NCBI GenBank assembly: GCA_963977015.1
Contig: CAXBMO010000006.1
Location: forward strand, 64,001 to 128,000
Direction: 5' to 3'
Length of the DNA stretch: 64,000 nucleotides
Source: an uncultured bacterium
GTDB taxonomy: Bacteria; Verrucomicrobiota; Verrucomicrobiia; Verrucomicrobiales; DEV007
Shown here: positions 1 to 64,000 of the stretch, in pieces
Layout of the letters: every line of letters begins with the position of its first letter
How positions within the stretch are numbered: position 1 is the first letter of the stretch
Notes under the pieces: generated by a model
Database searches by the model: none
What the model was told of the DNA's origin: nothing
The model's input: only the letters and a program-made list of their open reading frames with translations
Made by a program: the position numbers and the translations under genes

Positions 1-1161
1 CAGCATTATGGTTATGCCAACCGGATCCGGAACAACATTTTCGCGTTCGGTGAGGAAGCCCAGGTGCAGCGCAGCCAGAATGAGGGCCGACTCAACTTTG
101 TCTATGAGAACAACATCGTGGTTTGGGATCCCGAATCGCCCCTGCTCGACGGAGGCGAGGGAAACTGGAAATTCCACGAAACGCGCGAGCGCGGCGAGCC
201 GAAGGACAGCGTCATCTTTCGGCGCAACCTCTACTGGCCGACCGATGGGAAAGTTCCAGAGTATCTCACGGAAAAAGACTTCACCTGGGAGGAATGGCGC
301 AAGATGGGCCGCGATGCCGGGAGCCTCTTCGCCGACCCGCTGTTCGAAAACCTTGATGCGCGTGATTTTCGCCTCAAACCGGAGAGCCCGGCCGCCAAGA
401 TCGGGTTCCAGTCTTGGGACCTGGAATCGGCCGGAGTGCGTCGCGATGGTCCCGATGGCAATGCCTGGCGTCAGCTCGCCGCGTCCGGTCACGACTACCC
501 AACCTGGGAAGCCGAAGCCAAACCCTGGCCCGCGCCGCCTTACCAAATCGAACTCCAGACCTTCGAACGCGTCGGCCTCGGCGGGCTCGGGATTCGCGGC
601 GGCAAATGGACCTCACACGGCAAGGGCGAAACCATCGGCGTGACCGAGGAGGTGTCCTCACCGTTGCCACTCGCCGGTCAGCCGGGGACGGTCTCGAAAC
701 GCAGCCTCGAAGTGCGCGACGCCCCCGGTCTGGAACGCAGCTACGAGCCGGTGCTCGACGTGAACCCGCCCTGGGAGACCGGCCGGATCACGGGTCGGTT
801 CGACATCATGGCCCGCGAAGGCGCCGACTGGTTCTTCGAGATTCGCGGCAAGGGCGGGGAATTCGCCGCCGGCCCCTACCTGCGCTGGCAGAACGGCAAG
901 CTCGGTGCGAACAATGCCTACAGCACCGCCCTCGCCGATCTCCCGCCCGGCGAATGGATCCGCGTGGAAATCGCCGCCACCACCGCGAGCGGCAAATGGT
1001 CGGTCAATCTAACCCGCGAGGACGGCTCGACCCTGGAATTCCCCGATCTCACCTGCAAACCCACCTGGGACAACGCCGGCTACCTCCTCTGGAGCGCGAT
1101 CGGGACGACCGAGACCTCGTTCTTTATCGACAATTTGACCTTGGTCCGGGAGGAGGAGTGA
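1..1161 (+). CDS. Right-handed parallel beta-helix protein (5'-truncated by window edge), probable carbohydrate-active enzyme
   Basis: Frame open from base 1 (QHYGYANRIRNNIFAFG...); beta-helix-type 'NNIV', 'RNLYW' and 'DPLF..DFRLKPESPA' motifs; C-terminal beta-sandwich-like region. Confidence 0.7.
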   Translation, partial: QHYGYANRIRNNIFAFGEEAQVQRSQNEGRLNFVYENNIVVWDPESPLLDGGEGNWKFHETRERGEPKDSVIFRRNLYWPTDGKVPEYLTEKDFTWEEWRKMGRDAGSLFADPLFENLDARDFRLKPESPAAKIGFQSWDLESAGVRRDGPDGNAWRQLAASGHDYPTWEAEAKPWPAPPYQIELQTFERVGLGGLGIRGGKWTSHGKGETIGVTEEVSSPLPLAGQPGTVSKRSLEVRDAPGLERSYEPVLDVNPPWETGRITGRFDIMAREGADWFFEIRGKGGEFAAGPYLRWQNGKLGANNAYSTALADLPPGEWIRVEIAATTASGKWSVNLTREDGSTLEFPDLTCKPTWDNAGYLLWSAIGTTETSFFIDNLTLVREEE

Positions 1162-1308
1162 GTTCTTGGTGTGGAATCGCACACTTTCGAGATCGGCGAT
1201 GAGGTTGTTGCGATGGATCATCCCGCGCTCCAAACACTGCGATTTTTTCTGGCCGATGCGCAGGTTGTGCGTAAGGCTTTTCGAAATTTTCAGCTGCCCA
1301 CATTCCTC

Positions 1309-2190
1309 ATGAAACCCCTCTTTCTCTTAACCCTCGGCATGGTTCTTTCAGCGGCGCTTCACGCCGAGGAGGTTCGCCGCACACCGCTGATTCTCTCTCA
1401 AGGCGGCACGCCGGAGGAACCTGCGGTATTCGACGGCGAAGGCCTGATCATCGACCTGGGCATCGACATCACCGCGCAGGATTGGATTCAAGCTGGCGAT
1501 GTCTGGACCTCGCGCGGTCCTCTGCCGGGCCATCCGCCAAGGGAAGATACTCAGCGGGCGGGCCTCTTCATCGACGAGGTGCCAATTATCATTGTGCGGG
1601 ATCGGGCGGCTGAACAACAAGCCGAAGAAGCAAAGCCGATCGTCTACCTCGCGCCGAAAGCCTTGCACCCCGGGCAGATGGGCTGGACTGAGGATGGTTC
1701 GCTCTACTTTCGCTGGCCGGCGGAGAAAAAGCCGGGAGAGGCGCGCATCATCCAGCCATCACCGGGACTGACCAGCGGCGTCGTCATCGCCTGTTCCCAC
1801 ATCACGGTGCGCAACGTCACCGCGATGCATGCGGCCAACGATGGGTTCAACATCCACGGCCATCGCGTCGGCATCCGCTTGGAAAACGTGAGGGCGCTCT
1901 CGAATGGCGATGAAGGCATCAGCGCGCATGAAACGGTGCAGATGGATGTGGCCGACTCAGAGATTGCCTGGAACGGTTCTTCCGCGGGCGGGGTTGCCGA
2001 CGTGAACGACTCGGTCACCAGCTACACGAATTGCGAGCTCCATCACAACCGGAACGCCGCGTTGTTCTTCGACGGCAAATCGCATCGCGTCACGGATTGC
2101 CTGATCCATCATCAGGAAAGGGACATCGTGATTCGGGGCAAGGACGTTGTCGTGGAGACGTCCGGCAACGTCTGGCGCAAGGAGGAGTGA
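1309..2190 (+). CDS. Secreted right-handed beta-helix repeat protein
   Basis: Signal peptide MKPLFLLTLGMVLSAALHA; repeats 'NDGFNIHG', 'NGDEGISAHE', 'NCELHHN'. Confidence 0.7.
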   Translation: MKPLFLLTLGMVLSAALHAEEVRRTPLILSQGGTPEEPAVFDGEGLIIDLGIDITAQDWIQAGDVWTSRGPLPGHPPREDTQRAGLFIDEVPIIIVRDRAAEQQAEEAKPIVYLAPKALHPGQMGWTEDGSLYFRWPAEKKPGEARIIQPSPGLTSGVVIACSHITVRNVTAMHAANDGFNIHGHRVGIRLENVRALSNGDEGISAHETVQMDVADSEIAWNGSSAGGVADVNDSVTSYTNCELHHNRNAALFFDGKSHRVTDCLIHHQERDIVIRGKDVVVETSGNVWRKEE

Positions 2191-2398
2191 GCCACGCTGC
2201 GGCGGGGCTTTGCCTCGGTTGACGCACCTGGCGATTGCGGGATCGACCTCCGGCAAGGCATCTTAGGGGTGCGGAGGCTGGTCTGGGTTGACTTTCCGGG
2301 GGGCTAGTCCACTTATGGAACGGCCGCTCGCGGGCTGTGCCGATTCCTAAACCCCCTTCCGGGTTTCCCCCGGATTTCAGATCTGATTCCAAACCCCC

Positions 2399-4516
2399 AT
2401 GAATTCCCTATCCATGATGTTGTTCCCTATTCGTTTCCTGCCGATTTTGGTGTTGATGTTGCTGGTTGTTTCCCTGCCGGTGCGAGCTGCGGAATCCGAT
2501 CCCGAAAGCTACGATATCGTGGTTTACGGGGGAACGAGCGCGGGGATTGTGGCCGGGATCCAGGCGTTGGAAATGGGGAAATCGGTGGTCGTGATCGAGC
2601 CGACGAGCCGGGAGGGCGGGCTGACGACGGGCGGGCTGGGCCAGACCGATATCGGCAACAAGCAGGTGATCGGCGGCCTTTCGCGCGAGTTTTACGAGCG
2701 GATCCGGAAATTTTACGACGATCCGGCGGCCTGGCAGTGGCAGAAGCGGGAGCAATATCGTGACAGCGGCCAGACCCGGACGGGAGAGGGCGAGCCGACG
2801 ATGTGGACGTTTGAGCCGAGCGCGGCGTTGCAGGTTTATCGCGAATGGATCGCGGAGACGGGGTTGAAGGTGGTTTTCAACGAGCGGCTCGATCGCGAGA
2901 CCGGGGTGAAGAAGGACGGAGCGCGGATCGTGGCGATCACGATGGAGTCGGGGCGGGTTTTTGCCGGGAAAATGTTTCTCGACGCGACTTATGAGGGCGA
3001 TCTGTTGGCCTCGGCGGGAGTAAGTTACACGGTGGGGCGCGAGGCGAACGCGACCTACGGGGAGACTCTGAACGGGGTTCAGACGGCGATGGCGAAGCAT
3101 CACAATTTCGTCGCCGGGGTCGATCCCTATCGGGTGAAGGGCGATCCGGAGAGCGGACTGTTGCCGTTCATCGATCCGGAGGGACCGGGCGAGGAAGGCT
3201 CGGGCGATCACCGGGTGCAGGCCTACTGTTTTCGGATGTGCCTGACCGATCACCCGGAAAACCGGATTCCGTTTCACAAGCCGGATGGGTATGACGAAAC
3301 TTGGTTCGAGCTGCTGCTGCGCAACTTCGAGGCGGGCGAAAACGGGATGCCATGGATCAATTCGTCAATGCCGAATCGCAAGACCGACACCAACAACCGG
3401 ACCGGATTTTCGACCGATTTCATTGGCCAGAACTACGATTACCCGGAAGCCAGCTACGCCGAGAGGGAAGCGATCGTGGCGCGGCACCGGCTTTATCAGC
3501 AGGGCCTGATGTGGACCCTGGCCAATCACCCGCGCATGCCGGACAAGATCCGCAACAGCGTGGCGCGTTGGGGCATGTGCAAGGACGAGTTCGAGGAAGG
3601 TAACGGCTGGCAGGAACAGCTCTACATCCGGGAAGCCCGCCGCATGGTCAGCGACTTCGTGATGACGCAGAACCACTGCCAACAGCGCGAGACGTTGGAG
3701 GATTCCGTGGGCATGGGCGCTTACACGATGGACTCGCATAACGTGCAACGTCACCTCAGCAAAGAAGGTCACGTCCGCAACGAGGGCGACATTCAGGTCG
3801 GCGGATTCCCGCCTTATCCGATCAGTTATCGCTCGATCGTCCCAAGTCAGAAGGAAGCGGACAACCTGCTCGTGCCGGTTTGCCTTTCGGCGAGCCACAT
3901 GGCGTTCGGCTCGATCCGGATGGAGCCGGTCTTCATGGTGCTGGCTCAGTCCGCAGCGACGGCGGCCTGTTTCGCGATCGATGACGAGGTGGCGGTTCAG
4001 GACGTGGATTATGCAAAGCTGAAAACGCGGCTCGAGGCCGACGAACAAATTCTGTTTCACGATGCGCCGGTTCGGCCGGGCGGGGCAGGGTTCACCAAGT
4101 TGGATTCGCTGGAAGGCGTGGTCGTTGACGACAGCGCCGCGAAGCTGAGCGGAACCTGGACCGCGAGTGTCCTGATCCAGGGGATTCATCGGGGTTACCA
4201 GCACGACGGCGGTGCCCAAGACGGCAACGCCACGGCAGTGTTCGCGGCCGAATTGCCGAAGCCAGGAACCTATGAAGTGCAGGTCGCCTACTCGACGAAC
4301 GGGAATCGGGCGACCAACGTCCCGGTCGCGATCGAGCACGCCGGCGGCGAGACGGCGGAAGCCACTCTGAACCAGCGGAAGTCGCCGGAAGGCGGCGGTT
4401 ACTTCGCTCCGGTGGGGCGTTTTGCGTTCGAGAAAACCGGCAAGGTCACCATTTCGAACCGCGGAACCAACGGCCACGTCATCATCGACGCGGTGCGCTG
4501 GTTGCCGGTGGAGTAG
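2399..4516 (+). CDS. Secreted FAD-dependent oxidoreductase with C-terminal xanthan-lyase/golvesin-like beta-sandwich
   Basis: Signal peptide; 'DIVVYGGTSAG' Rossmann motif, 'DATYEGDL', 'YIREARRM', 'SIRMEPVFM'; C-terminal 'VIIDAVRW'. Confidence 0.85.
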   Translation: MNSLSMMLFPIRFLPILVLMLLVVSLPVRAAESDPESYDIVVYGGTSAGIVAGIQALEMGKSVVVIEPTSREGGLTTGGLGQTDIGNKQVIGGLSREFYERIRKFYDDPAAWQWQKREQYRDSGQTRTGEGEPTMWTFEPSAALQVYREWIAETGLKVVFNERLDRETGVKKDGARIVAITMESGRVFAGKMFLDATYEGDLLASAGVSYTVGREANATYGETLNGVQTAMAKHHNFVAGVDPYRVKGDPESGLLPFIDPEGPGEEGSGDHRVQAYCFRMCLTDHPENRIPFHKPDGYDETWFELLLRNFEAGENGMPWINSSMPNRKTDTNNRTGFSTDFIGQNYDYPEASYAEREAIVARHRLYQQGLMWTLANHPRMPDKIRNSVARWGMCKDEFEEGNGWQEQLYIREARRMVSDFVMTQNHCQQRETLEDSVGMGAYTMDSHNVQRHLSKEGHVRNEGDIQVGGFPPYPISYRSIVPSQKEADNLLVPVCLSASHMAFGSIRMEPVFMVLAQSAATAACFAIDDEVAVQDVDYAKLKTRLEADEQILFHDAPVRPGGAGFTKLDSLEGVVVDDSAAKLSGTWTASVLIQGIHRGYQHDGGAQDGNATAVFAAELPKPGTYEVQVAYSTNGNRATNVPVAIEHAGGETAEATLNQRKSPEGGGYFAPVGRFAFEKTGKVTISNRGTNGHVIIDAVRWLPVE

Positions 4517-4700
4517 GATGGGGCGAGTCCCGCAATCCTTCTTCACGGTAAGCTGTCTGCTGCGACTTGGGTCGGTAGTTCCGTGGTCAACTCGGCAAAC
4601 GGCAAAACGTAGGAATGCGGTGAGGAGATACAGAAACGTGAAGTGGCGGAAACCAGCCCCGCTATTGCTGAAAGTGCCGACCTGGATATAGTGGCGCGAG

Positions 4701-5144
4701 TTGAGTTCCGCCGCCCATTCCAATGCCATTCCGCGCAAGCCCATCGAGGTAGTATGTGCTGTGTTGATGGATGAGGATGGTCTTGTTCTCGCCGTCCAAC
4801 GCGGAAAAACCGGGTCGCTGCCTGGAAGTTGGGAGTTCCCCGGAGGCAAGGTGGAACCTGGGGAGGATCGCGAAGCCGCGCTTCGGCGAGAACTGCGGGA
4901 GGAACTGCATTTGGTTCTCGATCACGACCCGCTCAACCCCTTGTTGCCTTCATCCCATCTCTATCCTTTCGGTGCGATCAGGTTGTGGCCGTTTTTATGT
5001 CGGCTTAAGCGCCGTCCTAATCTCACCCTCCTCGAACATAGCGCGCAAACCTGGCTGCCTTTGTCCGAGGCACGATTGCTTGACTGGGCCCCGGCTGATG
5101 TGCCGATCCTGGATGAACTCGAACGCGTTCTCTCACCGTCCTAG
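4701..5144 (+). CDS. MutT-like Nudix (d)NTP pyrophosphohydrolase
   Basis: Nudix box WEFPGGKVEPGEDREAALRRELREEL; C-terminal 'LDWAPADVPI'; start codon uncertain (TTG). Confidence 0.9.
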   Translation: MSSAAHSNAIPRKPIEVVCAVLMDEDGLVLAVQRGKTGSLPGSWEFPGGKVEPGEDREAALRRELREELHLVLDHDPLNPLLPSSHLYPFGAIRLWPFLCRLKRRPNLTLLEHSAQTWLPLSEARLLDWAPADVPILDELERVLSPS

Positions 5145-5153
5145 CTGCTGTTC

Positions 5154-8100
5154 ATGCCGACCAATTCCCTTGCCCCAGGTTTGTATGAGCGTTTGCTCGA
5201 TCAAGAGTTGGCAGAGTTGTTGGATGCGAATCCTGAACTCCGACCGACCCTGGAGAAAATCGACGACGAAGCGTTGCCCGTTGCCTACGCTCAATTCATT
5301 GCGGAAATTCTCCGCGAGGCCCTGTCGCAATCGGGAAGCAGGGATCGCCTACCGCTGATCAACCGATTGATCGAATTGCTAGGAGCTCAGGACGGGAGCG
5401 ACTATTTGCAGAAGCGGAAACTGCTCTCGCGACCTGAGACTCTCCTCACGCAGTTGCAGCCGGTCTCAGCTCTGGCAAACTCGCCCTGGCCGCATCCGGA
5501 GACACCCTTGGCGATCAGCAGCCTCCTCACCGGAAGTGGAGAAGATCCGCCGCTCGATCGCGAACTGCGAACCGAACTGCTCAGTTGCAACCGAGTCGAT
5601 ATTCTCGTGTCGTTCATCAAGTGGTCCGGACTTTCGCTGCTGCTTTCCGCCTTTGAGGAGATTGAAGAACGAGGAATCCCGGTGCGGATCATCACCACGT
5701 CCTACATGGGGGCCTCCGACCCGCCGGCGATCGAATGGCTCGCGCAACGGAGCAATGTTGAGATTCGGATTTCTTACGATACCGAACGCACCCGCCTGCA
5801 CGCCAAGGCTTATCACTTCCACCGTGACAGCGGCTATTCCACGGCCTACATCGGCTCGGCGAATATGAGTCGACCAGCCATGACCAGTGGCCTCGAGTGG
5901 ACCGTGAAAGTGACCGCGAAAGACATGCCCCATGTCATGGAGCGATTCGAGGCCGAGTTCGAGACTTACTGGCACCATGAGGCCTTCGTGCATTTCGGTC
6001 CGGGCGATCACGAGAAATTTCGGAGGGCGATTCAACGAATTCGTCAGCCAGCGGAGAACGGTCCGCGATTTTTCGCCGATCTCACCCCGCATCCTTTTCA
6101 GGAACGCGTGCTGGAAGCGCTCGCTGCGGCACGAGCAGATGGCTCGCATCGCAATCTCGTGGTCGCGGCGACCGGCACGGGCAAGACTGTCATGGCCGCC
6201 TTCGACTACGCGCGTTTCTGCCGCGAAAACCCGAACAACTCTCGCCTCCTTTTCATCGTGCACCGCAAGGAGATCCTTCGCCAGGCGCGCGATTGCTTCC
6301 GGGCTGTTCTCCGGGACTACAATTTCGGAGAAATGCTCGTCGACGGCCAACGTCCGGAGCAATGGCAGGCCGTTTTCGCCTCGGTCGCGAGTCTCGCCAG
6401 TCAGACTCCGTGGAAGACTCTCGGCACCGACCACTTTGACTTCATCATCGTCGATGAAGCTCACCACGGTACCGCCAACAGCTATCGCGCGATCTTCGAA
6501 CATCTTGAACCAAAAGTGTTGCTCGGCCTCAGCGCGACTCCGGAGCGTATGGATGGCACATCCATCCTGCCCGATTTCGACAATCGCTTTGCCGCGGAGA
6601 TTCGCCTGCCCGAAGCCCTCGAGGAGAAGCTACTCTGTCCCTTTCACTACTTCGGGGTCACCGATCCCGTTTCGACGGCGGAGGATCGTTTCTGGAAGAA
6701 CGGAAAATACGACACCACGGAACTGGAAAACGTTTACACGGGCGACGACATCCGTGCCCTCGGCCGACTCGATGCCATCGTCGGAGCTCTGCACCGCTAC
6801 TATCCCGACCAGGAAAGCCTACGTGCCATCGGATTCTGCGCCGGGGTGCGGCACGCGAAGTTCATGGCGACCAAATTTCGTGAGAACGGCTATCGCGCCG
6901 AAACCTTGCTCGGCGAAACACCTCCTGAGTTGCGTGATGAACGAGTGCGGGAATTTTGCTCCGGGAAGCTGCATTTTCTTTTTGCCGTCGATGTGCTCAG
7001 CGAGGGTTTCGATCTGCCCGAAATCAATCTGGTGATGTTTCTGCGCCCCACCGAGAGCCTGACCGTTTTTCTCCAGCAATTGGGTCGTGGCTTGCGTCTC
7101 AGTCCGGAAAAGGACTGCCTTACCGTGCTCGATTTTGTTGGGCAGAGTCATCACCGCTACCGGATGGATCGAAAATTCACGGCGCTGTTGCGACACAGCC
7201 GGCGTCGGATCGACCGCGAGATCGAGCGGGATTTCCCCAATCTGCCACCGGGGTGCAGCATTCAGTTTGAACGCGTTGCTCGTGAGCACGTCCTGGAGAA
7301 CATCAGGAAGTCACTCGGTAATCTTCGCGAGTTTGTCCCCGAAGCAATTCGCACCTTCACCGCAGAAACCGGACGCCCTCTCACCTTCGCCAATTTCGTC
7401 GCCGAGGCCGAACTTTCTCCGGTTGAACTCTTAAAGACCCGTACATGGTCCGAGTGGAAGGATCTCGCAAACGGAACCCGGACGGTCAACGATCCCCATC
7501 TCGCCGACGCCCGAAAAGCCCTCCGCCGCTTCGCTTTGCGTACCGATCCCGACCTGCTCGAGAAGGCCCGGAGGATTAGCTGTTCCACCGTCGCGGAAGA
7601 GCCCGCCCACTATGGCCTCACCGAAAAGCAGGCGGGGATGCTCCACTATCTCCTCTGGAGCAAGAATGGCGAAAACCTCGGGCTCTCTTCCTACCGGGAA
7701 TCATTTCAGCGGTGGGCTGAAAATCCGCAGTCGGCCAAAGACCTGGAAGAGATCATCGAATGGCGGAATTCGGTGCGTCCATTCGGAACCGCTGATGTCA
7801 ATCTCCCCTTCGAGTGCCCGCTTCGCCTGCATGCCGCCTACGGGCTGCGCGAGATCAGCGCCGCCTTTGGCAAAGCCAATCTCGACACCACCGGACCTGC
7901 CGGGACGGGAGTGATACACGTCGAGGAGCAGCGCACGTATCTGCACCTGGTCACCTTTCGGAAAGAGGAGCGCGATTTCTCTCCAACCACGCGATACAAG
8001 GACTACCCGATCAGTCCAACATTGTTTCATTGGGAATCTCAAGCCAACACAACCCGCGCCAGCAGAACCGGGCAGAACTACCTGCACTTTCGAGATCGAC

Positions 8101-8282
8101 GCTACACGATCTTATTTTTCGCCCGGCTGGAAAAGCAGGTCGATGGGGAAACCGCGCCCTTCCTGTTTCTTGGCCCAGCCTGTAAGCTCTGTTCCGCCGA
8201 ACGCGACCGCCCTATCCGCATGGTCTGGGAACTGGAGCACCCCATGCCTGCCGAACTGTTTGAGCAAGCCCGGGCCACGTGA
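5154..8282 (+). CDS. PLD nuclease-SF2 helicase-DUF3427 protein (SauUSI-like type IV restriction enzyme)
   Basis: PLD motifs 'LHAKAY' and 'GSANMS'; Walker A 'ATGTGKT', 'DEAHH', 'SATPER', 'QQLGRGLR'; C-terminal 'YKDYPISPTLFHWESQ'. Confidence 0.88.
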   Translation: MPTNSLAPGLYERLLDQELAELLDANPELRPTLEKIDDEALPVAYAQFIAEILREALSQSGSRDRLPLINRLIELLGAQDGSDYLQKRKLLSRPETLLTQLQPVSALANSPWPHPETPLAISSLLTGSGEDPPLDRELRTELLSCNRVDILVSFIKWSGLSLLLSAFEEIEERGIPVRIITTSYMGASDPPAIEWLAQRSNVEIRISYDTERTRLHAKAYHFHRDSGYSTAYIGSANMSRPAMTSGLEWTVKVTAKDMPHVMERFEAEFETYWHHEAFVHFGPGDHEKFRRAIQRIRQPAENGPRFFADLTPHPFQERVLEALAAARADGSHRNLVVAATGTGKTVMAAFDYARFCRENPNNSRLLFIVHRKEILRQARDCFRAVLRDYNFGEMLVDGQRPEQWQAVFASVASLASQTPWKTLGTDHFDFIIVDEAHHGTANSYRAIFEHLEPKVLLGLSATPERMDGTSILPDFDNRFAAEIRLPEALEEKLLCPFHYFGVTDPVSTAEDRFWKNGKYDTTELENVYTGDDIRALGRLDAIVGALHRYYPDQESLRAIGFCAGVRHAKFMATKFRENGYRAETLLGETPPELRDERVREFCSGKLHFLFAVDVLSEGFDLPEINLVMFLRPTESLTVFLQQLGRGLRLSPEKDCLTVLDFVGQSHHRYRMDRKFTALLRHSRRRIDREIERDFPNLPPGCSIQFERVAREHVLENIRKSLGNLREFVPEAIRTFTAETGRPLTFANFVAEAELSPVELLKTRTWSEWKDLANGTRTVNDPHLADARKALRRFALRTDPDLLEKARRISCSTVAEEPAHYGLTEKQAGMLHYLLWSKNGENLGLSSYRESFQRWAENPQSAKDLEEIIEWRNSVRPFGTADVNLPFECPLRLHAAYGLREISAAFGKANLDTTGPAGTGVIHVEEQRTYLHLVTFRKEERDFSPTTRYKDYPISPTLFHWESQANTTRASRTGQNYLHFRDRRYTILFFARLEKQVDGETAPFLFLGPACKLCSAERDRPIRMVWELEHPMPAELFEQARAT

Positions 8283-8381
8283 AATCGGCAAACGCTGTTC
8301 TCTCGACTGGGAATTACTCCAATACTTTGGTGACGGTCGGATTGTCCGGAATTTGTATCACCGTCGAATTCGCTTTCAGAA

Positions 8382-11300
8382 TCACTCTCCGGAAAAAATC
8401 TCCGACAACAGGCGACTGGTTTCTTCGGAATTGGTCCGCATGTAGGCTTTGGCGGCGGCGTTGCCGCGTTCGGGGAACATCCACGTTACCCAATGCAATT
8501 GCCATGGCTGGTGGGCTTGGTCTTCCGGGCGGTTTGCTTTGAGAATCGGGCGTGAACTGTAGTTGATCTCGCTCCATTCCTCCGGCTGGACCAACAACCC
8601 GGCGGAGCCTTTTCCGGTTTCGTAGAAGTCACGGTCGCGAATCGCATCGCCCATCAGCAGCCACTCGCGATGCTCCTGCGCTTCTTCGAGAAACACTTTC
8701 CCTCCGTTTCCAAAACCGGCGGGATAGCTGGAGAAGTTGACGGAAGTGTGGGTGATGGATTTTCCTGCGTGAGGCTTCAAGGTCAGCTTCTGAAAGAGTC
8801 CTTCATGGCCGGGGATCATCATGTAGTCCAGCCAAACGGTTGCGGTGGGAGTCACCCATTCCAACCGGACTGCGCCAATGTCGCCGTTGCTGCGATCTTC
8901 GATCTTTGCCAGTTCATAGCTCAACGCCATTTCCTGATCCTCCCCTTCGCCAAGGTAGAGTTTGAGATAGCTGTTGTAGTACCAGAGGTGTCCCCGCGGT
9001 TTGTTCATGCCGAGGCCCGAACCGTTGAGGCCGTGAACCATCTGGGGCGGGCCGGGGTCGAACAGGGAAGAATCGCAACAGACGAGGTATTTCATCTCGT
9101 ATTCGCGGAGACCGTTGCCGATCTTGAACCCGCTGATGAGATGTTCTTTGCCGTTGTAGTTGCCGTAGTGAATGGCTTTGCGTTGCAATTTTTTGACGGA
9201 TGTAAACGCGGGTTCTTGATCCAATTCGGCGGCGGCTTCGGGAATTGGTTCCCACTCGCCCTCCGGCCAATCGACCGGGGTGCGTTCCACCCGAAACTCA
9301 TAAGCGGCGAGCGCCCGCGTCGGCTGAGCCAGGGCGGGGAGAATCTCCAGTTCAACCGAAGTTGAGACGCCTGTGAGGATATCGCGAACGGACACGGTGT
9401 GGTCGCCCGGAGATTGCCCGTGGGGAATGACAAAGGCTCCCTTCACTTCGCCATCTTCGAGATAGAGGTTGTCGGCGGTGTGGGGGATTTCGCGACCGTT
9501 GGCGCCGGTCGCGGTCATGCGGATGACGTGCCTGGCGAGCGGTTGCCCGGATGCGTTCAGGGTAAGGTGATAGGCAAATCGTTCGCCGGGCCGGACTTTT
9601 TTCGGGCCTTGCAAACGAAGTTCCGGCGGTCCGTAGGGAAGAAGCGCGATCAGCTTCGGATGCCCCGGGTTGACCGTGAGCGTTTGCTCCTCCCTTTCGC
9701 CGAGGTAACTCCCGCGACGGACGTCGTAGGCATGGGTTCTTTTGCCGAAAACCAGCCGGGTCGGCAACCCGTCCCAGCGGTTTTTTCCGTGTTGGAAATA
9801 GATCTGCTGCTGCTTTTGCGGGCTGTCCTCGTTGTCCTTGGCGTTGGCCGCGATCTCCCTGACCTGGTCCACGGCCGGGAGACGCATGTAATCGGGAACG
9901 ATGCCAACCAGCTCGCCGACTCCGTCGGAAAAGGTGGCCAGGTAGACCCGGTCTTCGATTTCTCCCCGGGTGTCCGGTTTGAAAATGCGATGGCCGGGAC
10001 TGGCAATGCCCGCCGAAGCGATCAGGTCGGGAACCCATTTCGCGATCGATTCGGCATCCGGTTTCAAGGCGAGGTAGGTCGCCTTGGTTTCGGTCGCGTG
10101 AATGGCGCCCGCGGAATCCGCCAGCGTTTTCAGGGAGTCGGGAACTGCAGAATTTTCGTCGCCGAGGGTCTGCCAGGAAACCGTTCCCGCCGGCAGGCAT
10201 TCGCCAACGGTGAGGCCCTCGAGGATGGTTTCGCCCAATTGAATCGATGAGCGGATTCCCCGATAATCGGAATCGGCATCCGCCACCAGCTTGTCGGGAG
10301 AAAAGCCGAAAACGGAAGCAAACGCCACTGCGCTCTCTGCCGTTTGCGCGGATGCCAGGCCGCCTCCGCCAATGACCGTTCGACCCGATTGAGCGAACCG
10401 AACGAGTTTTTCATCGACCACAAGCGGATCAACGCAGATCAGGAGTTGCACATCGGCGGCGAGATCGGTGTCGACATCGACGAAGCGGTAGGGAATCGAG
10501 AGCCGGTTGAAAGCGCGCGCCCAGGGTTCCACCGCTTTGATGTCCTGACCGAACAAAATCGCGATTTCGCCGCGATCCCGATCCATGCGTTTCACCTGTT
10601 CTGCGACCCCGGCGTTCAGTTCCTTGATTTCCTCGCTCCACCAGCGCGTTTCGTGAGTGGAGCGCAGGTCGCCATCGAGACAGCCGAACATCATGCCGGT
10701 GGATTTGAAATAGCCGACCCCATCCATTTCATCGAAGAGCCACACCCACGGAACCGTGCGCGAATACGGTTCGTGATCGGCCCAGGGCGCGTAGTGCGTC
10801 CAGATCGTGACGATGCTGTCCGGCGACCGAAAACTCCGGTAAATGTCACGCTCCACGCCGAGCCAGATGTCGAGATTGTAGAGATGTTTGGGACTGTAGA
10901 GCCCGAGGTAACCGGAGCGTTTCATCAACTCCGGAGAGTGCGCTCCCGGGAAGACGCCGCAATATCCGGCCCTCGCCCCGGGATTGGCTTTTCGCAAAAT
11001 CGCCTCGCCTTTTTCCAGCCAGGGCAACAGCACATCGGCGGGCGGTTCGTCGGCAAACGAGTATCCCAACACCGAGAGCGGTTCCAGTTCGGTCGACATT
11101 TCCCTGAACCACTCCTTTGACTGGGCTTCGTCGAACTTCTTTTCGTTGAAGCGGTTCTTGGGAACGAACACGTTGGTCGGAACCAGCCGCAGGCCCGAAG
11201 CCGACGCCCAGGAATTCGCCGCCACATTGCGGCCGATTGGCGCGATGGCGTTGAGTCCCAATTCGCGATGCCGGTGCCCTCGCCAGCGTTCGGGGAGATC

Positions 11301-12626
11301 GCCGCGTTCATCCGCCCACGACAAGGTCGTCCATTGATTCTGCTCCGCCTCGGGATCTGATTGAACGTGAATCCATTGCAGTTGCTCCGCCAACATTCGG
11401 TCGGCGGAATCGTAGAGCACGGTTCGGAGGGAATAGGTCACGGGATCGCTTTGCCATCCCGGCACGTCCAGTTCCCCCGCGTTGGCCGGCGCCGTGGCAA
11501 AACGAACGAGATTGCGATCGGCATCATACAATTCCGCTTCGACTCGCCAGGCCGATTGACCCGGCTCAGCGAAGGGCTTCCAGGTCAGCGGGATCGGTTC
11601 TCCGCGCGGCAGGGAACCGGAGATTTCGTCCACCTCAAAAGCAATCGCTTCGCCCAGTTCGAGCCGCAGCGATCCCACGACTTGCCGTTTCCCCTGCGCA
11701 TCGCTTTTCTCCCAAAAAAGATCCACCGCCCCGATGGCCGGAATTTCCAAGGGCCATTTTTCTCCCGAAGCCAACAGTTGGCCGCTCGAGACCGATCGAA
11801 CCTGAGCCGAAAAGTGATCGCCCAAGCCCGCGAGGCTCACCTTTTCGCCCGATACCGTGGCCGTCACTTCGGGAATTGGGGGTTGGTTCCCTGCGGCGTG
11901 ACGGAGAATCCGGTGGGCCAGGACATACGCCGTTTCCCGGGCGACTTCCGGCGAATCCCAGGGGAGGATTTTTGGGAAGAACGCGTTGAAGCGCACCAGC
12001 GCCCGGTCAAACGGGCGAGCCATCACGATCCGGCCTTTTCCTTCGTTGAACGCACTGACATTGAACGAATCGCGAAACTTTCCCGGAAAAATCGGTTCCA
12101 GGTTCAGGCCCTTCGCGACGGATTCGGTGATGTCTTCCACTGCACTGGTGAGCGGTGATTCATCGTCGCTCAACTCCTTCCATTCCCGCTCCACCGAGTT
12201 GCGGGTAAACACCACCAGCCGCCCTCCCTGGCGAACCCAGTCGCGAACCAGTTCCGTGCCTTTTGGTCCCAGGTCCTCCCATGGTTTCGAGGCACTGACG
12301 ACCAGCAAATCGGGATTCTCGGCCAGATCGGCGGCGAACTGATCGAGATCAAAGACATTCTTGTAAGCACTGCTCCCGCGCAACGTGCGGACTTTTTTCA
12401 CCGCCAGGTCAAAGCGCTGACCCAGTTCGTCCGGCTCGCGGCGGGCGAGGTCGTTCACCAGAAAAAGGGCGTTGAGTGTGCCGTTTGCGTCTTGCTTCTT
12501 TTCGATCCAATGAGGGGTGACGATCGTTTCGACATAGGCCGCGGGTTCGGCAGATTGCACCGGGCTGACGATCAAAAATCCGAGACAGAGTCCGACGAAC
12601 AGGTCAGCAATAGGGGTTGATTGCAT
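8382..12626 (-). CDS. Large secreted multidomain protein, possible glycoside hydrolase (beta-galactosidase-trimerisation-like region)
   Basis: 1414-aa ORF with signal peptide; central TIM-barrel-like segment ('GYSFADEP'); 'HAYDVRRG' motif; function inferred. Confidence 0.55.
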   Translation of the reverse strand: MQSTPIADLFVGLCLGFLIVSPVQSAEPAAYVETIVTPHWIEKKQDANGTLNALFLVNDLARREPDELGQRFDLAVKKVRTLRGSSAYKNVFDLDQFAADLAENPDLLVVSASKPWEDLGPKGTELVRDWVRQGGRLVVFTRNSVEREWKELSDDESPLTSAVEDITESVAKGLNLEPIFPGKFRDSFNVSAFNEGKGRIVMARPFDRALVRFNAFFPKILPWDSPEVARETAYVLAHRILRHAAGNQPPIPEVTATVSGEKVSLAGLGDHFSAQVRSVSSGQLLASGEKWPLEIPAIGAVDLFWEKSDAQGKRQVVGSLRLELGEAIAFEVDEISGSLPRGEPIPLTWKPFAEPGQSAWRVEAELYDADRNLVRFATAPANAGELDVPGWQSDPVTYSLRTVLYDSADRMLAEQLQWIHVQSDPEAEQNQWTTLSWADERGDLPERWRGHRHRELGLNAIAPIGRNVAANSWASASGLRLVPTNVFVPKNRFNEKKFDEAQSKEWFREMSTELEPLSVLGYSFADEPPADVLLPWLEKGEAILRKANPGARAGYCGVFPGAHSPELMKRSGYLGLYSPKHLYNLDIWLGVERDIYRSFRSPDSIVTIWTHYAPWADHEPYSRTVPWVWLFDEMDGVGYFKSTGMMFGCLDGDLRSTHETRWWSEEIKELNAGVAEQVKRMDRDRGEIAILFGQDIKAVEPWARAFNRLSIPYRFVDVDTDLAADVQLLICVDPLVVDEKLVRFAQSGRTVIGGGGLASAQTAESAVAFASVFGFSPDKLVADADSDYRGIRSSIQLGETILEGLTVGECLPAGTVSWQTLGDENSAVPDSLKTLADSAGAIHATETKATYLALKPDAESIAKWVPDLIASAGIASPGHRIFKPDTRGEIEDRVYLATFSDGVGELVGIVPDYMRLPAVDQVREIAANAKDNEDSPQKQQQIYFQHGKNRWDGLPTRLVFGKRTHAYDVRRGSYLGEREEQTLTVNPGHPKLIALLPYGPPELRLQGPKKVRPGERFAYHLTLNASGQPLARHVIRMTATGANGREIPHTADNLYLEDGEVKGAFVIPHGQSPGDHTVSVRDILTGVSTSVELEILPALAQPTRALAAYEFRVERTPVDWPEGEWEPIPEAAAELDQEPAFTSVKKLQRKAIHYGNYNGKEHLISGFKIGNGLREYEMKYLVCCDSSLFDPGPPQMVHGLNGSGLGMNKPRGHLWYYNSYLKLYLGEGEDQEMALSYELAKIEDRSNGDIGAVRLEWVTPTATVWLDYMMIPGHEGLFQKLTLKPHAGKSITHTSVNFSSYPAGFGNGGKVFLEEAQEHREWLLMGDAIRDRDFYETGKGSAGLLVQPEEWSEINYSSRPILKANRPEDQAHQPWQLHWVTWMFPERGNAAAKAYMRTNSEETSRLLSEIFSGE

Positions 12627-12704
12627 TCGGGCACGAAAGCCAGAATTGAAACAATCAAAAGAGAATGTTCAACGCAATTCGGATGGAAGGCCCGGTCAAT
12701 CGCC

Positions 12705-13538
12705 CTAACCGAACTTCCCGCTGATGTACTCTTCGGTCTGTTTTTCTTTGGGAGCGGTGAAGAGATCCTTGGTCATGCCGAACTCAATGAGATTGCCCAG
12801 ATAGAAAAATGCCGTGCGATCCGAGACGCGGGTTGCCTGCTGCATGTTGTGGGTGACGATCACAATCGTGAACTCTTCTTTCAGCTTGAGCATCAAGTCC
12901 TCGATCTTGAGTGTCGCAATTGGATCCAGGGCGGCGCAGGGCTCATCCATGAGAAGAATCTGAGGCCGATTGGCAATGGCCCGGGCAATACAGAGGCGTT
13001 GTTGTTGGCCGCCGGAAAGACCGTAGGCGCTTTCGTGAAGTTTATCCTTCACTTCATCCCAGAGCGCCGCGCCCTTCAGACTGCGCTCCACGACTTCATC
13101 CAACTGGTCGGGGTCGTTCCGACCGGCGACCCGCAAGCTGAAGACGATGTTCTCGTAGATCGTTTTCGGGAAGGGATTGTATTTCTGAAAGACCATCCCG
13201 ACGCGCTTGCGCAGGGATATGACCTCCACTTTGGGGTCATAGAGGCTCTGCCCATCAATGCGAATATCTCCCTGGTGCCGGATGCCATCGACCAAGTCGT
13301 TCATGCGGTTCAGGTTGCGGAGAAGCGTCGTCTTTCCGCAACCTGAAGGTCCGATGAAGGCCGAAATCTCCCGCTCCGGAATGGCCATGTTTACATTCTT
13401 GATCGCATGGTTTTCTCCATACCAGAAATTGAACTGATCGACTTCAATAAACGAAGGGTTGTCTTCAGGAGTATCCATGTTCACTACTTGGGAATCGCTA
13501 ATTGTACTAGAAGTCACGGTTGATATCTCCAAACTCAA
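12705..13538 (-). CDS. pstB: Phosphate ABC transporter ATP-binding protein
   Basis: [31 protein letters not shown], 'EYISGKFG'; alternative ATG start at 13478. Confidence 0.95.
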
Positions 13539-15433
13539 AAGGCGCTCGCTTGATATTTTTTCTGCAGCTTGCTGCGAATCCGGATCGCGAACAGATTCAT
13601 CACCACCACCAACAGGATCAACAAAAGGGTCGTTGCAAAGACCATGGGTTTTGCCGCTTCCGAATCCGGGGATTGAAAGCCGAGATCATAGATGTGAAAC
13701 CCCAGGTGCATGAACTTGCGCTCGGCGTGAACGAAGGGCGCTTCGAAGTCGAGCGGGAGCGACGGAGCAAGCTTCACCACACCGGTAATCATGAGCGGTG
13801 CCACTTCTCCCGCGCCCCGGGCCATTGCCAGGATGACGCCGGTCATGACGCCGGGGAGTGCGCTGGGCAAGACGACGCGCTGGATCATCTGCCACTTTGA
13901 CGCGCCACAAGCCAGAGCGGCTTCCCTGACTCCACGCGGGACGGCGGCAAGCGCTTCCTCGGTGGCGACAATCACAACCGGAAGGGTCATCAGGGACAGA
14001 GTCAACGATGCCCATAATATACCTCCTGTTCCGAAGGTGGGGGTGGGCAACGCGTTCGAAAAGAATCCATCGAAGTAGGGATTACCGACCAGGGTCATGA
14101 TCCCGAACAACACTCCCAAGGTCGCCAGAACGGGTTTGGCAATCCGCGTGATCTTGGCGCGTTCGGCCGACTGAAGCGGGCTCCCCGTTTGGATTGACAG
14201 ATAGACAGCGCTGAGCGTGCAGCCAATGAACCCAATTCCCGTTAAGAACCACCAAACCGGAGGCATGGGATATTCCGGTCCGCCATCGATAAACGAACCT
14301 ACGCCATAGACAAAGAATCCCAATCCAAAGACGCCAAAGACGATGGAGGGAACACCGGCGAGGTTGTTGACACAAATTCGAACGATTCGAACCAGCATAC
14401 CCTGCTTGGCATATTCGCGCAGGTAGATGGCGGCTATCACTCCAAAGGGCGTCACCATGACCGCCATGAGGATGGTCATGACAAACGTACCAAAAATGGC
14501 CGGAAAGATACCACCTTCGGTATTAGCCTCCCGGGGCTCGGCCGTGATGAATTCCTTAATGTGGTGGAGAAATACCCCGATCTTGCCAAACAACCCGAGT
14601 TGGTTGGCATAATAGAAGTGGACCAGATCACCGACCGGCTGCGTTCTCACCTCACCCGAGGCCAGGCGATACTCCAGGACCACGAGCTTTTGCTCCTCCC
14701 GAAGCTCTCTGGCCTTCGCGGCAAGCTCTTGATAGACTTCCTGTTCGTTGGCAATTTTCTCCCGAAGCGTGGCAACCTTCTTTTCGGTTTCCTCGGGTTT
14801 CGCGGAGCTTTTCTCCAATCCCCTGATCTTGAGTTCTGCGGAGCGGATTCGGGAGTTTACGTTGCCGATTTCCTTCTTCTCGATGTGCAGGATTTTCGCC
14901 CGCCGGGCGTTCGCTTCTTTAACGAGTTTTCTCAGATGCCGTTTGAAACCGTCGCCCTCTTTTTTCAGCACTTCGCCGTCCTTCAGAGTCAACGAAACCG
15001 GGTAGAAAATGGAATCCCCATACTCCATTCTTTCTGCCACAATGATGTCTTCTGGTTGTTCCTTGGACTTGACTGACTTGGAGTCAAAATAGCGGAACGC
15101 CATCCCGTAGGCATCCTTGTTGCCAATGAAGAACTGCATCTCTTCGATCACATCCTCGGAGCCGGCATTTCTCCGGGTTTGGGTCTTGATCAGTTCACCG
15201 GCAAGCTTGGATCGCTCACCGCTCTCCGAAGCCAACTCAACTTCGTAAACCGGCTTGGGCCAGAAGACGGAAATACCGTTGTAGGTAATCAGTGAAAGCA
15301 GGCCCAGGACCATCAACAGGCCGATGCTTAAGCCGGCGGCGCTCAGCCAAACCTTGACTTCACCTTTGGTGCGCGCGGTGGGGATTCCGTCCGTGTTGCG
15401 GGTTTCCGTCATAGGGTTCTCAGTTTCAGCCAT
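13535..15433 (-). CDS. pstA: Phosphate ABC transporter permease PstA (long form)
   Basis: '[18 protein letters not shown]', '[11 protein letters not shown]', '[10 protein letters not shown]'; large N-terminal coiled-coil periplasmic region. Confidence 0.93.
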
Positions 15434-15454
15434 GGCGATATTCTAGTGAGCGAG

Positions 15455-17824
15455 TTAGACGATTTTGAACTTTTCCCGGAGATGCTGACGGAGGATTTCC
15501 GCCACGGTGTTGAGGAGGAACGTCATGATGAAGAGAACCATTGCTCCAAGGAACAGGGTTCGATAGTGAGTGGAATGAACGGGGGCTTCGGGCAACTCCA
15601 CCGCAATGTTGGCGGAGAGCGTGCGCATCCCATTGAAGATGTTCCAGTGATCCGCAATCGGGAACTTGCCGTTGCCCAATCCCATTTCCCCAAAGAGCAA
15701 TCTGCCGGCCTCATCCATGATCGGCGTATTTCCGGTCGCCATCACCACAATCATGGTTTCACCTACGGCGCGGCCAAAGCCAATCATCAGAGCCGAAAAG
15801 ATTCCGGCGGCGGCAATCGGGATCACGATGGTTCGCACCACCTGCCAGCGCGAGGCACCAAGAGCGTCCGCCGCTGAGGTGATGGAAGGCGGAACGTTGG
15901 CCAACGCGTCTTCGGCAATGGTAAAGATCACCGGGATGACCGCGAAGCCCATGATGAATCCGACCACCAGGCAGTTTCGTTGATCGTAAGGCAAGCCGGT
16001 GAACTGAGGCCACCACAAGCGGAAGTCGGCCAGCTGAGTTCCGTCCGGCATGGTAGCGACAAAGAACATCCGCTCGAGAACCGGACCTAAGTTCCAGCCC
16101 AGCAGAGAGACCAGTAGAACGACCGGAATCAGAATCGCGAACTCCAAGCCCGAAGGGATACGATTGCGATGGCGAACCGGAAGGATACTCCAGACATAGC
16201 CAATGACGCCGATGGAGAGGGGCAGTAAGATGATGACGGCAAGAATGGATGGCACCCGGCTTTCGATCAGAGGGGCCAACCAGAGAGCAGCAAGGAATCC
16301 CAAAACGACCGACGGAAGTGATGCCATGATCTCCATCAGAGGTTTGACGACCTTTTTGACCCGATTGTGGGCGAAGTGCGAAACGTAGACGGCGGCAAAC
16401 AAGGCGATCGGCACCGCAAAGAGCATGGCGTAGAAGGTTCCTTTGAGGGAGCCGATGATCAAGGGAACCAAGGAAAGCTTGGGCTCAAAATCATCCGATC
16501 CTCCCGTCGATTGCCAGACGTGGCGGGGCCGGTTCGAGCCTTCGTACCAAACCTTCCCGAAGAATGCACTCCATCCGGCCTCGGGATGATGGTCGTCGAC
16601 CTCGTAAAGATGAACCTTTCCGGCCGCATCGAGAAAACCCAGATGATGCCCCTTGGCGTCGATGGCGACCGAGATGGGTTCAAACGGAAGTTTCATGCGT
16701 TTCCGCACGGCCGCGGAGGTGGCATAGCAAATCATGAATTCGTCGCGATTCGCGACCAGGAAGGACTTGTTCCGCTGGCTGGCGACGAAGAGTTCGACAT
16801 CGTCCTTGAGCGAAGGGAATTCCTTGGTCATCCCATAAAGCCGTTTGTTCTCTCCTTCTGGGATGAACAGGCTATACATCCGGAGATGACCGGTGTTGCT
16901 GGAGACAATTACGGATACATCGCCAAGGAGGTAATCCATATTGGTGACCGTTTCGGACTTGTCCTCAAACGGTTGAAACTTCTGGCGCACCACCCAGGCG
17001 TCCGGTTCGTGAAAGAGATAGATAATTTCATTGTCCTCGGTCAGGACGAGAATGCTGTCTGCGGTGCCCGCAGCCAAGACCGAGCGGGGCTTGGCTCCGT
17101 CCAGGAGTGTGGTAAGATCTTCGATCCCGTCCAATGTTGTCGCACCACCGCCCAAAAGGGAGCGTTTCTGTTTGAGGGTGATCACGGACAGTTTCGAATC
17201 GCTGCTCCCGTGCAACGCGACAAACAACTTTTCGCGTCCGTTGTCTGCGTAATCGAGAGCGGAAACGACTCCGGGTTCCGTCTCGCTCACCGGGAAGAAA
17301 TCGCCGGTCTCCACCTCGGCGGAAACCACGCGTTGATCGTTTTCATTAAGCGTGGAGGAATACTCCACGGTCACGAATCCCACCTGGCCATCTTGGGTTC
17401 CCACCAGGATTCGTTGATTTCGCGCATCATAATCATAGGCGGAAATCGCGGCGCCATCCTGCAGTTCCAGGGATTCGCTATAGATCTGTTGGTCGCCATG
17501 GATGGGAAAGAAGCGAATTGTATCATTCCCATCGAAGGTGAAGGGAAGTTCCGACCACTCATCCAAACCCACGATTTCCGAGGAAGTCTGAAAGTCGATG
17601 GATTCCGACTCTTCTACGGATGCCTTCTTAAACAGTGGCAAAATTTCACCCATGATAAAGGCGAAGATTCCGAAGACGGCGACGATGATTCCCATTCCTC
17701 CGAACACAATCGCCGAAGTCATGAACCGGTCGAAATAGAGCGTGGACTTGGCAACCGTAAACCGTTCCGGAACCGGCTTGCGGGCGGGTGAATCGCCAGG
17801 GCTATCGTTGGAAGTCTTCGACAT
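15455..17824 (-). CDS. pstC: Phosphate ABC transporter permease PstC (long form with beta-rich periplasmic domain)
   Basis: 'MEIMASLPSVVLG', 'GRAVGETMIV', 'TLSANIAVELPEA'. Confidence 0.93.
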   Translation of the reverse strand: MSKTSNDSPGDSPARKPVPERFTVAKSTLYFDRFMTSAIVFGGMGIIVAVFGIFAFIMGEILPLFKKASVEESESIDFQTSSEIVGLDEWSELPFTFDGNDTIRFFPIHGDQQIYSESLELQDGAAISAYDYDARNQRILVGTQDGQVGFVTVEYSSTLNENDQRVVSAEVETGDFFPVSETEPGVVSALDYADNGREKLFVALHGSSDSKLSVITLKQKRSLLGGGATTLDGIEDLTTLLDGAKPRSVLAAGTADSILVLTEDNEIIYLFHEPDAWVVRQKFQPFEDKSETVTNMDYLLGDVSVIVSSNTGHLRMYSLFIPEGENKRLYGMTKEFPSLKDDVELFVASQRNKSFLVANRDEFMICYATSAAVRKRMKLPFEPISVAIDAKGHHLGFLDAAGKVHLYEVDDHHPEAGWSAFFGKVWYEGSNRPRHVWQSTGGSDDFEPKLSLVPLIIGSLKGTFYAMLFAVPIALFAAVYVSHFAHNRVKKVVKPLMEIMASLPSVVLGFLAALWLAPLIESRVPSILAVIILLPLSIGVIGYVWSILPVRHRNRIPSGLEFAILIPVVLLVSLLGWNLGPVLERMFFVATMPDGTQLADFRLWWPQFTGLPYDQRNCLVVGFIMGFAVIPVIFTIAEDALANVPPSITSAADALGASRWQVVRTIVIPIAAAGIFSALMIGFGRAVGETMIVVMATGNTPIMDEAGRLLFGEMGLGNGKFPIADHWNIFNGMRTLSANIAVELPEAPVHSTHYRTLFLGAMVLFIMTFLLNTVAEILRQHLREKFKIV

Positions 17825-17864
17825 GGGAATCTGGGAGGATTGAAACGGGAAGTCTCGAAAGTTA

Positions 17865-17892
17865 GGTCCGGGGCCATGCTTGACCCCGGACC
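17865..17892. promoter_or_regulatory. Intergenic stem-loop between pstS and pstC (mRNA-stabilising/attenuating hairpin)
   Basis: GGTCCGGGG-N10-CCCCGGACC perfect 9-bp stem. Confidence 0.55.
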
Positions 17893-17947
17893 AATCTCAC
17901 ATTGCGACAGGAACCCGATGAAACGTTCCTGGCGCCACACATTCGTT

Positions 17948-18898
17948 TTACTTGCCGATTTGCTTCAGGACATCTTTGGCCACTGATGCAGGCATGGAAA
18001 AATAACCATCTTTCTCAACCACCTGTTGACCTTCTGTTGCCAGGACAAAGGCGAGGAATTCCTTGGTGAGAAGATCCATTTCCTGGCCCGGCTTATTGTT
18101 CACGTAGACGTAGAGGAAACGTGCCAGAGGATATTCGCCAGAGATGCAATTTTCAGCAATTGCTTCGACAAACTTCCCTTTGCTTTCGCCCAGAGGAACG
18201 GCGCGAACGCCGGAGGTGATGTATCCGATCCCGGAGTATCCGAGAGCATATTGATCCGAGGAAACACCCTGAACAACGGCAGAAGAACCAGGCTGCTCTT
18301 TAACGGCATCGCTGTAGTCTCCTTTACCCAAGGCAACTTTCTTGAAGAAGCCGTAGGTTCCGGAAGCGCTGTTGCGGCCGTAGAGAGAGATCGTGCGACC
18401 CTTCCAGGCATCCATTCCAACTTGACCCCAATCGGTGATGGCGGAGGGAGCACCGAGCTTTCTCGTGGAAGAGAAAATGGCGTCCACTTCCTGCATGGTC
18501 AATCCTTTGATGGGATTGTCCTTGTGTGCGAACACGGCCAGGGCATCGATGGCGACTTTGATTTCAGTCGGCTTGTATCCAAACTTTGCTTCGAAGGCAT
18601 CCAGCTCTTCTTGCTTCATTTGACGGCTCATTGGCCCAAGCTGGGCTGTTCCTTCGATCAAGGCTGGAGGAGCCGTTGATGATCCCTTACCTTCGATCTG
18701 GATGTTTACGTTAGGATACTTGGCTTTGAATCCTTCCGCCCACAACGTCATCAAGTTGTTGAGAGTGTCAGAACCAATGGAGTTAAGGTTGCCAGCTACT
18801 CCACTGACGGTCTTATAGGGTTTGAGTTTGGGGTCAATCTCGGCATGGGCGCTTCCAAGAACGCAAAGGGCCGAGAGCAGACATAATACCTTTTTCAT
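17948..18898 (-). CDS. pstS: Phosphate ABC transporter substrate-binding protein
   Basis: Signal peptide; 'GSDTL', 'GSSTA', 'GRNSASGTYGFF', 'YPLARFLY'. Confidence 0.95.
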   Translation of the reverse strand: MKKVLCLLSALCVLGSAHAEIDPKLKPYKTVSGVAGNLNSIGSDTLNNLMTLWAEGFKAKYPNVNIQIEGKGSSTAPPALIEGTAQLGPMSRQMKQEELDAFEAKFGYKPTEIKVAIDALAVFAHKDNPIKGLTMQEVDAIFSSTRKLGAPSAITDWGQVGMDAWKGRTISLYGRNSASGTYGFFKKVALGKGDYSDAVKEQPGSSAVVQGVSSDQYALGYSGIGYITSGVRAVPLGESKGKFVEAIAENCISGEYPLARFLYVYVNNKPGQEMDLLTKEFLAFVLATEGQQVVEKDGYFSMPASVAKDVLKQIGK

Positions 18899-19117
18899 AT
18901 TTAGATGGATTTTGGTTTGAGGTGAGATCCAAGCTGTAGCGCCTGAATTCGCGTATTAATGCACGTAAGTGGATATTCTTGCAAGTGCATATTAAGGTGT
19001 GCTACGGGGCGATTTTGTAACACAAAATGTGCACTGCCTTGTTGGTGGGAATGGCAGGCGTCGACGATCCAGGTTTCGCCGCTCTGAGGTGCTGCCGGGT
19101 CTTGCCTTGCCTGATCT

Positions 19118-19987
19118 CTATCCGAATCTTCCGGAAAGATATTCTTCAGTCGTCGACTCCTTGGGATTACGGAACATCTCTCCTGTATCTCCAACCTCGA
19201 TAAGCTTCCCAAGATAGAAGAAGGCGGTTACCTGAGAAACTCGCGATGCCTGTTGGAGGTTATGAGTGACGATGACGATGGTATATTTGCTGCGAAGGCT
19301 GCTAATGAGATCTTCCACCTTGGCCGTGGCAATCGGATCCAGGGCCGAACAGGGTTCATCCATGAGGAGCACCTTGGGCTTCACCGCAATCGCCCGGGCA
19401 ATGCACAACCGTTGCTGTTGGCCTCCGGAAAGTCCAAAGGCGCTGTCATCCAATCGATCTTTCACTTCGTCCCAAAGCGCAGCGCCCTTCAGGCTTTCCT
19501 CGACGACTTCGTCCAGCACATCGCGGCTTTGTTCGCCGGCAATGCGCAAACCGTAGGCAACGTTCTCATAGATGCTTCGGGGAAATGGGTTGGATTTTTG
19601 GAAAACCATCCCGACATCACGACGCAATACGACCGGATTAACTTCCGGTGAATGAACGTCCATTCCGTCCAGCTCGATTCGTCCGCGGCTGATGTGTGCT
19701 CCATCGACTTTGTCGTTCATCCGGTTGAAGCACCGCAAGAGTGTCGATTTTCCACACCCTGAAGGTCCGATGAAAGCCGTGACTTCGCCGCGCTCGATCG
19801 TCAGGTTGATCCCCTCAAGCGCCACCTTCTCACCGTAAGAAAACTCCACATCATCCATCTTGATCGCCGGTCCCGTGGTGGGGGGCACCTGCGCCCTGGG
19901 TTGGGTTGCTTCCGCAGGGGAAGTGGTAACCGATTGGCTGTTCTTGGGTTGAGTGTTCGCTATCATGAAATCAGCCTCTGTATGCAT
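19118..19987 (-). CDS. pstB: Second phosphate ABC transporter ATP-binding protein
   Basis: [32 protein letters not shown], 'EYLSGRFG'. Confidence 0.95.
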
Positions 19988-20133
19988 GCATTTGCATATC
20001 CAGAAAAGTGAATTCCCCGGGGCTTGTGTGACGATTTAGTTGCAATTCGATCCGGTGACGGCCCAAATTGGGCGGGTAATGGGTTGTCAGCGCACTCGTT
20101 TTAAGGTGAATTACCCAGGTAACATTCCCAAAA

Positions 20134-20496
20134 ATGGGTGAAGATCCGCGAAATAAATACGTTGTTGTTTACAAGTGTCTCGGCGACCTCACGCGTCTGA
20201 GGATTCTCAATTTGTTGAATCAGAAGCCCTTGTGCGTCTCCCACTTGCAGGGCATTCTGGAAGTTCCGCAGACGAAGATGACCAAGCAGCTCCAGTATTT
20301 GAAGCGGCATGAGCTAATCGAGTCCGCGAGAAACGGGACGTGGACCATCTACTACATTCCGGAGTCGCCGAACGACGTGCTCAGGTTCAACCTGGAGCGG
20401 CTGGAAGAGCTGATTTTTCGAGATCCGGTCTTTGTCCGGGATCTCGAACGACTGGACGCCACCGACACCTCGGCGGCGGCTCTGCCCGAGGGGTGA
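20134..20496 (+). CDS. ArsR/SmtB family transcriptional regulator
   Basis: 'YKCLGDLTRLRILNLL...PLCVSHL...KQLQYLK...RNGTWTIY' winged-HTH pattern. Confidence 0.85.
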   Translation: MGEDPRNKYVVVYKCLGDLTRLRILNLLNQKPLCVSHLQGILEVPQTKMTKQLQYLKRHELIESARNGTWTIYYIPESPNDVLRFNLERLEELIFRDPVFVRDLERLDATDTSAAALPEG

Positions 20497-20617
20497 GGCA
20501 GTTCTTCGAGAGTGGTGTCAGTGAATTTCGTGAGCTGAACACATCGCGGGGTCGGGTTTCAGCGCCCCTGAAGGCTTAACCCATCAAAAACTCACCAAAA
20601 GCTGCTTGCAATGCCTT

Positions 20618-20641
20618 ATAGTTCAAGTTTTCTGGAACTAT
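20618..20641. promoter_or_regulatory. Putative ArsR operator overlapping the start codon of the arsR-arsC fusion
   Basis: ATAGTTCAAG-TTTT-CTGGAACTAT, 10-4-10 inverted repeat with one mismatch. Confidence 0.6.
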
Positions 20642-21443
20642 GGAATTAACGCAAGCCGCCCAAGTCCTGAGTTCGTTGGGCAGTGAGTCCCGACTCCGAA
20701 TCTTTCAGGTGCTTTCCGAGTCTGGTCAGGATGGGATTTCGGCGGGCGAGTTGGCTGACAGAGTGGCGATGCCTGCCAATACGCTATCGTTCCATTTGAA
20801 AGAGTTGGTGACCGCCAACCTTGCGCGTTCGCAACGAGCCGGGCGATCCATTTTCTATTTCATCGATCCACTTGGAGTCTCTGCGTTGCTGCAATTTTTG
20901 AGTGTCGATTGTTGTTTTGGCAATCCGAGCGCATGCCTGCCCATTCAACTTGCTTCATCACTGGACGCGAATGCCGCGGTCCCTCCCACGAAGGTCCTGT
21001 TTGTTTGTAATCATAACGCGGCTCGCAGCCAGATGGCGGAAGGACTCTTGCGTTATTATGCAGGCGATCGGTTCACGGTATATAGCGCGGGATTTCAACC
21101 CAGGTCGGTTGATGAACGAGCCATCCAGGTCATGGACGAGATTGGCATTGATATCAGCAAACAGTTCAGCAAGTCCCTTCATGATATCATGTCACTCACC
21201 ACGGTTGAGCATGTCATCGTTGTCTGTCGTTCCAGCGAGGAACACTGCCCACAACTCTATCCCTTTGCGAAACAGCATTCCCGTTGGGTCGTGGAACCAC
21301 CAACGGCGACCAAACGTGAATCAGATGAGGGGATTCTGGAGAATTTTCGAAGAGTCCGTGATGTCTTGGAACGCGAAGTGAAGTCATGGCTCATCTCGAT
21401 CAACAAAGCAGACAATCACCTCCCACAGTCAAAGATTTCCTAA
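20640..21443 (+). CDS. ArsR regulator fused to LMW-PTPase-type arsenate reductase (ArsR-ArsC)
   Basis: N-terminal HTH ('NTLSFHLKEL') ending in CCFGNPSAC; C-terminal P-loop CNHNAARSQMAEG and VVCRSSEEHCP. Confidence 0.88.
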   Translation: MELTQAAQVLSSLGSESRLRIFQVLSESGQDGISAGELADRVAMPANTLSFHLKELVTANLARSQRAGRSIFYFIDPLGVSALLQFLSVDCCFGNPSACLPIQLASSLDANAAVPPTKVLFVCNHNAARSQMAEGLLRYYAGDRFTVYSAGFQPRSVDERAIQVMDEIGIDISKQFSKSLHDIMSLTTVEHVIVVCRSSEEHCPQLYPFAKQHSRWVVEPPTATKRESDEGILENFRRVRDVLEREVKSWLISINKADNHLPQSKIS

Positions 21444-21458
21444 CCTAGCCAAAATCCT

Positions 21459-21980
21459 ATGCAAACCCAGAAACCATTCAAAGTCCTTTTCCTCTGTTCA
21501 GGAAATTCAGCGCGAAGTATCTTCGCGGAATACATCACAAAGATTGTCGCTCCAGGAAGATTCGAAGCCTTCAGTGCCGGATCTGAACCCCGCGGTGAGG
21601 TGCATCCAATGACGCTTCGCGTCCTGAAAGAGGTGTATCATTTGGAGGCCTCAGATGCCAAAAGCAAGAGTTGGGAGGAATTCAGAAGCCAGGAAGCGGA
21701 CTTCGATTTCGTCATCACGGTTTGTGATCATGCCAGGGATACCTGTCCGACGTGGCCGGGGCAGCCGATTATCGCGCATTGGGGTTCACAGGATCCCGTG
21801 GCGGCACAGGGATCCGATGAAGAGGTCTTCAAGGTGTTCAAGAATGTGTCGATCGAGATTCGTCGTCGCATTGAGTTATTCGCCTCGTTGCCATTTGAGA
21901 AACTCGACCGGTTCCGCTTGGAGGAAATGACCAAGGCAATCGGGGTGACAAGGGAAACTGCGGACACCGAGGGGGCATGA
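21459..21980 (+). CDS. arsC: Thioredoxin-type arsenate reductase (LMW-PTPase fold)
   Basis: CSGNSARS P-loop, 'ITVCDHARDTCP', 'HWGSQDP'. Confidence 0.9.
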   Translation: MQTQKPFKVLFLCSGNSARSIFAEYITKIVAPGRFEAFSAGSEPRGEVHPMTLRVLKEVYHLEASDAKSKSWEEFRSQEADFDFVITVCDHARDTCPTWPGQPIIAHWGSQDPVAAQGSDEEVFKVFKNVSIEIRRRIELFASLPFEKLDRFRLEEMTKAIGVTRETADTEGA

Positions 21981-22049
21981 ACCCGAAGTCCGCATCCGTT
22001 TGATCGGCGGAAATGATGTAGACGATGTTCGGTGGCGTCGCCGCACCAC

Positions 22050-23549
22050 CTATTCCGGGATTCGGTTCAGCGTGTAATAGGCATCCGGATGTTCCAGGCT
22101 CCCGCCCGCCTGATTACGAAGACCTTCCGCTCTCAATTCGTGGACATACATTTCCCGCAGTCCCTCGATTTGAAGGTGGATCCGAAGCCCGTCGTTGCTC
22201 ATGGTTGCCTTCTGAATCTTCAGCGTTTTGCGATCCTCCTCCGGTCCGCCGTAGGTGCCCTGGTAGCGATAGGTATAACTTGAGAGCTGATACGAATCCA
22301 GATTGGTGGCGGTTTTCGGATCGACGGGTTCGGTGAACACCAATTCGAAGCCGTCGGGTTCGGCCCGCATTTCCTGAATCGCAAAGGTCATTTCGCCGTT
22401 CCATCGCACCCGCTGCAATCCGTAGGAGCGACTGCCGAGCGAGGACCAGCCGCGATTCGTCATTCCGACGTAAAGGCTGCCATCGGAACCGAACGTCAAT
22501 CGGAAGACCGCTGCGGGAAACTTGCTGAGGAACGGGAAGCAGGCTCCCTGATACTCGCCGCCAACCTTTTCCAGAAACACGCGATTGATGCTGGAATTGG
22601 TGAACTCGCCAACGAGCAGCTGGCCGTCGAATGGTCCGAACCGTCCGTGTTGATCAATCACTTGAATGTCGGTCGCGCTCCGCCCCATTTTATCATAGGG
22701 CAGCCAGACTGCCGGAGGAACCAATTCGGGCAACGCCTTGACGGCTTCGGGGTAGAGTTGTTTCAGGGGAAGTTCCGCCGACAACTTGAGGGGTGAGTCC
22801 TCCAGATCCTGGGGTGCGATTCCTTCGGGATTTCCGTAAAAGGCGCCGCGCCGGAGATGGTAGATCGGGGTCGTCGGAATCCAGGAACCCTGTTGGTCGC
22901 TGAAAAACAGGTCACCCTCCAGATTGGCGCCGAGGCCGGACGGAGAACGCATTCCGGCGGCTTGCGGAGTGAGACTGGTGTCAGGATTCATCGTGAGGGC
23001 CCAACCTCTCCAGGGAGCGCTGTTGTTGGCGAGGTTGCCCATGTCCAGATTCGTCGTTACCCAAAGATTGCCTTCCCGGTCGCGTTGCGGTCCATAGATG
23101 TAGGCGTGGTAGTTCCCCGAGACATTCCAACCACTCGCGGCGGTGAGATACTCGTCCGAAACGTCATCGCCATCGGTGTCGCGAAGACGCGTAATCTCGG
23201 TGCGTTGCGCGACCAGAAAGCTGTCGCCATCGCGAAGAATGCCGAGTGGTTCATGCAATCCGGAAGCGAATCGATGATAGGTGATGTCTTCGATGGAGTC
23301 GCCATCGACCTTGTCGAGAAACCAGACTTCGCCTTTCCGGATCGTCACGGCGAGGCGGCCATCGGCCGTCCAATCCATACCGCTGACCTCCAGCGCGAGG
23401 CCCTTTCCTGGCTTCCAATCCGGATTCCGCGAGTGCGTTCCGGAGGCGGCGGTGAGGATGTCGAATCGCTCGTAGGACGGCTGGGGTTCGGCGAATCCGA
23501 AACCGGGGAGGACGAAAAAGAGGGAAAAAAGGAAATGGGGTTTCATCAC
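22050..23549 (-). CDS. Secreted beta-propeller (glucose/sorbosone dehydrogenase-like) PVC-type protein
   Basis: Signal peptide; 'FASGLHEPLG', 'DTDGDDVSD', 'GMRSPSG', 'GPFDGQLLVGE'; 4-bp overlap with upstream cytochrome gene. Confidence 0.65.
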   Translation of the reverse strand: MMKPHFLFSLFFVLPGFGFAEPQPSYERFDILTAASGTHSRNPDWKPGKGLALEVSGMDWTADGRLAVTIRKGEVWFLDKVDGDSIEDITYHRFASGLHEPLGILRDGDSFLVAQRTEITRLRDTDGDDVSDEYLTAASGWNVSGNYHAYIYGPQRDREGNLWVTTNLDMGNLANNSAPWRGWALTMNPDTSLTPQAAGMRSPSGLGANLEGDLFFSDQQGSWIPTTPIYHLRRGAFYGNPEGIAPQDLEDSPLKLSAELPLKQLYPEAVKALPELVPPAVWLPYDKMGRSATDIQVIDQHGRFGPFDGQLLVGEFTNSSINRVFLEKVGGEYQGACFPFLSKFPAAVFRLTFGSDGSLYVGMTNRGWSSLGSRSYGLQRVRWNGEMTFAIQEMRAEPDGFELVFTEPVDPKTATNLDSYQLSSYTYRYQGTYGGPEEDRKTLKIQKATMSNDGLRIHLQIEGLREMYVHELRAEGLRNQAGGSLEHPDAYYTLNRIPE

Positions 23550-25588
23550 CAGGTGTAGCGGATGGTTAACGTGTCAGGCTCGGAAAGGATGACTTTGCGC
23601 TTCACGCCTTCCGGGTGCTGAATCAGCTCCGCCGAGAGGTCGGCTTCTTCCCACGTGAGTTGTCGCTCAAAGCCGTTCTCAATCGGACTCAGCCGTTCTT
23701 CGACCGATTCGCCGAGGGCTTCGTAGAGAAAGGTGGGAATGCCCTGATCATCCAATTTGTATCCTCGAAAAGAGGCTTCGAAGCGAGGCTCCCCTTCAAT
23801 GGAGACGATGGCGCTTCCGAGCGGCGTTTCGAAGGGGACGCTGCGGATGAACCACGTTCCGTAGGCGTCGAAAAACTGCCCTTTCCACATCATCATGGGC
23901 CGGCAATGTTCCGCATCATACGCGAAATGGACCTGGCTGGGAAAGCCGACGGCAATGGCGTGCGCGCCGACGCCCTCCATGAAGGCGCGCTGGATGATCG
24001 GGCGATCCGAGGGGACGAGTTCAAAGGCTCCGGTCACGGTTTCCGGGTAGCCTTCGGGTAGGGCGTTACCTTCCTTGGCGAACGCGTAAATCGCGGCGAT
24101 CTGGGCGCGGGTGTCGCCTCCCAGGATCTCCTGGTTCGAAGCAACGCCGCCCGGCCAAAGCGGAGGCATCAGCGTCCCGGGCCGATAGGCCGCCGGGTTC
24201 AGCAAGTAAGATTCCAACCAACCCGGTTGCAAACGGTCCGCGAGATTGCTGATATCGAGCGCCTGGATTCCCAAGGACGGGCGATCGCCCCATTGGTGGC
24301 AGATGATGCAGTTCAGCCCGCCCTGCGTTCCGACCAGTTTTCGGCCAGCGGCCACATTCGTTGCCGGGAGCGGCTTGCTCGGTTTGCGGTCGGCTTCGGC
24401 GAATTCCTGCGCCAATCCATCGGTAAGCTCACCGTAAATCGGCATGCGCGCATGGACGTAGTCTCGAACCCGGTTTTCTCCTTTCAAAACGCCTTCGAGC
24501 CAGTCGGGTTGCAGCTTTCGGCCCGTTCCGGTCAGTGGGGGAGGGTAGCGCCCGGTATCGCCGATGCTGGGATCTCCCGTCAGGTAGGCCTTGCGAGCAT
24601 CGTCGGGACCACCCTTGCCGTTGCGGTCATGACAGGCGTAACAATTCAGCGCCTCGAGTCGCCGGTCGACGCGATCGGGAGGATTTTCTGAGGAACTGAG
24701 AAACGCCGCCAAGGCCGCGCTTTGCGATTCACTGAGATGGTATTGGGGAAGCGCCGCGTTTTCTCCCGTCAGGCAGCCTCCGTTACCGGAAAGGGGGACG
24801 AGTTCCGGTTTGGTCACCTTGGGGATCTCGTGGCACGCCGCGCATTGCTTCGCCTCCACAATCGCTCTGCCTTGGCTGACTTTCTCGGGAACCGGCGTGA
24901 AACGCTTCAAGCGTGGCGCGTTCAATCCGTTGCTATCCTGAAAGTCGAGGAGATGCGCGGCAATATCGATCGAATCCGTGACCTCCATTTCCAGCTTCGG
25001 CATTCGGCCATGGGGACGAGACTTAAGTGGATCGCGAAGAAAGGCGCTCAACGACATCACATCATACTTCGCCGCCAAATCAGGGTAGGCGATGTGCGGA
25101 TAGGTGAAGGCGTCAGGCGCAGGCTGTCCGTCGGCGGGATGAAAGTCCGGACTTGGCGAATGACAGCTTGCGCAACCATGGCGATGAAACAATTCGCTGC
25201 CTCGTTCCGCGTTGACGTGGCGACTCCCTCGGGGCGTTTTGTAGGTTTTGGGAGTGAGTGAGGCCAGATAGTGAACCACCGAATCGGCTTCCTCGTCGGT
25301 TAATCCCAGATGGGGCATCGTCGCGCCAGGGCGTGCCTGTTGCGGATCCAGGAGGAAGTCGCGCGTCCAGTTTGAATCGATTCTCGTGAACACCGCGTTC
25401 AGGTTGGGTCCTTTGCGCGGGGGAAGCTGCGTGGCCTTGTCGTGACAGTTGGCACAGCCGAGCTCGTTGAAGAGCAGGCGCCCGCCTTCGGCGGTTGGTG
25501 CGTTGCGGTGAAAGCGCTCGAAGCCGATCACCATCGGTTCCGCGCTGGCCAGAGAGCTCAGCAGGAGGAGAGCAAAGATGGTTTTCAA
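23546..25588 (-). CDS. Multiheme c-type cytochrome (5 CxxCH)
   Basis: Signal peptide; CANCH, CASCH, CAACH, CYACH, CIICH, with distal 'MP' motifs. Confidence 0.88.
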   Translation of the reverse strand: MKTIFALLLLSSLASAEPMVIGFERFHRNAPTAEGGRLLFNELGCANCHDKATQLPPRKGPNLNAVFTRIDSNWTRDFLLDPQQARPGATMPHLGLTDEEADSVVHYLASLTPKTYKTPRGSRHVNAERGSELFHRHGCASCHSPSPDFHPADGQPAPDAFTYPHIAYPDLAAKYDVMSLSAFLRDPLKSRPHGRMPKLEMEVTDSIDIAAHLLDFQDSNGLNAPRLKRFTPVPEKVSQGRAIVEAKQCAACHEIPKVTKPELVPLSGNGGCLTGENAALPQYHLSESQSAALAAFLSSSENPPDRVDRRLEALNCYACHDRNGKGGPDDARKAYLTGDPSIGDTGRYPPPLTGTGRKLQPDWLEGVLKGENRVRDYVHARMPIYGELTDGLAQEFAEADRKPSKPLPATNVAAGRKLVGTQGGLNCIICHQWGDRPSLGIQALDISNLADRLQPGWLESYLLNPAAYRPGTLMPPLWPGGVASNQEILGGDTRAQIAAIYAFAKEGNALPEGYPETVTGAFELVPSDRPIIQRAFMEGVGAHAIAVGFPSQVHFAYDAEHCRPMMMWKGQFFDAYGTWFIRSVPFETPLGSAIVSIEGEPRFEASFRGYKLDDQGIPTFLYEALGESVEERLSPIENGFERQLTWEEADLSAELIQHPEGVKRKVILSEPDTLTIRYTW

Positions 25589-26499
25589 GCGTTCACCTCC
25601 TTCAGGCAGTTTTCGAGGTAGGTTCGCGACGTGTTGATCGCGGCGGTGACTTCGGCTGCGGTCGGTAGAATCGGGATTCCGCGAGGAACCGGGTGCATGA
25701 AAATCTCCACATAACCGGTGTAGTTGATCTCTTTCAGCGCGCCGACAATCGGCACATAATTGAGGCTTCCGTATCCTGGCATCTGCTGCATCTCGATTTC
25801 CTTGGGGGCTTTTTCCCGAATTCCCTCGGAGTGTTCCTGAAAATAGACGAAGGGAATTTGCTGATCGCCGAGATCGCGGATCAGCGCCGGAATCTCATCG
25901 ACATAGTTGTAAAGATGATGAAGGGCGAAAGCGATCCCGAGGTTGGGCGATTGGTTGAACTCGGCGAAGTAGCGAAGCGAATCCGGCGTGTAGAGAAGCT
26001 GGCGGTCGTGATTTTCAATCGCAATCGTCATGCCAAGCTCCTCCGCTTTGGCGACGTGCGGTTTCATCTTCTCGAGAAACTCCCGAACCGCGACTTTGGC
26101 CTCTTCACCGGACGGTTCGCGAGAGCCCTTGCTGCCGCAAAGCACGATTTCGCCTCCCAGGTTTTTCGCCCAAGCCATTTCGTCCTGAAGCCCGAACGGT
26201 CCCAACGGATAGCGGGTGGAAACGCCGAACTTCACGTCATGTTGCTTCAGCATCGCGGCAAACGCGGCATCGCCCATCGCATCAATCTGCTCTCGCTGAT
26301 TGCCGTGAACCTTGCACCAGATGTCGATCGCCTCGGCGCCGGTTTTCCCGACCTCGGGCATGATGACATCCAGCGGCATCTCGCCATACATGGCCGAGGA
26401 GAGAATGTAGCGGAGGCGAAACGGTTCGGCGTCCTGGGCGATCGCGAAGGGTGCGGCGACCGCGGCGGAAGTTTGGGCAAGGAAGTTGCGTCGGTTCAT
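25585..26499 (-). CDS. Tat-exported sugar-phosphate isomerase/epimerase (xylose-isomerase-like TIM barrel)
   Basis: MNRRNFL twin-arginine signal; 'IAIENH'; 'PGYGSLNY..I...LKEINYTG'. Confidence 0.82.
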   Translation of the reverse strand: MNRRNFLAQTSAAVAAPFAIAQDAEPFRLRYILSSAMYGEMPLDVIMPEVGKTGAEAIDIWCKVHGNQREQIDAMGDAAFAAMLKQHDVKFGVSTRYPLGPFGLQDEMAWAKNLGGEIVLCGSKGSREPSGEEAKVAVREFLEKMKPHVAKAEELGMTIAIENHDRQLLYTPDSLRYFAEFNQSPNLGIAFALHHLYNYVDEIPALIRDLGDQQIPFVYFQEHSEGIREKAPKEIEMQQMPGYGSLNYVPIVGALKEINYTGYVEIFMHPVPRGIPILPTAAEVTAAINTSRTYLENCLKEVNA

Positions 26500-26529
26500 G
26501 AAAGTGGGGTTTTGAGCACGTCGCGGCTT

Positions 26530-27099
26530 TCAGGAAAGAGCGTCGCGCGCTTCTTCCAACATCTTGATCCAAGGTCCCAGGTAGGAACCGTTGTCGTGAA
26601 AGGTTCGTCCGCTCACGAGATTTCCGTCCACGACGCAGGCTTCGTCGACGAACGTTCCGCCGCAGACTTCCAGATCGAACTTGCACTTCGGCACCGTCGC
26701 CATCTTGCGACCGCGCACGCAATCCGCATAGGCCGGAATTTCCACGCCGTGACAAACCGAGGCGATCGGCTTGTTCTCGCGAAAGAAATGTTTTGTGATC
26801 CGCACGAGATCCTCGTCGTAGCGAATGTATTCAGGGGCTCGTCCGCCCGAAAACATGATTCCGAGGTAGTCCTCCTCTTTCACCTCGCTGAATGCCAAGT
26901 CGGCCTGGAGCGTGTAACCTTCCCATTCCTTCGTGATCGTCCAGCCCGGTTTCACCTCGTGCATGACCAGCTGATAGAGCCGCTTTTCCGGTGCGATGAC
27001 GACTGGTTTGATGCCGGCTTCGATCAGGCGGTAGTAGGGGTAAAGAGTGTCTACGGTCTCCGTGGCGTCGCCGATGACAATGAGGGCTTTTGCAGTCAT
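26530..27099 (-). CDS. DJ-1/PfpI family protein
   Basis: 'GGRAPEYIR', nucleophile 'SVCHG', 'VVDGNLVSGR'. Confidence 0.9.
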   Translation of the reverse strand: MTAKALIVIGDATETVDTLYPYYRLIEAGIKPVVIAPEKRLYQLVMHEVKPGWTITKEWEGYTLQADLAFSEVKEEDYLGIMFSGGRAPEYIRYDEDLVRITKHFFRENKPIASVCHGVEIPAYADCVRGRKMATVPKCKFDLEVCGGTFVDEACVVDGNLVSGRTFHDNGSYLGPWIKMLEEARDALS

Positions 27100-27234
27100 G
27101 AATTGATGCTCACAGAAAAACCGGGCTTTGTCATCGCAGATCTTTGTCGCGCTTGTCGCGGCTTGCGAAACACGTTGGAATGCCGCATTCACGCATTTCC
27201 ATTGCGCACCCAAACCAACCAGATAGGGTTTCGG

Positions 27235-28029
27235 ATGCAGGAACAAACGAATCCAGTGGGCCAATCCCAAGTCGATATCGACTGGGAGGGCGTGAATCGC
27301 CGGATCATGCTGGTCGAGCAGATTGGAACGACTGATCTTGATTTGAGTGGACTCGGACTCCCAGAGGTTCCTGAAGCGGTCTGGAATTTGCAAGGATTGG
27401 AGAAGCTCGATCTGAGTCAGAACGCGTTGATCGAAGTTCCAGATGATATTGCGCGACTGGGGAAACTGAAGGAACTCTATCTGGACGAGAATCAGCTGGA
27501 GCGCCTCCCGGAATCATTGTCCGCCCTACAGAATCTGAGGCGGCTGGATGCTTCCAAGAATCAGTTGGCAGGCATTCCGGGGGCGGTGGGTGGCCTGATT
27601 TCTCTCGAGTCGTTGGCGCTGACGAAGAATCGGATCGTCTCGCTACCGCGAGAACTGGGAAAGCTTGGTTCGTTGCGTTCTCTCGCGCTCGGTGGCAATC
27701 AATTGAGCGAGCTTCCCGGTGAATTGGAAGGGCTGACCGAATTGCTGGAGCTGTTTCTGTGGGGAAATGCGTTTGGCGAAGTCCCGGAATGCCTTTCCGG
27801 CTTAACCCGGGTGGAAACGCTTTCGCTGTTTGGGAACGGTTTGAAGTCCCTTCCGCCTTGGCTCCAGACTTGGCCAAATCTCAAAACTTTACACCTGCAG
27901 GGAAACGAAAAGCTGGGAATTCCGGAAGAAATTCTGGGTGACCCGGTGGAAGACCTGATGGGCCCAAACCTCGGGAACGGAGTCGCCGCCGCCGACATCC
28001 TGCGCTTCTACTTTTCGCCTGCGAAGTAA
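27235..28029 (+). CDS. Leucine-rich repeat protein (~9 x 23-aa LRR)
   Basis: Repeated LxxLxLxxNxLxxLPxxIxxL pattern; true start inferred at ATG 27235 inside the 778-aa ORF call. Confidence 0.88.
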   Translation: MQEQTNPVGQSQVDIDWEGVNRRIMLVEQIGTTDLDLSGLGLPEVPEAVWNLQGLEKLDLSQNALIEVPDDIARLGKLKELYLDENQLERLPESLSALQNLRRLDASKNQLAGIPGAVGGLISLESLALTKNRIVSLPRELGKLGSLRSLALGGNQLSELPGELEGLTELLELFLWGNAFGEVPECLSGLTRVETLSLFGNGLKSLPPWLQTWPNLKTLHLQGNEKLGIPEEILGDPVEDLMGPNLGNGVAAADILRFYFSPAK

Positions 28030-28030
28030 C

Positions 28031-29146
28031 CTACTCGCTCAATCCCTGAAGCTGGCCCGCGTATCCCGTCATCTCCAGATAGCCGCGCCCCTGGCGATCG
28101 CCGCTGATGAGGGTCGCGCCTTCCCAGTAGTTGAAAATGTTCAGCCGAAGCTCCTGATCGGGGAACGCCGCTCGAATGTCGAGATTCAGATTCAAACCCG
28201 GCACGGAGACTCCCCAGGCAATCGGGTAAATCCCGCCGCTGGTTTTGCTTTTCCAGGTTCGCTTCGGGTTCAGGGCAAACTCGCCGTCGCCGAGAGAGGT
28301 CGTCGTCCCGTCGGGATGAATGTAGGTGCCGTTGGAAAAATTGACGCCGCCCTCCGGATTGCGCAGCTGAAAGAGCATCAGCTCCGCGCCGTCGTCGAAT
28401 TGCATCGCAAACCAGTCCCAACCCACCTGATCGCGACTCAGGACGCTGGTGCTCCATTCCCGGTCATACCAACTCTTCCCCGTCACCTGGAATTCGCGGT
28501 CCTTGATCCGCAGCGTCCCATTCGAGGCGATCGACGTCAGGGCGAAGTAGTGGGACGCATTGCTGGGATCGGGCGACTTCGCGCTCACGCCGTCTTCACC
28601 GTGAAAAACCGGCGGTTTGGTGGTCGCCAAATCGAGTTTTAGCGCAAATTCCTCTGTCTCCGCCTCGAAACGATAGTTCCCAATCTTGTCGGGCCCGGAG
28701 CCGGGACGCAGAACCCAGTCCTCGATCCACACAATCCGTTCGCCGTCATCACTCCCGGCCTTGCCAAAAGCTCCCCGACTCAGTTTTTCGGCAACGTAGA
28801 ACCGTTGGCTCTTGATGTCGGAAATCGCGAAATGGGCAAACCACACATGATCGACGACGAAATTCGACTTCACCGGCGTTCGCGTACTCGGCGGACGAAC
28901 GCCCTGCCGAAAGAACGTCAGTTGATAGCCGAATCGCCTTCCGGTCTCCGTTTCGACCAGATTTCCCGTGAAATACCACCACTCCGTCTTGAAATCGTCG
29001 TGCGAAAACTCGTCGCGCGGAAAATCGTAGGTCCAGCCCGGCTCCGCCTTGCGCCAGGACGATACGCCGGACTCCGCACCGGCTTCGATCGTCCAAACCA
29101 AGGCAAGTAGCGAGAGCGTGAGGGGCGCGAGACGTTGCAAATTCAT
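28031..29146 (-). CDS. Secreted lipocalin-like/AttH (CrtC-like) family protein
   Basis: 'TEWWYFTGNL', 'GWDWF', 'YWEG', 'GYLEMTGY'. Confidence 0.8.
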   Translation of the reverse strand: MNLQRLAPLTLSLLALVWTIEAGAESGVSSWRKAEPGWTYDFPRDEFSHDDFKTEWWYFTGNLVETETGRRFGYQLTFFRQGVRPPSTRTPVKSNFVVDHVWFAHFAISDIKSQRFYVAEKLSRGAFGKAGSDDGERIVWIEDWVLRPGSGPDKIGNYRFEAETEEFALKLDLATTKPPVFHGEDGVSAKSPDPSNASHYFALTSIASNGTLRIKDREFQVTGKSWYDREWSTSVLSRDQVGWDWFAMQFDDGAELMLFQLRNPEGGVNFSNGTYIHPDGTTTSLGDGEFALNPKRTWKSKTSGGIYPIAWGVSVPGLNLNLDIRAAFPDQELRLNIFNYWEGATLISGDRQGRGYLEMTGYAGQLQGLSE

Positions 29147-29295
29147 TCCTGACTTCAGTTACGCCTGCCATGGGAGATTGGTCCACCTCTGGTTTTCCGG
29201 CCGGAAAAGTATAAAATTCGTGTTTGCGGGACAACGGAACCTTGCGAGCATGCCTGCCCACTGTTAGTGAATCATAACTTCATTTCCCCGAATCG

Positions 29296-30270
29296 ATGCC
29301 TATTCTTGTAACCGGAGCTGCCGGATTTATCGCCTCCACCGTTTCACGCCTTTTGCTCGAAGAGGGCAAGGAAGTGGTGGCCGTTGACAACCTCAACAAC
29401 GCTTACGATCCCCGCTTGAAGCATCACCGCCTCGAAGCGCTCCGTCAGCACGACAATTTCACCTTCCACGAGCTGGATCTGGAAGACCGCGATTCGCTGA
29501 AGAAGGTCTTCGCGGACAACGAGTTTGAAGCCGTTCTCAATCTCGCCGCCCGCGCCGGAGTCCGCTACAGCATGGAAAATCCCTACGTTTACATGACGAC
29601 CAACGGGATGGGCACGCTCAACATCCTGGAGCTGATGCGCGAATTTGGCGTCAAAAAGCACGTCCTTGCCTCCACCTCATCGCTCTACGCCGGCCAGCCG
29701 ATGCCCTACGTTGAAACGGCACCGGTCAACAGCCCGATTTCGCCCTATGCCGCTTCCAAAAAAGCCGCCGAGGTCATGGCCTACGCCTACAAACACCTTC
29801 ACGGAATCGACTCGACGATCTGCCGCTACTTCACCGTCTACGGCCCTGCCGGACGCCCTGACATGAGCGTCTTCCGCTTCACCCGCTGGATCGACAACGG
29901 CGAGCCCATCATCATGTATGGTGACGGTGAGCAATCCCGCGACTTCACCTACGTCGACGACATCGCCCGGGGCACCATCGCCGCGATGAAACCGCTCGGC
30001 TACGAGATCATCAACCTCGGTGGCGGCCAAAACCCCATCTCGATGAACAAAGTCATCAACATGCTCGAAGATCGCCTCGGCAAAAAAGCCAACGTCAACT
30101 ACCTCGACGAGCACATTGCCGACGTCCGTGAAACCTTCGCCGACATTTCCAAAGCCAAGGAACTCCTCGGTTGGGAACCGCAAATCGGTCTCGAAGAAGG
30201 CCTCGACAAAACCGTCGCCTGGTATCGCGAAAACCACGATCTGGCCTGCGAGTTGGATCTGATGGTTTAG
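29296..30270 (+). CDS. NAD-dependent nucleotide-sugar epimerase (UDP-glucuronate 4-epimerase-like)
   Basis: 'VTGAAGFI', 'AARAGVRYS', YAASK, 'VYGPAGRPDM'. Confidence 0.88.
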   Translation: MPILVTGAAGFIASTVSRLLLEEGKEVVAVDNLNNAYDPRLKHHRLEALRQHDNFTFHELDLEDRDSLKKVFADNEFEAVLNLAARAGVRYSMENPYVYMTTNGMGTLNILELMREFGVKKHVLASTSSLYAGQPMPYVETAPVNSPISPYAASKKAAEVMAYAYKHLHGIDSTICRYFTVYGPAGRPDMSVFRFTRWIDNGEPIIMYGDGEQSRDFTYVDDIARGTIAAMKPLGYEIINLGGGQNPISMNKVINMLEDRLGKKANVNYLDEHIADVRETFADISKAKELLGWEPQIGLEEGLDKTVAWYRENHDLACELDLMV

Positions 30271-30614
30271 CCTGAAGACTCGGTTTCAATGATTGCGGCG
30301 ACGTTTTCTCGAAGCGCCGGAATCTTATTGATCACCACGTCCCAGACTACCGAATAGTCTACGCCCTCATAGTTGTGGATCAGGATGTCACGCATCCCGG
30401 CCATGTTCTTCCACTGAACTTCTGGATAGCGTTCCCGAAAATCGTTCGGAAGTTTCTTGGTCGCTTCTCCGATAATTTCGAGGCTGCGGACAAAGGCCCG
30501 TTTGAGCACCTCATGGTGGCCAAAGTGAGCTTCGTCCACGGTTCCTACCTCTTGAATTAAGAAGTCAGACTCGATCAATATATCATTGAGCAGTTCAGGA
30601 ATTGAGGCGGGCAT
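30267..30614 (-). CDS. HEPN/DUF86 (HepT-like) RNase toxin
   Basis: 'RSLEIIGEA', 'W..MAGMRDILIHNY' (Rx4H motif). Confidence 0.9.
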   Translation of the reverse strand: MPASIPELLNDILIESDFLIQEVGTVDEAHFGHHEVLKRAFVRSLEIIGEATKKLPNDFRERYPEVQWKNMAGMRDILIHNYEGVDYSVVWDVVINKIPALRENVAAIIETESSG

Positions 30615-30921
30615 AGCGAACCGTCGGCAAAATGATCCGGGCCTTCCGTTCCGTCAGCGATTCATCGGTCACCAGATCAATGGAACGTCCGAACAGCTCT
30701 TTGAGGAAAAAGTAGAGACTGCAAAGGTTGTCGTAAGTCTTCTTTCCAGGTTGAAATTCAACGTAGACATCAATGTCGCTCTCTTCCGTAGCCTCACCGC
30801 GAGCGAACGATCCAAAAATGCCAAGTTTATCCACTCCCAGGCTCTTAATGTCCTGGGAGTGTTCTTGGAGCAGAAGCAAAGGATCTGCGGAGGTGATCGG
30901 CACAGTGAAGGGTATCATCAT
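30595..30921 (-). CDS. Minimal nucleotidyltransferase (MntA-like) antitoxin
   Basis: 'FGSFARGEATEESDIDVYV' GSx10DxD motif; overlaps the HEPN gene; start uncertain. Confidence 0.88.
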   Translation of the reverse strand: MMIPFTVPITSADPLLLLQEHSQDIKSLGVDKLGIFGSFARGEATEESDIDVYVEFQPGKKTYDNLCSLYFFLKELFGRSIDLVTDESLTERKARIILPTVRYARLNS

Positions 30922-31083
30922 GTTGGTGAAGTGCAAAGTTGTCGGCATTTTGCGAATCCTCCCCAAGCCGCCGTCCGAGGTGCTGACAATTAAAGAACTC
31001 CGACCCGACGGATGAACTCCCGCAATTGCATCGAATCTCGACAACGGGCGCAACCCCTGCTCAATCGCGGTGTTTCGTCTCCC

Positions 31084-32169
31084 ATGACTCAGTCAAATTG
31101 GCGGATGCAGCCGCTCGTAGTCGCCCTCCTCCTGGTTTGCACGTGCCATTTCTGCTTCGGCCAGGATCAACCCACGCCCGACGAACGTCTGGCCGGGATC
31201 CTCAAGCGGTTTCCGCAAAGCGACGCCAATCAGGATGGCACCCTCACTCGTGAAGAAGCCGCCGCGTTTTTCCGGAAACGCCGGGAGGGGATGGAGAAGT
31301 CGAACCCAAACCCGGGCCGAAGCCGCGGAAGCGAACCCACTCACGCGGACATTTCCTACGGCGACCACGAAAAGCAGGCGTTCGACATCTGGCTCGTCCC
31401 CGACGCCACCGAACCGACCCCCGTCGTCCTCTTCATTCATGGTGGCGGTTTCCGCAGCGGCGACAAACGCACCGCCGTCCCATCCTTCATCGACAAATGC
31501 TTGAAGGCAGGCGTCGCCTTCGTCGCGATGAACTACCGGCTATCCGACGTTGGGCCCTATCCCATCATGATGGACGACTGCGCCCGCGGACTCCAGACCA
31601 TCCGTCATCGCGCCAAGGAGTGGAATCTGGATCCGGAGAACATCGCCGCCTACGGAGGCTCCGCTGGCGCTGGCATCTCGCTTTGGCTGGGCTTTCACGA
31701 CGATCTCGCCGATCCGGAAAGCGACGACCCGATCGCGCGCGAGTCGACTCGAATTGTCGCGGTTGGAACCATGAACGGGCAATCCACCTATGACCTCAAC
31801 GACTTCCGCGACTGGTTCGGCGTCCCGAATTTGCAGCCCGGTCCGGCTCTGTCCGCCTTCTACGGAATCGAATCCGACGCCGACTGGGAAAGCGAGCGGG
31901 TGAGGAACCTCATGAAGGAAGCCTCCAGCATCAATCATCTCAGCAAAGACGACGTCCCCGTCTACATGATCTACAGCCGTCCCAACACCCCCGTTACTGC
32001 CGAAACCGAGTCCCGCGAATGGGTTCACCATGTAAAGCTCGGCCTCAAACTCCAGGCGGCCATGCAGGAACACGGGCTGGAATGCATCGTCAAGGGTCCG
32101 GACATCAAACCGGAGAACGACCCCTACAGCTCGATGGAAGACTTTCTGATTCAGAAGGTGAAGGGCTGA
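31084..32169 (+). CDS. Secreted alpha/beta-hydrolase (esterase) with EF-hand-like motif
   Basis: HGGG oxyanion motif, GGSAG nucleophile elbow, 'DANQDGTLTREE'; start uncertain. Confidence 0.82.
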   Translation: MTQSNWRMQPLVVALLLVCTCHFCFGQDQPTPDERLAGILKRFPQSDANQDGTLTREEAAAFFRKRREGMEKSNPNPGRSRGSEPTHADISYGDHEKQAFDIWLVPDATEPTPVVLFIHGGGFRSGDKRTAVPSFIDKCLKAGVAFVAMNYRLSDVGPYPIMMDDCARGLQTIRHRAKEWNLDPENIAAYGGSAGAGISLWLGFHDDLADPESDDPIARESTRIVAVGTMNGQSTYDLNDFRDWFGVPNLQPGPALSAFYGIESDADWESERVRNLMKEASSINHLSKDDVPVYMIYSRPNTPVTAETESREWVHHVKLGLKLQAAMQEHGLECIVKGPDIKPENDPYSSMEDFLIQKVKG

Positions 32170-32177
32170 ACCGCGCC

Positions 32178-33335
32178 CTATTTTCGCGCCTGGGTCACGG
32201 CGGCCTGCGCGACTTGGGAGAGGAGCCCGACGACGGCTTCATTCCTGGCCAGTTCGGGGGCGGTCTGGTTGAGGGCGCGCCGGACCATTTCGTTGGTCAC
32301 GGTGTCAAACGGGTCCAGAGCAACGAGAAGAATCTCGAGGGCCTCGCGCGCCTGCGGAGCGACCTGTTGAGGTTGAAAGAGCAGGGTCTCCAGTTCCTGC
32401 TCAATCATTTGGATGGAGCTGGCTTGCATCCCTTCCCCAATGTAGATGAGAAAGAGGGCCGCCAGCCCTGCGGTGAGAGGATCCTCACTCATGGGGGTGG
32501 AGAGGAGTTGATCCGTGCCAAGGTAGGAAATGGCTCTTCCCCCCACGTTCATGGCCGCCCATTTGATGACGTTTTCACCGGCCTTGGCCCGGTAGCGCTC
32601 CCGCACCGGTTCGTCCATCAGGCTGAGGGCGAGCCAGTCCCGGGAGACGGCGGGATCGAACGGAAACTGCAGTTGATAGTGCTGCTGAAGGACGTGCATG
32701 CAGGCGGCCAGGGCGTAGACGGCGTCCCAGTTCTCCTCGTTGACATGCAGGGCCAGCTCGTCGTTGACGAAGGTGAAGCGCTCCGCCACATAGGCGGCTT
32801 TACCGTCGAGTTCCGCGAGCTCGGCCGCGGCGGAGTCCACGTTTCGCTTGGCGTTGGAGATCAACAGTTCGTGCCTGGACCGATCCACCCCTTCAATGGT
32901 GGTGGGTGGGTTTTTTCTGACGTAGGCCAGCCGCTCCTGCATGCGATTCAGCTCCGCTTCCAGCTTCGGTCGCTTTTGCAATACGAGGCATGCGTGGAAG
33001 GGGAGGGCGATTTGATCGGCCAAGGCCCGGAGGTCTGGCGACAGGGCGGGGTTGGTTTTGGCGAGTCGTTGGAGGCCTTCGATGGATTGCTTGGCTGCCG
33101 AGGGGATTTTTCGGTAAACTTTTTGTGCTTCAGCCCGGTCTCCCTTGAGGTCGGTCGAGAGAAGAATCGGCCGGAGAATGTTCGACACTTCCGGGGTTTG
33201 GAGTGGGCCATCGGCGAGGGCGAATGCTGCTGACAGGCAAAGCCAAAGGCCGACGAGCGTTGACCGGAGGGCCTGGGTTAAAATCGGGTGGGGTCTGCCT
33301 TCTCCTGAGAAGGCTGTGTTGTCCTGCTTCCTCAT
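32178..33335 (-). CDS. Hypothetical alpha-helical protein with N-terminal hydrophobic segment
   Basis: Open frame filling the gap between cobB and the esterase; start uncertain; no recognised family. Confidence 0.55.
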   Translation of the reverse strand: MRKQDNTAFSGEGRPHPILTQALRSTLVGLWLCLSAAFALADGPLQTPEVSNILRPILLSTDLKGDRAEAQKVYRKIPSAAKQSIEGLQRLAKTNPALSPDLRALADQIALPFHACLVLQKRPKLEAELNRMQERLAYVRKNPPTTIEGVDRSRHELLISNAKRNVDSAAAELAELDGKAAYVAERFTFVNDELALHVNEENWDAVYALAACMHVLQQHYQLQFPFDPAVSRDWLALSLMDEPVRERYRAKAGENVIKWAAMNVGGRAISYLGTDQLLSTPMSEDPLTAGLAALFLIYIGEGMQASSIQMIEQELETLLFQPQQVAPQAREALEILLVALDPFDTVTNEMVRRALNQTAPELARNEAVVGLLSQVAQAAVTQARK

Positions 33336-33450
33336 AGCAAATACGCAAACAGATGACCCCAAATGAGGCAAGCAAAAATAAGTTCCGGGGAGAGGGCTAC
33401 GGAATTCGCGAATCGAACGGGCCCCGAAAGTGGCGCGAGAAGTCGAAAGC

Positions 33451-34158
33451 TCAGGGTGATGGGGAACCGTTGATCGAACGTTCCACGAATGGTGGCACGT
33501 TTTCCGTCGCGGGACCGAGGATGCTCTCGTCGAAGTCGGCGGAGTTGGCGGCGGCTTCGAGGTTGATTTCGACGGTTTGGGCACCGTGTTGTTTGGCGTG
33601 GCTGACGAATTGGGCGGCGGGATAGACGACGCCGGATGTTCCAATCGCGACAAAGAGATCGGCGTCTTCGAGCGCTCGATAGATGCGGTCGAGGTGATAG
33701 GGCATTTCGCCGAACCAGACGATGTCCGGGCGCAGCCCGCCGGGGCGTTTGCAACGCTCACAAATGTTGGTCGCGGCGAGATCGGTCGTGCATTCGGAGA
33801 CGTACTCGCACGAGGTGCAGCGTTTCTTGGCGAGCTCACCGTGCATGTGGAGGACGCGGGTGTTGCCGGCGCGCTCGTGGAGGTTGTCGACGTTTTGAGT
33901 GACGAGAAGGAAGTCGTCGCCGAGGTGTTGCTCCAGCTTGGCGAGTGCGCGGTGGGCGGCGTTCGGCTCGACTTCCGGCAACTGGGCGCGGCGTTGATTG
34001 TAGAAGCGGTGAACGACCTCCGGTTTGTTGGCGAAGGCTCCCGGCGTGGCGACCTCCTCCATGCGATGGCCTTCCCACAAGCCGTTCTTGTCGCGAAAGG
34101 TGCGAATCCCGGATTCGGCGGAAATTCCGGCTCCGGTGAGGATAACGGTCTTCTTCAT
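33451..34158 (-). CDS. cobB: NAD-dependent protein deacylase (sirtuin)
   Basis: GAGISAESG, TQNVD, HG, CxxC...CxxC, 'RPDIVWFGE', 'IGTSG.VYPAA'. Confidence 0.95.
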   Translation of the reverse strand: MKKTVILTGAGISAESGIRTFRDKNGLWEGHRMEEVATPGAFANKPEVVHRFYNQRRAQLPEVEPNAAHRALAKLEQHLGDDFLLVTQNVDNLHERAGNTRVLHMHGELAKKRCTSCEYVSECTTDLAATNICERCKRPGGLRPDIVWFGEMPYHLDRIYRALEDADLFVAIGTSGVVYPAAQFVSHAKQHGAQTVEINLEAAANSADFDESILGPATENVPPFVERSINGSPSP

Positions 34159-34173
34159 CCCGGGCCGTTGCGG

Positions 34174-34647
34174 TTACATCTCGATGCTGGCAACGGCCAT
34201 GGCGGCCATGCCTTCCTGGCGACCGAGGAATCCCATTTTCTCGTTCGTGGTCGCCTTGATTCCAACCTGACGAACCTCAATTCCAAGCGCCTCAGCCACG
34301 TTTTCCTTCATCGCGTTGGCGTGCGGCATGATCTTGGGGGCTTCGGCGACGAGGGTGGAGTCGATGTTCACAATCGTGGCCGATTTGGAGGCGGCGACTT
34401 CGGCGCATTTGCGAAGAATGTCCATCGAGCTGATTCCTTCGATCGACGGGTCGGTGGGTGGAAAGTAGTAGCCGATGTCGGGCTCGCCCAAGGCGCCGAG
34501 GACGGCGTCGGCGATGGCGTGCGCGAGGACGTCGGCATCGGAGTGGCCGAGGAGTCCGCGTTCGTGAGAGATTTCAACGCCGCCCAGAATGAGGGTGCGG
34601 CCCTCAGCGAGTTGATGGACGTCGTAGCCGATGCCAACGCGATTCAT
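34174..34647 (-). CDS. ispF: 2-C-methyl-D-erythritol 2,4-cyclodiphosphate synthase
   Basis: 'GIGYDVH', 'GHSDADV', 'KATTNEKMG'. Confidence 0.97.
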   Translation of the reverse strand: MNRVGIGYDVHQLAEGRTLILGGVEISHERGLLGHSDADVLAHAIADAVLGALGEPDIGYYFPPTDPSIEGISSMDILRKCAEVAASKSATIVNIDSTLVAEAPKIMPHANAMKENVAEALGIEVRQVGIKATTNEKMGFLGRQEGMAAMAVASIEM

Positions 34648-34650
34648 GGT

Positions 34651-35541
34651 TTAAAGTTGGAAAATTCCGGGGCTAAGTTGGTGGTTGGCGAGGTCCGCGA
34701 GCACGGTTTCATAATCTTGTTGAGCGGTGGCGTAGAGTTCGGCGATCCGCTCTTTCACGGCTGGTGGCTTGGAGGAATTGCCGGTGGGATAAACACGTTT
34801 GTTCAACGCGCGTTGTTGCGGGAAACGATCCGCTTCCACGCCGATGAATCTGAGGACTTCGGTCAGGAATTGGCGAGGTTCTTCGTTGATGAGGCGAAAC
34901 TCGGCCACGAGGAGATTGCCGGGTTTGAGGTGCTGACGCCAGTTGGCGATCATGGTGGAATACATCCCGCGTTGAAGCTGGCCGCCGGCGCGGAGGAACT
35001 TGTCGAGCGCTTCGGGATCGACCTGATCCATGGTGAGGTTGGAGTGCTCGGTGAACTTCTTCTTGGCGTGTGACCAAACCCGCTCAGCCGGAACCCGCAT
35101 GGTGAGGACGGCTTTGATGTCCGGATTGATGAGGCAGACTTCCCGGATGGCGTTGGGCGAGAGCGTTGCATTGGAGGCGGTGGCATCTCCCAGCGCTTTG
35201 GGCGAGTATTTGGTGTGGTGCCGCACGAGCGATTCAACCTGGCGGCGCAGCTTGTGCGGCGTGGAGTCGGACATCGCCATATCCAGGTAGTCTTCGAGAC
35301 GCGGGTAATCGAAGTGCTGTTTTTCCGGCTCAAGCAGGGTGCTGAAGAAGTAGGTCTCCTTTCCCTTGGGCAGGAAGACTTCTGGGTGCGCCTTGAGGTG
35401 AGAGCTGATCCAGCTGGTGCCGGTGCGCTGCGGGCCAAGGATGAGGAAGTCAGGAAACCGCGACAAATCGGCACCGGCTTTCGCCTGCACCATTTCGAGC
35501 TGCTCGCAAACTTCGGGGCTGAGGGTGGTCGGCTTCATCAA
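34651..35541 (-). CDS. Sulfotransferase family protein
   Basis: 'PDFLILGPQRTGTSW' PAPS-binding loop, 'HPEV...KETYFF', 'R.P.ER.WS'. Confidence 0.85.
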   Translation of the reverse strand: MMKPTTLSPEVCEQLEMVQAKAGADLSRFPDFLILGPQRTGTSWISSHLKAHPEVFLPKGKETYFFSTLLEPEKQHFDYPRLEDYLDMAMSDSTPHKLRRQVESLVRHHTKYSPKALGDATASNATLSPNAIREVCLINPDIKAVLTMRVPAERVWSHAKKKFTEHSNLTMDQVDPEALDKFLRAGGQLQRGMYSTMIANWRQHLKPGNLLVAEFRLINEEPRQFLTEVLRFIGVEADRFPQQRALNKRVYPTGNSSKPPAVKERIAELYATAQQDYETVLADLANHQLSPGIFQL

Positions 35542-36291
35542 TTAGGCGAGATCATCCAACGGAAGCTTGCCGTTCGATGACGTGACGCCGAATTTATCGG
35601 ACGCTTCCTTGGGCCGTTTTACCACAGTTCCACCCGCGCGTTCGATCAGAATCTCCCCCGCAGCGATGTCCCACAGACTTACCGATTCCTCAATGTAGGC
35701 GTCGAGACGGCCACAGGCGATGTAGGCCATGCCGAGCGCGGCGCTTCCCAGCATCCGTGTTTTGCGGACCTGAAAGGCGATTTTCTTGTAGCGCTGCAAG
35801 CCGGCTTCCATGCCCTCGTTCGTTTTCGAAAAACCGACGGTGATGACGGCTTCGCCAAGTTTCGCGCGATTGCTGACGGTGATGGGTTTGCCATTTCGGG
35901 TGGGCTCGACGCCGGGCCCGACGGTGAAGAGTTCGTCCATCATCGGATCGTAGATGACGCCGAGGATGATCTCTTCCTTGTGGCGAAGGGCGATCGAAAC
36001 GCAGAAATGCGGGATTCCGTAGAAGAAGTTCACGGTGCCGTCGATCGGATCGACGATCCAGTGGTAGTCGCTCGATTGATCACCAGCGAGGCCTTCTTCA
36101 CCATAAATGGCGTGATCGGGGTGGGCTTTGAGGAGAATCTCCTCGATCTTCTTTTGGCACCGGACATCCAGCTCCAGCTTAATGTCGTGTTCCAGCATCT
36201 CGTCGACGTGGAGATCGGCCTCGTAGTTGTCCTTCTGGATCTGACCGGCGGCTTTGGCGGCGTCGATGGCAGTTTGGAGAAAATCGGTCAT
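35542..36291 (-). CDS. suhB: Inositol monophosphatase family protein
   Basis: 'GEE', 'WIVDPIDGTVNF', 'GSAAL', 'WDIAAG'. Confidence 0.88.
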   Translation of the reverse strand: MTDFLQTAIDAAKAAGQIQKDNYEADLHVDEMLEHDIKLELDVRCQKKIEEILLKAHPDHAIYGEEGLAGDQSSDYHWIVDPIDGTVNFFYGIPHFCVSIALRHKEEIILGVIYDPMMDELFTVGPGVEPTRNGKPITVSNRAKLGEAVITVGFSKTNEGMEAGLQRYKKIAFQVRKTRMLGSAALGMAYIACGRLDAYIEESVSLWDIAAGEILIERAGGTVVKRPKEASDKFGVTSSNGKLPLDDLA

Positions 36292-36419
36292 GTGGCAGCG
36301 AAAGTGGCGAGTTGGAATCGAAATGCAACCCAACCTTTTGTTGCGGGCCCTCGGTTGAAACCGGACGGAAACCGGATTTACCGAGTCTGGTTCCCTGGTT
36401 CCGTCCGTAAATCCCGCTG

Positions 36420-37121
36420 ATGAGCCGATCTATTCTTATTGCTGGTGGAAATTCCGGAATTGGCAAAGAAACGCTGAAACTCCTTCAGGAGGACGGGAAA
36501 CAGGTGTTTTGCGCCGCCCGAAGTCATGGAAATATCAGTCAGATTCCGAAACTGGCGATGCTGCCGTTTTATGCCGAGGACGAAGATCCGAAGCTCAACC
36601 TCCCGGATGAAATCCACGGAGCGGTGTATTTTCCGGGAACGATCACGCTCAAGCCGTTTCGCAGTCTGAAAATCGAGGACTTTCTGAACGATCTTCAGAT
36701 CAACTTCTTTGGTGCAGTGAGGTTTCTTCAGCAAGCTTACCCTGCGCTGAAAAAATCGGGATCAGCCTCGGTGGTGCTCTTCTCGACAGTCGCCGTTGAG
36801 GTTGGTTTGCCCTACCACGCCAGCATCGCGGCGGCGAAAGGAGCCGTCGAAGGGCTGGCCAAATCGCTCGCCGCAGAGTGGGCGCCGGGCATTCGCGTCA
36901 ATTGCATCGCGCCATCGCTGACGGACACTCCGCTGGGTGCCCATCTGCTCGACACGGATGCCAAACGGGACGCCGCGGCTTCACGACATCCATTGAAGCA
37001 AATTGGCGATCCTCGCGATGTGGCCAAACTCGTCCGCTTTCTCTTAAGCGACGGCTCCAAATTCATGACGGGCCAGGTTCTTCGACCGGACGGCGGCCTT
37101 TCGTCAGTTCGCACTGTCTAG
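36420..37121 (+). CDS. Short-chain dehydrogenase/reductase
   Basis: GGNSGIG, 'SLAAEWAP.IRVNCIAP', 'MTGQVL..DGG'. Confidence 0.9.
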   Translation: MSRSILIAGGNSGIGKETLKLLQEDGKQVFCAARSHGNISQIPKLAMLPFYAEDEDPKLNLPDEIHGAVYFPGTITLKPFRSLKIEDFLNDLQINFFGAVRFLQQAYPALKKSGSASVVLFSTVAVEVGLPYHASIAAAKGAVEGLAKSLAAEWAPGIRVNCIAPSLTDTPLGAHLLDTDAKRDAAASRHPLKQIGDPRDVAKLVRFLLSDGSKFMTGQVLRPDGGLSSVRTV

Positions 37122-37326
37122 GGCGCGTTTGAAAAAGAGGTCGAGACGCGCTGCGAGTGATTTTGTCGACTGGGAATGATGGCTCGGGGCGGCAATGAGC
37201 CTTCTCACAAAGCCTCGAACAGCATTTCCAGTCGGCAAAAGCGCCGCACCTCAAGATCATGCGAAGCCAATCTTCAACAATGATGAACAACTTGCGCGTC
37301 CGTCATCATTTTCAAACGCTCCCTAG
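37118..37326. mobile_element. Putative MITE (non-autonomous IS-derived element)
   Basis: Terminal inverted repeats CTAGGGCGCGTTTGAAAA / TTTTCAAACGCTCCCTAG (17/18 match), inner GACGCGC/GCGCGTC pair, no transposase. Confidence 0.6.
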
Positions 37327-37458
37327 GCTTGGCCGAATCCTGGGCGGTAATTCTCCGCCTGAAACCGGAGTTTTGAGAAAACAGACAACTTTGTCTGTTT
37401 TAAGTGTAAGCACCCAATCTCTCCGGCGACCCATTCTTAACACAACACACGAAAAGCA

Positions 37459-37614
37459 ATGACCTCTACAACCATCCAGCAGTCAGCAATCACCGATCAA
37501 TCCCTGAGTGACAAGGACCGTGCCTTCATTCGCCTCGCCAGCGCCATTCTGGGCCAGCCTGAAGAAATTCTCCTCGCCGACTTCCTCGCCAAAAAGCTCG
37601 GGAAAGCAAGTTGA
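37459..37614 (+). CDS. Small hypothetical protein (51 aa)
   Basis: MTSTTIQQSAITDQSLSDKDRAFIRLASAILGQPEEILLADFLAKKLGKAS; A/C-rich leader; fills an otherwise empty gap. Confidence 0.5.
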   Translation: MTSTTIQQSAITDQSLSDKDRAFIRLASAILGQPEEILLADFLAKKLGKAS

Positions 37615-37706
37615 TCAGCTTGGGGCGGACTGCTGGGGGCTTGGTCTCTGGCGCTCCTCGCCGAACCGGCTGAGTTCGTGATCGATCTGGATTCTGAACA
37701 CGGGCT

Positions 37707-38354
37707 TTACTTCCCCACCAACTCCTCGATCACCGCGACTAGTTTGCCGGCCAGATCCGACTTCGCCGCTTTCGGGAGCCGCTCCACCCGTCCATCGGCG
37801 AAGAACAACACGATCTCGTTTGCATCGGAGTCGAACCCGATATCGCTGCGGCTTACATCATTGGCGACGATGATGTCACATCGCTTGCGGCTCAGCTTGT
37901 CTTTCGCGTAACGCTCGAGCTGCTCCGTCTCAGCTGCAAAACCGACCAGCACACCGGTAAATCCCAGTTGATCCCGTGCGCTGCCCAAAATGTCTTCGGT
38001 CTTCTCCAGCTGAATCGTCGGCGCCTCATTCTGCGTCTTCTTGATCTTGTTCTCGGAAACCGTGACCGGGCGATAATCCGCCACCGCCGCCGTCATGATT
38101 GCCACGTCCATCTTCCCAATCCGCTGCGCCACCGCGTCATACATCTCCCGCGTCGTTTCCACCGCGGTGGTATGAACATGAACACTGTGCGGAGCCTGAA
38201 TCGCCACGGGACCGGAAATTAACTCAACTTCATGCCCGGCATGGCCCGCCGCCTCCGCAATCGCGAACCCCATTTTTCCCGAGGACCGATTGCTGATGAA
38301 CCGCACCGGATCAATCGGCTCACGCGTCGGCCCCGCCGTGATCAAAATCTTCAT
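37707..38354 (-). CDS. coaB: Phosphopantothenate-cysteine ligase (stand-alone CoaB)
   Basis: 'TAGPTREPIDPVRFISNRSSGKMG', 'AAVADY', 'VGFAAET'. Confidence 0.93.
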   Translation of the reverse strand: MKILITAGPTREPIDPVRFISNRSSGKMGFAIAEAAGHAGHEVELISGPVAIQAPHSVHVHTTAVETTREMYDAVAQRIGKMDVAIMTAAVADYRPVTVSENKIKKTQNEAPTIQLEKTEDILGSARDQLGFTGVLVGFAAETEQLERYAKDKLSRKRCDIIVANDVSRSDIGFDSDANEIVLFFADGRVERLPKAAKSDLAGKLVAVIEELVGK

Positions 38355-38926
38355 GACGACGCTTTTTTCGGTAAGACCTTCAACATCGCCTCAATCTTCT
38401 CTACGATTCCATCCACCGCCCAAAGCCGTCCCGCGCCCTCATACCCACAAGCCAGCATCCCGTCCTCTTCCGGGCCAATAAACTCGACCCCGCGCGATCG
38501 CAGCTTCTCCACATTCTCCTGCGTCACCGGATTCAGCCACATCTTCCCATTCATCGCCGGCGCGATCAAAAACGGCGCCCGCGTTGCCAGTGCAATTGCC
38601 GTCAGCGCATCGCCCGCCAGCCCATACGTCAGCTGCGCAATGATGTTCGCCGTCGCTGGCGCAATCACGAACAAATCCGCGCGATCCGCCAACTGGATAT
38701 GCCCTGGGTGCCAACTCTCCTTTTCATCGTAAAGCCCCGCCGTCACCGGATTCTTCGAAAGCACCTGCAATGTCAGCGGTGTGATGAACTCCTGAGCATC
38801 CGCCGTCATCACCACATTGACCGTATGCCCCAGCTTCGTCAGTTGGCTCGTCAGATCCGCCGCCTTGTAAGCCGCAATCGACCCGGTAATGCCGAGGACA
38901 ATGGTTTTTGGTTGGGAGCTGCTCAT
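38351..38926 (-). CDS. coaC: Phosphopantothenoylcysteine decarboxylase (stand-alone CoaC)
   Basis: 'GITGSIAAYK', 'APATAN', 'PAMN..MW', 'LACGYEGAGR'. Confidence 0.93.
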   Translation of the reverse strand: MSSSQPKTIVLGITGSIAAYKAADLTSQLTKLGHTVNVVMTADAQEFITPLTLQVLSKNPVTAGLYDEKESWHPGHIQLADRADLFVIAPATANIIAQLTYGLAGDALTAIALATRAPFLIAPAMNGKMWLNPVTQENVEKLRSRGVEFIGPEEDGMLACGYEGAGRLWAVDGIVEKIEAMLKVLPKKASS

Positions 38927-39080
38927 TGACTCGACTATCACCTCAACAACGAGTGGTAACCTTCCCGATTCCCTCAGACGGGTTGACCGAAAAGTTTACA
39001 TCGGAACTGGGAAAGTAACTATCCGTGACGATCATGCTCAGGGCGTCTGAATGTTCGTTTAATAATTTTAGGTTCCAAGA

Positions 39081-40589
39081 TCAGAATTCTGCCAACTTCC
39101 GAACCGCCTCTACCAACCCCTCGAAATCATGTGTTTCCGCCTCTGTGTCGATGTTCATCCCTTCATCCCGAACTGCTTTTGACGTAATCGGCCCAATCGA
39201 GGCGATTTTGAGCCCTTCGGGAAGGGGGAGGCCCAGGTCGAGGAAATGTTCCACGGTGGAGGCGCTGGTGAAGGTGATGATGTCGGCGCCTTCGGTTTTG
39301 AAGCGTTCGGCGGCTCCGGTCGGGTCTTCGGTTTCCGCGACGGTGCGGTAGGCGATGGCTTCGTCGAGGATGACGCCTTTGGCGTTGAGGCGCTGGGACA
39401 GGACGTTGCGGGCGTCTTTGGCGCGGACCCAGAGCATGCGGAGGTTGTCGATGCTGCCCTGGGCTTCGATGGCGTCAGCGAGGCCTTCGGCGACGTGTTT
39501 CTCCGGGATGAGGTCGACGGCGAGGTGGTATTCCTTGATCTTCTGGGCCGTGCCGGGACCGACGGCGGCGATTTTGGCGCCACCGAGTTCGCGGGCGTCG
39601 TCGTAGATCTTGAAGAAGAGGTCGAAGAAACGTTCGACGCCGTTGGGGCTGGTGAAGAGGAGCCAGTCGTAGGAATGGGCGTCCTGAACGAGTTTGCCGA
39701 ATTCGAGCATGTCCTCGGGCGGCTCGATGCGGATGGTGGGCAGTTCGTAGACGTCGGCGCCGAGTTCGCGGAGCTTGGCGCTGAGGACGCCGGCTTGTGT
39801 GCGGGTGCGGGTGACGACAATGCGTTTGCCAAAGAGAGGGCGCGTTTCGAACCAGTTGAGTTCTTCGCGCAAGTTGACGACGGTGCCGATGACACAGACG
39901 GCAGGCGACTTGAAGCCGGTTTCTTCGACGCGATCGGCAATGGTGCCGAGCGTTCCGGTGAGGGATTCCTGGCCGCCGGTGGTGGCCCAGCGGATCATGG
40001 CGACGGGGGTGTCGGTGGCGAGTCCCTCCTTGGCAAGCGCTTCGGTGATGTTGCGAATGCGCTCGACGCCCATGAGCATGACTTTGGTGCCATCCGCTTC
40101 GGCAATCTTCTTGAAGTCGAGCGAGGACTCTTCCTTGTCCGGGTTTTCGTGACCGGTGAAGATGGTGAGTTGGCTGCAGTGATCGCGATGGGTGACGGGA
40201 ATGCCGGCGTAGATGGGGCCGCCGATGGAGGAGCTGATGCCGGGGACGATCTCAAAGGGGATGCCGGCCTCGCGGAGTTCCTGGGCTTCTTCGCCGCCGC
40301 GCCCAAAGATCATGGGGTCGCCGCCTTTGAGGCGACAGACGGTTTTTCCGGCTTGGGCGAGCTCGACGAGAAGGGCGTTGATGCCGCCCTGGCTGAGCGT
40401 GTGGTGCTTGGACTTTTTGCCGGCGTAGATGAGCTCGGCGTCAGGTTTGGCCCAGGCGAGAAGCTGGTTGTTCGACAGATAGTCGTAGACGATGGCGTCG
40501 GCGCGCTCGATGCATTCGCGTCCTTTAAGAGTGATGAGGCCGGGGTCGCCGGGGCCGGCGCCGACGAGATAGACTGTTCCGCTGGGCAT
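39081..40589 (-). CDS. cobA: Uroporphyrinogen-III C-methyltransferase / synthase fusion (CobA-HemD)
   Basis: 'VYLVGAGPGDPGLIT', 'RLKGGDPMIFGRGGEE'; C-terminal HemD 'FTSPNGV', 'FTSASTV', 'SIGPIT'. Confidence 0.93.
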   Translation of the reverse strand: MPSGTVYLVGAGPGDPGLITLKGRECIERADAIVYDYLSNNQLLAWAKPDAELIYAGKKSKHHTLSQGGINALLVELAQAGKTVCRLKGGDPMIFGRGGEEAQELREAGIPFEIVPGISSSIGGPIYAGIPVTHRDHCSQLTIFTGHENPDKEESSLDFKKIAEADGTKVMLMGVERIRNITEALAKEGLATDTPVAMIRWATTGGQESLTGTLGTIADRVEETGFKSPAVCVIGTVVNLREELNWFETRPLFGKRIVVTRTRTQAGVLSAKLRELGADVYELPTIRIEPPEDMLEFGKLVQDAHSYDWLLFTSPNGVERFFDLFFKIYDDARELGGAKIAAVGPGTAQKIKEYHLAVDLIPEKHVAEGLADAIEAQGSIDNLRMLWVRAKDARNVLSQRLNAKGVILDEAIAYRTVAETEDPTGAAERFKTEGADIITFTSASTVEHFLDLGLPLPEGLKIASIGPITSKAVRDEGMNIDTEAETHDFEGLVEAVRKLAEF

Positions 40590-40724
40590 GTTGGTTGGTA
40601 ATTCGTTGGGGGAGGCTCTGAGGTTGCGGAAGGGGATCCGCAAACCCCATTTCGACTCCGGGGAGGACGAAATGGAACCTACGCACAGCGAATTGACAAG
40701 CGTTTGATCGAACGCGTGATCCTC

Positions 40725-41438
40725 CTAAAGCGCTTTCAGCGCGGCAACGATGTCGGTCGGTTCGGCGCGATTGCGGTAGTCGGCGTCGAGGAAGGCCCAC
40801 TGGATGGTTCCGTCTTTGTCGATGATGTAGGTCGCGGCGAGGGGAAGTTCGTTATCCTTGGCGTCATCGCCGTTGTATTGCTGGAGGTTGAAGGCCTCTT
40901 TGTAGAGTCTCGCAACTTCAGGCGTGAGGTTGAAGAGGGTTCCGTATTCCTTGGCGATTTTGTGGTTGAGATCGGTCAAGACTTGAAACTCGAGGCCGTT
41001 TTTCTCGCTGGTGGAGAGTGAGTTGTCGGGAAGCTCGGGCGTCAGGGCGAGAAGTTGGGCTCCGGCTGCCTGGAACTCGGGGAGCTTTTGCTGAAGGGCG
41101 CGCAACGTGAGGTTGCAGTAAGGGCACCAGCCGCCGCGATACCAGGTGAGAACGACAGGGCCGTCTTTGAGCATGGTGGATAGGGTGACCTCTTCGCCGG
41201 AGGCGTTGGTGAGGGTGAAATCGGGGGCTTGATCGCCGACTTGCTTTGCCGAGGCCACGATCCCCGCCCGAACCACGGCGCGGACGCCTTCTTCGTAGGC
41301 GGCTTTCTTCGATTCCGAAGCGGCAGCTGTGGATTTGGCTTTGTAGGCTTCGAGTTGCTGGGCGAGCGACTCGTTCTCAGCAGTGGCGTTGCTGGTGAAG
41401 GCGAGCATGGTGAGAAAGAGGAAGTAGATACGGGTCAT
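40725..41438 (-). CDS. Secreted peroxiredoxin-like AhpC/TSA protein
   Basis: 'APDFTL', 'YRGGWCPYCN', 'DADYRNRAEP'. Confidence 0.88.
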   Translation of the reverse strand: MTRIYFLFLTMLAFTSNATAENESLAQQLEAYKAKSTAAASESKKAAYEEGVRAVVRAGIVASAKQVGDQAPDFTLTNASGEEVTLSTMLKDGPVVLTWYRGGWCPYCNLTLRALQQKLPEFQAAGAQLLALTPELPDNSLSTSEKNGLEFQVLTDLNHKIAKEYGTLFNLTPEVARLYKEAFNLQQYNGDDAKDNELPLAATYIIDKDGTIQWAFLDADYRNRAEPTDIVAALKAL

Positions 41439-41549
41439 GGGAAGTTGGATAACAGAGATACCAAGGTTGGTAGCCCACAGGGCTGTAACCTTAATCGAGA
41501 ATTTGAGATTTCCCGAGTTGCCAGGGTGAAAGCATTCATGGTAGCCTGT

Positions 41550-41566
41550 TGGCACGTGAACTGCTA
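41550..41566 (+). promoter_or_regulatory. Putative sigma-54 (-24/-12) promoter
   Basis: TGGCACGTGAACTGCTA: GG-N10-GC spacing, just upstream of the GNAT gene. Confidence 0.5.
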
Positions 41567-41578
41567 CAAAATGTTGGG

Positions 41579-42160
41579 ATGCTAGAAGACGCTCTTGAGA
41601 AATTTCCGGTTCGGACAACGCTCAGCGATGAGACACCGATCACGATTCGGCCCATGGAGGCTGGTGATGAAGGCGCGTTTCGCGATTTTCATACGGTGAT
41701 CCCCGATCAGGAACAGTTGTTCCTGCGCAACCAAATTAAGGATGGAACCCTTTTCAAGGAGTGGATGTCAGATCCTGAAGGAGGCGAACACCTGCCGTTG
41801 CTGACCTTTATTGATGGAAAATTGACAGCGATGGCCTATTTGCATCAACCGCGAGGCGGCTGGAAACGGCACATCGGCGGGGTGACTTTTTTGACCCACC
41901 CGGATTTCAAGGGGCTTGGCCTCATCGACCACCTTCTCAAAGAGGTGATTGAGCTGGCTCAGCATTGTGGCCTCACCAAGTTGGAGTCCGAGATTAACGG
42001 CGAACGCGTTTCAGCCATTGAATCGCTCGGGATGGTTGGGTTTCGCGAACTGCTCCGGCTTCCCCACTACGTGCAGGACATGAAGGGGCGTTCCCACGAC
42101 TACGTCTTGATGGGGATGAACCTGGTCGCGTCGTTTGAGTATCTGGGCGCGGGAGACTGA
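41579..42160 (+). CDS. GNAT family N-acetyltransferase
   Basis: 'ITIRPM', 'THPDFKGLGL', 'GF' motif B region. Confidence 0.8.
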   Translation: MLEDALEKFPVRTTLSDETPITIRPMEAGDEGAFRDFHTVIPDQEQLFLRNQIKDGTLFKEWMSDPEGGEHLPLLTFIDGKLTAMAYLHQPRGGWKRHIGGVTFLTHPDFKGLGLIDHLLKEVIELAQHCGLTKLESEINGERVSAIESLGMVGFRELLRLPHYVQDMKGRSHDYVLMGMNLVASFEYLGAGD

Positions 42161-43120
42161 TCAGGCAAGCTGCGCCATCAGATCGGTCGCGATGGATTCC
42201 GGGTCGGAGGCATCGCCAGTCGCCTCAATGCGTTTTGGCGGTTCGGTGCTCGTTTCGCCTTCCGGAACGTCTTTGAACACGATGGCGCGGACCTTCACTT
42301 TCCCACCGTCGAGGAGCTCGGTATGGACCCCAACCGGAGTCTGGCAACCGGCTCCGAGCGCGTGGAGAAAGGCTCGCTCGACTCGAATGCGATGCCAGGT
42401 TGGCTCGTGATTGATGGCGGAGAGAATCTTGCGCGACTCATCGTCGTCGGTGCGGATTTCGATCGCGACGGCACCCTGGCCCGCGGCCGGAATCATGACG
42501 GATGGCGGCAGGATCGCGAATCCCAGCCGGTGATCCTCGAACGCGAGTTCCGTTCCGCTCAAGTCGAACCCGAGGCGTTTGAGACCGGCATGGGCCAGGA
42601 TCGTGGCGTCGATTTCGGGTAGCGTGGCGACTTTGCGGAGGCGGGTTGGAACGTTTCCGCGAATTTCGACCAATTTGAGGTCGGGCCGCCGTTCCTGAAT
42701 CTGGCGATGGCGGCGAACGCTGCTGGTCGCGACCGTCGCGCCTTCGGGCAGGGAGTCGAGGCCGTTCTCCGCATGAATTTGAGCTTTGGTGATGACGACG
42801 TCTTCGATCGGGGCTCGTGGAAGCACCGCCGCGAGATCGAATCGCGATTCCAGGATCGTCGGCACGTCCTTGAGGCTGTGAACTGCGGCGTGGATCGTCT
42901 TTTCGTCGAGCGCGTCCTCCAACTCCTTGGTGAAGACGGCCTTGTCGAGGTTGGGGGCGGAAAGCTTGAGGTCCTGGCGCTTGTCGCCCGTTGTCGCGAT
43001 GATGTTTTGTTCAACGGCGCGGTCGATTCCAGACGCTTCCAGGGCAGCTTGGGTCATTTTCGCCTGGGTCAGCGCAAGATCGCTACCGCGGGTTCCGAGA
43101 ATAAAGGGATCAGAGGCCAT
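42161..43120 (-). CDS. hemC: Hydroxymethylbilane synthase
   Basis: 'GTRGSDLALTQ', 'VHSLKDVP', 'TSSVRR', 'RGNVPTRL', 'GAGCQTP'. Confidence 0.96.
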   Translation of the reverse strand: MASDPFILGTRGSDLALTQAKMTQAALEASGIDRAVEQNIIATTGDKRQDLKLSAPNLDKAVFTKELEDALDEKTIHAAVHSLKDVPTILESRFDLAAVLPRAPIEDVVITKAQIHAENGLDSLPEGATVATSSVRRHRQIQERRPDLKLVEIRGNVPTRLRKVATLPEIDATILAHAGLKRLGFDLSGTELAFEDHRLGFAILPPSVMIPAAGQGAVAIEIRTDDDESRKILSAINHEPTWHRIRVERAFLHALGAGCQTPVGVHTELLDGGKVKVRAIVFKDVPEGETSTEPPKRIEATGDASDPESIATDLMAQLA

Positions 43121-43275
43121 GAGTGGGGATCTGTAGCCTTCGAATGGGAAATAATCAACGAAGGGCGTTTGAGCAGGGCGATCCTCTAACCTTGTCCGCA
43201 AGAACGGGCTTGCCCTCAGGCTTGGATTCAGTAGTCTTGGCGCCGAAACACAACCAATCTGGATTCTTTTTTACC

Positions 43276-44346
43276 ATGCGCATTCTCGTTACTGGCGGAG
43301 CTGGCTTCATCGGCTCCAATTTGATTCACTACCTGCTCAAGTCGGCCGAGAGCGAACTGGGCGTGAAGATCGACAAAGTCGTCAATTTTGACAAACTGAC
43401 CTACGCTGGAAATCTCCAGAACCTGACCGATGTCGATTCGGATCCGCGCTATGCGTTTGTGCAGGGTGATATCTGCAAGCGGGAAGATTTCGCCGGCGCG
43501 CTGGCCGAACATGACATCGATCACGTGATGCACCTCGCCGCGGAGTCGCATGTCGATCGTTCGATCGACGCCCCGGAAGAATTCATCATGACGAACTTTG
43601 TGGGAACGTTTCAGTTGCTGCACACCGCCAAGGAGTTCGCCAAAGAGAAGGACAAGGCCGATTTTCGCTTCCTCCACGTTTCAACCGACGAAGTCTACGG
43701 TTCCCTTGAATTGGATGATCCTGCGTTTGAGGAAACGACGCCGTATCAGCCTAACAGCCCGTATTCGGCGTCGAAAGCGGGTTCCGACCACCTGGTCCGC
43801 GCCTACTTCCACACGTTCGGTTTTCCCGTCATCACGACGAATTGCTCGAACAATTACGGCCCGTTCCAGTTTCCTGAGAAGTTGATTCCCCTCATGATCG
43901 GCAAGGTCTTGAAAGGCGAGAAGCTTCCGGTGTATGGCGATGGATCCAACGTGCGCGACTGGCTCTATGTCGAAGACCACGCCCGCGGCCTTGCCCTGGC
44001 GTTGGTCAAAGGGAAGACCGGTGAGACCTACAACATCGGCGGGAAGAACGAGCTGAAGAACATTGAGGTGGTTCGCGAACTGATCTCGATCGTTCACGAA
44101 TTGAAGCCGGAGCTGAAGACCGATTCCCCGGATGACATGATCACCTATGTGAAGGATCGTCCCGGACATGACAAGCGTTATGCCATCAACTGTTCCAAGA
44201 TCGAGGAGGAGTTGGGTTGGGCGCCGCGTGAGAGTTTTGAGACCGGACTCCGGAAGACGATTCAGTGGTACCTGGACAACGAAGCGTGGATTCGTGCGAT
44301 TGAAGACGGAACTTACGCGGGTGAACGGCTGGGTCAGTCCAGTTGA
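43276..44346 (+). CDS. rfbB: dTDP-glucose 4,6-dehydratase
   Basis: 'VTGGAGFIG', 'DKLTYAGN', '[10 protein letters not shown]', 'STDEVYG', 'DRPGHDKRY'. Confidence 0.96.
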
Positions 44347-44350
44347 GCTG

Positions 44351-44502
44351 GAAATCCCAAATTCCACGCACCAAATTCCAAAGAAAAGCTCAAATTCCAA
44401 TTCCAAAATGACAAACCCGGTCGCACGACGGAATTGGCTTTGGACTTTGGTCATTGGAAGTTGGATCTTGCCTGGAATTTGGAATCCGGGTTTTGGAATT
44501 TC
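44351..44502. repeat. Heptamer-periodic inverted-repeat element
   Basis: Left arm of CAAATTC-like units, right arm of GAATTTG-like units, ~65-bp arms. Confidence 0.75.
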
Positions 44503-45306
44503 ATGACGGCACGTCAAGCTAGTCCGTTGCTGTGTGTCGTCACCGGGATGGAACATTCCGGAACGACGTTTCTTTCCAAGCTTCTCACCGCCCATCCCCG
44601 GGTGAATGCGGCGTTCGAGTGCGGAGTTCTGCTGGGGGATTCGCCGGCGGAGATTCCGAAACTGGAGCCGTGGAGCGATTGGTTCGTGAAGCCAATTGAG
44701 GAAGGCCATTGGGGATTGACCCCCAGTCAGTTCGCGGAAGTCGCGGCGGCGGCGGATTGGGACGGCGCCTACGCCAGGATCATCGAGCATTGCCCGCTCT
44801 TTCTGGAAGGCGAAACCCAGATTGTCGACAAGTCTCCGCGTTATCTCCAGGATTTGCCCGAGATCCTGGCGAAAGTTCCCAACACGCCCTGTCTCGTTCT
44901 GGAGAAGGACGCGTTGCTCATGTTTCACAGTTACAAGCGGCGTGGGTTTGGCGTGAAGCGGTTTGCGAGTTACTTCAACCGCTGTCAATCCGCGTTGCGG
45001 GAAGCGGAGAAGCAATTCTCAGTTCTTCGGGTAAGCCAGGAGCGGCTTTCGGCCAATCAGAGCGAGGTTTTTCGGGAGCTTTGCGACTATCTCGGCCTGG
45101 AATTCGATGAGCAATACGTCAACCGGCGTTGGTGCAAGCATCACATGTTCGGCATCAGCTTCGTCTGGCTCTTCAAAAAGCCGTATGATTTCGACAAAGC
45201 CCGCGAACGGGCCGATGCGGAGGTAACCCGGGAAGAGCGGGCTTATCTCGTGGACAACCTGCAGAGAATTGGTCACGATACCATGTTCACTCTGCTCGAT
45301 GCCTGA
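44503..45306 (+). CDS. Sulfotransferase family protein
   Basis: 'VTGMEHSGTTFL' PAPS-loop, 'HP', 'VDKSPRY', 'ELCDYLGLEF'. Confidence 0.78.
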   Translation: MTARQASPLLCVVTGMEHSGTTFLSKLLTAHPRVNAAFECGVLLGDSPAEIPKLEPWSDWFVKPIEEGHWGLTPSQFAEVAAAADWDGAYARIIEHCPLFLEGETQIVDKSPRYLQDLPEILAKVPNTPCLVLEKDALLMFHSYKRRGFGVKRFASYFNRCQSALREAEKQFSVLRVSQERLSANQSEVFRELCDYLGLEFDEQYVNRRWCKHHMFGISFVWLFKKPYDFDKARERADAEVTREERAYLVDNLQRIGHDTMFTLLDA

Positions 45307-46228
45307 CAAGACGCCCAGCTTTATCGATCCCGCCGCTTTGATGCGGATCCGCTCTCTGGAATTGCGGGCGAAAGTGGTGGTCGAAGGGTTTTGGAAGGGC
45401 TTGCACCGCAGTCCCTATCACGGGTTTTCCGTCGAGTTCAGCGAATATCGTCAGTACACCAAAGGCGATGATCCCCGCTACATCGATTGGAAGGTGTATG
45501 CGCGCAGCGATCGTCACTTCATCAAAAAATTCGAGGACGAGACGAACCTCCGTTGCCACCTGTTCGTGGATCAAAGCCGGTCGATGGAGTTTGGCTCGGG
45601 CGAGTTTGGGAAGGTGGATTATGCAAACTCGTTAACGGCGACGCTCGCCTATTTTCTGATGCAGCAGGGCGATGCGGTCGGGCTAACCACGTTTCATGAG
45701 AATCTGGCCGAGCAGATCCCGCCGCGCAATCGGCCGGGACATTTGCGGCGGCTGATGTTGATGCTGGAAGAGGATTGTCAGGGCAACGCGACCGATCTTG
45801 CCGGGATGCTCGAGCGAATCCCGCAAATGGTGCGGCGGCGGGGGCTCATTGTCGTGATTTCAGATTTTCTCGTGCCGCTCGATACCATTGAAGTCGGGCT
45901 GCGCCGCTTGAATGCGACCGGGCATGACGTCGTGCTCTTCCAGGTGCTCGATCCCGCCGAAACGACTTTCTCGTTTGAAGAGGCCAAGCACTTTCGCGAT
46001 GCGGAGACCGGGCAGGAGTTTTTTGTCGATCCCTCCGTGGCTCGAACGCGCTATTTGGAACGGTTTGAAGAGCATCGGGAAGCCCTGGCTGCGACCGCGA
46101 TCAAGTACGGAATGGACTTCGTTGCGATGGATACTCAAGAGCATCTCGAACACGCGCTGTCCCAATTCGTCAACCGGCGTCACAATGCCGGGATGGTCGC
46201 GAGAACCCGACGCGCGAAAAACAGGTAG
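45299..46228 (+). CDS. DUF58 / vWA-like protein
   Basis: 'GFSVEFSEYRQY..GDD.R.IDWK', 'DQSRSM', 'ISDF'. Confidence 0.9.
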   Translation: MPDKTPSFIDPAALMRIRSLELRAKVVVEGFWKGLHRSPYHGFSVEFSEYRQYTKGDDPRYIDWKVYARSDRHFIKKFEDETNLRCHLFVDQSRSMEFGSGEFGKVDYANSLTATLAYFLMQQGDAVGLTTFHENLAEQIPPRNRPGHLRRLMLMLEEDCQGNATDLAGMLERIPQMVRRRGLIVVISDFLVPLDTIEVGLRRLNATGHDVVLFQVLDPAETTFSFEEAKHFRDAETGQEFFVDPSVARTRYLERFEEHREALAATAIKYGMDFVAMDTQEHLEHALSQFVNRRHNAGMVARTRRAKNR

Positions 46229-46283
46229 GCGCTGGTTTCGGGCGACGGCACACCTCACCCCGGAATCCGGCGCGGAGCGAACC

Positions 46284-46985
46284 TTAAGCCTCTTGTTCCG
46301 GTGGTGGAGGCGGAAGGAAGTAAAGCTTCTTCGCCTTGTAGTCCAACACGGCTCCGTATTCCTGAAGAAAGTCGTAACCGAGTATTCCATCGACCTGGAT
46401 CCCGAAATTGTTGATGCCGGTGGCCACGAGATTCGCGACGCGGAAAACGCGGCTCTCGAACTTGGACTTGCCGAGTTGGAAATTCTCGAGCTTGGCATCG
46501 CCAATTCCCATTTGGCGACCGTCGATGGTGTTGAGAACGTCGCCGGTTTGCTTGACGGTCAACCCGAGGACGTCAGCCACCGGGCCGTCCAGATAGGAGT
46601 AGGGAAGGTTGGTGTTGATGATGAAGGTGTGATCGCGGTCCGCGATTTTGACGATCACAATCATGGCGGATTTCTCATCATTGTAGGTTAGCGAGTCGCA
46701 ACCCACATTGGTGAGGTATTGCTCCATCGTCACATCAGCAGACGAGGTGGTTCGGCTCGGGTCGGTCGCCCACAGGTCGATGTATTCCTGATCGGCTGGG
46801 CTGAGCGAAGTGACGGGGACGGGCGCCGTTTTTCCACTTGCCAGTTTTAAGATGGCCTTGCCATCCTCGAGGCCTACGAGTTCGGCTTCAATCGCGCGAC
46901 CGTTGGTGTTCGTAAAGCTCCGGCTCTGGGCTTGGGCAAAACCCAGGCCAAGCGCGGTGATGATGAGAAATCTAATCACGTTCAT
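46284..46985 (-). CDS. Secreted SHD1 + retropepsin-fold protein, catalytic Asp replaced by Asn
   Basis: Signal peptide; SHD1-like 'RSFTNTNGRAIEAEL...SLSPADQEYI'; 'FIINTNLPYSY'; 'DGILGYDFL'. Confidence 0.75.
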   Translation of the reverse strand: MNVIRFLIITALGLGFAQAQSRSFTNTNGRAIEAELVGLEDGKAILKLASGKTAPVPVTSLSPADQEYIDLWATDPSRTTSSADVTMEQYLTNVGCDSLTYNDEKSAMIVIVKIADRDHTFIINTNLPYSYLDGPVADVLGLTVKQTGDVLNTIDGRQMGIGDAKLENFQLGKSKFESRVFRVANLVATGINNFGIQVDGILGYDFLQEYGAVLDYKAKKLYFLPPPPPEQEA

Positions 46986-46991
46986 GGGATT

Positions 46992-47708
46992 CTATTGTTC
47001 AGGAAGGAAGTAAAGGACCATGGATTCCCAATCGGCAATCCCGTCGAAATATTGCAGCACGTCGGCACCCATGATGCCGTTGGCTTCGATGCCGATCCGT
47101 TTCAGGCTGCAGACGCCAAGCTCGAAGCCTTCGATTTCGAGACCGGCGATGCCGAACGTTTTCGTCGCGCCGGCGTAAACCTTTTCAGTTCCTCCATCGA
47201 TCGTCGGAAAGTCGCCAAAATCGACATCGCGGTAAACTTCCACCTTGGTGGATTCGGCAACTTCGCTATCGACCATGCTGAGGGCCCGGCCGGAGTCGAA
47301 AATGAACGTGAAGGGTTTTCCGTTCACCGATACATCAACGAGAATCGACTTCCCTTTCTGGGTCAGCTTTGCCGAGGCGTAACCCTTCTCGGTCATGAAT
47401 TTGGACAATCCCATTCCACCGGCTGCGCTCTTCGCTGCGGCGCGGGTTCGTTCGGCGGGATCCCAATTTTGAATGTAGGATTGGTCGTCGATGCTCAGCG
47501 CGGCAATCGGCACGGGGATCTCGCTGAGGTTCGAGCGCCGGAGAATGGCCTTGTCGCCTTCCACGCGGATGAGGCGGGCGCGCAACTCTTTGCCCGACTG
47601 GCTTTTGAAGGTGCGATATTCAGCCGCGCCGGCTCCGGATTGGGCCAGGGCCGGAGTGGCAAGGCTCAGGAGAATGAGTCCTGAGTAGAGAAGGGGGATT
47701 TTCATCAT
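46992..47708 (-). CDS. Secreted SHD1 + retropepsin-like aspartic protease
   Basis: Signal peptide; SHD1-like 'RTFKSQSGKELRARL...LSIDDQSYI'; 'FIFDSG'; 'GIMGADVL'. Confidence 0.8.
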   Translation of the reverse strand: MMKIPLLYSGLILLSLATPALAQSGAGAAEYRTFKSQSGKELRARLIRVEGDKAILRRSNLSEIPVPIAALSIDDQSYIQNWDPAERTRAAAKSAAGGMGLSKFMTEKGYASAKLTQKGKSILVDVSVNGKPFTFIFDSGRALSMVDSEVAESTKVEVYRDVDFGDFPTIDGGTEKVYAGATKTFGIAGLEIEGFELGVCSLKRIGIEANGIMGADVLQYFDGIADWESMVLYFLPEQ

Positions 47709-47760
47709 GGGGATTGTCTCGCAACAAGGTTGAGGGATCAAGATTCGAATCGGGAGGATT

Positions 47761-49179
47761 TCAGGGAACGCGAACGAACATTTTTTGCGCCTGATAATCG
47801 ATGAGCGCGCCGAGCTTGCTGATGGCATCGAGCCCGAGAATGCCGTCGACATCGACCTGGCCCTGTCGCGCCGCCAGTTCGGGGAAGCGGAAGATCATGC
47901 AGGTGCGGATGGGGATGGCACCGGTGGAATTGGCGCCGTTGAGATCGACGATCCGGAGGTCCAGCGAGGGGAGGGGCTTGCCTGCGATGTTGAGGGTTTC
48001 GAGTTTGGCGAGATGGAGCTGGGTCTTCTTTCCCGCGACCATCATGAACTCGTTGAGAGGGGTTGCGGACATGCCGATGCGGGAGGCGGCGGCGCGATCG
48101 AGATAGGAAACGGGGAGGGTCGAGTTGAGCAGAAAGCGCAGTTTCTCGGTTCCCAGATTGAGCTCGAACGCGGCGACCGTGGAGTTGCCGTAGCCGTAGG
48201 GAACAGGGGCGAATTTTTCAGCTTCGAGAATCTCCCCAATCTTGACCGAACCCAGCCCTTTGCGGCGCGGATCCGTGGACCAGAGATCGAGATATTCGCG
48301 GTCGGCGTGGCTCAGCGAGGAAATCGGGACCTGGACCTGTTTGCCGCCATCGACGTTCAACGTCACCGAGGTCGACTCAACCGTGACGAGTTCGCCGAGC
48401 ATCTTGGCGCCGGTCTTGGTGGTGTATTCGCGCAATTCGCCAACGTCCGGCCCGGCGTTTTCCGTTTCGCCGCCTTTGCAATAGGCGACCCGCTTCTGCC
48501 AATCGATCATCGCGTCCATCAGCTGAAAAAAGTCGGCACCCAGAATTCCCTGGGCCTTGAACCCGATTTTAGGCAAGTCCGCAATCCCCATTTCCCAGGG
48601 CTCGAGATGCGTCTGACCGAGCGTGAAGGAGTCGAATACGCCGGCGATGACCTTTTCCAGGGAACCGTCGGGAAGGGGAAACTCGCCGAAAACGATTTCG
48701 CTGCGCTCCACACCGGCTTGAGCGGCCAGGTTGCTGTCGAAAATCGTGAGGAACTGGCCGGGATCGAGGAGGAACTCGAACGGCTTCTGGTTCACGGCGA
48801 CGTCGATGGTCAGGTTTCGGTCCCCGACCTTGAGTGGCGTCTGGGTGTAACCCGATTCGCGCAAAAATTCGGACAATCCCAGATCATCGAGCCATTCGGC
48901 CCGGCGTTCGTCCGGGTTCCACGCCTGGATGTAGGCTTGGTCATCGATGGACAGCGCTTGAATCGGGATCGTGACGTCCAGGCCCGAGGAGGTCCGGATT
49001 TGGGCGTCCTTCCCGTCGACCGAAAGAAGACGGGCCCGAACTTCCTTACCCGAAGCGCGACTGGTGAAGGTTCGGTATTCCGCTGCGCCCGCGAGCTCCG
49101 CCAGTGACGAAGCAATTGTGAGGCCCAACCATCCAACGACAAAAACGTAAGCAAGGTGCACGGTCGAGACGCTAGGCAT
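47761..49179 (-). CDS. Secreted tandem (SHD1-retropepsin)x2 protein
   Basis: Two SHD1-like domains; protease domain 1 'FLLDPG...GILGADFF', domain 2 'FLLNST...DGILGLDAI'. Confidence 0.78.
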   Translation of the reverse strand: MPSVSTVHLAYVFVVGWLGLTIASSLAELAGAAEYRTFTSRASGKEVRARLLSVDGKDAQIRTSSGLDVTIPIQALSIDDQAYIQAWNPDERRAEWLDDLGLSEFLRESGYTQTPLKVGDRNLTIDVAVNQKPFEFLLDPGQFLTIFDSNLAAQAGVERSEIVFGEFPLPDGSLEKVIAGVFDSFTLGQTHLEPWEMGIADLPKIGFKAQGILGADFFQLMDAMIDWQKRVAYCKGGETENAGPDVGELREYTTKTGAKMLGELVTVESTSVTLNVDGGKQVQVPISSLSHADREYLDLWSTDPRRKGLGSVKIGEILEAEKFAPVPYGYGNSTVAAFELNLGTEKLRFLLNSTLPVSYLDRAAASRIGMSATPLNEFMMVAGKKTQLHLAKLETLNIAGKPLPSLDLRIVDLNGANSTGAIPIRTCMIFRFPELAARQGQVDVDGILGLDAISKLGALIDYQAQKMFVRVP

Positions 49180-49209
49180 TTGAGCAGCTCGATCAATCGC
49201 AACTTTGAA

Positions 49210-50229
49210 TCAAACTGCGGCCCGCATTCCGCCCCGAACCGTTCCCGCCGCCGTGGCCCCGTAGTTGGCCTCAAACCAGGGGGCCAGGGGACGGTTGTTG
49301 GGCGGGGAAAGCCAAATCCGGAGAATGTGGCGACGTTTTTCGGGATCGGGGTCATCCTCAAACTCGGTGCGACGATGATAGGTGACCCAATTGTTGAGAA
49401 AGAGCAGGTCTCCCGGCTGCTGATGAAATCGCAGGTGCAGCGTTTCATCGGCCGCGATTGCTTCAATCAGATCGAGGGCTTCCCGCTGGCGATCCGTCAT
49501 CGCGGGCAAATCCTCGCGTTGGTAGGCTCGCTCGATCAGGACACGAAGGAACGCCGACGCGAATACTCCGTCTTGAAACGAGAAAATCGGTTGCTCGCAA
49601 TACGGCTTTTCATTTCCCAAATCGACATTGTGGCGCAGGTAACGGTAGGGCGAGAACAGTTCCTCAAGGAGATCGGGTCGAGTTTCGAGAATGCGATTGT
49701 AAATCGCCATGGAGCTGACCACCTCGTTTTCGCCGCCGGATTTCGCCTGCTGCAGGCAGAAAAAGCCGATCACATCGCATCGATCCGTGTGAAAGCTGAG
49801 CTTTTTCCGGGTATTGGGACCACGGGCTCGGGCATCGCCTTCGGCAAAGCCTTCATCACGCACGCTGAACATCTTCTCTCCCTTGGCGCTCTGCGAAACC
49901 GGTGTTCCCAGGTGGCGGGAAATTCCCCAAAAGAGCCGTCGGCATTGTGCTTCGCTTAGGTTGTCAATCTCCAGGCCACGGATGATCGTGGCGCCTGAGC
50001 CGTTCTCGAGGGAATCCTGGATGGCGCTGAGTTGGCGAGCCAGGGTGGGGAGGGGAAAGTGGTCGTTGTCGAGTTCCTCCAGCGGCAGATCGGCTCCGGC
50101 CCGCAGCGCCGCATTCAGCTCATCCCGTTCCGATTCGTCCCAGTGGATCTCCCAATCGTTACGCTTGGTGAGTTCCGACGCAGTCCATGCTGCGGGGTGT
50201 GTGATGGGTTTGAAAGGCGCTTCAGGCAT
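49210..50229 (-). CDS. TauD/TfdA family Fe(II)/2-oxoglutarate dioxygenase
   Basis: 'FHTD' HxD motif, 'PGDLLFLNN...HRRT', 'RHILRIWL'. Confidence 0.9.
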   Translation of the reverse strand: MPEAPFKPITHPAAWTASELTKRNDWEIHWDESERDELNAALRAGADLPLEELDNDHFPLPTLARQLSAIQDSLENGSGATIIRGLEIDNLSEAQCRRLFWGISRHLGTPVSQSAKGEKMFSVRDEGFAEGDARARGPNTRKKLSFHTDRCDVIGFFCLQQAKSGGENEVVSSMAIYNRILETRPDLLEELFSPYRYLRHNVDLGNEKPYCEQPIFSFQDGVFASAFLRVLIERAYQREDLPAMTDRQREALDLIEAIAADETLHLRFHQQPGDLLFLNNWVTYHRRTEFEDDPDPEKRRHILRIWLSPPNNRPLAPWFEANYGATAAGTVRGGMRAAV

Positions 50230-50244
50230 CTGAAATTACCGAAC

Positions 50245-50658
50245 TTAAACACGCTTCCGACGCCGTTGCCAAGCAAGGAATCCGGTTGCGGCCAAGGCAA
50301 TGATGGCCCCAAAAAATTCCCGGGTCAGTTCGACTTCCGCATGATTGGGCGACATGCCGGACTTGGTCATCGTGAAGTGACCGCTTTGGAGATTGGCAAA
50401 GAATCCGGGGCCGGTTGTGATCAACTCGTAGATGCCATAGAGCGCAATCAGCGCATAGAGCGGCCAGGGAAACTTCTTCAACAGCGCCAGGAAAAATCCG
50501 ACCGCGACCAAACCGTAAAACACGATCCAGGCCCAAACATCAGCAAGGGATGGATCGACATAGATGTCGGGATTGTCATCTTCGTGCTGGAGCCAGGAAA
50601 ACCAGGCAAAGATGACAAGGCCAATGGCGTTCAGGGTAGGGAAGAGGAACTTCTTCAT
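50245..50658 (-). CDS. Small integral membrane protein (TMEM220-like)
   Basis: Four hydrophobic segments; 'Q...DNPD', 'REFFG'. Confidence 0.6.
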   Translation of the reverse strand: MKKFLFPTLNAIGLVIFAWFSWLQHEDDNPDIYVDPSLADVWAWIVFYGLVAVGFFLALLKKFPWPLYALIALYGIYELITTGPGFFANLQSGHFTMTKSGMSPNHAEVELTREFFGAIIALAATGFLAWQRRRKRV

Positions 50659-50840
50659 GCCTCTAATTTAGAGAGCTGTCCCCATTGTCGAGCGGCACTG
50701 CATCCGCGTTGTGGCAGTTGAGACCCTCTGTTTGAACCCGGCCTGGCGTCAGGGAGCCTGATTTCTCGGGAAATTGGTAACTTTGAACGGCTTACGGTGT
50801 CCAATTTCTGAACCTTTCAGAGAAGAAACAAGAAGACGAC

Positions 50841-51389
50841 GTGAGCGAAATAACTGACAACGAAAAGCACGAAGAGTTTATGCGGCTCTTTCTCAGCAAC
50901 GAACACGAGGTTCTGCGCTACGTCTTGGCCCTGGTCCCGAACCTTGCCGATGCACGGGACATCATTCAGGAAACGGCGGTTTCGTTGTGGAAACGCTTCG
51001 ACGATTACGACCCCGAGCAGCCGTTTGCGCCGTGGGCCTGTCGATTTGCGCTCAACAAAGTGCGCCACCATTGGCGGCGTGAAAAACGGCGCCAGCACCT
51101 CTTCGATGAAGAAACGATGGAATTTCTCGCAGCGCGCCGGACCGAACTCGCCGACGTGATGGACTATCGCCGCGAGTTTCTTCAGGAATGCCTCTGCAAG
51201 ATGCCGGAAAAATCGCGCTCCATTTTGACGGGCTACTACTTTCACGAGGAATCCGTGGAAGAGATTTCGGAAAAGACGGGTCGAACCGTCGAGGCAATTT
51301 ACAAAGCGCTCCAGCGCATCCGCCGTGGCCTGAGCCAATGCATCCAATATCGGATGGAGGCTGACTCCCAAGCGAAAACCGTAACATGA
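50841..51389 (+). CDS. ECF-type RNA polymerase sigma factor
   Basis: 'DARDIIQET..LW', 'F..WAC.FA.N', region 4 'AIYKALQRIRR.L..CI'. Confidence 0.92.
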   Translation: MSEITDNEKHEEFMRLFLSNEHEVLRYVLALVPNLADARDIIQETAVSLWKRFDDYDPEQPFAPWACRFALNKVRHHWRREKRRQHLFDEETMEFLAARRTELADVMDYRREFLQECLCKMPEKSRSILTGYYFHEESVEEISEKTGRTVEAIYKALQRIRRGLSQCIQYRMEADSQAKTVT

Positions 51390-52726
51390 AGTCGAACTCG
51401 CCAGAAATAGATGATCTCTTCTCCGCAGCCTGTGATGGGCGGGCGGATCAAGCGCAGATCGAGCGATTGCAGCGGGACCTCGCTCAGGATCCAGAGCTAC
51501 GGGACGAATTTCTCGCCTATGTGGACCTTCACGCGAGTTTGGCGGATGACTGCATTGGAGTGGACTCGGACGACGTGCTCGACTTTCCCGGTCCCGGAAA
51601 GTCCCAGCAGGGCCGCCAGGTCTTGATCGCCTCGATTGCGGGAATCGCCGCAGCCTTGGTTTTTGGGGTGATCTTTTGGGTTCTGACTCAGAGGGAAGCC
51701 GAGCCGAACTTCATCGCGGTGGTGACCAACGCTGAAGGAGCCCTTTGGGAGGGAGATGATGCGAGCGTAATGGTGGGATCGGCCTTGAAAGCTGGGCTGG
51801 TTGAGCTGTGCGAAGGTCGGGTTGAAATCGAGTTGGACAGTGGAGTTCACATCGCGATGGAAGGACCGTCGCGATTTGAATTGATCGATGAAACACGGGG
51901 CCGGCTTCATCAGGGCAAGCTTTCCGCGAACGTTCCGCCCGAGGGGATTGGATTTACGGTTGATACGCCAAACATGGCGGTCGTTGATTTGGGAACGGAG
52001 TTTGGCCTGAACGTGAACCAGAATGCTTCCGAGGTTCACGTGTTTAATGGCGAAGTTGAGGCGATCCTCAGCTCGGAACGGTCCATCGACCCGCTCAAGG
52101 AGCTGATCTCGACCAACGTCACCCGTCGGCTTGAGCGATCAGAAGGCCAACTCGAGACCGTAGCCTTCAACCCGGATCGCTTCACCAGACCTCCCGATTC
52201 CCTGCAGGGCGTTACCCGCGTGATGGGTGGAATCCGGGTTCTCCGAACGCAGCCGGAAACGGTCAGGAAGGGAACCTATCAGCACAACTACATCCTGCTT
52301 TTTCGGGAGCAGGCCCACATTGAGTTGGAAGATCCGCTCGAAGTGAGTTTAACGCGCCCGGGGCGCTACATCGTTGGGTTCGGCGAAGCAAACGGAAACG
52401 ATTTTCGCCATACCTTGAAAGTTGGCGAACGCATTGATTGCTACTTTTTGCACTTTGACACGGAAACGGAGGTCTCCACACGTTGCCGGGGTGCCATTCG
52501 CTTCGATCGGCAGATCGTCGCCGTGATCGCCGGAGGACGACAGATGGGAGCGACGGACGAGTTGCTTGGTGCCTGGTGCACGGCTTACGATCACCCCGAT
52601 ACACTTGATCGCGGTTTGGATAACGATGAAGTGGTGATCAGCGGCGATCGGCGAACCCTCACGCTCGATTGGGGAGTTGGTTCATCAGCCGATCAAATCC
52701 GCGTGCTCGTCGCGGCAGCCGATTGA
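51386..52726 (+). CDS. FecR-domain anti-sigma factor
   Basis: 4-bp overlap with the sigma gene; single TM helix; 'GFTVDTP...VVDLGTEFG', 'VHVFNGEVE'. Confidence 0.88.
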   Translation: MKSNSPEIDDLFSAACDGRADQAQIERLQRDLAQDPELRDEFLAYVDLHASLADDCIGVDSDDVLDFPGPGKSQQGRQVLIASIAGIAAALVFGVIFWVLTQREAEPNFIAVVTNAEGALWEGDDASVMVGSALKAGLVELCEGRVEIELDSGVHIAMEGPSRFELIDETRGRLHQGKLSANVPPEGIGFTVDTPNMAVVDLGTEFGLNVNQNASEVHVFNGEVEAILSSERSIDPLKELISTNVTRRLERSEGQLETVAFNPDRFTRPPDSLQGVTRVMGGIRVLRTQPETVRKGTYQHNYILLFREQAHIELEDPLEVSLTRPGRYIVGFGEANGNDFRHTLKVGERIDCYFLHFDTETEVSTRCRGAIRFDRQIVAVIAGGRQMGATDELLGAWCTAYDHPDTLDRGLDNDEVVISGDRRTLTLDWGVGSSADQIRVLVAAAD

Positions 52727-52744
52727 GCGGGGTTTGCCCGTTGC

Positions 52745-53860
52745 TCACGCCGGGATCTGCTGGGTGATGCAATGCACGCCGCCCCCACCTTTGGAAAGGA
52801 TCAAGCCGCTCACACCGATCACCTGGCGATCGGGAAACGCGTCGCGCAGAACTTCGAGCGCAGGTTCGTCAGCTTTCGGATTGTTCTCGGTCGGGACAAT
52901 CACGGCGCCGTTGCAGATGTAAAAATTCATGTGGGCGACGTGATCGGCGAGGGGCAGATCAATCACCTTGAGGCTTCTCCCGTTGGCGTCTTTGGATTTG
53001 AGAAGTCGTTGCTTCGCGTCAATGAGCCGTTTGTAGTTTGGGTCGCGACGGTCCTTGGTTTGATGGAGTAGGACCACGCCCGGTTTTGCGAAAGCGGCAA
53101 TCCCATCGACATGCCCATTGGTCACAGGATCGGGAGTCAGCCCCTTCGCAAGCCAGATGACGGTTTTGGCTCCCAGATAGTCTTTCAATTCCTGCTCGAC
53201 CTCCGCTTTCTTCATCCTGGGATTTCGATTGCGGTGCAAAAGGCATTCCTCAGTCGTGATCAGGGTTCCCTCGCCGTCCTGCAAAACTCCGCCTCCTTCC
53301 AAAACCAGCGAAGAAACATACATCTTGGATTGGAAGTGAGCGGCGAGCCTCGCTTTGAGAAGCGCGTCGTCGTGATAGGGCGGAAACTTGCCCCCCCAAC
53401 CATTAAAGGTGAAACCCGCGACTCGGCGTTCGTTACCCGGGCCTTTGAGGAACATCGGGCCGGAGTCGCGCGCCCAACCGTCGTTCACCGGTAGTTGGAT
53501 TTTCGTGATGGTGGAACTCAGCAACGTGTCGGCAATCGCCTTGTCCGGTGGATTGATCACCATCGTCAACGGCTCAAACTGGCTGATGGTATTGGCAACG
53601 GTGGCCCATTCCTTTCGGGCATCATCCAAACCATAGCCCTTCCAATTCTGGGCGGGCACGAAGACCATGATCGTCCCGCGATGGCGCTCCCATTCGCCCG
53701 GCATTCGAAACCCTCCCTGAAGTGGAGTCTCGCCATGAATCAACTCAGCGTCTGTGGCCGAGTAGTCCGGCGGAGACGGGGATTTGGCATGCAAAGGAGG
53801 CATGTCGGCCATCGACGCACTCGAACAGACTCCCAATTTAACGAAGCGACGACGGTACAT
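52745..53860 (-). CDS. Agmatine deiminase / peptidylarginine deiminase family protein
   Basis: 'RMPGEWE', 'WARDSGP', 'LEGG', 'GHVD', 'GGGVHCITQQIP'; N-terminal RRRF. Confidence 0.9.
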   Translation of the reverse strand: MYRRRFVKLGVCSSASMADMPPLHAKSPSPPDYSATDAELIHGETPLQGGFRMPGEWERHRGTIMVFVPAQNWKGYGLDDARKEWATVANTISQFEPLTMVINPPDKAIADTLLSSTITKIQLPVNDGWARDSGPMFLKGPGNERRVAGFTFNGWGGKFPPYHDDALLKARLAAHFQSKMYVSSLVLEGGGVLQDGEGTLITTEECLLHRNRNPRMKKAEVEQELKDYLGAKTVIWLAKGLTPDPVTNGHVDGIAAFAKPGVVLLHQTKDRRDPNYKRLIDAKQRLLKSKDANGRSLKVIDLPLADHVAHMNFYICNGAVIVPTENNPKADEPALEVLRDAFPDRQVIGVSGLILSKGGGGVHCITQQIPA

Positions 53861-53923
53861 GGGCGGGTGAGGAACGTTGGGATGGGGAAAAGGCGAGGGG
53901 GGGGCGCGCCGATGATGAGAGAG

Positions 53924-53998
53924 TGGCGTCCCCGAGTGGAATCGAACCACTATCTAAAGTTTAGGAAACTCTTGTTCTATCCGTTGAACTACGGGGAC
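53924..53998 (-). tRNA. tRNA-Arg(CCT)
   Basis: GTCCCCGTAGTTCAACGGATAGAACAAGAGTTTCCTAAACTTTAGATAGTGGTTCGATTCCACTCGGGGACGCCA; cloverleaf, anticodon CCT, encoded CCA. Confidence 0.96.
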
Positions 53999-54127
53999 TC
54001 ACGGATTGGCCGGAAAGTATCACTTGCTGGAGAGGAATTCAATCTTTCCTCAGTGGATCGATTCCTGTCTGGACAGTGCTTCCTGAGAACCAAGATCAGG
54101 AAAGCTTTGGAGCAAACGGCCTCTAAT

Positions 54128-54496
54128 CTAAAGCCCGAAAATCAAATCCAACAAATCTTCCAAGAGGCCACCGTCATCATCGTCGTCGTCCTCAGGTTCA
54201 CTTTCCCCTGAATCACTCTCCAAGGTTCCCAACAGACCACCAGGGTCCGTATCAAGGACGGTTTCCAGTTGGGAAGGAGTCAAGACAGAAAGGGTCATTG
54301 CCAACTTCTCCGCATAGTTCATGTATTGAGATGCGCTGCCGCCCGTGTCGGAAGCGATTGCTGCTGCGATCGTGGATACGGCCGCCTCGTTCTCACTGGC
54401 TGAAACCTGACCCATGGCACAGAGAAGCACGACAAGCCCAGCCAGAAAACTCCGGTGGGCTTGGGAAAGAGCTGCTGCTGGTTGGTGAAGGGTCAT
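54128..54496 (-). CDS. Small secreted hypothetical protein with acidic C-terminus
   Basis: Signal-like 'FLAGLVVLLCAMGQVSA'; tail EPEDDDDDDGGLLEDLLDLIFGL. Confidence 0.55.
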   Translation of the reverse strand: MTLHQPAAALSQAHRSFLAGLVVLLCAMGQVSASENEAAVSTIAAAIASDTGGSASQYMNYAEKLAMTLSVLTPSQLETVLDTDPGGLLGTLESDSGESEPEDDDDDDGGLLEDLLDLIFGL

Positions 54497-54642
54497 TGAG
54501 GAATGGAAAACGAAAATATGGGATTTGTTTTATTCTAGAATAACGGGAGCAAGAAGCAATTATTTTGTTATAGAAATTATAACAAATATAAACGCGGCGG
54601 GGAGAATCAGGTTTTCTCAACCATGTTGACTCCCGTTCTTGG

Positions 54643-55122
54643 CTACTGCCCTTCGGGCTTGTAGGCGAGGCGGAGTTCGGAGGCGCCGCTAAGAATCTCA
54701 AGATACTGGCTGGCAAACTCAATCTCCTCGTCAGAGAGCGTGGGAATACTGAAGACTTCTCCGGAAAGTGGCCCTTCTGTTACCGTAACTCCCTCACGCA
54801 GAAGTCTCACCGTTGCTTCTTTGCCGCCCAATGACGGTGGAAAAACATGAATGGAGCCCAGCACGGCGAGTGAGGCTGAAACGGAGGCAATGTTTTGGGC
54901 GTTCGTGCGATCTCGTGATTCGTTGGCAGAATCGTTGATCCGGCTGATCGTCGGTACTGCCACAGACGTCAGGATTCCGATGATCGCGACAACGACAAGA
55001 AGTTCAGTCAGGGAAAATCCACCGCGTACTTTCGAGAAACGACGAAAACCCAGCGTCGAATGCGAAGCGGCATCCTTTTCAGAAGGTTGTGTGGGAATTT
55101 GAACTGGGAATTTCAGTTGCAA
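54643..55122 (-). CDS. Prepilin-type N-terminal cleavage/methylation protein
   Basis: 'RGG|FSLTELLVVVAIIGIL' class III signal peptide; start uncertain. Confidence 0.85.
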   Translation of the reverse strand: MQLKFPVQIPTQPSEKDAASHSTLGFRRFSKVRGGFSLTELLVVVAIIGILTSVAVPTISRINDSANESRDRTNAQNIASVSASLAVLGSIHVFPPSLGGKEATVRLLREGVTVTEGPLSGEVFSIPTLSDEEIEFASQYLEILSGASELRLAYKPEGQ

Positions 55123-55315
55123 GGTGCTGGACTGAATTGGGCTATGACTTTTTGAATATCAATCGGATACGCGAACTTACCTAAGGTGTGCAAGAAATTC
55201 AACTTCTCGAAATTATTAATTATTTCAGAAGTTCTATGGTGAATTGCGAAGATTGGCGGGAGGCGAGCAAGCGCTGGTCGTCTGTTCGACCGTTTTAAAA
55301 GGGATGCTTGTACGC

Positions 55316-55348
55316 AAAAAAACGGCCTTCCCCGAAAGGAAGACCGTT
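55316..55348 (-). terminator. Rho-independent terminator of ilvC
   Basis: Minus strand AACGGTCTTCC-TTTCGG-GGAAGGCCGTT followed by a T run. Confidence 0.8.
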
Positions 55349-55390
55349 CATTGTAAATTTAATGAAATTTATAACAAGCTGAAATTCAGC

Positions 55391-56419
55391 TTAGCTGTAG
55401 GAAGCTTGAGCGCCTTTCAAGTTGCGCTTCTTCACCCACGGCATGCGATCGCGAAGTCGCTTGCCAACTTTCTCGATATCGTGAGCTGCTCCTTCTTTGC
55501 GCAACGCATTGAAGTTCTGACAGCCGCTGTTGTATTCTTCCATCCATTCCTTGGCGAATTTGCCGGTCTGGATCGTCTTCAGCGCCTTCTCCATTTTCTT
55601 CTTCACGCTGGCATCGATGATCTTTGGACCAACGGTCACGTCGCCATACTCCGCCGTTTCGGAGATGGAGAAGCGCATTCCGCTGATTCCGGATTCGTTG
55701 ATCAAATCGACGATCAGCTTCATCTCGTGCAAACACTCGAAGTAAGCCATCTCAGGCTGGTAACCAGCTTCGACCAACACTTCGTAACCAGCCTTGATCA
55801 GGGCGCTGACGCCACCGCAAAGCACGGTCTGCTCACCAAACAAGTCAGTCTCGGTCTCTTCCTTGAAGTCCGTTTGGAAAACACCGGCGCGGGTTCCGCC
55901 GATTCCCTTGGCCCAGGCCAAAGCGATTTTCTTGGCGGACTTGTTCGCATCCTGATAAATGGCGATCAGGGTTGGAACCCCTTTGCCTTCGAGATACTGG
56001 CTGCGGACGGTGTGACCAGGTCCCTTGGGAGCAACCATGATCACGTTGATGTTTTCCGGTGGCTTGACGAAGCCAAAGTGAACTGCAAACCCGTGACTGA
56101 ACAAGAGCGTCTGGCCGTCTTTCAGATTCGGAGCAACGTCCTCCTCGAAGATTGCCGGGATCTTGGTGTCAGGGACAGCCATGAAGATGACGTCTGCTTT
56201 TTTGACTGCCTCGGCAGTGTCATAGACTTTGAATCCGAGCTCTTCGGCGACTGGAACCGACTTGCTCTTCGAATAGAGTCCGATGATGACCTTCAACCCG
56301 CTATCTTTTAGGTTAAGCGCGTGGGCGTGTCCTTGCGAACCAAAGCCGATAACCGCACAGGTTTTACCCTTGAGGTGCATGAGGTCGGCGTCTTTGTCCG
56401 TGTAGATCTTGGCTGGCAT
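55391..56419 (-). CDS. ilvC: Ketol-acid reductoisomerase
   Basis: '[14 protein letters not shown]', 'APKGPGH', '[13 protein letters not shown]', 'AYFECLHE'. Confidence 0.97.
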
Positions 56420-56678
56420 GAGTATTGTTAGTTTGTGAGTTGGCCTCAGGAAAAAAAGGGCCTCACAGTTGATGCGAACACGATATTGGTCAACCGATAA
56501 GAAATTTTTCGGAGCGGAAGTGCAAAATAGTCGAAATCCACAGGGATTCACCAACGCACCATTTCAGGAGATTGCGAGGGAGTAGGTTGACATGTGAGGG
56601 TTTGAAACTTAACTCTTCCGAACTAACTCGGCCCTCCCCGGTCCCGTTTTTTCACCCTTCAATCCCTGACTTTCGCTT

Positions 56679-58634
56679 ATGCCCGCAACTCCCGACACCG
56701 GTTCTCCCATGAACATGATGTATGGAGACTGGTTTCTCGATTACGCCTCCTACGTCATTCTGGAACGTGCTGTTCCCCATTTGAACGATGGCCTGAAGCC
56801 GGTGCAGCGCCGGATTCTCCATTCGTTGCGTGAGAAAGACGATGGCCGGTTCCACAAGGTCGCGAACATTGTCGGCCACACGATGCAGTACCATCCTCAT
56901 GGTGATGCTTCGATCGGCGATGCCCTGACACAGCTTGGTCAGAAGAACCTCCTCATCGATACGCAGGGGAACTGGGGCAACATCCTCACCGGCGACAATG
57001 CGGCCGCTCCGCGTTACATCGAGTGTAAGCTTTCCAAGTTCGCGCTCGAGGTGGCCTTCAACGCGAAGACGACCACGTGGGCAGCTTCCTACGATGGACG
57101 GAACAAGGAGCCGGTTACGCTTCCGATGAAGTTCCCGCTGGTTTTGGCGCAGGGCGTCGAAGGGATCGCCGTTGGTCTTGCCTGCAAGATTTTGCCCCAC
57201 AACTTTATCGAGCTGATTGATGCTTCCATCGCCGCGCTCAAGAAGGAAGACTTTGAACTGTTTCCGGACTTTGCGCAGGGCGGGACGATGGACGTCTCCG
57301 AATACAACGACGGCCTTCGTGGCGGACGCGTTCGGGTGCGCGCCAAAATCGAGACCACGAAGAAGCGCTTGCTCACGATTCGAGAGATTCCGTTCGGCAC
57401 GACGACGACCAGTCTGATGGCCTCAATCGCGGACGCCAATTCCAAGGGCAAGATCGACATCATGAAGGTGGAGGATCTCACCTCCGACACGGTTGAGCTG
57501 CAGATTCATCTTCCTTCCGCGGCCGATCCCGATACGACGATCAAGGCACTCTACGCCTTCTCCGATTGTGAGGTTTCGATTTCCCCGAACTCCTGCATCA
57601 TCGAGGACAACAAGCCCAAGTTTCTCGGGGTTAAGGAGATCTTGCGCCGTAGCGCGTTCGAGACTCGCAGCCTGCTCAAACAGGAGTTGGAAATCACCCT
57701 GGGCGAGTTGGAAGACAAATGGCACTTCTCGTCTCTCGAAAAGATCTTCATCGAGAATCGCATCTATCGCCGGATTGAGGAGTGCGAAACCTGGGAAGCC
57801 GTGATCGACGAAATCTGGACCGGTTTGAAGCCGTTCCTGCACCTTCTGAAACGCGAAGTGGTCGAGGATGACATCATCCGGCTCACGGAAATCAGAATCA
57901 AGCGGATCTCCAAATACGACAGCTTCAAAGCCGACGAATACATTCGTGGGCTCGAAGATCGGATCGCCGAAACCAAGCGGCATCTCCGCAACCTCACGGC
58001 GTATGCCGTCTCCTGGTATGAGGGGCTCAAGGAGCGCTACGGCAATGGGCGCGAACGCAAGACCGAGCTGGGCAGCTTCTCCAAAGTCGTTGCCCGCAAA
58101 GTCGCCGTCGCCAACCTGACCCTTTTCATCAACCGCAAAGACGGCTTCGTCGGTTACGGGTTGAAGAAGGACGAGGAAATCGGACCCTGTTCCCAGATCG
58201 ACGACATCATCGCCTTCTCTCGCGATGGAACCATGCGCGTCGTTCGCAATGCGGAAAAAGTCTTCATCGGCCAGAACAACCTCCACTGCGCCGTTTTCCA
58301 CAGCGATGAGCCCACGATCTACAACATGATCTATCGCGATGGCCGGGATGGTCCGGTTTATGCCAAGCGCTTCCAGGTCTCCGGAATCACCCGCGAAAAA
58401 GTTTACGAGCTGACCAAGGGCAACCCCAACTCGCGCGTTCTCCACTTTTCCGTTCACGAGAACGAGGAAGCCTCGCAGGCGGTCAAGCTTCGGGTCTACC
58501 TCAAGCCCGCGCCGCGCCTTCGCGTTCTGGAACTCGACTTCGATTTTGCGGACATCGCCATCAAAGGTCGCCAGACCCAGGGCAACATCATCACCAAAAA
58601 CGGAGTCGATCGGGTCGTCCGAGCGCCGAAGTAG
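56679..58634 (+). CDS. parC: Type IIA topoisomerase subunit A (topoisomerase IV ParC-like, short form)
   Basis: 'DGLKPVQRRIL', 'YHPHGD', catalytic 'AAPRYIE'; no GyrA-box recognised. Confidence 0.85.
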   Translation: MPATPDTGSPMNMMYGDWFLDYASYVILERAVPHLNDGLKPVQRRILHSLREKDDGRFHKVANIVGHTMQYHPHGDASIGDALTQLGQKNLLIDTQGNWGNILTGDNAAAPRYIECKLSKFALEVAFNAKTTTWAASYDGRNKEPVTLPMKFPLVLAQGVEGIAVGLACKILPHNFIELIDASIAALKKEDFELFPDFAQGGTMDVSEYNDGLRGGRVRVRAKIETTKKRLLTIREIPFGTTTTSLMASIADANSKGKIDIMKVEDLTSDTVELQIHLPSAADPDTTIKALYAFSDCEVSISPNSCIIEDNKPKFLGVKEILRRSAFETRSLLKQELEITLGELEDKWHFSSLEKIFIENRIYRRIEECETWEAVIDEIWTGLKPFLHLLKREVVEDDIIRLTEIRIKRISKYDSFKADEYIRGLEDRIAETKRHLRNLTAYAVSWYEGLKERYGNGRERKTELGSFSKVVARKVAVANLTLFINRKDGFVGYGLKKDEEIGPCSQIDDIIAFSRDGTMRVVRNAEKVFIGQNNLHCAVFHSDEPTIYNMIYRDGRDGPVYAKRFQVSGITREKVYELTKGNPNSRVLHFSVHENEEASQAVKLRVYLKPAPRLRVLELDFDFADIAIKGRQTQGNIITKNGVDRVVRAPK

Positions 58635-58673
58635 GCTTGACGCAGACCTCACACTGCGCCCAAGTCGCCGGTC

Positions 58674-59474
58674 ATGCCAAACCCCGGGGATTCAGAATTT
58701 GCCGAATTTGTTCGCGACCACAGCGATTGGAATCCGGCATTCGCCATCGTCTTGGGATCGGGCTTGGGCGGTCTTGTCGATCGGTTCGAATTGCTTGAGG
58801 AAGTTCGCTATGATGACATTGATGGTCTTCACACGAGCCGGGTTCCCGGTCACTCGGGCCGATTCGTCCTCGTTCGCCATGGCGAAAGCCAGCTTCTCAT
58901 CGCGCAAGGGCGCGTTCATCTCTACGAAGGGTTGTCCGCCTATCAGGCCACAGCAATTGTCCGCGCAGTCGCCGCGTTAGGGGTCAAAGCGGTGATGCTG
59001 ACGAACGCCGCCGGTGCCATCAACCCGGACTTTCAGCTTCCCGGCTGGATGGGGATCACCGATCACATCAATTTTACGGGAACGTCGCCACTTGTCGGGC
59101 ATCCCAGTTTCGTCGACCTTTCCGAGGCTTACGATCGCGAGTTGTTGCAGAAAACCCGGCTCCTCGCCGACGAGCACAAGATCGCGTATGCCGAAGGTGT
59201 TTACGCTGGCGTGCTTGGTCCCCAGTACGAAACGCCGGCTGAGGTGCGGATGTTGCGCACGCTGGGCGCCGATGCGGTTGGGATGTCGACCGTATTGGAA
59301 GCGATCGAGGCGAGAGCCCAGGAAATGCGCGTGCTGGGACTCTCCTGCCTCACCAATTGGGGGGCTGGAATCTCGACCGAGAATCTCAGTCACGCCGATG
59401 TTGTGCAACGGGGCGACACGGCGGTGGATGATTTGGAGAGAATCGTGCGAAGCCTCGTCGAAAGCGTTTCATGA
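58674..59474 (+). CDS. Purine-nucleoside phosphorylase
   Basis: 'VLGSGLG', 'GRVHLYEG', 'TNAAG', 'GPQYETPAE', 'VGMSTV'. Confidence 0.93.
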   Translation: MPNPGDSEFAEFVRDHSDWNPAFAIVLGSGLGGLVDRFELLEEVRYDDIDGLHTSRVPGHSGRFVLVRHGESQLLIAQGRVHLYEGLSAYQATAIVRAVAALGVKAVMLTNAAGAINPDFQLPGWMGITDHINFTGTSPLVGHPSFVDLSEAYDRELLQKTRLLADEHKIAYAEGVYAGVLGPQYETPAEVRMLRTLGADAVGMSTVLEAIEARAQEMRVLGLSCLTNWGAGISTENLSHADVVQRGDTAVDDLERIVRSLVESVS

Positions 59475-60278
59475 TGCCTTGACGATCTGCCGAACCGCTT
59501 CTCCCGCCGCGACCAAACCAAACGTCCCCGTAACGAAGGAGGCCGTTCCCAGTCCGGAATCGCAATTGAGCCGCGACTCGCTGCCGGGTTCGCTCGCTTC
59601 GCAAACCGTCCCGTCCGACCATGGAAACACTGCGTTTTCGCTCGAATACACCGCCGCGATCTCGAAGCTCACCGTCTCACTGGGCGAAAACCCGAATCCG
59701 CGCTTCAGCTCTCGTCGAACCGCGCGCAACAGCCGATCGTTCGTTGCGTCGCGCAAATCCGCAACCTTCACCGCGGTTGGATCGCTTTTTCCGCCCGCAC
59801 CGCCACACGTAACAACCGATCGCCCGCGTTCACGACATTTGGCGAGAAGCAGGCACTTGTGCTCCAGCGCATCGATCGCATCGATCACCACGTCGTAGTC
59901 TGGGGCCAGCAACGCGTCCGCATTCGTCGAGGTGAAGAACGCTTCCTCAGCAATCACCTCGCAATCCGGGTGAATCGTCGCCACGCGCTTCGCCATCACT
60001 GTGACCTTTGAGCGCCCAATTTCTCCGTCCAACGCGTGAAGCTGCCGATTCACGTTCGTGATGCAGATGTCATCCAAATCAATCATCGTAATCCGGCCGA
60101 TGCCGCTGCGCGCCAGCGCCTCGACCACCCAGGAACCAACGCCGCCGATTCCCGCGACACAAACGTGCGCATTCCGCAGTCTGGAAAGCGTGTCGCCTCC
60201 GTATAACCTGCCAAGTCCGCTAAAACGGTCCGTGTAATCGGTGTCTTCGCTTGCCTGTTGTTTGCGAGAATCTGTCAT
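59469..60278 (-). CDS. tcdA: tRNA threonylcarbamoyladenosine dehydratase (ThiF family)
   Basis: 'GIGGVGSW..EALARSG', 'DDICITNVNRQ', 'DAID', 'GGAGGKSDP'. Confidence 0.92.
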   Translation of the reverse strand: MTDSRKQQASEDTDYTDRFSGLGRLYGGDTLSRLRNAHVCVAGIGGVGSWVVEALARSGIGRITMIDLDDICITNVNRQLHALDGEIGRSKVTVMAKRVATIHPDCEVIAEEAFFTSTNADALLAPDYDVVIDAIDALEHKCLLLAKCRERGRSVVTCGGAGGKSDPTAVKVADLRDATNDRLLRAVRRELKRGFGFSPSETVSFEIAAVYSSENAVFPWSDGTVCEASEPGSESRLNCDSGLGTASFVTGTFGLVAAGEAVRQIVKAS

Positions 60279-60339
60279 GCTCACATTTTGTTCGTTGTAA
60301 TTTAGAAGTAGTTTGGAATTTTTCGTCCTGACATGCCTT
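60258..60339 (+). repeat. 82-bp direct repeat, left copy
   Basis: 80/82 identical to 61319-61400. Confidence 0.95.
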
Positions 60340-60381
60340 GTAACCCGCGCCATGTGGCAAGGCGGGCTATAATCACGCGAG

Positions 60382-60410
60382 TAATGTCCTAATTTCAAAT
60401 TAGGGCATTA
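60382..60410. promoter_or_regulatory. 29-bp palindrome (operator or recombination-site-like)
   Basis: TAATGTCCTAATTT-C-AAATTAGGGCATTA, just downstream of TATAAT (60368-60373). Confidence 0.6.
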
Positions 60411-60490
60411 GCGAAAGCGTGAGCACAAGACGTGTTCCTAACAGCACCAGATTAGGTTGTCAGGTTTTCGATCTTGGACGAGGTTAACCG

Positions 60491-60727
60491 ATGGCGGTGC
60501 CCAAAGACACACTCGAAGCCTTTTACCAAGCATGGTATGATACCAAGATGGATCCAACCAATCCGGAGGTGCGGGCAGACTATTTAGACGCGTTGGATGA
60601 ACTACAAGCCGCAATGGGCGGCGGATTCCAAGCGCACGAAATCAAGGAAGCGTTGGGCGAATCGTTCTCGACGTGGCAAAAGCATGAGCGACTACCGAAA
60701 CCGCCACGCAAACCAACGCAGGATTAG
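60491..60727 (+). CDS. Hypothetical protein (78 aa) inside repeat-bounded insert
   Basis: ATG preceded by GAGG; helical acidic body with basic Pro-rich tail. Confidence 0.6.
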   Translation: MAVPKDTLEAFYQAWYDTKMDPTNPEVRADYLDALDELQAAMGGGFQAHEIKEALGESFSTWQKHERLPKPPRKPTQD

Positions 60728-61161
60728 GCAAAAATGGCTTCCTGAACTTCGCGTTTCCGTTCAGCACTGACCGGCACTTTCAATCTCACCCAATCTTCTT
60801 CGAGCGAAGCAATTCCAGTGTCGAAGTGTTCGATCGAAATACCCAATTCTAGTTTGAAAAATTCTTGCTGGGCTGGTGCAACAAACTGGTTGTAAAGCTG
60901 ACGCAAGTCTCTTGCCAACGCGATGGCATTCATCGTGACTTCCTGCAACTCAAGGATTAGATCCTGCGGAATTTGGTCCGTTGAAAGGTCGCGATAGGCA
61001 ATTCCCCTCACGAGGTTCTGCCATGTTAGCGACGTATTCACATAGGTCGCAAGATTCCCCTCGTCGGTGAGGGATTTATTCATGTCGGCGAGCATCCACT
61101 GGGAATATCTCACCGCTTCTTCATCAGAAATCGGAGGAGAATGGTCGGTGATTTGGGTCAT
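60724..61161 (-). CDS. Hypothetical protein (~145 aa) inside repeat-bounded insert
   Basis: Convergent with the 78-aa ORF, 4-bp overlap; AT-richer codon usage. Confidence 0.6.
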   Translation of the reverse strand: MTQITDHSPPISDEEAVRYSQWMLADMNKSLTDEGNLATYVNTSLTWQNLVRGIAYRDLSTDQIPQDLILELQEVTMNAIALARDLRQLYNQFVAPAQQEFFKLELGISIEHFDTGIASLEEDWVRLKVPVSAERKREVQEAIFA

Positions 61162-61318
61162 TTCACGTGAGGGGATGAAGGCTACGGAGGCGACGAATCT
61201 ACTGGGGCTACGTATTTCCTGTAGTCTACGGATCTGCACAGGGAATGCAAACAATCAAAAAACGAGGACAACACTGAATGCGAACAAAAGCGAAACCGTG
61301 AAGGTCGTCAGCGGGCGA

Positions 61319-61400
61319 TTGTTTGCGAGAATCTGTCATGCTCACACTTTGTTCGTTGTAATTTAGAAGAAGTTTGGAATTTTTCGTCCTGACATGCCTT
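61319..61400 (+). repeat. 82-bp direct repeat, right copy
   Basis: 80/82 identical to 60258-60339. Confidence 0.95.
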
Positions 61401-61717
61401 ACAATATCCACCTGGCCGAAAACGAAACTGAAGCGCTCGAAGCCGATGCGCATCTCAGCATCGACTACCAGGATCACAAGTGCATTTTTGATCCCACAGC
61501 GGTCGAACTCTACGACCTCACGCTTTTTTACAACCTTTCCGACTTCTACCAAAACGCGGTTTTCCTCGACGACAACGTCGTCAGCCTGCGCGGTGAAGTC
61601 GAAGAAGCACGCCGCCGAATCGAAAATCCGCGTGCCACCCACATTCTCAGCGAAATGAGCATGCTCTGCGAGCGCGCTCGCAAGTCGAGGCTCAACATCT
61701 TCGCGTTCGGCGAGTGA
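61394..61717 (+). CDS. Hypothetical protein (107 aa)
   Basis: Host-like codon usage; ends 'IFAFGE'; overlaps the next gene. Confidence 0.7.
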   Translation: MPYNIHLAENETEALEADAHLSIDYQDHKCIFDPTAVELYDLTLFYNLSDFYQNAVFLDDNVVSLRGEVEEARRRIENPRATHILSEMSMLCERARKSRLNIFAFGE

Positions 61718-62319
61718 TGGAAGAACTGGAGCGCAGGTGGTTGGAGCTGGCGCGCGCTCAGAGCCAGTCGAACCCCGGGCAAACCTGGGAATTGCTCCGT
61801 TCCCACTATTCCGAGCCGCATCGCCGCTATCACAACCTTGCCCACATCGAGGCCTGTCTTCAATGGCTCGACCGCGTCCGTGATCACGCCAAGGATTCCC
61901 CATCGATGGAATTCGCGATTTGGTTTCACGACGTCATTTACGACACTCACAGCTCGACCAACGAGCAGGACAGCGCCGATCTCGCGCAACGCACCCTGAT
62001 TCCTCCGGCAAACGTCGATCGCGTTCGCAACTTGATTCTCGCGACCGGGCATCAGGCCGACGCCGAAGGAGACGCGGCGCTTCTTTGCGACATCGATCTC
62101 GCAACGCTCGGTGCCGAACCCGCCGGTTACCTCGCTTACCAGGGCCAGATTCGCGAAGAATACGGCTGGGTGCCCGATGCCGCGTATCGTGAAGGCCGAG
62201 CCAAGGTGCTAAACCAGTTTCTGAGCCGACCCGCCATCTACGTCACGGACGCGTTTCGTCACCTTGAAGCGCCCGCGCGCCGCAATCTCGAGGCAGAAAT
62301 TCAACATTTGTCTGAATAA
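61714..62319 (+). CDS. HD-superfamily metal-dependent phosphohydrolase
   Basis: 'YSEPHRRYHN..HI', 'WFHDVIY', 'CDIDLA.LG', 'IREEY'. Confidence 0.88.
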   Translation: MMEELERRWLELARAQSQSNPGQTWELLRSHYSEPHRRYHNLAHIEACLQWLDRVRDHAKDSPSMEFAIWFHDVIYDTHSSTNEQDSADLAQRTLIPPANVDRVRNLILATGHQADAEGDAALLCDIDLATLGAEPAGYLAYQGQIREEYGWVPDAAYREGRAKVLNQFLSRPAIYVTDAFRHLEAPARRNLEAEIQHLSE

Positions 62320-62413
62320 CCCCATCGGGGATCGAGTCCGTCTAACAGGTGCACCCCGGGCGGGGAACGTTTGCAACTGTCCCAGGAAAACTGTGCCTAC
62401 GATTGACACCATC

Positions 62414-64000
62414 ATGAGCGACCAGACCCAGACCAGCATTGCGGAGAAGCCGCACCAAGCCACGGCCCCCGCCAAGGGCAAAGGTTCCAACAACTTCCAA
62501 GTCGACCTTGGCGGCCTCATCGAGATTCTCTCCGATCACCTTTACACCGAGAAATCCGTCTTCGTCCGCGAACTCCTGCAAAACGCGGTCGATGCCATCA
62601 CCGGCGCGGAACTGGAAGGAATCTTGAAGAACGGCGGTGGCGAAATCTCGCTCGAAGTCCAGCCCGCCAAAGACACCCACGGCGCCAAACAAGTCATCAC
62701 GATCGAAGACAACGGCATTGGGTTGACCGAGGAAGAGATTCACACCTTTCTCGTTACCATCGGCCGCTCGATCAAGCGCGAGGACCTGATCAAGCAACGT
62801 CAGGGCGACTTCATCGGCCGTTTTGGCATCGGGCTTCTCAGCTGCTTCATGGTCGCGGATCGTGTGGTCCTCGTCACGCGTTCGGCCCGCACCCCGGACG
62901 CTCCGACGATCCGCTGGACCGGGCATACCGACGGCACCTACGAACTTGAAGTGCTCGATCAGGATCTCTCTCCCGGCACTCGCGTTTACCTCACGGCGGA
63001 TTCCGACAAGGACGGCGCGTTCGATGCCTGTCGCGTTCGCGAATTGATCCAGAAATACGGCCAGTTCCTCCCGGTTGCCATCACCGTTCGTGGCCCGGAT
63101 GTGCCAGACGAAGACGAGAGCCTGACGAACTGTTTTCCCTGGGAGGACGGCTTCGGAACCGAAGACGTGAAAGAAGCGGATTGGATCGCCTTTGCCGAGA
63201 AAACGACGGGCGAAAGCGTCATGGGCGTCTTTCCTGTCGAGTCCGAGGAAGCCGGGCTCATTGGCATGGGCGTCGTGATCAAAAAAGTCAGCGGCCCGGT
63301 CCCGAACGATGGCAATCATCTCTACCTCAAACGCATGCTGCTCAGCGACGAAGCCGTCTTTCTGCTTCCCGATAAGATGCCCTTTCTCCGGGTGCTCGCC
63401 AACGCCACCCTGCTCAAACCCAATGCGGCCCGCGATGCGGTTCACGACGACGAGAACCTCCTCGAAGAAGTCCGCGTCGACGTTCGCGAAGCGTTCCGCG
63501 ATTACGTCCGCCGTCTCGACGAGCGCAATCCGGGCCGGCTCAAAAAGATGATGGCCGCCCACTCGCGCGCGCTGCTCGATGCCGCGCTCGAGGATGAACC
63601 TCTGCTGACGACGCTGGTTCCCCACATTCCTGTCGAAACCACGCTCGGCGAGATGACGCTCGGAGCGGTGCGCGAACAATTCGACGACTACCGCTTCATC
63701 ACGGACTACGAGGACTACAAACGCGCCATTCCTCTCGCCCGGGCCCACAGCGTCTGTGTCGTCAATGCCGGCTTCTTCCAGATCGATCACGTTTGCCGCA
63801 AGCTCAGCCGCATCTTCCCGGAAGAGCCGGTCGTCGAAACCAGCAGCAAGGAACTCCGCGAGCAATACAGCAAACCCGTCGATGACGGTCCGGACGCCCG
63901 TCGCCTCCTCAAGCGCGCCGCCGCCGCCTTGGCCGACGAGGATTGCGAAGTCAAGCTCGTCTGCGACGGCAAAAAGAACGCTCCCTGCGTGCTCGAACTG
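62414..64000 (+). CDS. HSP90/HtpG-like GHKL ATPase (3'-truncated by window edge)
   Basis: Manual translation: 'FQVDLGGLIEILSDHLY...RELLQNAVDA', 'DNGIG', 'IGRFGIGLLSCF'; absent from the ORF track because there is no stop in the window. Confidence 0.9.
   Translation, partial: MSDQTQTSIAEKPHQATAPAKGKGSNNFQVDLGGLIEILSDHLYTEKSVFVRELLQNAVDAITGAELEGILKNGGGEISLEVQPAKDTHGAKQVITIEDNGIGLTEEEIHTFLVTIGRSIKREDLIKQRQGDFIGRFGIGLLSCFMVADRVVLVTRSARTPDAPTIRWTGHTDGTYELEVLDQDLSPGTRVYLTADSDKDGAFDACRVRELIQKYGQFLPVAITVRGPDVPDEDESLTNCFPWEDGFGTEDVKEADWIAFAEKTTGESVMGVFPVESEEAGLIGMGVVIKKVSGPVPNDGNHLYLKRMLLSDEAVFLLPDKMPFLRVLANATLLKPNAARDAVHDDENLLEEVRVDVREAFRDYVRRLDERNPGRLKKMMAAHSRALLDAALEDEPLLTTLVPHIPVETTLGEMTLGAVREQFDDYRFITDYEDYKRAIPLARAHSVCVVNAGFFQIDHVCRKLSRIFPEEPVVETSSKELREQYSKPVDDGPDARRLLKRAAAALADEDCEVKLVCDGKKNAPCVLEL

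Follow-up and report, generated by a model that had tools for sequence, protein, structure and literature searches.

Does a protease fold that carries an aspartate in one lobe and an asparagine in the other still cut peptides? The question is raised by three adjacent genes from an uncultured Verrucomicrobiales bacterium (DEV007; assembly GCA_963977015.1, contig CAXBMO010000006.1, positions 64,001-128,000). We analyzed this whole stretch of 64,000 nt, which we call the window, and all positions below are those of the window. The open reading frames and their translations place the genes, which we term A, B, and C, on the minus strand, with the same orientation and the transcription order A, then B, then C (Table 1). 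This agrees with an earlier note on this DNA, which had described three co-oriented genes with signal peptides; judged by eye, the signal peptides end in ...ASSLA (before EL) in A, ...ATPALA (before QS) in B, and ...GFAQA (before QS) in C. For B, a longer reading frame extends to 47852, and we adopted the 238 aa form because the database orthologues have 237-238 aa. The dioxygenase gene upstream of A is possibly on the same transcript. A consensus-based operon scan found no promoter-like site and one terminator-like site, which is on the opposite strand.

Table 1. Genes, domains, and catalytic-column codons of the locus, in window positions.
Feature	Position	Strand	Details and basis
TauD/TfdA-family dioxygenase gene, co-directional, upstream of A	49210..50229	-	Pfam PF02668; ends 30 nt before A
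Gene A, exported fused SHD1 / lobe 1 (DPG) / SHD1 / lobe 2 (NST)	47761..49179	-	472 aa; ORF, Pfam, AF2 model
SHD1 domain 1 of A, residues 32-86	48922..49086	-	Pfam PF03983, best stretch
Retropepsin-like lobe 1 of A, D-type, residues ~99-240	48460..48885	-	Pfam stretch 126-217; domain envelope 99-240
Codon D139 (GAT), LLDPGQ, catalytic column of A lobe 1	48763..48765	-	Four-module alignment
SHD1 domain 2 of A, residues ~247-305, limits approximate	48265..48441	-	Aligns with SHD1 of C
Retropepsin-like lobe 2 of A, N-type, residues ~311-472	47764..48249	-	Domain envelope
Codon N352 (AAC), LLNSTL, catalytic column of A lobe 2	48124..48126	-	Four-module alignment
A-type-specific insertion in lobe 2, residues ~417-438, PIRTCMIFRFPELAAR, invariant Cys427	47866..47931	-	Absent from C-type
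Gene B, exported SHD1 + D-type lobe (IFDSGR)	46992..47708	-	238 aa
Codon D138 (GAC) of B	47295..47297	-	Codon read-out
Gene C, exported SHD1 + N-type lobe (IINTNLPYSY)	46284..46985	-	233 aa
Codon N124 (AAC) of C	46614..46616	-	Codon read-out

The domains are those that had been suggested, an SHD1 domain and a retropepsin fold, and Pfam matches agree on this with the fold matches of AF2 models (see below). Given gathering cut-offs of 24.3 bits for Asp_protease_2 (PF13650) and 23.7 bits for SHD1 (PF03983), A matches both families in two stretches each (55 bits and 32.9 bits, respectively). Pfam leaves the second SHD1 stretch of A unplaced, and SHD1-only matches cover query residues 246-305. B matches Asp_protease_2 (34.2 bits) and, under the cut-off, SHD1 (20.4 bits); its SHD1 region can nonetheless be aligned to that of A through the conserved motifs AAEYRTF...RARL. 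C matches SHD1 (25.2 bits), and its Asp_protease_2 score was just under the cut-off with hmmscan (23.4 bits) and over it in a whole-genome scan (24.8 bits). None of the three proteins matches PF00026 (pepsin, family A1) in Pfam at E values up to 1, and the resemblance to pepsin that we describe below is one of architecture only, without PF00026 sequence membership. In NCBIfam, neither A nor B has a family and C has only a RimP match below threshold, and a phmmer search of A against PDB sequences found nothing.

When the four modules are aligned (A-N and A-C for the two halves of A, plus B and C), LLDPGQ (A-N), IFDSGR (B), LLNSTL (A-C), and IINTNL (C) share one column, which in transcription order reads D, N, D, N, just as the earlier note had it. 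The motifs that it had quoted as common to B and the N-half of A, and to C and the C-half of A, are all present in the alignment as well. A-N and B are 41% identical (96/233) and A-C and C are 32% identical (66/208), versus 18-30% for the cross pairs. All four modules have the hydrophobic-hydrophobic-Gly motif that completes the psi-loop (GILGAD, GIMGAD, GILGLD, GILGYD). For the catalytic loop, the definition of an active retropepsin-like peptidase that is quoted in PMC4140852 is hydrophobic-hydrophobic-Asp-Thr/Ser-Gly-Ser/Thr/Ala. No lobe here has that sequence: A-N has Pro at +1 and Gln at +3, B has Arg at +3, and LLNSTL and IINTNL have neither Asp nor Gly. Nor does each lobe or subunit supply one catalytic Asp, as lobe 2 has Asn in all N-type sequences that we found.

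We found no relative without the Asn. It is carried by 11/11 C-type proteins that stand alone and by 11/11 fused ones, at identities as low as 34%, which upholds the claim that it is kept in both diverged copies. Among C-type proteins, N124 and T125 are invariant in 8/8 aligned orthologues, and the Asn is also carried by three further representatives (P0023, P0024, and P0027), by the protein at locus L051, and by P0120. (P0120 is a C-like outlier on a long branch.) Among A-type proteins, N352 is invariant in 9/9 orthologues and is present in two further representatives (P0025 and P0026). Across loci, the Asn codon is AAC in 8/10 and AAT in 2/10, so the codon varies synonymously. The two N-type lineages also have the motif N-x-x-L-P-x-S-Y-x-D in common. 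As the Asp/Asn pattern recurs in every orthologue found, it is, on these alignments, not due to chance.

The remaining Asp is conserved differently in B and in A. In B-type proteins, D138 and G140 are invariant in 5/5 aligned sequences, as is the D-[ST]-G pattern, and the protein at L051 also keeps the Asp. In A-type proteins, the catalytic column of lobe 1 is D in 9/11, N in 1/11 (P0013), and E in 1/11 (P0014), and the +1 residue, which is Thr or Ser elsewhere, is Pro in most orthologues. So, the D/N pairing that had been claimed does not extend strictly to the Asp of the fused protein. Where a small residue is expected after the Gly, lobe 1 has Arg, Gln, or Lys and lobe 2 has Leu-Pro. The A-type insertion has C427, M428, R431, P433, E434, and R438 invariant in 9/9 orthologues, with a pLDDT of 55-58 there in the AF2 model.

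One might take the degenerate motifs (DPG, NST, and NTN) and the loss of the lobe-1 Asp from two A orthologues as signs that A, B, and C are decaying relics of proteases, with no selected function. We consider this very improbable. The reading frames are intact in every genome examined, A has 83 invariant columns among 9 sequences that are as little as 34% identical, the Asn is invariant despite synonymous change of its codon, and (as described below) gene order is conserved amid differing neighborhoods.

In a phylogenetic tree, A-N and B form one clade (support 99), A-C and C form another (support 92), and the four groups sit together, separate from relatives with Asp in both lobes (D/D). Because A-N groups with B and A-C groups with C, the tree indicates a single change from Asp to Asn, which predates the divergence of the fused from the split copies. 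So far, this small D/N clade is found only in marine Verrucomicrobiales. Among the 140 representatives listed outside it, 122 are two-domain D/D proteins and 6 are four-domain proteins with Asp throughout; a non-Asp lobe occurs in only 5 of the 140, sporadically (P0057, P0060, P0111, P0127, and P0144). The same family and order also has fused relatives of the D/D type: 9 fused ORFs there have D[TS]G in 18/18 lobes. In genus g34, 6/6 genomes encode single-module relatives (SHD1 plus DTGA), which are presumably homodimers. Since most relatives are tandem two-lobe PF13650 proteins of the D/D type, the bilobal architecture is, by sequence comparison, nothing special in itself.

Do the two kinds of lobe face each other? 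The AF2 model of A (pLDDT 80, pTM 0.72) is a pepsin-like two-lobe body, so the modeling of the fusion that the earlier note had recommended came out in its favor. Residues 110-472 align to whole pepsin or endothiapepsin chains (Z 13-14, rmsd 3.2-4.2 Å over 221-247 residues), with the lobes of A on both lobes of pepsins, and structures of HAP from Plasmodium are among the fold matches. The AF2 model of C matches APRc (5c9f, E = 3.7e-6, TM 0.66 on the target), DDI1, HIV protease, and EIAV protease, and a profile of N-type sequences puts the Asn on the Asp of the DTG of PDB 9iy9_A (E = 4e-5). For B with C, the predicted complex scored 0.80, versus 0.57 for the best control, in which C was kept and B was swapped for an unrelated protein; the score mark is reached by 58/80 solved complexes and by 2/110 mismatched pairs. 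The runs had at least 70% contact agreement, with a partner pLDDT of at least 83. The predicted interface comprises B136-140 and C122-128, that is, the active-site loops, and the C-terminal strands B223-228 with C211-217. These models predict the packing of a retropepsin-type dimer or pepsin-type pseudo-dimer, in which the active-site loops are opposite each other and a terminal beta-sheet forms a platform. The B-C dimer that had been proposed thus passes the controls as a prediction, and the pass may reflect mere likeness to solved retropepsin dimers. A further idea, that SHD1 recruits substrates, fares less well in one form: SHD1 residues of both chains are within the modeled interface, so a free recruiting arm fits poorly, while recruitment as such is still compatible with the model.

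B is immediately upstream of C in all six genomes with context (G000, G003, G001, G002, G331, and G087), and in these six we found no N-type gene without a D-type gene directly upstream. Here, C starts 6 nt after the stop codon of B, and at another locus (L045) the two reading frames overlap. A is not an obligate part of the array that the earlier note had described: it sits at another locus in G001, and it was not found in G002, where there is no remnant of it between TauD and B. Taken together, we encountered neither a variable Asn, nor a solitary N-type gene, nor models that lack the B-C dimer or the retropepsin fold, which are the three outcomes that the note had named as contrary to its reading. 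We also considered the neighboring TauD, ECF sigma, and FecR genes as a functional link and rejected them, as their synteny is seen only within the genus (G003 and G002) and the neighbors at L045, L043, and L003 are others.

The linkage bears on another explanation, in which B is a real protease as a B-B homodimer and C is a dead paralogue that sequesters B in inactive B-C dimers, as a built-in dominant-negative regulator. B does keep its Asp and Gly, C is predicted to bind B, and the single-module relatives in all six g34 genomes are presumably homodimers. However, the 6-nt coupling and the constant order of B then C suggest that the two proteins are made at roughly 1:1, a D lobe and an N lobe are bound together in a single chain in the fused paralogue A, lobes 1 and 2 were already diverging as complementary partners before the duplication that separated A from B and C, and B has DSGR where DTGA would be canonical. 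We therefore find a dominant-negative role improbable.

Instead, we propose a pepsin-like unit of two lobes. A, B, and C are putatively Sec-exported proteins in which an SH3-like SHD1 domain is followed by a retropepsin-fold lobe. B and the N-half of A, as lobe 1, hold the catalytic Asp, while C and the C-half of A, as lobe 2, exchanged it for Asn once, in the ancestor of the clade, and have kept the Asn since. The unit is encoded twice, as one chain (A) and as two tightly coupled genes (B then C), whose products are predicted to form a heterodimer in which the D loop lies opposite the N loop. With these loops facing each other, the site would hold a single carboxylate. We suggest that the unit is no longer a canonical two-Asp protease and would be a pseudoprotease that binds a peptide or another ligand. 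We lean toward this reading as a whole, from the two-lobe D/N unit through the B-C heterodimer to the binding function, with somewhat more belief than doubt. More broadly, because one of the two catalytic aspartates is always asparagine, A, B, and C are probably either peptide binders or unusual one-carboxylate enzymes, and not ordinary proteases. A is the clearest case of a pseudoprotease, with a presumably non-catalytic role, as its orthologues have replaced the remaining Asp in 2/11 cases and mostly have Pro at +1. (The other 9/11 A orthologues still keep the Asp.) B-C may retain a weak or altered single-Asp chemistry, as the Asp is invariant there. Indeed, the invariant Asp and Gly of B and the strongly conserved motif of lobe 2 would also be expected of a working, altered active site.

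This leads to the main competing explanation, in which an Asp/Asn dyad makes B-C, and perhaps also A, an active hydrolase. The Asp would act as general base and acid, and the amide of the Asn would polarize the scissile carbonyl or stabilize the oxyanion; the Glu/Gln dyad of eqolisins and the one-Asp site of Plasmodium HAP are analogues. The invariance of the Asn in all N-type sequences, with only synonymous codon changes, is in line with this, as are the D-[ST]-G of B in 5/5 sequences and the conservation of flap-like hairpins in both lobes. Also, C has Thr at +1 in 8/8 orthologues, so the hydrogen-bonded "fireman's grip" between the active-site loops could persist. On the other hand, the carboxylate is lost in two A orthologues, and the pocket is deeply remodeled by the replacements after the Gly in both lobes. 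An active dyad thus seems to us possible and, at present, doubtful. A more specific form of the idea, which we think rather unlikely, is that the pair is the retropepsin-fold counterpart of the eqolisin dyad, with the Asn as a permanent stand-in for a protonated Asp; the enzyme could then work in alkaline sea water, at a pH that would switch off a site with two carboxylates. If there is a working Asp/Asn dyad, then it would be a new mechanistic class of peptidase, seen in nature both as a heterodimer and as a fused single chain. Against an active dyad in general, retropepsin-like enzymes lose their activity along with one catalytic Asp, as HIV protease does with D25N. Likewise, the D140A change in the retropepsin-like APRc eliminated both autoprocessing and substrate cleavage, according to PMC4140852.

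It is also conceivable that the proteins cleave themselves at the Asn in the manner of asparagine lyases, with the facing Asp activating the Asn for one cut at the N position. Nodavirus coat proteins undergo an Asp-assisted autocleavage at Asn, and this precedent, along with the juxtaposed Asp and the invariant Asn, is the sole support. The Asn lies in a buried core loop, where a cut would split the fold, the residue after it varies (T, S, P, or A), and no result of the analysis points to cleavage. This seems to us the most far-fetched of the explanations.

For the D/N pseudoprotease that we favor, what are the closest known systems? The best structural match of A is PDB 9iy9, a 420-aa protein of Bacteroides fragilis that is annotated as "putative endopeptidase" or "Exported protein" (Z 14.1, rmsd 4.2 Å over 247 residues, model residues 107-470), and this is also the only significant PDB sequence match of the N-type profile. 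It resembles A in being exported and in joining two retropepsin-like lobes in a single chain; unlike A and C, it has DTG, in its first lobe, where lobe 2 here has N. We found no paper on 9iy9 in the literature, and a paper on a B. fragilis PAR2 protease was set aside as a source on retropepsins of this type, as it concerns a serine protease. In the literature searched, on retropepsins, SHD1 proteins (also of PVC bacteria), PF13650, and Asp/Asn pseudoproteases, we found no description of proteins of the A, B, or C type. Bacterial tandem PF13650 proteins are of the same domain family and have two lobes per chain, as A does, but both of their lobes retain Asp within the canonical D-T/S-G-A, whereas here lobe 2 always has Asn and both loops are remodeled.

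APRc (ApRick) of Rickettsia conorii (5c9b, 5c9d, and 5c9f) is the best fold match of C and is likewise a bacterial retropepsin-like lobe with the hydrophobic-hydrophobic-Gly motif, but as PMC4140852 describes it, APRc is membrane-embedded, has DTGA, and is active as a homodimer. RloA and RimB of Pseudomonas, as presented in PMC12239564, are similar in having signal peptides, a retropepsin-like dimer whose interface includes the active-site loops, and a non-interdigitated beta-sheet platform that is reminiscent of pepsins. They differ in being homodimers with DTGA in both subunits and without SHD1, and with demonstrated cleavage of Glu-rich sequences; they belong to another Pfam family, which A, B, and C do not match. 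Members of the pepsin family A1 have a bilobal body in which each lobe contributes one psi-loop (PMC2761423), and such a body is predicted for A. In contrast to A1, the lobes here are still recognizably retropepsin-like and mutually related, and the unit is also split over two genes. Inactive or one-Asp members of A1, among them HAP of Plasmodium and TAXI-I (the latter cited in PMC2761423), are a precedent for the loss of one Asp and for non-proteolytic binders on this fold. Finally, the subtilisin-like Csp proteases of Clostridioides difficile combine active and catalytically dead paralogues side by side, but differ in their subtilisin fold, in their role in spore germination, and in having no common two-lobe active site (PMC7200643).

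In the long-standing model of aspartic protease evolution, a one-lobe homodimer gave rise, by duplication and divergence, to the fused two-lobe pepsin (PMC2761423). One bacterial family shows all of the stages together: single-module D genes, fused D/D proteins, a diverged D+N pair, and a fused D/N paralogue, with the last two coexisting in the same genome. If A, B, and C are merely pseudoproteases, then they would add neatly, if modestly, to the known dead-enzyme paralogues. More generally, they offer a natural system for the role of an invariant Asn that faces a single Asp, whether that role is binding without cutting or an unrecognized one-carboxylate chemistry. If the site only binds, then nature would have provided a finished substrate trap, built on a fold to which drug design has devoted intensive study.

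Three consecutive minus-strand ORFs, found by translating the window (table), encode a fused two-module protein (A) and two single-module proteins, with Asp (B, D-type) or Asn (C, N-type) in the catalytic column. All three proteins match Asp_protease_2 (PF13650) and SHD1 (PF03983) in Pfam, A with two stretches of each. (The PF13650 match of C, at 23.4 bits, and the SHD1 match of B, at 20.4 bits, are slightly below the cut-off.) When the N- and C-halves of A (A-N and A-C) are aligned with B and C, LLDPGQ (A-N), IFDSGR (B), LLNSTL (A-C), and IINTNL (C) share one column. Identity is 41% for A-N versus B and 32% for A-C versus C, as compared to 18-30% for the cross pairs. So, the ORFs, Pfam, and the four-module alignment uphold the earlier note's description of three SHD1 plus retropepsin-type genes that read D-N-D-N, and all of the motifs that it quoted as shared by A-N and B or by A-C and C are present.

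Features in and around the A-B-C genes (window positions)
Feature	Position	Strand	Description
A	47761-49179	minus	ORF, 472 aa
B	46992-47708	minus	ORF, 238 aa, counted from the ATG that yields a signal peptide
C	46284-46985	minus	ORF, 233 aa
Upstream extension of the B frame	47709-47852		open to an ATG at 47852, overlapping the end of A
Insertion in lobe 2 of A	47866-47931		~20 residues (PIRTCMIFRFPELAAR), residues ~417-438
Genes upstream of A	49210-52726		TMEM220-like and TauD-family, same direction as A; ECF sigma factor and FecR-type anti-sigma, divergent from them

A and B are separated by 52 nt and B and C by 6 nt, and 30 nt lie between the end of the TauD-family gene and A. The extension of B is probably not translated, because the start at 47708 yields a signal peptide and fits the length of the B orthologues in the databases (237-238 aa). 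The ECF, FecR, and TauD genes are syntenic in two genomes of the same genus (G003 and G002). The insertion in A is absent from C-type proteins and has low AF2 confidence, and 9/9 orthologues keep its Cys427, Met428, Arg431, Pro433, Glu434, and Arg438. Cys427 is a single invariant Cys within an exported protein.

The earlier note had claimed that the Asn is kept in both diverged copies, and we saw it in every N-type sequence that the searches retrieved. A word-indexed search gave seven relatives of C, and N124 and T125 are invariant in the resulting 8-sequence alignment (which includes one 140-aa fragment), at identities down to 47-50%; the downstream LPYSY is also kept. For A, the same kind of search gave eight relatives, and N352 is invariant (9/9) at identities down to 34%. 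A profile of the N-type lobe (lobe 2: A-C and C), run exhaustively with HMMER against 1.84 billion representatives, gave 3191 matches at E up to 1e-3. Among the 150 matches listed, 10 belong to the clade, and the Asn is in the column in 10/10 (C-like P0003, P0023, P0024, P0027, and the long-branch P0120; A-like P0014, P0017, P0019, P0025, and P0026). N-x-x-L-P-x-S-Y-x-D is common to both lineages. Of 10 N-type lobes inspected at the DNA level, eight use AAC and two use AAT as the Asn codon. As for the D-type lobe (lobe 1: A-N and B), D138 and G140 of B are kept in 5/5 sequences. In A-type proteins the lobe-1 column (D139 in A) holds Asp in nine of 11, Asn in one (P0013), and Glu in one (P0014, the orthologue in the same-genus genome G001), and the position that follows is mostly Pro, replacing Thr/Ser.

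The array of the three genes is conserved in part. A D-type gene lies directly upstream of the stand-alone N-type gene in all six genomes with visible context (four loci from a named collection, L042-L045, are probably duplicates of four of these genomes and were counted once). The order in G003 is A-B-C, as in the window; in two more genera (G331 and G087) a DTG gene immediately precedes an NTG or NTA gene; and at L045 the pair sits amid quite different neighbours. But A is on a separate contig from B-C in G001, and in G002 (92% complete), which has B-C, we did not find A, nor any remnant of it between TauD and B. (A's place is filled by an ORF of ~290 codons, L044:4997-5890, that by eye is methyltransferase-like.) Only the A-type gene was seen in G390 (69% complete).

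The earlier note also proposed an obligate Asp/Asn heterodimer. Predictions of the complex from mature chains and purpose-made alignments scored 0.81, 0.80, and 0.79 versus 0.00, 0.00, and 0.57 for controls, although this score does not discriminate the heterodimer from homodimers. The B+C score mark was attained by 58/80 solved complexes and 2/110 mismatched pairs. The runs agreed on at least 70% of contacts, with partner pLDDT of at least 83. The predicted interface includes the IFDSG loop (B136-140), the IINTNLP loop (C122-128), the C-terminal strands (B223-228 with C211-217), and SHD1 and linker residues from both chains. Thus, the model supports binding of B to C, with both loops at the interface. 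The pass may reflect resemblance to solved retropepsin dimers, and the control at 0.57 implies that C is sticky in the model. An unlikely alternative is that C is a dominant-negative partner of B.

In a quick IQ-TREE domain tree (81 lobes, 147 columns, unrooted, SH-aLRT support), A-N groups with B at 99 and A-C with C at 92, and all four group at 82, apart from the D/D lobes of relatives. By these groupings, Asp changed to Asn a single time, in a two-lobe unit that was already asymmetric and had not yet diverged into fused and split forms. Fission seems the simpler origin for B-C because most relatives are fused; the unrooted, short tree itself gives no direction.

The AlphaFold2 model of A, built on nine orthologues (pLDDT 80.3, pTM 0.72), matches entire pepsin-family chains over residues 110-472 (for endothiapepsin, Z 13.4, rmsd 3.3 A, 226 residues), so both lobes are predicted to pack pepsin-style. 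Its top match is PDB 9iy9 (Z 14.1, rmsd 4.2 A, 247 residues), an exported putative endopeptidase of Bacteroides fragilis and the nearest solved relative. For the C model (pLDDT 72.7), the matches are APRc of Rickettsia (E 3.7e-6) and 9iy9, together with DDI1 and the proteases of HIV and EIAV. The N-type profile also matches 9iy9_A (E 4e-5), with the Asn placed on the Asp of its DTG. These models and the profile match agree with the retropepsin-type fold that had been suggested.

The "fireman's grip" is a hydrogen-bonded clasp that links both active-site loops. In the D/N loops its Thr/Ser and the small residue following Gly are altered, and the altered loops are conserved. Although decay of the D/N genes is a remote alternative, this combination points to a selected but non-canonical function. 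HAP and inactive pepsin homologues are precedents for the loss of one Asp. According to two reports, the clan AA active site comprises two psi-loops with one Asp from each (PMC2761423, PMC4140852), and activity is abolished with the Asp lost in APRc D140A (PMC4140852). The D/N unit has one carboxylate at most, and two A orthologues have none or a Glu. One less probable alternative is that the Asp/Asn pair is itself a catalytic dyad, and a remote one is that the invariant Asn serves in autocleavage. Most likely, we propose, the D/N unit would bind a ligand, such as an extended peptide, without cleaving it efficiently; this is a firm reading for A but a tentative one for B-C. The nearest characterised enzymes are APRc and, by analogy, the secreted RloA proteases (PMC12239564).

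In the organism's own genome, many other ORFs begin with an SHD1-like segment that resembles the ones in A, B, and C (15 places beyond the window, such as C11:11699-11917, C2:435431-435658, and C1:15865-16068), so SHD1 seems to serve exported proteins there as a general N-terminal module. Matches in relatives' genomes are also mostly SHD1-only.

In nine fused ORFs of the organism's family and order, all from other genera, 18/18 lobes carry D-T/S-G. Outside the clade, the 150 matches listed of 3191 include 140 representatives: 122 are two-domain D/D, six have four domains, all D, five have at least one non-Asp lobe, six have a gapped lobe, and one is single-domain. This D/D majority indicates that a bilobal single chain is common in PF13650. 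In the chains with four retropepsin-like lobes (P0028, P0032, P0056, P0068, P0074, and P0122; all D-T/S-G or nearly), each protein is equivalent to a pair of pepsin-like units; in P0057, two lobes are intact and two are degenerate. Single-module SHD1+DTGA genes in 6/6 genomes of genus g34 (L057-L059, L061-L063; 264-301 codons stop to stop) are presumably a homodimeric form. Pfam found SHD1 in one of five scanned fused D/D relatives (P0031) and in the single-module L058. The organism's own genome also encodes, on another contig (G000:C4:127584-127847), a canonical DTGA/DTGS tandem with a signal-peptide-like N-terminus and without SHD1, and a partial paralogue of it lies at a contig edge (G000:C42:203-466). 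In the literature searched, we found neither an SHD1-retropepsin protein nor a conserved Asp/Asn retropepsin-like pair described. The D/N clade is distinguished by its fixed Asn, its remodelled loops, and its split version.
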